A DNA stretch of 64,000 nt from Pecten maximus (taxonomy: Eukaryota). Shown here piece by piece: positions 1 to 64,000 of this stretch. The DNA is taken from NCBI RefSeq assembly GCF_902652985.1, contig NC_047021.1, positions 28,644,001 to 28,708,000 on the forward strand, written 5' to 3'. The position numbers and the translations under genes are program-made. Under the pieces are notes generated by a model that ran no database searches, was not told where the DNA came from, and saw nothing but the letters and a program-made list of their open reading frames with translations. The number at the start of each line of letters is the position of its first letter. Position 1 is the first letter of the stretch.

Positions 1-12378: not shown

Positions 12379-15300
12379 ATGGTTGCCTGTATAAGACAGG
12401 CAAGGTATTCAAGCTCCGCTTGTGTGTCTGGCCTTAGTAGCTTCATGATTAGTACTCCAACAATGTTAGAGGATAACACGGCGAGAAATTTATGACAGAC
12501 GACGTGTAACCTCTAACTTCCCAAGGCGGATTTACACTACGCAGAATGTCAAATTTTCAAAGTCAGGATTTTGATCATGTCCGGCAGCTGATTTACGTTT
12601 AAGTTTTTAACGGTGTCATTTTATTACCTCTATTTCATGAATCCATCATTAAATCCACAAATTACACTTAAAGACACACAATCACGATTATTTACATTTC
12701 CATGCTTTATTCCCGTAACAACTCAGATTGAAAATGGCGGCCCGGTAAATACAAAAAACGGAATATAAAGTAAAAACAAGCGGAAAAGCTATTTGCTTTG
12801 CACTTTATATTTGTTCCGCTTGGTACACACATTCCGTACTTTTTACGAAATGTTCGAAATAGGTCACGTGAAGTGGTGGAATGGGGTAGCAAGTTGTTTT
12901 GTGTCAAAGTATTATTAATTTGGTGTGAATTAGTGATTGGACTGTTTAAATGGGATATATAATGCCTAAACTGTAAGCCCAGACTTATAAATACCGATAT
13001 TGCCATCTCTTTCTTTCCGCCCTAAAATTAGGGCGGAATTTTCGCAGTGTCAAATAGGGTTCGGTTGCTTTGAAAGGTCGGTTGGCGTCAGAACCAAAAA
13101 ATAGCCAGAGACCTTAAGCTAGCTGAAGTACATAATTAGATGTGATATATTCAATGAAAGATTATGTCGTTATTCTTGACACTTGAAGTTTCTATTTTTG
13201 ACACTTTCCTTGCTTGTGTAAGCTACACCAAAGACGTCTGCTTCTGGTTAGTATTAATACGAAAAAATATTAGCCTTACTCCTACTATATCAACCAACAA
13301 GGTGTAACATTCAAGCAACCGGAAGTGGGGGTTTGCTTCGATTCACTTTGAATTCATTACTCATACATTTTAGCGAGAGTTTCGGTAAGCCTAGTTCAAT
13401 CCGATAAAAATATCAAATGCACCAAACGGCTTTCACCATACTTTTTTCATAGAAATGATAAGCCATCAACATATTTCCTACGAATCCTTGGATGACATGC
13501 ATTAAAAAAACTACCTACGTCCATACAAGTGGAACTTTTCAAAGTTTAAGTGAAAATATTATGTGCGTCTAAAACTGGTTTTCGTTAAAGAAATTTTCAT
13601 CAATGTACGTATGGATAGATCTATATGAATGATATAATCAGACATGACATGAATAGATACGGAATAGTATCTGTGTAATGGCACCGATAGGTCCACGGAA
13701 TAAAATGAACTGAACTGTAAGAAGATACTAGTAAGTGATCTATTAGATGAGGGCACAGCAACAAATAAATATGTTGACTGGACGCGATCATTATTATGGC
13801 CGAGTCAAAGATAAATTATCACGGATCTCGGAGAAAAAATATACAATAATGCAATTGTTTCGCCTACAAGAAAGGGAACTTTCGTGTACCTTGCGGAAAA
13901 CTACTATGATATCTTGCGTGTCCTGAAAGATCACGTAAAACTTAAACAGCCAACCTTTACCGTGTCATCTGGATCGGATCTCTATATACACCAAGTTAAA
14001 CGCGAGGTCTTTTCAGGTTACCCTTGTGAGACCCGACCCATACCCACCATACAAGACCTTCTGTTGGAAAACGATACCAAAACCCAGTTACATCATATTG
14101 AACTTTTGATATTATGTCCCAGCATTACCATTTGAATTATGAAACGAAACTGTGATATGTTAATGTCTCTAGCCAAGGGTGGGTAAGTTCGTTCCTTAGG
14201 GGTGGTGAGATGAAGGTGCTCGGGGTTTTTAACTGACCCGATATCGTAACGTAACAAGTTCACATTTTCTGCTTAATAGAGCTACTGGAACTTGGAGTCA
14301 AACTTGGGTATGAACGAACTGTTTACATCGACAGTAAGAAGCCTCAATTCTACTTGTTTCTTCTTCGGCAAACGAATGAGAGTCAATTATTTATTTTTTT
14401 CATTTATTTATTTATTTTATTATGAGTGAAAATGTTTGTCAAGAAAGAAGCTATTTGTTGTCTCAGTTTGATTATCCACAATCTGAAATTAACCGTAATC
14501 TGACTTTCTGTTCACATGATTATTGCAAGGCAGCCTACCCCTGTCTCGTCATGCCGATCTAAGGCAGTGGATAAGGTTTATGTGAGCCCTCCTACCAATA
14601 CGACATCAAGGATCTCGAAAAAAAAAAGTCCAGAACAAAGTATTGCAATACATAGCAGAAAGCTATAGGAACATCGAAGGGGTTTTGTCCGAAATATGCT
14701 TAGGGGTTGAAAGTTCATCGCACTTTCGAACCGCAGATGTGTGGTACTACCTGCCTGTCACGATATCCTAAAACTGTTCCGGTTAGAGGCAGACAGATCA
14801 AACAATTGTCGACATGTGAAGAGGGTAAAAAGTTCAAGGTCAAACCGACAGATTATTGTAATGTTTCATGTTTATATTTCCTTGTGTATGAGTAAGGTTA
14901 TGTTCCACATGACGTGATTTACAGTCATAACATCCCACTTTAATATTTTATCATTATTGTTTATTTATGTACGGTAACTTGAAAACATATGACAATGCAT
15001 AAAATTGACGAGCATTTTTTAATATTCTATATTTTACAGAAGGTAAAAACGTTTTCCTCTCCGACTGTTAAATTAATGTGTTCACCAGAAAATGTTATTG
15101 CATTAAAGCCAGCAATACGTCTCAGCTGATTTTTAATCGTTTAATCGCAAACGATTGTCATCGATTACATTTTTTGAAATAAGACGTTTTTAATTACTTG
15201 TTATCGTAATCGTATTTTTAAAATGAAAATTCACTGTGTAATTGTAATTACATTTCGATTACATTTCAATTACGTTAGACATGTATCAGAATTGTTTTTG

Positions 15301-17569
15301 AAATGACTTTACAAGAGTTCATCAAGTTTGATAATAGATTAGTAATAATGAATATAAAAGGTATAAATATATATAGCAATGGTAGCATGATTATCAAATA
15401 CCTGAAGGACTAATAAGTAATCAAGAAGAAACCAAACCCCGAATAATTTAAAATATATATATGAATTTTGTTGTCGGTATAACATACACCCTTGTAAGGA
15501 ACGTGAATTATAAATACACATATAAAACATCTTTCATTTGTTGTGTTATTTTTAGATATAAATAACATATACCAACTCTCCGAACGTGAAATGAGCTTTA
15601 AAATCCATGCGGGTGTTGTCGTTGAAGCAAAGGACGCTTAGTCCTCCTAAACACCTGGTCTATATATTACTTGTTCTATCTCTCTTCATTAATTTATTGT
15701 TAAGCTCTATTTTGGGTAATATTCAATCTGATGTTAAATGTTATTATCCTTGTTCTATCCCTCTGCATTAAGGTTTTTGTTAACTTCTATTTTGGGTAAT
15801 ATTCAATCTGATTTTAAGTGTTGTAAAGCTGGTTAGTGTATTTAAACTCTTACGCTGAGTGTTGTAAGACATTGTCTACGTTCAGTTTTCTTTTAGAGAA
15901 ATATTGCTGTGACCGTCAATAAAATAATATAGTAATAAATGGCAGAGACATAGCAGTTGATATATCTGAAGTTATTAGGTTATAATATTTTTTGTGACAA
16001 CAATCTTATCCTTATATTTGTTAGAGCATGTGATTGACGGACATGTACTTGACTCATGGATTCCTTTGCAGTAACACTAAGTTATAGCGGAAGTTCCCCA
16101 TATACCCACTCTCGAGCGAAATATTTCCGCCTATAGCTATACATTATCAAATAAGTGTTCATTTTATTATATTTATTTTATCTTATTTTTTTATTTTTTA
16201 ATATTTTTTTTTTTTTTCATTTTTTATCGATTTCTCAGTGATAAATGGAGATCTGAATGTAACATTCTAGGCAAAATGAGACTTCAGAATTAATACCAAG
16301 TATCCAGGCTATCTATACCATGAAATGTAAGATATTTGATGTATGACTAAGGCAGATAATGGGCAAAACGATACCATGCTTACGTCGATACATTTCAGCA
16401 TTAATTTAACTCATCATTTGATATACAAAGGTATAATTCATATACAATGTCTTATTTTCAATCATTTATGTTCGTTGGTTGGTAAGCTCTGCTGGTAGAA
16501 GTTTGGTCACTGAGGTTTACAACAAACCTCGGCCACACAACACCAATGTTTTGATATATACTTCATTCATTCCTTGACAACGGAGTTGGATACGTTGGAC
16601 ACGAAGAAAAAGAGAACAGTGAAAAGTGATAGGGTCACTCGTGTTGTTTTAGCTATTTTGATATTGATGTGTAGTAGTGAGAACGAGGAAGACAGGAAGG
16701 TCAGGACAATATAAATATATTCTAGGACGAGCAAATCATTAGGAATCATTTGTAATAAACTATTTGAGGAATGGATAACCTGGGGGGGGGGGGGGGGGGG
16801 GTTTCGCTTGCGTTCATGTTCCTCACAGTGTTATTGTTCAAACTACTTCTCGGTTCGAGCCATAACGTCTGTATTGACATACTTTAGTATGATTCCACTT
16901 TTTGACGTTTCTAGATATCCAACCTTGACCTCTGTTGGTTATTGATTTAACAATAACACAATGTTTAACGATAGACGTATCAATCTACACGTTTCACGAA
17001 TATTACTCCATAGGGAGGATGTTCAGAATTAAGCCTTAATAGGGAAACAATATGATGACGCCTTATCTGGATTCAATATAGTCTAATATATCAATGGATT
17101 CGGGAAAAATACTCAATAGATCAATCGTGTTTGGGAAATGGTGCATCTCAAATTCTATCTTGTAAAAAAAATTTCCAGATTTACACGGAAGTGTCCTAAA
17201 ATGATTTTTAAAAACACACCCACAATACAATGCAGTTTTAAGTTATTGTTTGGGCATATATTTTTTTTACCAACTTCATATCGGACGATATTAATTGTTT
17301 TCTCTTATGTGAGCATTCATTAGTGTCTTCCAATGGGAAACGTGAGGATGACTCCTCAGTTAGGGAGCTTGATTTCTTGATTTGGTTCTCCATGTTGGCA
17401 CTTCTCGCACCCTGTGATTGTTAACTCCTTGACATCCACTTTCTTATTGACGCAAAATAGTAATAAGCTAGGCCCACCATTGTTTGAAAGGTTATCAGAA
17501 AATACTATATTTAACGAGTAGATATAAACGTATTACTCATCGCCCCATCAATACTTGATATGCGCATAC

Positions 17570-17680
17570 TGTAGACCTATGCGTGTCGGCAGAATCTTTC
17601 CGGTATCGGGCTGCGTGAGAAGGAAGTCATATATGATGAAAACGGGTCAGGGAGGATGTCATGCCGTAACCAGATACAAA
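17570..17680 (+). other. Candidate non-coding first exon of the MET-like gene (5' boundary approximate)
   Basis: CpG-richer block ending in AAA|GTAAGT at 17681; the acceptor before 19667 needs an upstream exon; vertebrate MET also has a non-coding exon 1. Confidence 0.45.
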
Positions 17681-19682
17681 GTAAGTTTGTATTTACTGTC
17701 TATAAACAATGCTTTTGTCGACGTTATATTTATAAACATATCTTTGTTAAACACTGTGTTTCTGTTCATACTCGCTTTGTTTAAACAACGTATATCCACC
17801 ACTTATATAAACCACAAGTATTTTGTTACTGAGAAGATGTATCTAATGATATGTGAATAGCATAACATTTACTGTTAGGCTGTTACCAGTCCCTAAGTTT
17901 TGACGAAGAATGACTCGGTGTAACATAGTATCTACTATGGTATCTTCCTCTGGAGTGAAAACATCTTTAGTCGGACATAATCAATAGATCAATATCGTAT
18001 ATCTATATTTATAAATATATAATTCAAAATTCTTTGAGACTGGTCAGTCTTTATACAAAGTACATAGATGGTATGTGAGAAGTATTCCACAGTTTCATAC
18101 TGCAGTCAAATGCAAATGAACACAATCAGTTTAAAATTTTAATCTGATAAATTACTGTAAACAACAGTCTAGGTAAAACAGCAATGAAAACATTGTTTTT
18201 GTTGAAAAGACTTCATCGTATCTTGATGAATTACAGTGTTCCTTTACGCCATTCTTTAAACAAGGTATGAAAATAAAACAACTCTGCACTTCATGAACAT
18301 CAAATTTTCCAACAAAGGAAGTAGGCGCTATCAAGATCAGTGATAGTCAACACCATGTGTAATTCAGACCTAATATACCACTGTACTTCCGATATAAACG
18401 TAACCCAGTCATTTTCATACTGTCTACACTGACTACCTTAAAGTGATGTTTAATTTCTTATAAATAAAACAATAACACGATATATGCCATTGTCTGTCAT
18501 ACAGATAAACCTCAGAGGCGTTCAATCAATTGATAAAAAAAAATTCTAACACAAAATGAAACAAAAATCAATAAAAAAAAAGGGGGGGGGGGGGGGGGGG
18601 TGTTCAATAAAAACATATTGATCGATTTAGATAACGATCTCTCCTTTCACAACATACAGTATAATGCATGTAAGCTGTATCCAATACCTTTCAGGGATAC
18701 AAACCAGAGACAAAGTTCAGGACTATAACACTACATGTAATTTTGATCTATCAAATATATTGTACATATCAAGTTAAAAAATACCAATGGATAAATACAC
18801 TTACTTTACCATAAACCCGTAACCTCAACACATTTAGTACTTGAAATGATAATGTCACATGACCTATACGTCACGTGTCAATGACAGTCAGAAATATCAC
18901 TGAGAAGTAATGATAGGATATACCACTACTCTGCATCCGCCTACATATATGTTCATCCCCACATAGTTACATTTTATGTTAATTGAAAATAAGGATTCAG
19001 GAAAAACCTTAAATTCAGTAAAGCATGCCTTACGAGACCGTCGGTATGAAAGAGAAAATACATTGAAAGTGCATTTGTAAACAGGTTTCTCGAGTTACAG
19101 AATAAATGATATCTAAGTCTCGCTTACTGGTAATATAGTGTTTATCAGACTCGTTTTGCAAATCAACTCTTTGCTACTATACAATTATAACACTTTGTAT
19201 CTATCGATATGATTATTAATGGAGCATGGTTGATATTGGTTATCATCATATTGATACTGTTTTATTACATTTCGCTATCAAAACCAGAACACAGAATGCT
19301 AAAGGTATTATTTCATTCCCTTCAAACAGCATCTTATTACATAACATTTACAACAACTTCATAGATACCGCATCTTTGATAAAAATTCATATTGCACTCT
19401 CGTGCAACTTAACAAATCTGATTGACTGAAATTACGCGACGTCACAGAACACTTGCACGAGCGTGCGATACATTTTATCGCTATCACACAGTGTAATTCT
19501 ATGTTACATATAATCACACGCTATGTAGACCTTTCGGCATCTGATACAAAACTAAAAATGTGATAATTCAATATAACACGAAAACTTCTAAGATTCTCTA
19601 CCCGGAATGGCCCACTAATATATCATGATTTAGGTATTTCTCATGGATTTCTTTTTTTCTTGACAGGTTGTAGGCAGTGAAC

Positions 19683-20774
19683 ATGTTTCTCTTGTGGATG
19701 TGCATAGTTAGTGCCACCTTCCTGTTTTCCACAGCCACTTCACACTTCATAACCAGAGTCTATCAGGCAAATGGAAACCATCGACTTACTCGAATTTCTG
19801 TGGATGGCAACAACTTATTTATCGGAGGTAAAAACATTCTCCTGAATCTATCAGAAGACCTCGAAGAGCTCCAGCCACCGTACCGAATGTTTGGGCCAGT
19901 CACAGAGGGTTATGGTGAAAAGTGCAAAGGTCCGCTACACCGAGGCCAAGATTGCAACAACCGAACTGTTGAGAACACTGTCACGATTCTGGTGGTCAAT
20001 ATCACAGGTCATATACTGGTTTGTGGTTCAGGATTACAGGGGCTGTGCTCTGTGCATTCAAAGTCTAATGTTTCTGATTGGTCATACCTCCCTTACGATA
20101 CCGACCATGGTTTCTCCTCGGACAGCCTACTAGGTTCACACGGAGGAAACAATGTCGTTATATTCCAAGACCAGCAAAATGCAAATATCTACTATATGGC
20201 GAGGGGTTACGAACCGAAGCCATCTCGATTTCATTCTCACATTTTTTCGGTGATGGAGTTGAGATCAAATTTGAAAGGGTATTTTATGCGCCATAGTAGC
20301 CAATGGGCTGGAGAAGGACAGATGTTTATGAACATGAAGAGTACATACAAGGGAAACTTTAGCATGGAAATGATATTTGGTTTCGAGACAGAAGACTACA
20401 TTTTCTTCATATTTAACCGCAATCCAGGACCAAATACCGACACCCTAGAGTCTAAAATTGCAAGGATTAAGAGAAATTGTCCGGCAAAGTATTTTCAAAC
20501 TTACATCGAACTTCCAATTGCATGTAATTATGAAAACGAAATCATAGAGAAACAACCAGCTCTGTCCGGTCATCTGCATGACAATCCTGAAGGAAGCAAA
20601 ATACTTTTCATTGCGTTCTATAACCCAATCACCCAAGGTTCCAGTGTATGCGCCTATCCTGTAACAAGTCTTATTGAAGACAATTTTCATTTCGCAGTAA
20701 CGGATTGTGCCCAAGGATTGGATGACGATGTCCACATACCGAATTGGGTGTCTCACACAAACGATCGATGTAGT
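19683..20774 (+). CDS. MET: MET-like coding exon 1 (signal peptide + Sema); acceptor before 19667
   Basis: ttcttgacag acceptor; 364 codons; [11 protein letters not shown] and [15 protein letters not shown] Sema motifs; GTAAGT donor at 20775. Confidence 0.92.
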
Positions 20775-23700
20775 GTAAGTATCCAACTTATTTTTAACTT
20801 ACAATCAAATCTAGCATTGCCTTACGGACTGAGGAGGGAATAAGTATGTAGATGTAATAGGTTTTTATTAGTTTTTTTAAAGTGTTTAGTACATACTTGT
20901 TAAACGACCGTACCCCTAACTTTACACAGATGTGTGGAAAGAACATGTCTTCCTTCATTGCATGTTTAGACCATCAAATGATTAACTGAGGTTTCCATGG
21001 TTTCTAATATGACGCCATAATTTCCTTGTGACATGACCAAAATAAGGAAAGGAAAGGAAACGCAAACAGTTTAGAGTTAAGATAATTCTAATTAAAACAA
21101 AATTTCTCAGACTCTATCAAAATATCGTATGAAATGGAAATTCTTATTTGAACATCCTTCATCACAGCAGAAAACACTCAAAGGTTATTTAAGAAATAAT
21201 TAACGATGATTCGTGTATTATTGCAGGATATACAACGAAGACGAGGATATTTTGCAATTGAATTAATAACGAAGGCCGCAGGCCTGAGTTATTAATTAAA
21301 ATTGCAAAATATCCTAGTCCGATTTGTATATCCTGCAACAATACACGAGTCAAAGTTGATTATTTCTATTCTACCATGTACTGTTTAGTTCTGAGATCGA
21401 CCTCTTTCTAATAGAAAAACAGCAAAGAAACCCCGGGAAAACCTTGTAATTTATTTCTTGAGTATTGCATTATTTGTTGATGAAATATACAGGCAATACA
21501 GTACTACGATCAAGAGCATCTATCATATGGCATTGATTTTGAAAATTAAAAAAAAGGATAAAAAAAGAAAGAAAAAAAGTGGGGGCCTCCGTAGGATTCG
21601 AACTCGCGTCGTGATAAAAATATATTGAAAGACTAACCCATTAGCCCACTCGACTATAGTAACCTTTTATGAAACGGGTGAATATTAGATATTTAAAATT
21701 GTAACAGCCGTGACTCACGAGCGTGTATTATTGGCACGAGCGTGGGTTATTGGAAAATAATACATGGTTTTTATCCAATCAAAACTGGCGTTACATAGCA
21801 AACATGGTAGAATAATGTGTAAAATAGCCTTATTGCACAAGAGTATATATAACATGTACATTATCTATCTACAGGCGTACCCTCGCAAGACGCCATGGCC
21901 AACATGTGGTTCATACCAATACAGAGGTCTAGCTACAAGTCTGTTTCCGTTTAAAAGAAACAGGTTTATCTTACTTGAGAAGCAGAGGATTGAGGCAATG
22001 CACGTGTCTCATGTTTCTCCAAATCAGGAACCTGTAGTCCTGCTAGGCACCAGTGACGGGATTCCTACACAAGGTAACTTCAGAATAGCAATGTCAAGTA
22101 CTCATATCCTTGTTCAAATGTAATGGCCTTGATAGATTTTCGATGAGTTTTAGTTTCCTTCTTTCGATGTTAACTTTAACATAGTTCATATATTAATTAT
22201 AAATATTTGATATTATGCAAAGAGTAACGTCACATGGAAAGCCAATCCCGGTTAGGTCAATAATATTTATATTACTATTCAATAAATGTGTTTACTTATA
22301 TAGCTATATATATTCACAATCGATGATGTTTGTCTTTGATTAAGATACATCAAATGTTTTCTATTTGGGCTTTAAATCGAGGGAAAATTCTTGTTGGAAA
22401 TAAAAATGAATATTCACAGAAGACATTTCAGAAGAGAACGGCTGTGTGTTTCATTCAGGGAAGATAACCCTTATTTAGATAATTTCATCCAGCATTTTTG
22501 TAAAGCAAGTAGAATAGAACAAATAACACAACTGGTGAAGGAAGACAACTTTATAACTCGTGCCCTCACCCGGCCTCGAATTCACGATCTACAGCACCCA
22601 ATCGCCTAGCCAGAAATACCTGCAGCTTATACCGCTTTTTCTTAAAAAAAAACGTTTCAATAACGCAGTGATTGTCGGCCCGATATCCTGACATGATCAT
22701 AGTGGAAGTCGTCTATTAGATGATATGAATGCCTGGATCGTAATGTATTTGCATACATGGATGCAAATTGTATCAAGTACATGTATTTGTACTTCAAGGG
22801 AATAGGTAATAAGATTCTACAAATTTTCTTCTCCTTTACCAGAAACCTTTAAAAATTCGGAATAGTTTACCTCATAATGTTACTTATGAAAACAATATAC
22901 TTTTCCAGGTACAAGTTAGCAGAAATTACGACTCTATTTCACAAAGCAGACGGTATGCGACCTTTGATCTCAGTGGCAACAGATCAGTGCCTATTGAGAA
23001 GTCACATGCGATTGACAGCAGTAAAGAGTACCTTTATCTCCTTGTGGATAATAAGGTATATCAACAACTTATATAAGTAAAACATAAAAAAAAACATTAA
23101 AGCGTTAACTTTCGTTCGCCCTCTATAAATTTTAGAGCCTTTGTCATTCTCTCATTGCTATAGATAAGATAATAATAGTTTGAATGAATATTATTGGTCA
23201 AACATTAACGCGGTGTAGTTCGGACAAGTCTTTGGTAGGATGCACATGGTATACATTGAATGTTTTTCGACAGAGATACATAATGTATATAAACAGGAAA
23301 ACCCAATCATTTTATAAATCAACTATGAGTTTCCAAACAATTATCGGGATACATTATAATTGAAACATGTTATAGTGCCAGTCTCAATAACTACTAAATA
23401 TAAAGTCAGTAAATTGTTTAGAGAGCTGAAGCGCTAATTAGCTATCTTGGTGACATGGGTATTGTCACTAGTGTAGGGAAATACTAATTCAGTAATATAA
23501 ATATATCCTAAAGTTAACAATCACTGGAAAGCAATAATTTATTTTCTCGTGATTATCCATGAATGTTTTGTTTTTCAGGTTATGAAGGTTTCTTTGTTTT
23601 CCTGTGGGATACATACGGATTGCGACTCCTGCGTGAAGTCTTTGGACCCGCTGGGCTGTGGATGGTGTGGAGATCACTGTGCCTCACAAAATGACTGCAC

Positions 23701-26700
23701 CAAGTACCCGTGGTTCAGCAAATCATGTCCACCTGAAATCTATCAAGTAAGTAGTTGCTGAATATCATAAATATTTTTGTGCTTCCTTAAAAAGTCATTT
23801 TCCTTTCCCATTACCCTCAAAGTGGCATGGCTTACGTTACGTTCATTAATTCATATTGATCCAAAAGGTGTATTTACATGGCATTCCTTCACATATACAT
23901 GTAGTTTAAATACTTGTTGTTTCATAGATTCTGCTGTCTTTTTGGGGGGGATGGGGGAGCTCTAATTTTCCTGATTTTACAGACATTTTAAACGAAATTA
24001 TAATATACTTTTTCCACTGAAAACAGAACTTTTCGCAGATGTATTCCTGTTTAAGTTATGAAAATCATCATTTTTTATTATTATTACTTTTTTTTTCTCT
24101 ACATTTCTTTGTCATTTGTTCAATAACAGAAGATACGGTCATAAAACCGAAATCGTTATTCTTTATCAAAATCAATGAAACATAACCAATGGATGTTGCG
24201 ATGACTAGTACGGTATGTACACTGTCACCTTCGTCGGACAAATGACCAGTGCAACACAAAAATGTGTAAATCGTCTACGAGTTGTCTTTGAAACTCGAAG
24301 ATCGATGTCGATTTCGGCTATGTATGCTGCAGTGTACAATATAATGCTGTAGTAATGTAATTGGACCGATATGACTCCATTCTGCTATTCTTTACCTAAT
24401 ACCTGGACATGTATGTTCGAAGGTCTATGTGCCCCTCATGCCGGTTTTCTGTTGCGATTTCTTTCCGATCGAGTAAATTTCTTTCCTGACCGGGATTCTG
24501 CATCTTTCCGGTGTCCTCAAGGCGGAACCCCAAAACGTATATCCGTCCCTCCAATATACAATGCTTCGCAGTTTTTGCATACGATATTTCAGACGCGTTT
24601 CATGACGTTTCTTTGGGTGTTTTATTATTTAGATGTACTAGGATGACTGTGTGGCTGCGTGGTTGTAGTTATGCCATGGCCGCGGTATGTCCTCAAGATG
24701 ATTTCGGATATGCCATTGATATACGGGAATGACTACATGGTCTTTAGTTTTGATGTTGCCTGAGCTGGCCTTTTTTCCTGTATTTTGACGCTGTTTTGTA
24801 CCCGTTTTAGGGCCCATTATGGATATACACGTTTCAATTACCCTAGATATATGGTTCTGTTATTGTAGTCTCTCCTGCTGTCCTGTGACTACAGTCTCAC
24901 ATATATTAAGCTATGTGCCAATTATGCCTAGTTTCTGATATAAAAGATTTTGAGAATTAAACCAATTATGGTACCATCTTCTGTCTTTATTAGTAGATTG
25001 TCCAGGAAAGCCACAGGGCTGTTGGTTTCTTCTTCACAAATGAATTGGATGTTATTACTGGCATCTATAGTGTTGATGTGGGTGGTAATTTCCTTCTGTG
25101 ACCCGTTCTTGATTACCTCAATTATGTCATCAACGTACCGTTTCAATAATTTCGGATTGCATTCTATGTGTGCTGTGGCTACCGCTTCTTGTTCCAGATG
25201 TTCCATGAACAAATTTGCAACAATTAGTGACACTGGGCTCCCTATGGCAGTGCCTGAACGTTGCTGTAAAAATCTTATTACAATATTACAACATATCATT
25301 GTACACTGCAGTATCGCCGAAATCGTCATCGATCTTCGAGTTTCGAAGACTTTGTGTACACATGCTGCCTGTGGCATATGTCTGATGAAGGTGACAGTGT
25401 ACGTGTGTGCTAGTCATGGAAATGACACATATAAACATTTATTGGTTGTGTTACGAAAATCCTTACATAACCCCTACTTTCCAACAAGAAAAGAATGCTT
25501 AGAAATGACTTCTATACCCTTGTTTAAGTACAAAATAATAAGTCATGCGGCAGGAAAAGCACTTCACCCGCAATCCATTGTAGAGTTAAGTTCCGTTGTT
25601 TATGAATGTGTAATATTCATATTTGTATAATACATGCAGAGCTATATAATCATGTCGATGACAGCGTTGTTTCATATTCCAACTCTACTTTACAGGCTGT
25701 GAAGAGTATAGATGTTGGGTTTTTTTCTGTTTAAGATTTCTCCATGGAATGGGACTACTGATGGTCAAACGCTGGTGACAATACAAGGACGTTACTTTAA
25801 TTCTGAAGGAGGAAAGTTGCATGTACTTGTTGGTGAAAGTGAATGCCTGGAACCTTCCCACAATACGTCGAGGCAGGTTACATCACGTCACTAATCAAAT
25901 CATGTTAAACCAACAAGGAACAATTCAGATATTTGAACTAAAACTTAAATTAAGTAATGGTTAAGAGCCTATATACATTGTATATATGTTTACAGCGAAG
26001 ATATGACTCAAATGCATTATGCAATATTGACTCAATAATATTCAATCAAATATATTTAGTAATGAATTTAAACATCAATATGGAAAACTTTCTTAACTAA
26101 TGCGATAAGGAATTTTTTTTTTCAAATTCAGCGAAAGTCTCGATTTCATTTTGAAGTTAATCGTCCTGGTTTCAATTTTGCAGTATCACGTGCAAGACCA
26201 CGGAGGCTAACATAACTGATAATGTGTCGGTTGTTGTTCGGATATCAAACAACACATACTCTGCGCAGTCCGTCACGAACGACGTCATGTTTAATTATCT
26301 GGTAAGTTTTAAAACGTTACTGGGACATATATGGAAATTAATATCCAGTAGTTACCATGGAAACAGTTTCCTCAATACAAGCTCGTTAACGACTTGAGAC
26401 TCCACTAACTTCAGTACATTCAAGCAGTACAACATCCAGACGCCCCCTTTTCATTTCAACTTCCCCTAATCTGTGTTGGCCTTTCGTAACACAGCATAGT
26501 TATTGTTATGATATATGGAAAACTTAACTAATATTTTCCTATTGAATTTTCCCTTAATGTAGTAAACTGTTTGGTCGAGTATCTGTGTTGTCTCCAAACA
26601 CTTGTGTTCTTTGTTTCCTCAGTCATATGTTTAGTAGATCAAATTACCACACCTGTACGATTAGGATATACAACGACGTACGTTAATGCGATGCATGTTG

Positions 26701-29700
26701 CAATTTCAGAAACCTTCATTTGATGACTTTTATCCAACACATGGACCACGATCTGGATTTACGTCCCTAACAATCATTGGCGAGAATCTGAACATAGGAT
26801 CGTCTTTATCAATTGATGTGTCTGACTCGCAATCTGTTTGTAAATTGGAAAGGTAGAATTATTATTCTCTTCTACATAATTCAATCTACACAAATACAAC
26901 ATCTGTATTTCACTGTGGCATAGGCACTGGCTGATGAGTTTATTTTAAACAATCATGATTTTCAAATAAAAAGACACAAAAATACACATTTTGCACACAT
27001 CATACAAACTCCTCACCTAGCCTATTTCATCTCATCTCGGAAAATACAAAAAATACGTGCGCTCACTGTTACATGTGTCGCCTGAATGATACGTATAAGT
27101 TATGCCTAAGGTCATTTGCACGTGCAAATACCGGTAGCGCCACCTATTGGCGTATCTCATACCTAATTCCTACCGTCCACCGGTTAAAATTTTATTAATT
27201 TTTTTTACTGTGATTGTAATTTTTCAATGATTACTGAAACTGAAACACAATATCAGCCATGCTCAATATCCAAAATAAAGCATCTTGATAAGAAGGCGTT
27301 CAAGCCTTATTTGTTTTATCTTTGTAACCATCAATATGCACAAGGGACTTAAGTGTAAAACTTTTTGAAGATGATACATCAGTGGTAAATAACAAACCAT
27401 ATCAGTTTCAAATTACTACACACTGACTTTTACAACATTCGCGATATGTAAGTTAGTTCAAGCATAATACTACAAAACATTGTACTAAAGTATACTTTGA
27501 AGTTTTTAAATTATTTCAAACTTTGTATATACGATCGTTCATAGTTTTTTTAATTAAATGTCCTACTGTCAGCTTTACATGTGATATTCAGGAGCATGGA
27601 AAGGGTGTGGAACTCTTGAGAATTTTCAGTGATAGGTATTAATACGTATTTCTTTGTGCCAATAAACATTAAACATGAATGAAATAAAACCAATACCTCA
27701 ACAAAATGGCGTTTTGAATATCATATTGTTTTCTTGACAGTAAGGGGAATGACTACATCGTATGCCAATTGACCCGATGGACATCTACAAATTCCGGCAC
27801 CGGGACCAACCAATCCATGCCAGCCTCTTGTCTTGGCCACGGTCCAGTGGTGGTGTTTATTGACGGAACTGTTTTGTCGTCCGATGCAGGGTTCTGTTAC
27901 ATGAATGATCCGGTGATCACCAACATATCACCGGTGTCTACCACTATAAGGTAATTTGATATTTACTAAGTAGTACATTTGTTCAACCTGCTATAGAAAA
28001 TGTTAATGTATGTATATGTAAAAATATCGGATATACTGTTGCAGGGGTGGAAGAACCTTGTCCGTCACCGGTCACCATTTTGATGCCATATCTATGTCGC
28101 GTTTAAGGGTTGTCGTAAGGCACAACCAATTACAGAGCGAGGTTTGTAATAAATCGCTTTTATTGCATTTTTGCAAGTGAAAATTGATCAACTGATAAAA
28201 CTTATATTTTTACTGCAGCGATGACCAGTAGCATTCGCATTATTATTTAAAACCTGTTTTACAACAAGTCATATGACTTCTGTAAACATTTATTCCTAAG
28301 TTGTATTTTATGCAACCATTGTGTTTATGTTTCCAAAGGAACAGTTTTGATATAGTAAGCATTTATATTTTTATATACTGTATATTCCCTTTACTATCAA
28401 TATATATCATTAAGTAACATACTTTTAACAAAATTCTACCAGTTTTGTTTTATATCATTTAGTGAAGGAACTTAAAATAGTGTTTTGTCCGTTACCTCGT
28501 GTGCTGTTTATTTATTTTGTTATATTTTATTTATCAGATAGACTCAAACGAATGTATAGTGGTTCACCCTGGGTTATTAGAATGTACTTATCCAAGTCTT
28601 ACGGAGATTCTGGACAGTGCCCCCTTTGGTGTTACCGGAAGCCTGACACTCGAACTGGATGGAGGGATTCCCCTTGAAAACGCTGACAGACGAATCATGG
28701 TCTACAACGATCCGGTTCTCTTCCGCGTCTCACAAAATGTATCTTTGAACAGTGAAGAAAGAAAAATGGTTTTACATGTAAGAGACTTATCATTTGAACT
28801 TCCTATTTGGTTATAAGATAATGTTATATTTTTTACTGGAATTGAATGAAACATTTTAGTCGGATTAAAAATTAGATCATTAACCTTTAAAATGTATCAA
28901 ATACATTGTAGTAGTGATTTTCTATCAAAAAAAGTTTTCCATTCTACGTCAAGGTCAATTATTTTTCGTGTCATATAATTGTGTATATAGTTTCAATGAA
29001 TAAAGCTTCGGTTGTTAAATGAAAGTTAGTTAATGCCGTCCTCTCACCAATTTACAAATGATTTGGACTGAGCTAAATATAAATGGTCATTATCGTCGTC
29101 AAATATGTATCTGAAACTTATTTTCTACACAATCACAACTTCCAAAAACATCAACGAAAAAGACAGCTCCCTAAACATATTACACGTGTCAAGTTGTCTG
29201 TATTAGAAAAGACGCACCCATGTCTGAAAATCCTGTTCATGTTTTCTGAATTTAAAACAGAAATCTAAATCAGTAAAACTGCTTCTAAAGAGAAAGTGGT
29301 TAGTTATTCTTGTACTTTTTATTCAAGGCAAATTACTATGTACTTATATCTACTTTTTGATAATCTTTTTTATTCTGCTTAGTTTGTTTTTCAGTATTGT
29401 TAAAAAGAAATGATAATATTCATTATTTAATAGTTTCTTGATTATTATATTATCTAATTAAGATAAATTAAAGCATTCACAAATACTGATTTTTGTAAAT
29501 CTCCATAAAATTGTTATTCAGTCACAAAACTTTCTTTTTTGCTCAAACTTAAGATCAAATTGGTAACCAATTTTAATATTACACCACTCTATCCGAATTT
29601 TGACAGTTTTGTTGACCTTTTCATCAACACCTGCAATGACGAGCCGTAGAAGGGCTAAACAGCTGTATGATACAGTGTAATGCTTGTTGTTTTTTTTTTT

Positions 29701-29896
29701 TGTTTTTTTTTATAATTCTTTTATTTTTTGAAGATTTTTCACATATTAAACAATAGACATGAATGACAAAGGTAAAAAAAACATACACACCCATACTCTC
29801 ACACTTACATATATCATCATCATCATCAACATAAATCATCATCATCATCATCATCACGTATCATCATCATTATAGTAAGCATACGTCATCAACATA

Positions 29897-29943
<47 letters not shown>

Positions 29944-32900
29944 ACATATATCATCATCATCATCATCACGTATCATCATCATTATAGTAACCATACGCCA
30001 TCAACATATATCATCATCATCATCATGCATCATATATCATCATCATCATCATCACGCATCATCATCAGTATAGTCAAACACGCATCATCATCATAATCGT
30101 AATCATCATCATGCATCGTCATCATCATCATCGTGTAATGCTTTCCGGCGCTACTTTATATAATTCTTAATTTGTATTGATATCTTGTGTATCTTTTGTA
30201 CAATCCTTGATATGTTTATCAATAATCTTTCAGGGTCTCTATCTGAACCTCGCATTTCAAGCCGATGATTACAATGTGACTGTCCAAGGCATAGGTTGTC
30301 CGGTTACAACGTTAACGAAGGACAGTCTGGAATGCGACATGTCGCCTGTCCTTAAATATACTTACCGGAATCAAGTTTACCAAGTAAAGGTAAGTAGCTT
30401 ATTCGTATCGCTGATTAAATCACAATTGTTAGTTAAAGAAGTAAAAACAATAACTAGAAACAAAACGAATAATAATCAAAATAACTACAAAGTATAAAAA
30501 TAAGTATCAGTTCAAAAGAACTGGAAAAAAACTAGTATAAAACGAATATTAATTGAAATAGCTACAAAGTATTGATTTAAAATAACTGGGAAAAAACAAG
30601 TTTTCATTTTGCATTAGCCGGAAACACAATTTAGCAGTTCGGTCGTGAAATGGCATGGGGTCACTTGTCCGATCATCTAGGTCTATTCTGGGTACTCCTG
30701 TTGAACCCTCTTTAATTTTCACTTTTGCAGCAATTCATATCAAATGTGGAAAATATGATTATTCCAGCAGTTTGAAATTTCAAGAAATGATTTTCAATTA
30801 TATAAGCAGTATGTTTATTAATCAGGGCACTGCTGTGTCAAACAATGACAAAGTTGGCTGTTTATCATATTTATGTACACAATGCTTTATATTCCACTCT
30901 TCTTTGAAATATGTTCCTGGTAACAAAGTTCGTTGCTTTTCATTGATTGGGGTTTGTAAGTCATTTAAGTTTTGGATAGTATCATTTGAATATGGTATTT
31001 TAGTATGACGTATCATACTGAAATATTTCACGAAAAAGATTAACATTTTATTATACTAGTAAGTTTCTTATTTGTATTTAAATATGTTATTGTTATATTT
31101 TTCAAATTCCGATTTCTTGACATCAAATTAGAGTAACCCCAATGTTGAGTGTATAGGGTAACCAAATAATCAACTTGTGGGTCTATTGACCCTTGTCTGT
31201 TTTATTTTAGGCAAATGTTTCTTGTCTTTAGAATATTTTGCGTTAAAACAGTTTCCTCTGTTATTTAGGTACAGGTTGGCTCGTTTCTGCTGGAACTTGG
31301 AGATCTGAACATCACACGGTACACGAAACTAGCCTATGTCAGTAAAGGGCTTTATCAGAACTGGCTGTGGGCAGGAATTGCTTTGATATCCGCCTTTATC
31401 TTTATCATTCTCTGTTTAATTGTAAAAAGTAAAAGAAGTAAATGCCGAAGAAAGAGGAGGGACTATATCACCAATCATGATATAGAAGGGACAATGACCT
31501 TTCAAAACCTGATGCGGATAGAGACGGATGAACCAAGCTCAGTTCCAAACAGTAAGTATCCCACATTTATGTCTATAGCTTGCAGGTAGTAGCTATGGTT
31601 AGCTTCCGTTGCAAAATTGAAACAAGGCAGTTTTACTTTTTCTTATGGCAAACAACAAAATACTGTACAAATTTGAATTTGACACATTAAGATTTTTAAC
31701 TATAGACATTTACAGTAATATGTTATACCTGAAGCAGAATAGAAGTCAATGTAATTTGATTCTTGCATTCTAGCTACTTGATATGCTAAGAATATCGATA
31801 CATTAAATAAAAATATAATCCACGTACAATAGCAGTTATATATTATGAAAATATACGAGACTTTTGTGATAAGTTCTTCCAATGATATCAGCGTCACGTG
31901 GTACTATATAAAATACCCTATTGTACAAAAGACATATATGAGAATAAAATTTTATATAGGTATTGCATAGAGTGTAGGCTGACAAAGCACTACTCTAATA
32001 GTGATGATATTCAAAGGTGACAAAAGACAAAACGGAAGTAAGGAAAATAAGAATAGATCTAAGTTAGAATTAAAATATAGAAATACAAATGCTATGAATG
32101 TAATTTCGACATTGGATGAGTTCCTAGGAGTGTAATGTAAAATTTATTTATTAATCACTCTTGTTGGCCCGGCTGGCAGGGCACGAAGGGCCTTACTGTG
32201 GGAGGAAACCCGAGTACCCGGGGAAAACCCACGTGGTCGGGCACGTAACCCCAATCCTTTTCACGTCCTATCGGGGAATCGAACCCCGGTCGCCTAGGTG
32301 AAAGGCAAGTGTGCCACCCGATCACTCTAGGTTCATAGGTATCACCCACGAAATATGATGTGGTTTAATTAGCTATACTCTAACTTTGATTTGACAGACG
32401 CTAATATTGTCTTTTGTACCATAAGAGTGTAAACATTTAGACTTAGCATGAACTTACACTTAGAAATAGCACTAACACAACATGCCCATTACAGACTACA
32501 TCCATATTGGCCAGGAGGACGGAGCCATTGGAGGGGAACCAGCTAACCTTATGGTGGATTTAGGCACAATAGATATGCTACAGAAACAACACCTTCTTGT
32601 CAGTAGAGACAATCTACTTCTGGGAGAGAGTTTGGGTCATGGTGGGTAACACTTCTGTATGTAACAGTAAAATCGTCGACAGTGATGTTAATTTCCCTAC
32701 CAGATTTGTGTACATACGTTTCAAAGTGTGACCTTTATATACGTATATCAAGACGGTCCGATTAAAAGTTTATCAGGTTGCTGCGATTTTTCAAACGGTC
32801 GTTCATAACGGAGTTATGTCCCTTGATTATAAAACGATACAGACTTTTACATGATAATAAGGACAGCTTAATTGTTTTCATTGTGTAATCAATAATCATA

Positions 32901-35900
32901 AATATTCATATCTTATTTATAAATCTTATTATTAAATGTGAATTTATAAACAGAACATGCTAATCAAAGAAATGAACTTTATTCATTCATTATTTGGTCA
33001 CATGGTAGATGTTATTCATTCATTATTTGTTTACATGGTAGATGGTATTCATTCATTATTTGTTTACATGGTAGATGGTATTCATTCATTATTTGGTCAC
33101 ATGGTAGATGTTATTCATTCATTATTTGTTTACATGGTAGATGGTATTCATTCATTATTTTTTCACATGGTAGATGGTATTCATTCATTATTTGGTCACA
33201 TGGTAGATGTTATTCATTCATTATTTGTTTACATGGTAGATGGTATTCATTCATAATTTGTTTACATGGTAGATGGTATTCATTCATTATTTGTTTACAT
33301 GGTAGATATTATCCATTCGTTATTTGCTTGCATGATAGACGTCAATTTTATCGTTAATACTCCCGACAGGCCAGTTTGGATGTGTCTACAAAGGTTATCT
33401 ATCTAAGCCTGGAGCTAAGGGAGAGGAACTCGTTGCTGTAAAGACAATATTAAGTGAGCAATTTAACTGTAACACAATACTGTAATACTCTATGTCACCT
33501 TGTGTAGTTCAAAATGTAACACAATACTGTATCTATGTCACCTTGTACAAGGTCGTAAATGATCTTATTCTAATGAAGCGTTTAACATTATGCGTATTTA
33601 TAATGTAGCGGTATAGTATATTACAAAATGATCTGTTTCAAAAGCACGTGAATTTATTTTATTTAATGTCACAGAAGGTAAGCATAGCTCACATCGAACT
33701 ATCAAAAGTCAATCGGTACTGAAAGCAGTGATAAACTTTGACAATATATAATCTCCAAAAGTCAATCGGTACTGAAAGCAGTGATAAACTTTGACAATAT
33801 ATAATCTGTCTTTTTCATTATTTTTGTTAAGATACCTCTTCAAAAGACGTGGATATCGGAGAATTCATGAACGAGGCGTTGATTATGAAGGACTTTAATC
33901 ACCCAAATGTGTTGTCGTTGATTGGCGTTTGCATAGACAAGGGGGAGTTCCCACTAGTGATACTGCCTTTTATGGAGAACGGAGACTTACTGGCCTATAT
34001 CAGAGATGAGCAAAATGTAATTTGTCTGCTTCTTTAGTATTAAAACTGTGACATATAACATTATCTTTAATAATTAACCATAATGATCGATTAATGATAA
34101 AAACATCATATGATTACAAATGTGTCTGTGGAAATGTCATTAATAGGTTTAACATTTAATATAATTGATACACCTTATGTATTTTTGTACTACATCAAAC
34201 ATTAGTTGTTTGCTATTCTCAAACAAACCAAACATTCCTTGTCTATACTTAGGAAGGGTAGACTATTTGTTCTAGGGTGACTAGGTAGACTATTTGTTCT
34301 CGTTTAATATCAAATATGCGATACTCTGAATATTGCTGTAAAGAACCCAAGCCATGAAAAGTAGTCATTAATTATATTTGGAAATACTCAATTCTCTATT
34401 CCGTTAGATGCCTCTTGTAAAAGACCTGGTGTTTTTTGGACTAGACATTGCCAAAGGAATGGAGTACCTGGCATCTATCAAATTTGTTCACCGGGACTTG
34501 GCCGCAAGGAACTGTATGTAAGTACGGTATGTCTGTCACCACTTTGCAAATCAAATGTTTGAGTGGAAACAAAAGATAGAAAGGTACAGATCATTATTTT
34601 GTCGAGTGAAGAACATTCTACTAAAGCAGACGACGAAGACAGTGGGATGGTATAATTATAGGGATCTATTGAAGTCATAGGGTCTACGATGCTCTCGTGA
34701 AAAATATGTCAGGTTTTCAGGGAAACGACTTTCAATGTGAGTAAGTGAATTTTAAAAATACTGTAGTGAAAACTGCGAAACGGTCAAATTAAAGTCTCGT
34801 AGCCCTCGGAAGGTGCCTTTGAGGTAGCGTCAGACATTCACCACAATATCTGAGTTTAGAGAGAAAGTAGAGAGGGTCGTCAAGAAAACACAGTTCCATG
34901 CTATCTATATTCAGCAACATCGGCATTCAAAGGACATCGTTACAAAGCAACTCACAACAAAGCTCTTGTATAAAAACTATCCAGTAAAATCTAGCAAGAG
35001 CAACACCCGGGCATGTAAAACTAGAACTCCCCCTCCGCTCTCGTCCCTTTTATGCAGAAACCTATCGAATCGCTCGCATCCGAGCACAAGAAGCAGCCCG
35101 TTCCTGTGAAGGAGGATTGGCTCCGTTTACTTAAATGAGACAATAAGAATATACATAAGACTTCGAAAAAACAATTAGCGACGAGTTAGTGTTGATTGCC
35201 CTGCAGGTAGGGCGTAAGAATTGTACCTGCTGCCCCCATTGCATGATCGTAAGAAGCGACTAAATTTGGGATCTTATCTTTTCTCTTCTTTCTTAACAAC
35301 TTTCTTCTTCCTAATGTCTCCCTTGACAATGCCTCACTTTTGGCCTTTAGTTGAGCGTTCGCCGCTGTGAGGAAGGTTTTGGGTTCTGTCCCCTAGCCGA
35401 GACATACCAGAGTCTTTAAAAATGGTAGCTGCTACTCCTGCTTAGCGCTCAGCATATTTGGAGTGGGACGACTGGTTCGCCCGTTGTCAGTCTAATGTGA
35501 CCGGGTGGGGTGTGCTACTGGGTGTCTTCGGCAGTATGCTTCAGTGAGGTAGCACTATAAATCGGCAAAAGTTCCGGCCTATCACAAGGAGACTTAACAC
35601 GAACATACCGCAGCCTCCCAAAACACACATACACACTTACCACACGCATACATGTCGCATGCACGGGAGGCCGTCCTTAAATGACCTTAGCTGTTAATAG
35701 GACGTTAAACAAAATAAACCAAACCAAACCAAATAGTGTTGACCTTGTGTAATATAGATATGGACATTGCAGGAGCCCCCAGATTGGCGTAGCAATTTGT
35801 AGATGATAATGGGTTAAAATGCGAGTAATATCTCTCTTACAAGGGGCAGTAATAATGAAGGGGGCCGTGCGTAGTGATTAGAGTCACGGACATGAAGAAT

Positions 35901-38539
35901 GAATTACTTCACTGATGAACTGTCCGGCGTGGCCGAAATTGATTGGAATAGCTAATTTAAACCCCAGATTTAGCAAAGAGAAAGTGAAGTTTAACGTATC
36001 TTAATGTAAATACATTTGTATAACAATTAAACGCTTGTTAGATTGTATTTATTGTCAATATTAATGCAATCTGCATGCCATACATATTCATGACGCCCTA
36101 ACGGGCGTCATTCTATTTATCTGTCGCCCAGATTGCATTGATCCTGCCAATAAATACAATCTAACAAGCCTTTAATTGTTAAATTAATATGATATTGACG
36201 TTTCATCAATGCAATACAATGTTGATGTGACATGATTGAACTTAAAACGTGACGTCAATGTAGTGTCGACATCACATTAGTGTATCTGTGTCACGACGTC
36301 ATACAATTGCTAAGAACGTTCAATGAGCACGTGTAGGTTGTCTCATCCTCAGGATGAGATAAGAAAATATCACACTGGTAATATTGTAGATATCCCTGTC
36401 CAATATAAGAGAATAATTTTTTCATTCTCTGGCATCAACCAACAATCCTGGGTGACAATTCAATTATCCACTAGATTCTGGAACGTGTTCAAATACACGT
36501 AAAATAACGTCCATCACTAAACGCTCATTTTCAAGGATCATGGTGAAAAAGTTAACGAATTATTTGTGACACATGTAATACCTAAGTTAGTCACATCATC
36601 GATTAACTGTTTATATTCCTTTAATTTAATTTTGAACTTTTATCTCATCAACATGGTTAAAGACTACGTGTGTTGCTTTTGAATATCAGTAGGTGAAATT
36701 AATAGTACATAAACATGGATTTTACGTAATAAATAAACTAACTTGCTGACTTGTTGACAGGTTGGATGATAAATTCATTGCGAGGGTTGCTGACTTTGGG
36801 TTGTCCAGAGATATCTACTCAAATCACTACTACAGTAGTGACAACAAGAAAAAACTGCCCGTCAAATGGATGGCTCCTGAAAGTCTCGAGAAGGGCAAAT
36901 ACTCTTCCAAGTCAGACGTGGTGAGTATTTTATTCACATAGGCATACCTGATCATCAAACGTCTACCTCCTTCTTTATGTTGATGATCCAAAAACTACTT
37001 TCCTACAATGACTTGTTCCCAAATCAAATACAACACAGGATTTTTATTCTATAGTAAATAACTGTATGTACATATTTTAACGATAATCATATTTTAGCTA
37101 TCATCTCGCTCGCTAGCATTGCGCTAGATCATGATTGCGCTAGCTTAGCATTGCGCTAGATCAGCATTGCGCTTATTGTACTTTTTTCTACACTGTTGCT
37201 ATGGGAAACAATTTAAGCGCGCCAATTCAGCAATACGCTAATCTGTTAAACTTGGAAATGTGTTATTTTAGTTCTCAAAATTAAGTAAGTTTACGGAATT
37301 TGGATTAAAGGATAAAGTATTTCAACAGTCAATCAGTTCATGAAATATTTTCGAACATATTGTAAACATATAAACTTTCATGGTTAAAAAGTTTGTATTT
37401 CAACGTTTCAGAATATGTCAACGTTTCAGAATTTAAGACGTAGAAACGAATCCAGAATTCTTTGTATCAAGTTACCATACATTGTGCACATGTCTGTATG
37501 CATTCCTGCAGTTGACTTCTGTCATGTACCTCAAATACAATAGTATACAATTGTTTCATGCCTTATCAGTCAGCAGTCAAAACTCTTCCTCGAGGTGTTT
37601 GGACCAACCCGATGAACTGTTTCCCGAGGCTGCAGGCCTCGTGCAATAGAACATTGGTCGAATACCAGTACCTAATGTCAAATATTCTGGACTATTGCAC
37701 AGATACCCATGATATACAGTGTATTTGTATAATAATATGCAGCTTTGTGACGTCATCACAATATCATTATGGGCTTAATATAAGCTGGTATCCAAACTGT
37801 GTTACATGGATGTTTTCATTTCTTAGGACACCCATGTCGCGTAAATGAAACAGGTGATAAAGGAATAAGAAAAACAGACACAGGATATATAAACACGTAT
37901 ACAATGGCATATAAACATTATTGTTTTCTCCGCTGTCGATGAAATCATGACACATATCTAAGGAGAGAGCTGGCAAAGAAAGCAATGGAAATGTGATAGT
38001 TATGATAACTATTGAATTGTATATGATCGACGATTGAATACCCTTGCTTGGTCATTATAACTTTACAGTGGTCGTTCGGCGTGGTTCTGTGGGAGCTGAT
38101 CACACGAGGAAATAGTCCCTACGCGGTAGTAGATAACTGGGACATGTACAAGTACCTTAAAGAGGGACGCCGTCTGCCTAAACCTCCCTACTGCCCTCCC
38201 AGACTGTAAGTACTATGGTGACGTATTTCCCTTCCACTTTAGCAAATCAGTGTCGCATTTCTGTCAAATACATAATGTAGTACAGGATGAATCATATCAA
38301 ATTTTGAAACATTATTAAAAGTCAACTCCTATATATAACTTCGTTTCAGTTCAAGGGTCACATGCATGTATATCTTTTATTTAGCTATATAGGCAAGACC
38401 AAAATAATATCTGTTCAATTGTTTGGTTTTTGAAAAAGATTTATAAGCAGAGGTGTAATTTCAAATTCAAAATATCTGGCCCCAGTTTCATCGCCGTTTC
38501 TTAATTTAAAGCATTTCTAAAAAAAAAAAAAGGGGGGGG

Positions 38540-38577
<38 letters not shown>

Positions 38578-39291
38578 CGCGGTGGCCGAGTGGTTAAGGT
38601 GTCCCGACACTTTAACACTAGCTCTCCACCTCTGGGTTTGCGAGTTCGAAACCTACGTGGGGCAGTTGCCAGGTACTGACCGTAGGCCGGTGGTTTTTCT
38701 CCGGGTACTCCGGCTTTCCTCCACCTCCAAAACCTGGCACGTCCTTAAATGACCCTGGCTGTTAATAGGACGTTAAACAAAATAACCAATAACCAAACCT
38801 CTATAGAAAAAAAATATAATTTGATAAAATACAGTTCAGGAAGTTTCCTTAAATTATATAATGATTGACAGGGTATGGAATTAGGAATATTGGTGATACC
38901 TTTGACGAATAGTTGTTAATGGTAAAAAATGGCTTTGTTCCAGTCGCATTACATGATACGTAACTTAATCGATAAATATTCAATGAAACAATTAGGAATT
39001 ACTGGAGAGAAAAGGATTATGTATATTCACCAAAGCAAAGAATTCGTTGGTTTTTTTATTTTTTTATTTTAAGATAAGTTTTATTATGATAATGAAATCA
39101 AGTACTCAAAAATAATAAATCTGTGTAGATTCCAGATGATGCAGTGTTGTTGGGAGTTCACACCGTCTCGGCGTCCGACATTCCGTGACCTCATCAAGGA
39201 AATCAAACGGCTGCTGAAAGAAAGTGAGAAAGAGGAAAACAGCATATGTGACGTTACTGTTGACCTCGAAAGTGCTACCACCACTTCATGA
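19683..39291 (+). CDS. MET: MET/RON (HGF-receptor)-like receptor tyrosine kinase, whole gene span; 19 coding exons, ~1324 aa if one G at 22058-22060 is removed
   Basis: Signal peptide [18 protein letters not shown], Sema domain, PSI (CDSC..CGWC..HC), IPT/TIG repeats, TM helix, kinase with [48 protein letters not shown]. In-frame TAG at 19671 upstream of ATG 19683. Splice phases are consistent except at the exon 2/3 junction. Confidence 0.92.
21192..21813. mobile_element. Non-autonomous element with terminal palindrome (21192-21367) and internal/terminal inverted repeat
   Basis: Palindrome centred on GGCCGCAGGCC; ATTCTACCATGT 21368-21379 pairs with ACATGGTAGAAT 21802-21813. Confidence 0.65.
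21875..22073 (+). CDS. MET: MET-like coding exon 2 (Sema; apparent +1 frameshift near its end)
   Basis: ctacag|GCG...VVLLGTSDG...AAG|gtaact; 199 nt. Confidence 0.85.
22909..23055 (+). CDS. MET: MET-like coding exon 3 (end of Sema)
   Basis: ttttccag|VQVSRNY...[11 protein letters not shown]|gtatat; 147 nt, phase 0-0. Confidence 0.85.
23579..23746 (+). CDS. MET: MET-like coding exon 4 (PSI domain)
   Basis: [34 protein letters not shown]...CPPEIYQ|gtaagt. Confidence 0.92.
24390..25270 (-). mobile_element. Decayed Penelope-like retroelement (RT + GIY-YIG endonuclease remnants)
   Basis: [29 protein letters not shown] motifs; downstream frameshifted [12 protein letters not shown] and [11 protein letters not shown] remnants. 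Confidence 0.85.
25736..25872 (+). CDS. MET: MET-like coding exon 5 (IPT1, ends at a GC donor)
   Basis: [21 protein letters not shown]; phase-2 end AG|GCAGGT required by the next exon. Confidence 0.85.
26184..26301 (+). CDS. MET: MET-like coding exon 6 (IPT1)
   Basis: ttttgcag|[10 protein letters not shown]...MFNYL|gtaagt. Confidence 0.88.
26710..26852 (+). CDS. MET: MET-like coding exon 7 (IPT2)
   Basis: [31 protein letters not shown]; tttcag acceptor, AG|gtagaa donor. Confidence 0.9.
27741..27950 (+). CDS. MET: MET-like coding exon 8 (IPT2/3)
   Basis: DYIVCQLT...VVVFIDG...[14 protein letters not shown]; AG|gtaatt. Confidence 0.9.
28045..28141 (+). CDS. MET: MET-like coding exon 9 (IPT3)
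   Basis: [15 protein letters not shown]; ttgcag acceptor, GAG|gtttgt donor. Confidence 0.88.
28538..28777 (+). CDS. MET: MET-like coding exon 10 (IPT3/4)
   Basis: [17 protein letters not shown]...VYNDPVLF; 240 nt, phase 0-0. Confidence 0.88.
29811..30133. repeat. Interrupted (ATC)n microsatellite
   Basis: Direct observation. Confidence 0.95.
30234..30389 (+). CDS. MET: MET-like coding exon 11 (IPT4)
   Basis: [34 protein letters not shown]; AAG|gtaagt. Confidence 0.9.
31269..31551 (+). CDS. MET: MET-like coding exon 12 (transmembrane + juxtamembrane)
   Basis: [34 protein letters not shown] then basic [12 protein letters not shown]; A|gtaagt. Confidence 0.9.
32140..32325 (-). mobile_element. 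tRNA-derived V-domain SINE
   Basis: B-box GGTTCGATTCCC (reverse), V core GTGGGTTTTCCCCGGGTACTCGGGTTTCCTCCCAC, AT-rich tail. Confidence 0.85.
32495..32641 (+). CDS. MET: MET-like coding exon 13 (juxtamembrane to start of P-loop)
   Basis: ..[18 protein letters not shown]|gtgggt; phase 1-1. Confidence 0.88.
32978..33340. repeat. 33-bp intronic minisatellite, ~10-11 copies
   Basis: Unit ATTCATTCATTATTTGTTTACATGGTAGATGGT. Confidence 0.95.
33370..33453 (+). CDS. MET: MET-like coding exon 14 (kinase subdomains I-II)
   Basis: [11 protein letters not shown]...VAVKTIL. Confidence 0.93.
33832..34016 (+). CDS. MET: MET-like coding exon 15 (kinase III-V)
   Basis: [37 protein letters not shown]. Confidence 0.95.
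34408..34517 (+). CDS. MET: MET-like coding exon 16 (catalytic loop)
   Basis: [35 protein letters not shown]. Confidence 0.95.
35196..35733 (+). mobile_element. Composite SINE (Meta-domain-like core) with 9-bp target-site duplication
   Basis: TAGTGTTGA at 35187-35195 and 35734-35742; tRNA-like segment ~35340-35400; core AAATGGTAGCTGCT..CAGTGAGGTAGCACTATAAA; (AAACC)n tail. Confidence 0.85.
36021..36419. mobile_element. Palindrome-capped non-autonomous element
   Basis: Palindrome 36021-36181 centred on TGACGCCCTAACGGGCGTCA; weak inverted-repeat partner ~36401-36419. Confidence 0.6.
36761..36920 (+). CDS. MET: MET-like coding exon 17 (DFG / activation loop)
   Basis: [40 protein letters not shown]|gtgagt. 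Confidence 0.95.
38069..38205 (+). CDS. MET: MET-like coding exon 18 (kinase IX-X)
   Basis: [29 protein letters not shown]. Confidence 0.95.
38573..38799 (+). mobile_element. Full-length tRNA-derived V-domain SINE (second family)
   Basis: A-box GGTGGCCGAGTGG, B-box GAGTTCGAAACC, core TTTCTCCGGGTACTCCGGCTTTCCTCC, tail GCTGTTAATAGGACGTTAAACAAAATAACC. Confidence 0.9.
39129..39291 (+). CDS. MET: MET-like terminal coding exon
   Basis: [22 protein letters not shown]...ATTTS*; TGA at 39289-39291. Confidence 0.9.
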
Positions 39292-39685
39292 CATTTGTAG
39301 CTTGCGGTCTTTAGACATGTTCAAATTTGTCATAGTGGAGACAAGCTAAGCATCACTGTTTGTAATGATGCTGAAGTCAATGAATACGTTGTTCCTCACT
39401 GAACATTATAAATCTAGTCAGAAATGGATACAGTATCGAAAAGTATATCATATTCTATCATGTTGAAACACAAAAAGAGCGGCAAAAAATGGAAGATATA
39501 ACTTATCTTAGGCGCTATATATTTTCCATTCGTCAGAAAGCGCTGAGTTCTCTCCTTGATATTTTTTTTTTCATGTCCTCCTAATATCATGTTCTATTTT
39601 CTAGGCCTCTGCAACACGACACAATACTTTACCAGAGATTGTAAAACAGTACACGATAATCACATTCGTACATCATTAAGATGCA

Positions 39686-39691
39686 AATAAA
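39686..39691 (+). terminator. Candidate polyadenylation signal of the MET-like gene
   Basis: AATAAA ~400 nt after the stop codon. Confidence 0.3.
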
Positions 39692-40126
39692 TGTAAATTC
39701 ACGTGAAAAAAAATCATCATAGTCGGATACTCATGGTCGATTGCACTGCGCTAAGCTACACTTATAGTGTCATCAATCGTGGGTATCCGACGATGAAGAA
39801 ACACTCTACTGTTACGTACATACCTTAAACAATCGTTGTACGCCGTTTCATCGTTTCACGGACCTCAAGCAAGGTAGAATGCAATATATTTCCACCCTTC
39901 TATCGATGCAAAAGCCAGAAAAATATCACCTTGTAGTCTTGTTAAGGGCCAAACTATATCATACCGAATTCACCAATTACATGCCATCTCCAAAAATATC
40001 TATAAAACTCTCTAAAAAGCTATCTCAATCTCCTGTTTCCTTGATTATTTCCATTCAAGTTTCAAAATGTGTTTGTGTTGCCCGAGTTCTTCCCCAGGAT
40101 TTGTACGGTGAAGGCTTGCTGTTGAT

Positions 40127-40479
40127 ATAATTTAATTTTGTATGAAACACGCATTTTCATTGGCTGAAATAATTTTGTTATACCTCCATAACAAAATTTT
40201 TGACGTTGCGAAATGTAACGTCATTTTTGATTGGCTGATGACGTTGCGTAATAATTTATCACAGAAAAGAGTTCGCCAAAAAAAGTGAAATATCTTGGTG
40301 TGTATAATACGAAATTAAATTATAAGGATTAACATCAATTATTTTTTCTGTTATACAGTCATAACAGAAAAAACTGGAGTGTACTCTCTTCATAAACCGC
40401 TTCGCGGTTTATTTAGAGTACACTCCAGTTTTTTCTGTTATGACTGTATAACAGAAAAAATAATTGATGTTAATCCTTA
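40127..40479. mobile_element. Palindrome-capped non-autonomous element with a near-perfect 157-bp hairpin
   Basis: 40323-40479 with ~65-bp perfect arms, centre AAACCGC-TTC-GCGGTTT; inverted repeat 40127-40150 / 40299-40323. Confidence 0.75.
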
Positions 40480-41821
40480 AGTAACCATTCAAAATAATTT
40501 CAACGTGTGCAATGTGATAAATCATTTCATATATTTCATCCACTTCATTCAAATTGATTTAAGTCCCGTTTACATGCCGAAAATATACAATTTGTATAAG
40601 CATACTTATGTTATATAAGAATATTTGCTAAGCGTTCAAGATCATTAAATGGTCATTTAGCTTTATGTCATACAGAGGGTAGCCTCTTAATTATTTCCCT
40701 TCCATATAGGGATTGAACGGTGTTTTTGTTACGGTGGTATAATGGGATACAGACATTTTCTATATAGCGCGGTAATTTTAATGAAATGAATGTTCCATTG
40801 ATTATATTAGGCATATATAAATACGTGTTTACATGTTTGTATACTTTTAAACAACATGCCCCTTCGCACGACCGTTGGTTTACTTTTAGGCGGTAAACAA
40901 GTTGTACCGCTTTCATATAGACCACCGATAGTGATTTGCAGCAGTTGATCAATATGATTCTCAGTTATTGTAAAAGAGAGTTTACACTTTCTTTCGGGCG
41001 GAGGAATGATAATACAATGCGTTTCTTATCCAAGTGAGGACATAGTCGGTTTGGGGGTATCTTACGACATGTCGCGTTGCCAATCATGAATTAACTTGTT
41101 CATCTCGTTTATGTTGGAAACTGTCTCAAATGGAGGGAAAGTAACGTCTGTATATATTACACGTGAATTTCAGGCTGATAGTTAAAGCTTCTCTCGTGTA
41201 ATACATTAGATAAGATTGAAATCCTATATCAAAATGATTTTATACAGTGTCAGGGAGATAACTGTTGTAAGATTTACAAACCAAATGGTCAGTAGGATCA
41301 CAGGTGTTTGCATCTGTTTGATATCTATAGAAAAAAAGATTAGCCCTACTTTGATATAGTAGGAGTATCGACTAATTATTTATCTGTAAATACTTACAAT
41401 GTGCAGACGCCTGTGGTAGGGTGATGAAATAATATTATCTTAAGATTGTCGTAATTAAGTACCCAAGCGAGTATGTTAACCTTCTTCATCCGAACATCTA
41501 CATAATCAGCAGCAGTGATTTTGTCTTCATCTTAAATGAAGCAGATACCGTATTTTGACTTATCTGTCGACAGGCCCGTATTCATTGTTAGGCTGATTTA
41601 AAACAAATTCATAAAGAAAGTCGGTTGAACTATGGACGGTATTCAACATGCCTACCAATTGTACGCATAATGACTATTGATTTAAAATGAATATTATATT
41701 TTTATATTACATATAATTGCACGTAATCATTATTTTAACAGCAATTAATATCTCTGTTGATTCATTATTGTAAAAATATGCATGTACAAAAAACATTTAT
41801 TCGGCGAGACAAGGAATTTCC

Positions 41822-42858
41822 GTGTTTACTGGGGTGGGTTACGGAATGTATGGGAAAGTGATATTACACATGGAGTGTTCACTGGGGTGGGTTACTGAAT
41901 GTATGGGAAAGTGATATTACACATGGAGTGTTTACTGGGGTGGGTTACTGAATGTATGGGAAAGTGATATTACACATGGAGTGTTTACTGGGGTGGGTTA
42001 CTGAATGTATGGGAAAGTGATAATACACATGGAGTGTTTACTGGGGTGGGTTACTGAATGTATGGGAAAGTGATACACATGGACTGTTTACTGGGGTGGG
42101 TTACGGAATGTATGGGAAAGTAATAATACACATGGAGTGTTTACTGGGGTGGGTTACTGAATGTATGGGAAAGTGATAATACACATGGAGTGTTTACTGG
42201 GGTGGGTTACGGAATGTATGGGAAAGTAATAATACACATGGAGTGTTCACTGGGGTGGGTTACTGAATGTATGGGAAAGTGATAATACACATGGAGTGTT
42301 TCCTGGGGTGGGTTAGGGAATGTATGGGAAAGTGATAATACACATGGAATGTTTACTGGGGTGGGTTAGGGAATGTATGGGAAAGTGATAATACACATGG
42401 AGTGTTTACTGGGGTGGGTTACGGAATGTATGGGAAAGTGATAATACACATGGAGTGTTTACTGGGGTGGGTTACGGAATGTATGGGAAAGTGATAATAC
42501 ACATGGAGTGTTTACTGGGGTGGGTTACTGAATGTATGGGAAAGTGATAATACACATGGAGTGTTTACTGGGGTGGGTTAGGGAATGTATGGGAAAGTGA
42601 TAATACACATGGAGTGTTTCCTGGGGTGGGTTAGGGAATGTATGGGAAAGTGATAATACACATGGAATGTTTACTGGGGTGGGTTAGGGAATGTATGGGA
42701 AAGTGATAATACACATGGAGTGTTTACTGGGGTGGGTTACAGAATGTATGGGAAAGTAATAATAATACACATTGAGTGTTTACTGGGGTGGGTTAGGGAA
42801 TGTATGGGAAAGTGATAATACACAGGAGTGTTTACTGGGGTGGGTTACGGAATGTATG
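41822..42858. repeat. 53-bp G-rich minisatellite, ~19-20 copies
   Basis: Unit GTGTTTACTGGGGTGGGTTACGGAATGTATGGGAAAGTGATAATACACATGGA. Confidence 0.97.
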
Positions 42859-45734
42859 ATCATGGGAGTCTAATACAAAATGCATGATGTAACACATTGT
42901 ATAAAATATATTGCTGTTGTTCATTAAGTTTTTACTGGTGTAGGGAAGGTAAATAGGGAGAGCTTCGCTATAAAATTTACAAAACATTATTTGATATTGA
43001 AGAGATACAGTATTGACTAAGTTGGGTTATGAAAGATACAATCGATAGATTTTGGTTATAAATTGTATAAACCATATTGATATCAAGCTTGAATATTAAC
43101 TGGAGTGAGTTATCATAACCAGTAGGCTACTATGTTGTCTTAAACAACCCTACTAATTTGTGATAATTCTAAAATAAATTCATTCAGATAATATCAGAAA
43201 ACAGATAAAAGATAATCATGATTTTAAATATTGATAAAACAATGGCGAAATATGAACAAAATATGTATTTACTCTTGAAACAATTCAAGAATGATCATGG
43301 TCGATATTCATGAATCGATGCTCATGCTCAAGTATGTTTTGCTCAGGCTCAAATAATTTGGATAAGAAATATGATATCTTAACTTTTTGTTCTCGATATT
43401 TTGAAGAAATTTCAGAAAAACTTCAAGTGAAGATTATTTTCAAATTGAAGGTTTTCCTTTAAAACGTTATTTCATTATTTAAACGAGTTTAAAAGAAGAT
43501 GGGTTGAGCTTAAGCACGAGAATGGAGCATACGGACTCGGAACGATGAGCGTCTTCATCGGTGACATCCATCTAAGTCAAATCGGGGCAATACCACGTTC
43601 TCCGAATGAAAACCAGGATAGAGACTTAACTTTATTGTTCTAACACGTCATTTTATACCATCCCTTACATGAATATTTTTCAAAGTGTTTTTTTTTTTTT
43701 CACAATCATTTTATGTCATATTTTGTGTCCGATCCAAGATTCACCAGAATGAAGATGAGAATTATAACTATTAAGAACGTCAGAAATACAGTATATAAGT
43801 ATTCAATGTTATCGATTTATCATTCATATTAAATTTATATTTGCTTTTTTACAGATTATATTTTAATAAAATAATATTAAAAAAAAATGTTTTGTCAAAT
43901 TGTTTCATGGCAGCAAAAGATTTAGTAAATGATGGTTAATACACGATCCTAGTGTATTCATAAAGAACGAGATTATTCTTTATTTTATTGGTACATACAT
44001 CAACAAGATAAAGAACCGTATACATTTGCAATAGGAACTTATGTTTTCTGATAAAGGATGAAGCTTCACGTTCTTGCAATTAAAATTTGCGGGAGACGAT
44101 AAAAATGAAACTGGAGTGTTGGCGGAATCTTTCTACTTTTCCCAACTATCATCTTAATAATCCGATACATGTAACTAGGAAAACTTTCATATGAAATCTA
44201 GGAAAAGGTCTAGAAATAACTTTCTGGGAAATAGCGATAACAAACTTAAACTGTCAACATCCAAGACGACTGCCTGTTGGCCAATTTTGTTTTCTTAATA
44301 TAATCCAAATTTGGAATATTCCTCCAGTGCTTTTTAAGAAATAGCGATCAAGATTTCTAATTGTCAAAATCAAAGATGGCTGCCCGCTAGCCATTTCGTA
44401 AGTAAAATTAACTGATGGATGGATGGACAGGACAAATGCTTTACGTCCTTGTCAGTTCGTGGTAAGTAAAAATAATGAAAGATTAGAAGAGATTTTAGTA
44501 CTATTTTATTTTTCTAAGTCTGTGGCATTATGTTACAGTCCAGATTTGTGCAGGAATATCTACACACTTTGATTTTTAAAAGGAATTCATACCAATAAAG
44601 AATATTCTTAGACGAATAGACCTAAAGTTTAAATAACTGTAATGTCTTACCTGCAGGGTTTTATTCTGATGGTGTCAAGAGAATTAGATATAATATCAAA
44701 AATCAAACTTCATTTCATTACTCTTGCTAAGATTTAGCAATATGACATGTTTAACATAAAATAGGCTTTATAGTAAATCCTAAGTAAAAACCTGATACTC
44801 TATAAAGCATAAACAATGAATTTCCCTACAACTCGCACACAAATAGGCATCGTAAACAAGTCGGAGTCTATTTTTGTAAATTCTTTAAAGTATATTATCT
44901 TCAGTCCACACAATATTCATTAGTTTAATCACAAGAAAATTAAAAAATAATGGCAATACATAGATGTATTAACCAGATATGGTGTAAAGAATGCCCAATT
45001 AACCATCCATTGTAATACTGTTATTGAAACAATCTGAAAATAACTTTTGGGGACCGACACAAGCTTTTAAAATTGTGCACAAAAACAATGGGTTTTTTGC
45101 TATAAAATGTCTTGTCCCTCAAAATAATTCCTCTCAGTCCTGAATTATCTCCAACCTAAAACGACCGCCATTAGTGCCAAAGAATTAGAGTTAATTAAAA
45201 ATACATGTAAATCTTGTTTCTCTTAACAGAGAGGCCCAACTAATTCTGTCATGCTTTTGGTCATGGTTGAAAATACTGAAGATTAGTAGTTAAGCAAATA
45301 CCTTATCTAAAGTGGTGTCTTTCTAACATATTACAAAACCCAATAGAAATCAGACATTTGAATAACTTCTCCACCTTCAAAAGTCTATTCAATTCTATCA
45401 TGTATGTTATTATATTGTCTTATTTCATGTAATGTAGCCCACAAAATTACCTTCCACAACAAAACACCCACACACTGTAAATGCAATCAATTTTTAAGCA
45501 TCAACAATAACAACTCAGTTGTCACTGACCATGCATCTACAATTAACATCTCAATACATTTGTAGTCAAAAAGACTTTGTTTTTGAAATATTGTCTTAAG
45601 CTGTTTTTCATTTTTTTGCTGGAACACAGTCATTTAATCATACTTATGTCTGTAAATTATTTAAACCAATATTTGATAGTAAAGAAATCAGTACTCTTGG
45701 TTACGATTATACCACAGGCACCGAGATTCAACTG

Positions 45735-46200
45735 ATCCCTCATCTTAAGTGAGCTAGTATTAATGTTGTCGTAATATTACTCTTCATCTCAACTCTGAGC
45801 TATCAATGCAATATTACCCCTCCTAGTAACATCGTAATATTACCTCTTGTCAACTCTGAGCTAGTAATGTTGTAATTTCACCCCTCATCTCAACTCTGAG
45901 CTATCAATGCAATATTACCCCTCCTAGTAACATTGTAATATTACCTCTTGTCAACTCTGAGCTAGTAACGTTGTAATTTCACTCCTCATCTCAACTCTGA
46001 GCTAGTAATGTTGCAATATCACTCCTCATCTCAACTCTGAGCTAGTAATGCTGTAATATTACTCATCTCAATTCTGAGCTAGTAATGTTGTAATATTACT
46101 CATCTCAATTCTGAGCTAGTAATGTTGTAATATCACTCCTCATCTCAATTCTGAGCTAGTAATGTTGTAATATCACCCCTGATCTCAACTCTGAGCTAAT
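45735..46200. repeat. ~37-40 bp degenerate minisatellite downstream of the IFRD stop (probable 3' UTR)
   Basis: Recurrent CTCATCTCAACTCTGAGCTAGTAATGTTGTAATATT. Confidence 0.88.
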
Positions 46201-46699
46201 AATAAATATTACTACTGACGGTATTACCCCCTTTAGACTAGTAAGACAATAGTGTTGAAAATATCAAAATGTGGCACTGGGCAGTAACGTAGTACATAAA
46301 TGATGAATGAACCAGCAAATCATCTAATTCCCATAAATACATGGCACTGACCGGCGTTGGACACTCAAAATATTCTCAAGTTTTGCTTTAGCACTTTTAA
46401 AATATCATAAAATCACTCTTATAATATAACAACACTATACACTTGCACACACTTTTCTCTCATTACAAATGATCAAAATTATAATATTTACAATCTGATT
46501 AAAAACTGTGGTCTTCCACAAATTATTTCCCAAAGTTCTAAGCTGATCACACTAAATGTGGAGTTTGTTATGTTCAGCAGTATATCAATCAAATGTCCCC
46601 ATAGCTGGCACGGTCCACTGTTTTAATGAGATTGTGGTCTGTACACTTATACATAAATAATCAGTCAGTCTCACAGTCGTACATGGCAGAGATGTCTAG

Positions 46700-46789
46700 T
46701 TAATCTCCACTTATCATCACAGTTCGCTTGTCTCTGTGTTTGGACCGCACTTTAGTCCTGGCCTTAAAAACAGCAGCATTGTAATGGGT
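46700..46789 (-). CDS. IFRD1: IFRD exon 12 (terminal)
   Basis: THYNAAVFKARTKVRSKHRDKRTVMISGD*. Confidence 0.94.
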   Translation of the reverse strand, partial: THYNAAVFKARTKVRSKHRDKRTVMISGD

Positions 46790-49700
46790 CTGGAAAAGAA
46801 ATAATTAAATTTATTTACACACCTACCTCTCTCTAATATTGTATCATGCATTTCAATGTACATTTAAAACAGTTTTTGAATGAAAACTTCAGCAAGATCT
46901 GTACTCTTCCCTATTATAAAAATTATATCTTAACTAGTAATACAATCTTTACAAACTCCCTCTCTGAAAATAGCATTTAAGAATGCAAAAATCGATCTCC
47001 AGATTCTACAGCAACTTTGAAGTTGATCTAGGTCATTTCTGCAGATACTAAGCCGATAACCACTTTATTGAAATATAAGAGTAGGCTAGGTTTATGCATG
47101 TCAATATACTTTCTATCCATTCATTCCAGCATGCTATTCACCTAATATCAGGTCTCAAGTCTCTTAGCTCTGAAGAAATCATTGCCTTTAAGATTTTATC
47201 CTATTTGACCCCTGTGACCTTGAATGAAGGCCAAGGTCATAAATTTGAACAAGATCAACATCAAGTCTAATGGTAACTGAGAAGTAGTTGTTGAAAGGAA
47301 AAAGTTAACGATGGATACCACACCACGGCATAAGCTCTCTTGTCCTTCGGGCAGGTGAGCTTAAACTGAAATGATCAAGTAGCAATAACCCTATATATTA
47401 GTCTGACAGTTGGTGTTGTGTGAAATTCTTACCCTTTCCCACTTGGTTGGTTTAGATGAAGAACCAGGAGCAGAGGGGAGGAGAGGGTCACCTAGGCCAA
47501 ACACTTCTCGTACTAGGACATTATCCTGAAACAAAAAAGCAGTTTTAATGTTTTTGACAAAAGTTTAAGTAATTCCTGTGCTTTCCATACTTATAAAAGT
47601 GTTTCTAATTTATTATGGGCAGACTTTAATGGTATCAAACTTTTTGAAAAATGCACTTGAATATTTTCTGGGTTTTTTCTTTAATTTTTACATCTCATGT
47701 AGCAAAAATACAAAAAAAAGTAAACAAGTTCTATTTACAATCCACTGTACAATACTAGAAATATATTTAATTCTTTTTTCTGAATTAGATTCTGTAAAAA
47801 CTAACAGTTAAGCAGAAAGCTCTGTAAAAACTAACAGTTAAGCAGAAAGCTAACACCTTACTTAACATTTTTGGATTAACTTTGACAGTTAAAACCATGT
47901 ACAGTAAATTATTAAAGCATGGTTTTTTCTCACTGGTTTGGGAAGGGGCCTTCTTGTCTCATTTTGGGAAAACTGTTGGTGAATTGGGAAAGATTTTTCA
48001 GGAGTAAACTGCAAATTTTGGGAATTTGGCTTAAATATGAAATAATTTCAATTGGGAACCGGGCTCATTGACAATCCCAAAAAGCCAGCAGAAAAAGCCC
48101 TGTAAAGTGAGGTTAAAGTGAAATCAGGCGCAAATTATTAAAAGTAAAGAATGAAGTGTAGTGAGGGGGCGATAACTCATTAGAGTTATCGTTCCTTACG
48201 GAACGTAATGATAGTATGAGCTAATTCGCGATTTTTGCCGGCTATTGTAGCGATTTGGGAGCGGAAAAAATGGCACATACAATTTTGATGGGCTGTTGAA
48301 CCATTGTAAAACTCGGCTCGATCTAGGTCTGGATGTATCTGGTATCCCTGTGGAAATTCGTATTTATGTGATATTTTGGGTCAAACATGCCAAAATCGTC
48401 ACTTTGACTAAGAGGTTCTGTTTAAATCACCCTCAAAATTCAGAAAAAAATCCAGGGATATATACAATGCACATACAAAGAGATAAATGTTTCCTGAAGA
48501 AAACAGTGTGTTTAGTTTTTCGATATCTTTAGCAGAACGGTTACAAGATTGTTTTGAAAATGGCCTATTTTTTCGACCTTCTCAGTATTTTTCCATTCGA
48601 CTGGGGTATTTTCCTGCCTGTTTTGATGACGCAAGACCGGGTGTTTCCTTTCCGTTTAGCACGGTAGAACAGATGGACCGGATCGGCATACATAGTTATC
48701 AGCATTACATTCATTACGAATCAACTGGTTTTATATTTGTTTTGCGCGAGTCATCTTGATGATGTGTTTTAAAGCCTGCATTAACATCAACAGGTCCGTT
48801 AAAATTGACGTATGAAGTTTATATTTAATAGAAATTATTAACACACTTGGTTTGGTCGGCTTGACCGCATATATAAAGGACAACTATAGATAACGCCATC
48901 CTGAACTCATCGGGTATTATCGCTGAAATGATTCTCCGAGGAGTTCCGGATGGAACAACACCGGGGACTTCACGCCGCTTACTCGTTTAACCCCAGGCTT
49001 CAGCTGCATTCTAAGTGAGTTGTATTACATTTTCCCGTCAGGACCAGGACTTTTTAATATTATGTCATATTAAAAGTGACATTGGAGATTATAGTTGTTC
49101 TACTATGACCATATTTGTTGCTTTCCAGGATCAGTATTCATCGTCAACCCAGACCAGCGTTCAATTCTTTTCGATAACAAATCTAAACTCGTAGCCTACC
49201 GAGTCGTAGGCTTCCAGTACTGGCAGTAGGCCTAGTGTAAATGTTACGTGTTCATTAACGTTTTAGAGACAGGCGACGTTTAAATATGTAATATTTAATT
49301 TTTATTGTTTGTTTGTTTAATGAAATTACTGTGTCGTTAGTTGATGCTTTGATGTCTTGATCAGCTGATATTTGTTTATGTTGAGGAGCAACGACGTTTC
49401 GAGAATCATATCTCATACATATTAGCTTACGATGACACGAACTTTCAAGGAACTACTGTACACGTACTTCAGTACACACTAGCAGTATATTCAGAGACAT
49501 GTATATATGTCTCTGGTATATTGAACAATTCTTTTTCAGTAATATAAGTTTTTTTTTCAAATTTCTAATGAAATATTTATATTCTAATGCTTTAAATTTT
49601 GAAATTAAAGTCTCTGACCTGCCCTTTATTGAGATGGTTCTTAGGACAGTGTCAAATTATATCATCTTTTGCATTAATAAATATATGAAATAAGTTTTCA

Positions 49701-52700
49701 AATATATTTAAACCCTTCACTTTTATGCACCAAAGAAAACAATATGCAAGAAAGCTGTTCTGACAAATTTAAGCTAAAATATTGTCAATTATTATGTTGC
49801 ATTAAGTAAAATTATGTTGCTTTGGGTGTCATGCATTTTTTTTTTTTATCTTTTAAAATTAAATTAATTTCTTAACTTATTACAAAAAAAAGTATAAGAT
49901 GGAAAATTATTTGACAAAATCAAAGAGCTACCAGGTTTTAGCTATCACAATTTTACAAAATAGTTGACTTTGAAATTTCATGAATTAGTCAATTTTCAAA
50001 TATCTATAAGTTGCTTTATTATCAATTCCATATCAACATATTTCAACTCTTTGCTTACATGTACATGTGCCAAAGAAAACCATGTGCGAGAAACCTGTTC
50101 TGACAAAATTTTACTAAAATTATGTCAATTGTTTTATCACATTAATTTAATTAACTAATTTAGGGTGTGGGACCATGTTGTATTTTTGTTTTATCTTTTG
50201 AATTTTTAATCTGTTTCAACTTATTACAAAAGGTATTATAGAAAACTACTTCTCAAAATTAAAGAATTACCAATATTTTGTTATCACTATTTTACAAAAT
50301 AGTTTTTCTCCCAAATTTCATCTGCACACAGGTAGCAATTAGTAAAATCTTTTGAATCTAAACTTTAATTATATAAAGGTATTATAGAAAATTATTCGAC
50401 AAATTCAAACAATGACCAGGATTTTAATTTATAACCATTCTACAAAATAGTCTTCTTCATAATGTCATCTCCACACAGGTAAAATACTGTAACACAGGGA
50501 CTAGTGTACATGTAAATAGTTTATATGTTTCTTTTTTTAGGCCAACACCACCATATGCATATATTTACATTAGGAGGGGTGTTCTAAATTGTTGGCCAAA
50601 GACCGCACTTAATTTCCCTCTATATTCTACTGAAGAAACAAATTCAGAATTTTGAAACTTTACATAAAATCTGATTTTAATTTCATATTGTAGAACTAGT
50701 CTCTCAATATCAAATATTTTGATATTGGGATGAAACCATTTTCTTTAATTATCACATCTTTTACAATAGCAACTGTGACAAATAAGAATTAAAAAGTTTT
50801 AAACAGTTACTGTAATTGCAAGCCTTAGACCGCAAGTAATTACCCTCTATGTTCTACTTAAAAAAAAACTTCATTAAAATGTTTTTGAGACTTTGTATGA
50901 AATATGGTTTTCATTTCATTTAGTAGAACTATTCTCTCAATTTCAAGCCATTTAGATATTAAGAAACAAATTTTCCACAATTTTTACTGTAAGATAGTTT
51001 ATTAATTATTTATTATTGAGGGGCCGAGTGGTTAAGATATGTCATGACACTTTATCACTAGCCCTCCACCTCTGGGTTGCTAGTTCGAAACCTACGTGGG
51101 GAAGTTAACTGGTACTGATCGTAGGCCGGTAGTGTTTCTCCTGGTACTCCGGCTTTCCTCCACCTCTAAACCTGGCACGTCCTCAAATGAACTTGGCTGT
51201 TAATAGGACGTTAAACCAAATACACAAAGTTTATTAGTATTATATATATAGAAGAAGTATAGAAAAGTTTGAACAGTTATCCTGCAGAAGAAAAGGGAAG
51301 CTGACAATCAGGCCGGTATGTGCTGTCGTGGTTGTGTCTTTGGGCAGAACCATTTTACCCTTATTGCTCTGGATGGCATGCAATGGGCCTCTTATATGTT
51401 GTTCAGTCAGGTAGTCACCAACTACTACAAGGAGACCCAGCCTCAGACTTAAAGATGCTACTTATTTTTCAGAAACCGGACAAGCTGGTCTACACTGCTA
51501 CCTTACAAGAAGTTTAAATCATTTATTTGAAAAGAAAATATTATTTATTTTGCTTGGTAAGCTTCATTTTCATAAATTATTGCACCATTTCCTGGATGGC
51601 ATGTGGACAGACAGGTCTCCTGCATGTTGTTCAGAGGTAGTCACTAACTTCTACAAGGAGACCCTGCCTCAAACTGACTTAGCTGGCTATTCAAAGGGTG
51701 ATAAACAAAGCTAACAAAGCAAATATATATAAGAGTAAGAGATAATTGCCACTTAATTTTCAGAAACTTGGCAAACTGGTGTACACTGCTACCTGATAAA
51801 AGGTTAAAAAAAGGTATTTAAAAATAAAAACATGTTTTATTATGCATGGTTAAGCTTCCTTTACATGAATTATTGTTCAAATTCACATAAGACAATTTAA
51901 AACTTGCTAATTACCTAATTTTCATCCGTGATAGAAAAAGGGAGATAACTTGCTCACCTGTTCTTGATATAAAATTACCTGGGTAATTATAATGTACAAT
52001 TCATATTAATGCTTTTGTAGATATTTCCCTAAAGTTCTATTCATGATCGATCAATTATCGATATGATGATGATTGATCATGAACTTATTAGTGATTCCCA
52101 ACACTACTGAAGAAGTTGCAAAATTTTCGAATAAAAAAAATAGATACCTGGTAATCTCCCAATTTGCTCGACACGGACCACTGACAAAGACACTGATACT
52201 GACTTTAAACTATGGGGAAAGTCTCGAAATATCAATTTAAAGAAATGGCTATGTCAAACAAACAAACAATTTTCCTTCTCTCATTTGTATCATTGTGTTC
52301 CACTGGGGAATTCATACAAAAATGGGATTTTCCTCGTGCAAGTGTGATTTATTAACAATTTTCTCCAAGATTAATATTGGGGCGAGCCAATTCCCATAAA
52401 ATCTTGGATATTCCTATCTGAAAGAGTTAATCCTATCTTTTTCGAGGAAATTTGTCCAAATTTAGATATTGTCTGATTGCAATGAAATTTGGTACAGTAT
52501 ATAGGTACATCATTGGACACCGGTTACTCTTGTAACCTCACTTTAACTTTTTTTAAACAGAATGACTGCTATTTCCCAGCCTCTGATTGGTCCAAAATAA
52601 GATATTGTCCAATTTTGATGAAATTTGATATGTAGGTACATCATGGGACACTGGTCCCTCTGGTCACCTCATTTTCACATTTTACCAAAATGGTCGCCAT

Positions 52701-55700
52701 TTCCTGGCCTCTGATTGGTCCAAATTTAGATATTGTCTGATTTCAATGAAATAGGGGTATTATGGGACAGCAAATTCAACTTCATGGGTTTCATTTCCTT
52801 GGCAATAAGACAGTTTTACTTATTTTTGTTTAACGTCCTATTAAAAGTCAGGGTCATTTACAATATTTGTAAGGACGTGTTGGTTTTGGTGGTGGAGGAA
52901 AGCTGGAGTACCCGGAGGAAAACCACTGACCTACGGTCAGTACCAGGTAACTGCCCAACGTCGGTTTCGAACTCGCATCCCTGAGATGGACAGCTAGTGA
53001 TAAAATGTTGGGACACCTTAACCACTCGGCCCCGCGGCCCAACCTTTAACACAGTCTTCTCATTGGTTGAAATTTAGATATTGAGCGATTTTTTTTATGA
53101 AAACTGCTGAAACAGAGTTATCGCCCCTCACTACGCTTCATTCTTTCTGTGACATCCTTCAGGTGTCGCCCAACTAGTATGGTGAAGGAGTAAAGCATTA
53201 TTTTGTTAAATATTCAGAACTGTTTACCTGTAGGTGTTGGTAGATTCCCGAAGTAAGTGCCAAGCACAGAGCATCATATTGGTTTTGTTTTACCCAGGAG
53301 TCAATCACAAAGTTTTCCTTCCCAAATTTCACACAATTTTCTGGCGAGTCTCCAACCTGTAACCATCGAGTTCACACTAACACTCAGCAAGTTGTAACAA
53401 ATTTTCAACACAAATGTATTCAAGAAATACCACAAATATGTTTTCACTAGATATTCACCTGATTTCTTGGTTATCACATGAACTTACCATATTTAAAAGA
53501 AACCCAGTCACCAGGATCAAGATGTTGGAAATCAGCATTATTACAATTCTTTATTACACTCTGAACCACACACATGTGTGCAACCAGGGTTAATATAGAA
53601 AACAACAAGCATGTCGATAGCAGACAGGGTAACAGAGTAAAGATGCAATAATGCTTACAAAATAAAGAAAACTAAATACATTGTCGATATCAGACAGGAT
53701 AACAGAGTAAAGATGCAATGATGCTTACAAAATAAAGAAAACTAAATACGTTGTCGATATCAGACAGGATAACAGAGTAAAGATACAATGATATACATAC
53801 AAAAAACATGAATATATGACATTCTATCAAAAATCCATGGTATGCTAAAAGCATCCTACCTCCACAGTTCGGAGAATATCTCTAAAGCTAGAGCGCTGTT
53901 GACGTCTCTCTTTCTTGGCCCTATATTTCTGCGAGTCAGTGGCGAGAGTCTTCAGTGTGTCAATCAAAGTGTCAATATCATCACCTTCATATTCCTAAAA
54001 TACAATATCATATTGTTGCAGAAACTGATGCTACCAATGAATCCAATGGAAAGTGAATACGTAATAATTTTAACTTCTTTTTTCTTGCTTATGTAAAATT
54101 ATCCTCTGACTGACATATAAATTCATTGTAAGATATGATAGATAATATACAAATGCAAGTCCCCATGTATAAAATTGAAACCTAACCTTCTATCTGAACA
54201 CCAAACTTTGGGATTAACCCAGTATATAAATTATTGAGTATTACACCTTTTTTTCATGAGTTTAGATAAAAGTCTGAATAAGGCAGTCTGGTTTAGGCTG
54301 TGTACTGTAAATATCTCACACAAAATACGTGTTTTTTGTAATTTATAAAAATACTTAATTTTACAGAGATATTTTTACTACAATTTTAGATGCTTTAACT
54401 CGTCAATATATCACATTTAATATACTTTATTATACATGTATATATTTTTAACATACATCGTCTTCTTCTCTTGCCAGCTCATACATAAGAGCAATGGTTT
54501 CTCCTGCAGTTATCCTAAGTTCTACATCTTTACTCAGTAGTAGGTCAGGCAGCTTTCCTATATGACTGTGAAGTAATAAAAGATAGGGTTCATGAGATAT
54601 TGTGGGAACTTGAGTCCTAACAATGAAGCAAGGGTGACAACTCCATTGTGTTACAGGCATATTTTACCTTTCTTCACATGTAGTAATACAAATCAGGCTA
54701 TACTAATTTAGAATTGAAAATTACCAGTGTCTGTTACTGTGTTTTGTGAAAATACTCATAGCAGTGCAAAACAATAACATTACAATTTGGTAGGTCCTAC
54801 AAGGAATGCCTATATTGTCGCTCATAATCACAACACTGTGTAAACTCATCACTCCATTCAGCTTTCTCCATGTTGCATTCTTTATAAACATCATTAAAAC
54901 CAAGGCAAACAGTACTTTAATACACGTAAACATGTCTTAACATAGGTTTAGAACATTTTTAACAGTACAGGCTCAGGCCTTGCAATATCTTAAATCTATT
55001 TCATTATTTAAATGAAGAAAGCATGGTTTAATGAGGATAAAATCAATAGTTATAGTCACTTTAATGCTAGGGACGGTCATAAACAAACTTTATTTATTTA
55101 ATTGTAGATAATGATGACATATTCGTTTTTATTTCGTTTGGGTTAAGTGTTTTTCCGTTAGAGGAATAGGTGATATTTTCTCTATGTTGTTAATGTAAAC
55201 AATATGGCGGCTTGCTACATTTACATTTTAGATATCACTGTCTAGGACGTTTCAGATTGTTCAATCTGACATCTACATCTTATTTAGTTAAATATTTCTT
55301 AATTATGTACAAAGATCACACTAACCTTTGTGTTTCTTTATGAAAAAAAACAACACATCAATAACGCACGTAGTCTGCCATTTTGTTTAAACTTCTGGGG
55401 GCGAGGCTAATAACTACTTCCGGTACGGAATCCGGAAAGGACACAAAGTACGGAAAGAGTTAAAAAGAACTAATGAAAAAAACAAAGTTTTTGTTATGGC
55501 CGTGCTACAGGTTTTTAGATGTTTTTAATTTTGCGCAAAAAAAAAAAAAAAACCCATCAAAATTGAGCATTAGATGCCAAAACCCAATATTAACTAGATT
55601 CCACAGTATCATATCTGTACATTAAACCTGTGGTTCTTAAAATCTCACTTTTATATGTAGTTAACCTGTGTATGGTAAGTGTACCTTTCAACAAGTTTGT

Positions 55701-58700
55701 TGACTAGAAACGATGGAGCAATGGACAATAGCAGACTCCAGGAACTAAGAGCTGCAGCATGTAGACGACACACCTCAGGATTAATGTTGGGGATGCTCTT
55801 ATCTCCCTTCCTGTACGACAGTTTGAAAATTCCCTCTAACGCATCCATTGTCTTCATAACATCCTACAACAATGATGGGTATTTAGTTAAATAAAAGGAC
55901 GCAAATAAACATTTTAATTTTTTCTTTAATTTCTGATATGTATTTATTTACTTGATGTTTTTTTGTAGCAGATCAGCACATTAAGAATGGAGCACACACT
56001 ACTAGTATCCGTAATTCATTTCATTATATATGACAAGGCCATGAAAGTGACTTTATTAATTTCCAATTTTTGTTAAATACTCATACATACATCTATGTCA
56101 CTGCAGGCAAGAAAATGACAAAGTCCCAGAGTCAGTGCACACTGCAATAAAAAGAAGTATTAAAATCAAGAACTCTTTATTTCTGAAAATATAAAAATTA
56201 AACATATGTGTATCACAAATACAACAAATCATTCAAAATTATCAGTAATGCGACAGTCAAATATTTAAAACTATTTCTGCCTTGTATCTCTTTTTTTTCC
56301 CCTACTATTTCTACATACAATCTTTATATTAACACAGGTATGTTTAAACTGCAAATTCAGCCACCAATACATGACTCTTGTAAGCCCAAAATTCTTCACC
56401 CTGCCCTGTATCATTTGTATCATTTGTACACAATAAATTTCAGGCACTGTAAACTGTAAAAATTTTAAAGATACAGTTAAGTGTACACGTATAAGAAATC
56501 ATGGAATAATATCCCTGCTTTGATTATGTTTCTGTAATTGTTAGCAGGTAAGCAAATCCCACTCTTTGATGAATATATAAATTAAAACTATGGTTGAAAC
56601 TATTTTTTTCATTAAGTGAGTGACCTTACCTCAGATCTCCCCTTTACCGCAGCACTGTTATCAGTCATGGTGGCCATCAGCTGAGGCTTCAGTGCCTTAA
56701 TCTCATCCTCGATGTCAAGACCCAGCTGGATACACATCAAGCTCAGACATCGTGCAGCGAGAGCCTGCTCATCACCTCTTCCCTTCTTTATACATCTCAC
56801 CAGGCAGTCACTCACTGTCATCTTCCTGTGGGTGACGATATACAAAAATATCTAGTTATCAGCAGGACACTTACTGAATGAATGGCAATTTCCTAGAATT
56901 CCATCGACTTTCAAATATATTTCTCATAGCCCTAGGCTCCTTTAGGCCTCCTACCCCTAATAGGTATAGCCACTGTTGATGGACCACTATATTGCAATAC
57001 AAATTATCAAAATATGAGAATGACTCCTCCAAAAGGAAAGAGTAATTAAGAGGCAGAAAAAAGATAGAACTATGCCAACAATTACAGTGGAGGTAACAGA
57101 ATATAATATGATGTTGATACCTTTTACATATCCAACTGGAATCAGTGTCAATTTGTGTTGTATTTGGGAATTAATTTTTAAAGGCATTTTTCTCCAGAGA
57201 ATACTAAACCAATTTCACATATTTTCTCAGTTTGATTTTTTTTTAAATCCAATCTCTGTCCTTATATACATTACCTGTCAAGAAGGAATTCTGAAATGCA
57301 TTTTTTACTTAATGCTTTTGTCAACCCCTCCAGACAGGATTTTCTCCCTTGTGCACTGAAAAATTAAAGGTAAAAATGTCTTGATTGTTGATCTGTTTAT
57401 TTTTATTGCCAGACATCTATCAGGTAAGTGTTTCAACAATGGTGTCATTTAGCCAGGTATACCGTGAACAACTAATCACATAATTATTACAATTATTTTA
57501 GATTTCATCATATGAGGGTTGGGAGGCCACAACCACCTAAGTTTTACTGTCAAGCTACCCAACTGAGAATGAAGCAAAGATCTTGTCGGGGATATTTTTT
57601 AATGTAATTTGGTTCAACAATTTTTATCTACCAGGTAAATTTCAAACTGCCCAGACCTTTGAATACTAAACCCAGGGATTATTTTGGGTTACCAAATGGA
57701 TGGATCATTTTCAAGGAAAAGAACTATTTGTTATATAATTTATGGGCCATGTATAAAAAAATTTAAGGATTTTTCTGAATCCTGTGGGTCATTCAGGAAA
57801 ATTATTGGCCAATGGCCCCCTCCAAAATGATCCCTGCTGACCAGATTATCTCAATGATGGTGTCTCATAGCATGAAACATATGCTCAAACTGTGTTCATG
57901 TATATATTTCAACACAGACAGGAATTTATACCCATGTATCTTCTCAGATGGAGTTGCACGAGAGTAAAATTGTTTGAACATAAAAGGTTAAAACATGACA
58001 TCTTCCAATTAATATAGGTCACTCATCAGGTGTCTGCCGTATTAGCATATTATGAAATGGCTTTATAAAACTATATTTTTGAAGATGTTGGAGTTATTTG
58101 AAGAAAGGTGACATAAAATAAGGTTTCTTTGACATTGTAGACTACGAATATTATAGCATACATTTAGATAGACTATTTTCATATTTCAGAAGCATCAAAA
58201 TTTTTAAAAAGAATACATACAGGTACATTTATTTTTGTGTCTTTTGTGATAACAAACTGGTAAAATCTTTCTCGAGTTGAGACTTCTTTTATCAAATCCC
58301 AATATTTTTGACACATAACTGAACTTTGCTATTTCAGATGGATTCATACATGTACAGCTATCAAAGCTCTACATTGTCCATTTTTGTGTATATTGTACTG
58401 GACTTGACTTTCTGATATCTTCAATCATTGGGAAAATGCATACAGGAACATCCCTGCCCTATGCAGATATGATAATATGGTATTCCCGTCTTTTCCTTAA
58501 AAATTGTTTTAACACCTTTTTAATTATTTTATCAATGTGTGGTTTTGGCAGATATTCTTTACTGGAAAAGCCCTCCCTAAATCCCTGCATAGGCTAACGA
58601 TAGGCTAACAATTGCTGCTATGAAAGGTAATATTTTATACTCATGATCAAGAAAATGCTTGACACTGGCAACATTACTAAACAAGCGTCTCTGTGACTTT

Positions 58701-61700
58701 AATTACATGTATTCTAACCAGCTGAAAATTGGACTTAGAACTGATGCAATCATCTGGTTTTTGTTTATGTAAATTACCCTGACTGGCCCGAGTTCAGTTT
58801 TTTGTTGTATTACTAGTAACTATAAAAGTATGTTTGTAAATATAAATTCATGCATGTTTGTTATCTGGAGCAGCGAGGCACACATTTATGTTTCAGTCAC
58901 AGCAAATAATCATAAACATATTAATATCACTGGAATACAAAAATAGCAATGAAATTTGTACCTTTTCTGTAGAATTCCTTCTATACATTCCTTCAGCTTA
59001 TCTTCAAAGTTTTCTTGAGCACTTGCTTCATCCACACCATCTAAATGAATAAAACATGATTAACAAATTAAGGCACATTAACAATAGAATAGAATGAGCG
59101 GACAATAAAAAAGAACATAACAAATATCAAAATAGAATGAGATGAAATGGTACCTTCTTCTGGAATACTGTTGTGTTCCTCTGACTGGACACTGACTGTA
59201 CTGACATTATCAGCAGTATCATATTCCTCATCACTTGGTGGCTGGGACACTCTTCCCTTCCCTCCTAAAACATCACAGTAAGAAATTAAAGATAGTAAGC
59301 AATGGCTGGGACTCTTCCCTTCCCTCCTAAAACATTACAGTAAGAAATTAAAGATAGTAAGAAATGGCTGGGACACTCTTCCCTTCCCTCCTAAAACATT
59401 ACAGTAATAAAAATAGTAAGAAATGGCTGGGACACTCTTCCCTTCCCTCCTAAAACATCACAGTAAGAAATTAAAGATAGTAAGCAATGGCTGGGACTCT
59501 TCCCTTCCCTCCTAAAACATTACAGTAAGAAATTAAAGATAGTAAGAAATGGCTGGGACACTCTTCCCTTCCCTCCTAAAACATTACAGTAATAAAAATA
59601 GTAAGAAATGGCTGGGACACTCTTCCCTTCCCTCCTAAAACATTACAGTAAGAAATTAAAGATAGTAAGCAATGGCTGGGACACTTCCCTTCCTTCCTAA
59701 AACATTACAGTAATAAAAATAGTAAGAAATGGCTGGGACACTCTTCCCTTCCCTCCTGAAACATCACAGTGTGAAAAATAGCCTTTCTCAGTGTTTGTTG
59801 ATCAGACGTCAACTGAACTAATACATAAATAAAAAAAATTAACAAAGTTCTCTGAATCAATTCATACATTGTGTGTAATATACTCATACATTGTGTGTAA
59901 TATACAAACTGGTTGTGGGTGCAGAAGACATCATTGTAATAGCATATTGTGTATGTGTCCTTATTAAAATTGCTTTTGTTTACATGATTATGATGAATCT
60001 GTTACATGTGTAAAGCTTACATGTTCTGGGCTAACATCAGTTTGACATTATTTTGACATAAATATACCTCAGCAAAATACCCATTTTATGCCGATTGTTC
60101 ATTGCTTTTTCAGTGATCTAGTAAGTTCCATCAGCTCTCATTCAGTTTTCTATACTAAGCAGATCCAATATATTGAGATGATTCCCTACATAAGCTTGGC
60201 AGATTGACAATGGTTTGAATGCCATGGAGTGTTTATATCTTCCATATTCTTGACTGGGAGAAATATTACTGAACATGTTCCAGCAACCAAAAAAGTAAGG
60301 ATATCAATTTAAATTATTTGACTTCAGATCTTCCCTTCATATTTTATCTCTGAATCTTATAAGTAAATGTCACTTTGACTCTAAAACTTTAGCCATCCTC
60401 TACAGTCTGCACACCCTTATGAACATTATTATTTGTCAAACAGTGCACCAGATAACTTTTTAGATCAGGGAGTGATGGGCTGCCTCTGATGAAGGACAGG
60501 GAGTAATCTAAGATACATCTGAGATTGTTGTACGCATACTTAAAATAAACAACAAAACAATCTACTTGTTTTCTATCCTTGCCTACTTTACAAAATATGA
60601 TCTGTGCGTGAGCTCCATTCAAACATTCCAGATACAGAAATGAATGGCTCAACGCTTTTGAGGTTGTTGAAAGAATATAACATGTTTACTTTTAAAAATT
60701 GTTAATAATTTTGTCTATAATACCTTTGACAGTGTTCTGGCTTTCATTGACAGATGATTTAGTTTTAAAAAATACTTTCATATACTGTCAGCAGACACTA
60801 TTTTAAGCTTCTTGCCATTCACACAGCACGCCATATGTCATTAGTGATCTGAGTCAATGGAGTGCTTAGAAGCACTCGCGGTCAGACTAGAGCAACAAAG
60901 AGCGCTTGGAAAAAGCCTTGAAGCATACATAGAGTTACGCTGGGCATTGTCAGTCGATAAAAATATCTCCCGCATCATGAACACATTACTATGCTATGTT
61001 AATTAATTGTCACATGTACAGGAGCTTTTAAGTTCTTGCATCAAAATCTTAGGCGTAATGCTACATTCATGAGAGTTTTGGGTACGTTTCCATTTTTTTC
61101 TAGTGAGTTTTTTTCTAATTACAAGGCTGTAAATTACGCTTGTACACTCCTTATCTGGAGCACCGGTCAAAGAAAGAAAAAAATATTGGTTTTATTATTT
61201 CAGTTAACATGTGCACAAACGTTTTTTTTTTAATTTTTATCATTAGATTTTTTTCTTATGCCATATAATCGTTGCTAACCTGTGCTTTTATATCAGTTAT
61301 ATCAGTCGTCGGTCTTTTTAAGCTATCAGCTTCTGGACCTCCTTGTTATTGATTCTCCACCTTCCAAATGAGCTCCTCGACTTCTTTTCTTGAAATTTTG
61401 TAGAGGAATTATCCCATTGAATATTATTAGAATATGCCTTCACGAAACGAAGTGGTCAACAACAATCTGTGCATTACCTCAGTTGACCTGGTGTTAGCTC
61501 ACCTCAATGATAGGCTAGCCTAGCTAACTCTGATAAGATTGGTTTTGGACACAGAAAAAAACCTCATTTCACTAGATCGGTCATCCCTGCGTATTCTTAT
61601 GAGTTCACCATGTGACAAATATATTCCACTTTTTGAAGATTGTTACATAATTCAATTCAAAAATTATTTTATTATTCCAAATATAGACAAATATACATGT

Positions 61701-62135
61701 TCAATATACATACAATCAATAAACCTAATTATATTAGAAATTTAAATATTATTTATGTATATTATTATCATTTGTTAAGTTTTTAAATATTTATATACAT
61801 AATCGTAGAAATGAAAGACTATATGAATGTCCTATATAAAGGCAGATCCGAGGTGAAAGTCGTTAGATCGAGTTTACATACTGTACATGTGGCCTTGGTC
61901 AAAAAGGCGGGAGTTGTCAATGACAGTAAAGTCTATCCAACCTACTGTTTGTTTGTTTAGCGTAGATCTATTCTTTATCTACGAGCAATTCAAAATCTTC
62001 AACATACTGGGAAGATAGAGATGGTGACGTATCTACATATAGGCCTAGTTATCATGCGTGAATGTAAAAAGTTCACGTGTTGTTATGACACATATGGTCG
62101 TGAATCGTCTTACCTTTCTTCTTTCCTTTCGGCAT
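46700..62135 (-). CDS. IFRD1: Interferon-related developmental regulator (IFRD1/IFRD2 family), whole gene span; 12 exons, 424 aa
   Basis: MPKGKKKGGKGRVSQPPSDEE...LRITAGETIALMYELAR...LATDSQKYRAKKERRQQRSSFRDIL...YNAAVFKARTKVRSKHRDKR; all introns GT-AG, phases sum to 1275 nt. Confidence 0.95.
47040..47365 (+). mobile_element. Probable Helentron-type non-autonomous fragment
   Basis: TGACCCCTGTGACCTTGAA..AAGGTCA motif and short hairpin + CAGGTGAGCT end, resembling bivalve Helentron-associated repeats (recognition from memory). Confidence 0.4.
47433..47525 (-). CDS. IFRD1: IFRD exon 11
   Basis: DNVLVREVFGLGDPLL...KPTKWER|gtaaga. Confidence 0.93.
51018..51225 (+). mobile_element. V-domain SINE, same family as 38573-38799
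   Basis: GGCCGAGTGGTTAAG...AGTTCGAAACCTACGTGGG...GCTGTTAATAGGACGTTAAAC. Confidence 0.88.
51320..51725 (+). mobile_element. CORE-SINE-like fragments, locally duplicated
   Basis: GTTGTGTCTTTGGGCAGAACCATTTTACCC resembles the CORE domain; CTACAAGGAGACCC block occurs twice. Confidence 0.45.
52815..53040 (-). mobile_element. V-domain SINE, same family as 38573-38799
   Basis: Reverse complement of head (CTTAACCACTCGGCC), B-box, core and tail. Confidence 0.88.
53228..53356 (-). CDS. IFRD1: IFRD exon 10
   Basis: VKFGKENFVIDSWVKQNQYDALCLALTSGIYQHLQ. Confidence 0.94.
53611..53790. repeat. ~70-bp tandem repeat, ~2.5 copies
   Basis: TGTCGATATCAGACAGGATAACAGAGTAAAGATGCAAT recurring at 53612, 53682 and 53752. 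Confidence 0.9.
53860..53994 (-). CDS. IFRD1: IFRD exon 9
   Basis: LKTLATDSQKYRAKKERRQQRSSFRDILRTVE. Confidence 0.95.
54457..54565 (-). CDS. IFRD1: IFRD exon 8
   Basis: HIGKLPDLLLSKDVELRITAGETIALMYELAREEDD. Confidence 0.95.
55685..55863 (-). CDS. IFRD1: IFRD exon 7
   Basis: DVMKTMDALEGIF...LHAAALSSWSLLLSIAP. Confidence 0.94.
56091..56141 (-). CDS. IFRD1: IFRD exon 6
   Basis: CALTLGLCHFLACSDID; 51 nt. Confidence 0.9.
56630..56825 (-). CDS. IFRD1: IFRD exon 5
   Basis: KMTVSDCLVRCIKKGRGDEQALAA...AAVKGRSE|gtaagg. Confidence 0.94.
57275..57355 (-). CDS. IFRD1: IFRD exon 4
   Basis: AQGRKSCLEGLTKALSKKCISEFLLD. Confidence 0.92.
58962..59040 (-). CDS. IFRD1: IFRD exon 3
   Basis: GVDEASAQENFEDKLKECIEGILQK. 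Confidence 0.92.
59154..59264 (-). CDS. IFRD1: IFRD exon 2
   Basis: GKGRVSQPPSDEEYDTADNVSTVS...IPEE; phase 1-1. Confidence 0.88.
59239..59780 (-). repeat. 9-copy minisatellite (57-64 bp) made of the IFRD intron 1 acceptor plus the first ~26 nt of exon 2
   Basis: Minus-strand unit ..ACTGTAATGTTTTAG|GAGGGAAGGGAAGAGTGTCCCAGCCA; 64/62/59 higher-order pattern. Confidence 0.95.
62114..62135 (-). CDS. IFRD1: IFRD exon 1 coding part (MPKGKKK G)
   Basis: ATG CCG AAA GGA AAG AAG AAA G|gtaaga. Confidence 0.85.
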
Positions 62136-62263
62136 TATTCTCGATAATTTCTTCTAATTTCACAATCTAATAAATGTTTTAAACACATAGATTTTCGTAT
62201 ATGAAAATCAAAAAGATAATATGGGGTTTGAGTTTGAGAAGAAACGTTGAACTTCGACAGCAT
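62135..62263 (-). promoter_or_regulatory. 42-codon upstream ORF in the IFRD 5' leader, stop overlapping the IFRD start (TAATG)
   Basis: ACC-ATG context; MLSKFNVSSQTQTPYYLFDFHIRKSMCLKHLLDCEIRRNYRE*; human IFRD1 has a known regulatory uORF. Confidence 0.7.
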
Positions 62264-62728
62264 GGTAGGCCCTGAATGGATTCTCACATTCTGAGCTAAA
62301 AATAGAAATTGCCTCGTTTCTAACGACGGAAATAAAACTAAACTAATAAGGTATCAACTTGCAAATTTAATGTATTGTTTCATTTAAACTCATCCAATGA
62401 GATGTTTTGGTAAAATGTAACAGCAATTATGCTAGATATTCAATATATTGTATTTTTCGGAAAGTAAGGAAAACACGACATCAAAATATCTTTCAGACGC
62501 TTGTAAAGTGATATAAAACACCTTCGAATCAAACACTGAGGAACAGAGACTATTTCGGTGCTATGACGAAATGGGACGTAGAGACAACGAAATAACCACG
62601 TGACATAGGCGTATAAATAACCAAGCGCAACGTTTGTCGTCGTATTAGCGACAGAAACACGAGCAAGGAAGGAGGTCCGTGCCACGCAAGTAAGCAAACC
62701 TACTTTACATAGACGTTTTTCGAAGGTT
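62264..62728. promoter_or_regulatory. Short divergent (bidirectional) promoter region between IFRD and HEXIM
   Basis: Start codons 594 bp apart, head-to-head; CCAAT 62394-62398, TGACG 62564-62568, E-box CACGTGAC 62597-62604, TATAAATA 62612-62619; locally CpG-rich. Confidence 0.65.
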
Positions 62729-63556
62729 ATGATTAATCAATTATCCAGAAAAATGATTGGTTTTGAATCTAGTCCACAATCATCAGTTGAGAGAATGGTT
62801 GAGAGGCAGACAAGAATTGCTATGAGAAAACGAAAAACCCGAAGAGGGAAGAAGAAAAGGGAATTTGGATCGGTCGAAAAATTTCCAGTGAAGTCATGTG
62901 ATGAATCCTATCATATTGATAGTGTAGTTTCCTCTTGCCGATATTGTGCCAAAGAAACTTTAGATATTTGTAATCGGACAAACACTAAATTCTCGAAAGA
63001 AACACGTCGCAACAAGTCCCGCCAAATTCTTAGACCAAGGTATAGTCCGAAAGCGCCACACAACTCGACCCAGTTCATAATGGACGGATATCTGAAAGAT
63101 CAGAGTTTTTACGATCATTTTGATTCACCAGAGTATCCATGCGAGTCTACAAACACGTTACGCGAACTGGAGTATTCGCCCATCAGCAACAGTGATTATG
63201 GTTTGGATACGCTGTTCAGAGACTCTGAAATAATAGATTTTGGTACAGCAACAACGGACACCATGGCTTTTATGGAACAGGATTTCGAAAGTGTCATGAG
63301 AACCGCACAAATGGATGAACTTTCAAACATGTCAAAAGAAGAACTTTTAAAAAGAGTGTTGATCATGGCCGAGAGGGCTGAACATCTGGAAAAAGAACTT
63401 GAGCAATCCAGTAGTGAGAGCAGTTACTTGGGGGATGATGATTCCATGTTAGAAAACAGTGGACAGGGATATTTGTCAAAATTACATGAAGAAAATGTGA
63501 AATTAAAAAGTGAAAATCAATTGTTGAAAGAAATGCTATCAAAAGTTCAAACTTGA
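62729..63556 (+). CDS. HEXIM: HEXIM-family P-TEFb inhibitor-like protein, uninterrupted CDS, 275 aa
   Basis: Basic ARM KRKTRRGKKKR; APHNSTQFIM (cf. APYNTTQFLM); FMEQDFESV..ELSNMSKEELL (cf. FLQRDFSETY..SLQNMSKQELI) followed by coiled coils. Confidence 0.82.
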   Translation: MINQLSRKMIGFESSPQSSVERMVERQTRIAMRKRKTRRGKKKREFGSVEKFPVKSCDESYHIDSVVSSCRYCAKETLDICNRTNTKFSKETRRNKSRQILRPRYSPKAPHNSTQFIMDGYLKDQSFYDHFDSPEYPCESTNTLRELEYSPISNSDYGLDTLFRDSEIIDFGTATTDTMAFMEQDFESVMRTAQMDELSNMSKEELLKRVLIMAERAEHLEKELEQSSSESSYLGDDDSMLENSGQGYLSKLHEENVKLKSENQLLKEMLSKVQT

Positions 63557-64000
63557 GAAAAAATAAGTGAATGACTGAAATAGTGCTCGCATCATTTATA
63601 TGTAAATTGTTTTTAAACCAACATTCAAATTTTAAAAGACTGTTTCTTCCAAAACCAGCATGATCATGTTTGCAAAATAAATAGATTGCGAAGATAAATA
63701 TACTCAGGTTGAATATATTGACAAGGAAATGCAATGTAATTGAAGTGTACATCAATTGTTGGATGATATAGCCCTGTAAATTGTCATGCCAAGCCAAAGT
63801 TTACTTCAGTTTTTAATATGTTCAGTTTTAAATATTAAAAAGAAAATAATTATTTCATCTGCCTGTTTTGTTAATACTTTACTAATTTGGAAGTTTTATT
63901 TTTCAGCGAGGTACAGCTTCACGTGCCTTGAGAGTTGATCGACCTGTTACAGGATCTGGTTGACCTCCCGGTCTAGATCTTGTTTCTTGGGTTTGCGGAT

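What the first reader, a model, noticed from the sequence alone, without database searches (positions are those of the whole stretch)
62133..62289. IFRD leader carries a 42-codon uORF whose stop overlaps the IFRD start codon (TAATG), preceded by an ATG-TGA start-stop
Seen: on the minus strand, ACC-ATG at 62263 opens 42 uninterrupted codons (MLSKFNVSSQTQTPYYLFDFHIRKSMCLKHLLDCEIRRNYRE) in very AT-rich DNA. Its TAA (62137-62135) shares its last A with the IFRD ATG (62135-62133). A minimal ATG-TGA lies at 62289-62284. The uORF is below the ORF-track cutoff. Known: human IFRD1 mRNA is controlled by a uORF under eIF2-alpha stress, IFRD proteins bind inactive ribosomes, and UAAUG overlaps mediate termination-reinitiation in some viruses. 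Inference: a stress-gated, possibly peptide-dependent or translationally coupled switch on a ribosome-hibernation factor.
Basis: partly seen in the sequence, partly recalled or inferred. Interest (0 to 1): 0.82.

Follow-up and report, generated by a model that had tools for sequence, protein, structure and literature searches.

The report
Upstream ORF abutting scallop-like IFRD start
Just upstream of a real IFRD gene there is a 42-codon reading frame whose stop overlaps the gene's start codon, an arrangement that would dampen IFRD translation much as a known uORF does in human IFRD1, but no RNA data could be reached to show that it lies in the mature mRNA, and its peptide is not conserved.

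Summary
On the minus strand, ACC-ATG at 62263 opens 42 codons. Its TAA (62137-62135) shares an A with the IFRD ATG (62135-62133), and ATG-TGA lies at 62289-62284. The IFRD start is genuine: exon 1 encodes MPKGKKK, ends in a GTAAG donor and joins exon 2 in frame. Solemya velum IFRD has the same N-terminus, and Pfam IFRD exons follow downstream.

Shuffles put the length and the overlap together at 0.1-0.4%, but the looser event, a uORF of 30 or more codons ending at or near the start, occurs in 9-13%. The stretch is single copy, unstructured and matches no Rfam family.

One unidentified invertebrate orthologue has the same HEXIM/IFRD head-to-head pair and a 31-codon uORF ending 35 nt before the ATG. 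It has no TAATG and no peptide similarity. The human IFRD1 uORF peptide is also unlike it.

There is no TURBS motif, so virus-type coupling is unsupported.

Both RNA-evidence routes were closed, so the TSS and any leader splicing are unknown.

The most likely reading is an ordinary repressive uORF, analogous to human IFRD1's. Stress gating is inferred by analogy only. Interest is modest.

The parts
62135..62263 (-). 42-codon uORF (ATG 62263-62261, TAA 62137-62135). The stop overlaps the IFRD ATG by one base (TAATG).
   Evidence: single copy in the genome; no Pfam family above threshold; no relatives
62284..62289 (-). ATG-TGA start-stop, in a different frame from the uORF. Its TGA lies 20 nt upstream of the uORF ATG.
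   Evidence: chance level, since 2 of 8 upstream ATGs are followed directly by a stop
62114..62135 (-). Coding part of IFRD exon 1 (MPKGKKK plus the first base of the next codon). GT donor at 62113-62112.
   Evidence: same N-terminus in Solemya velum IFRD P0004; M1 P2 K3 invariant in alignment A2
59154..59264 (-). IFRD exon 2 (acidic N-terminal region), in frame with exon 1. It is preceded by tandem copies of its own acceptor region.
   Evidence: read from the sequence; matches the N-terminus of P0004
56633..56836 (-). IFRD exon that matches Pfam PF05004 positions 67-135. Further IFRD exons lie at 55866-55669, 54585-54457 and 53979-53860, and IFRD_C at 46792-46721.
   Evidence: genome coordinates minus 28644000
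62264..62728 (.). Rest of the HEXIM/IFRD intergenic stretch, holding the presumed bidirectional promoter. GC and CpG peak at about 62550-62700. TATAAATA lies on the + strand at 62612-62619. Five further minus-strand ATGs lie at 62710, 62606, 62481, 62393 and 62383.
   Evidence: the promoter and TSS positions are inference only
62729..63556 (+). Divergent HEXIM-like ORF, 275 aa.
   Evidence: PF15313, E 1.2e-13; the same head-to-head partner is present in orthologous locus L016

Best explanation
The 42-codon frame is most likely part of the IFRD 5' leader and acts as an ordinary repressive upstream ORF.

Scanning ribosomes meet its AUG first, in a good context (A at -3, C at +4). They translate 42 codons and terminate on the UAA that overlaps the IFRD AUG. 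After so long a uORF most of them do not reinitiate. IFRD synthesis would then depend on two minorities: ribosomes that leak past the uAUG, and possibly ribosomes that first use the AUG-UGA start-stop 20 nt upstream, resume scanning and pass the uAUG before they are recharged with initiator tRNA.

This is the same logic as the single uORF of human IFRD1, which represses about eightfold and makes translation resistant to eIF2 phosphorylation.

Shown here: the sequence features, the identity of the gene and its start, and a mid-length uORF near the start in one other invertebrate IFRD.

Inferred: that the uORF lies in the mature mRNA, that it is translated, and that it gates IFRD under stress.
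For: - Features exact as described. The IFRD start is authentic.
- Length plus stop-start overlap occurs in 0.1-0.4% of shuffles.
- The stretch is single copy, not a repeat.
- The GC/CpG peak at 62550-62700 and a + strand TATAAATA that fits HEXIM place the likely IFRD TSS upstream of 62263.
- L016, a true IFRD orthologue with the same HEXIM partner, has a 31-codon uORF with the same A(-3)/C(+4) context, ending 35 nt before the ATG.
- Human IFRD1 has a 53-codon uORF ending 43 nt before the main ORF; mutating its AUG raises expression eightfold and abolishes stress resistance (PMC4383229).
Against: - No RNA evidence of any kind: the TSS, a leader intron or an internal acceptor could exclude or break the uORF (tools unavailable).
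- Acceptor-like TTTCTATTTTTAG/CTCAG lies at 62305-62288 (AG dinucleotides at 62294-62293 and 62289-62288), and a GTGAGA donor-like site at 62287-62282.
- In L016 a well-formed 82-nt candidate intron would remove that species' uATG.
- A uORF of 30 or more codons ending near the start is a 9-13% event per locus, so two species is weak support, and the event was defined after the fact.
- No peptide conservation.
- If the leader is unspliced it holds three to five further uATGs, depending on where the TSS lies, so this uORF would be one of several.
Confidence: 0.45

Rival explanations
1. Chance ORF. The frame is an accident of AT-rich leader or promoter DNA. It may be scanned and even translated, but it is not maintained by selection and carries no stress-specific role.
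For: - 6-11% of all ATGs in the window open 42 or more codons.
- The looser architecture is seen at 13% of all ATGs taken as pseudo-starts.
- The peptide has no relatives and no family.
- GC of 27% is typical of non-coding DNA here.
- No structure signal (z 0.00).
Against: - The exact stop-start overlap combined with this length is rare in shuffles (0.1-0.4%).
- The same gene in human is known to be uORF-controlled.
- One other invertebrate shows a similar uORF.
Confidence: 0.28
2. Not in the mature mRNA. Either the IFRD TSS lies downstream of 62263, or a leader intron removes or splits the frame. The ORF is then promoter or intron DNA.
For: - TSS unknown.
- Acceptor-like and donor-like motifs lie around 62282-62305, and TTTATTAG is inside the uORF.
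- The L016 orthologue has a convincing candidate leader intron across its uATG.
- AT-rich TATA-like strings are scattered through 62300-62520.
Against: - The only GC/CpG-rich promoter-like block lies 290-440 nt upstream of the uATG.
- The strongest acceptor-like site (62305-62288) lies upstream of the uATG and would keep the uORF in the mRNA.
Confidence: 0.24
3. Termination-reinitiation coupling. Ribosomes that finish the uORF at UAAUG reinitiate directly on the IFRD AUG, as in calicivirus or influenza B BM2-type systems.
For: The UAAUG overlap itself.
Against: - No UGGGA (TURBS motif 1) anywhere in the uORF or 5' of it in the 196 nt shown.
- No stable structure (z 0.00).
- At 42 codons the uORF is long for cellular reinitiation (established knowledge of reinitiation after uORFs).
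- The orthologue L016 lacks the overlap.
Confidence: 0.03

Closest known systems
Human IFRD1 5' leader uORF (Zhao et al. 2010; Andreev et al. 2015, PMC4383229)
   Same: Orthologous gene. A single mid-length uORF (53 versus 42 codons) lies close to the main start. The uAUG has A at -3 and a non-G at +4. The expected effect is repression of the main ORF.
   Different: [quoted passage not shown] The human uORF starts 19 nt from the cap and is the only uAUG, whereas here the cap site is unknown and up to seven other upstream ATGs lie in the intergenic stretch. The peptides are unrelated by eye. Translation and function have not been shown here.
ATF4-type leader: a short permissive uORF or start-stop followed by an inhibitory uORF that overlaps the main ORF
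   Same: An AUG-UGA start-stop is followed by a longer uORF that reaches the main AUG.
   Different: The spacer between the two is only 20 nt, compared with roughly 90 nt in ATF4 by my recollection. The overlap with the main ORF is a single base. There is no evidence that either element is used.
Viral UAAUG termination-reinitiation (calicivirus VP2, influenza B BM2) with TURBS
   Same: UAAUG stop-start overlap.
   Different: No TURBS motif 1 and no structured element upstream. This is a cellular leader with a non-conserved upstream peptide.

Membership tests
uORF-controlled IFRD leader (human IFRD1 type) | The downstream ORF is IFRD and the ATG is its authentic start | tested here: met
   Pfam IFRD and IFRD_C exons. 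Exon 1 to exon 2 join is in frame. N-terminus shared with Solemya velum IFRD.
uORF-controlled IFRD leader (human IFRD1 type) | The uORF lies within the mature 5' leader (TSS upstream, not spliced out) | not testable with these tools
There is only indirect promoter reading.
uORF-controlled IFRD leader (human IFRD1 type) | The uORF is retained in orthologous leaders | tested here: inconclusive
   One orthologue (L016) has a 31-codon uORF from -131 to -35. Chance is about 10% per locus. No close relatives could be fetched.
uORF-controlled IFRD leader (human IFRD1 type) | The uAUG is translated, and its mutation derepresses the main ORF and alters the eIF2 response | not testable with these tools
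   Needs ribosome profiling and reporters.
Conserved-peptide uORF / IFRD1-uORF microprotein | Peptide sequence is conserved among orthologues | tested here: not met
   No BLASTP alignment to the L016 uORF peptide. No similarity by eye to the human peptide printed. Exact look-up and word search were blank, though a blank is weak because uORFs are rarely called as genes.
TURBS-dependent termination-reinitiation | Stop-start overlap (UAAUG or AUGA type) | tested here: met
TURBS-dependent termination-reinitiation | 18S-complementary motif 1 (UGGGA) in a structured element 40-90 nt upstream of the junction | tested here: not met
   No UGGGA in the 196-nt RNA. Folding z-score 0.00.
ATF4/GCN4-type delayed reinitiation | A short upstream uORF, an inhibitory uORF that overlaps the main start, and enough spacing for ternary-complex reacquisition | tested here: inconclusive
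   The start-stop and the overlapping uORF are both present. The spacer is only 20 nt. Usage is unknown.

The most novel reading that the evidence does not exclude
uORF gating of IFRD, a factor that plugs the mRNA channel of idle ribosomes, is ancient across Bilateria. It is maintained by position and length rather than by peptide sequence. In this bivalve it has taken an ATF4-like form: a start-stop followed by a uORF that ends on the main AUG. That would link the integrated stress response to ribosome silencing outside vertebrates.
Probability: 0.2. Interest if true: 0.55.

Novelty: new member of a known kind. Interest (0 to 1): 0.33.

Why it matters
IFRD proteins occupy the mRNA channel of inactive ribosomes, and human IFRD1 is one of the few mRNAs that keep being translated when eIF2 is phosphorylated, because of its uORF. 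A mollusc IFRD with an equivalent uORF would mean that the link between stress and production of a ribosome-silencing factor predates vertebrates. It would also give a second, differently built leader, one with a stop-start overlap, for testing models of single-uORF stress resistance. As it stands this is a plausible candidate for an already known kind of control, with no expression evidence.

Tried and rejected
- **Orthologous loci through proteins.** The Solemya locus and the Logan transcript contigs of P0052 and P0065, which would carry 5' UTRs, could not be read.
- **Metagenome pattern scan for the MPKGKKK|GT exon.** Of 16 loci, only L010, L016 and L022 are IFRD. L007 also shows TAATG before MPKGKKK, but it is a 115-codon ORF abutting a repetitive KGKT frame, with no sign of IFRD. 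I rejected it as an orthologue. L014 and L021 could not be confirmed as IFRD.
- **Peptide relatives.** The exact look-up, the word search and Pfam (only a sub-threshold DUF3674 hit at E 0.046, which I treat as noise) were all blank.
- **RNA structure and Rfam.** Nothing found.
- **Repeat or transposon origin.** Rejected, because the stretch is single copy.
- **Identity of the L016 organism.** Not resolved. Its closest proteins are unnamed ENA fragments.
- **Spliced model.** The exons were searched and translated one by one, by reference. The joined spliced protein was not built or searched.

Full report
**Observation.**
On the minus strand the sequence reads ...GGGCCTACC ATG CTG TCG ... CGA GAA TAA TG CCG AAA GGA AAG AAG AAA G|gtaag.
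- The ATG at 62263 opens 42 sense codons and ends with the TAA at 62137-62135.
- The last A of that TAA is the first base of the ATG at 62135-62133.
- ATG-TGA lies at 62289-62284 in another frame.

**The downstream gene.**
Pfam IFRD (PF05004) matches four minus-strand exons at window 56836-56633, 55866-55669, 54585-54457 and 53979-53860. IFRD_C (PF04836) matches 46792-46721. The window is G000:C7:28644001-28708000, and this is the only IFRD locus found in the 918-Mb genome.
- The 22-nt coding part of exon 1 (MPKGKKK plus G) ends at a GTAAG donor.
- It joins the exon that starts at 59264 in phase 1 and continues GGKGRVSQPPSDEEYDTADNVSTVS.
- The best full-length representative found with one exon as query is Solemya velum IFRD (P0004, KAL5014849.1). 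It starts MPKGKKKAGRK...DEDYDTADNLSTVS.
- M1, P2 and K3 are invariant in a five-species alignment.

The ATG at 62135 is therefore the authentic IFRD start. The exons were handled one at a time, by reference. The joined protein model was neither built nor searched.

**Surroundings.**
A 275-aa HEXIM-like ORF (PF15313, E 1.2e-13) starts at 62729 on the + strand, 594 nt from the IFRD ATG.
- The only block between the two genes that is rich in GC and CpG lies at about 62550-62700.
- It holds a + strand TATAAATA at 62612-62619, which fits HEXIM, plus a CACGTG and CGTCA half-sites.
- By inference only, the IFRD TSS then lies somewhere around 62450-62610.
- That puts the uORF inside the primary transcript, together with three further short uORFs (13, 8 and 9 codons) and the start-stop.
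- Motifs that look like splice sites exist: TTTCTATTTTTAG/CTCAG at 62305-62288, GTGAGA at 62287-62282, and TTTATTAG inside the uORF. I could not tell whether any of them is used.

**Chance.**
- In dinucleotide shuffles of 160 to 460 nt of leader, an ATG-ORF of 42 or more codons appears in 5-28%. A uORF stop that overlaps the main ATG appears in about 5%. Both together appear in 0.1-0.4%.
- Across the window, 6-11% of all ATGs open 42 or more codons.
- A looser and biologically fairer event is a uORF of 30 or more codons that ends within 50 nt of the start or overlaps it. It occurs in 9% of shuffles and at 13% of all ATGs taken as pseudo-starts.
- The start-stop is at chance level.
- The stretch is single copy, has no folding signal (z 0.00) and matches no Rfam family.

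**Transcript evidence.**
This is the main gap in the report.

**Conservation.**
A pattern scan for the first exon in metagenome contigs gave 16 loci. Three of them (L010, L016, L022) belong to one unidentified invertebrate.
- Its downstream exons are IFRD, about 50% identical to the window's exon.
- L016 carries 2.9 kb of upstream DNA with a HEXIM-like ORF on the opposite strand. The head-to-head pair is therefore conserved and the locus is orthologous.
- Its leader has a 31-codon uORF. The AUG is at -131, in the context GACAAUGC (A at -3, C at +4, as in the window). The stop lies 35 nt before the IFRD AUG.
- It has no TAATG.
- A well-formed 82-nt candidate intron (GAG|GTGACC ... TTTTCTGTAG|A) would remove that uAUG if it were used.
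- The two uORF peptides show no alignment.
- The human IFRD1 uORF peptide, printed in a supplement of PMC10032668, also looks unrelated by eye.
- The exact look-up and the word search with the peptide were blank. This is weak evidence, because uORFs are rarely called as genes.

**What is known.**
- Changing its AUG to AUA raises reporter output eightfold and abolishes resistance to eIF2 inhibition.
- Its uAUG has A at -3 and U at +4 (PMC4383229).
- IFRD1 fills the mRNA channel of inactive Drosophila testis ribosomes, and IFRD2 is found in idle rabbit reticulocyte ribosomes (PMC12056609).

**Mechanism.**
If the frame is in the mRNA, physics does most of the work.
- A uAUG with A at -3 will capture many scanning ribosomes.
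- They will terminate on top of the IFRD AUG.
- After 42 codons, reinitiation is expected to be poor (established knowledge).
- IFRD output would then rest on leaky scanning. It might also rest on ribosomes that used the AUG-UGA start-stop 20 nt upstream and passed the uAUG before they were recharged.

This matches the human IFRD1 logic in outline. Stress gating is an inference by analogy only.

Virus-type termination-reinitiation is not supported. There is no UGGGA motif and no upstream structure, and the orthologue lacks the overlap. A peptide-dependent mechanism has no support.

**Verdict.**
The sequence features are real, and the length plus overlap combination is moderately unusual. The best reading is a candidate repressive uORF on IFRD, a new member of a known kind. 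I put the odds at about 0.45 for that reading, 0.28 for a chance ORF that selection does not maintain, 0.24 for exclusion from the mature mRNA, and 0.03 for coupling. Interest is modest until a TSS map or a comparison of bivalve leaders is available.

Noticed in passing
L016:1178-2227 (- strand) and L016:2882-2903 (+); window 62729-63556 and 62135-62114: The head-to-head HEXIM/IFRD gene pair is conserved. It occurs in the window (ATGs 594 nt apart) and in an unidentified invertebrate metagenome contig (JAAUXW010073981.1, roughly 650-760 nt apart depending on which HEXIM ATG is used). The two IFRDs are only about 50% identical. This suggests an old shared bidirectional promoter.
   Followed up: partly
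window 59264-59800 (- strand): The acceptor region of IFRD exon 2 (..ctgtaatgttttag|GAGGGAAGGGAAGAGTGTCCCAGCCA..) is repeated in tandem about nine times upstream of the productive copy. Only the last copy continues into the acidic coding sequence. An earlier first-reader note, s1-793054, covers the same feature.
   Followed up: no
window 62612-62619 (+ strand): A perfect TATAAATA lies about 110 nt upstream of the HEXIM-like ATG, inside the only GC/CpG-rich block of the intergenic region. It is flanked by CACGTG and CGTCA motifs.
   Followed up: no
L007:4563-4965: A metagenome contig (SDBT01073736.1) carries a 115-codon ORF that ends in TAATG, overlapping an MPKGKKKGKTKGKTKGKT frame built from GGTAAGACAAAA repeats. 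It looks like the window's junction by pattern, but there is no evidence that it is IFRD. The contig ends 32 nt after the matched 24-nt pattern.
   Followed up: partly
L023:9-338: A 381-nt, very low-coverage contig in a Pseudophaeobacter profundi assembly (NZ_JARJEF010000106.1) encodes an intron-free IFRD C-terminal segment, 57% identical to query A2 (first sequence Solemya P0004) over its residues 317-426. It is almost certainly eukaryotic contamination of a bacterial assembly.
   Followed up: no
window 61650-61800: An extremely AT-rich stretch (12-15% GC) lies in IFRD intron 1.
   Followed up: no
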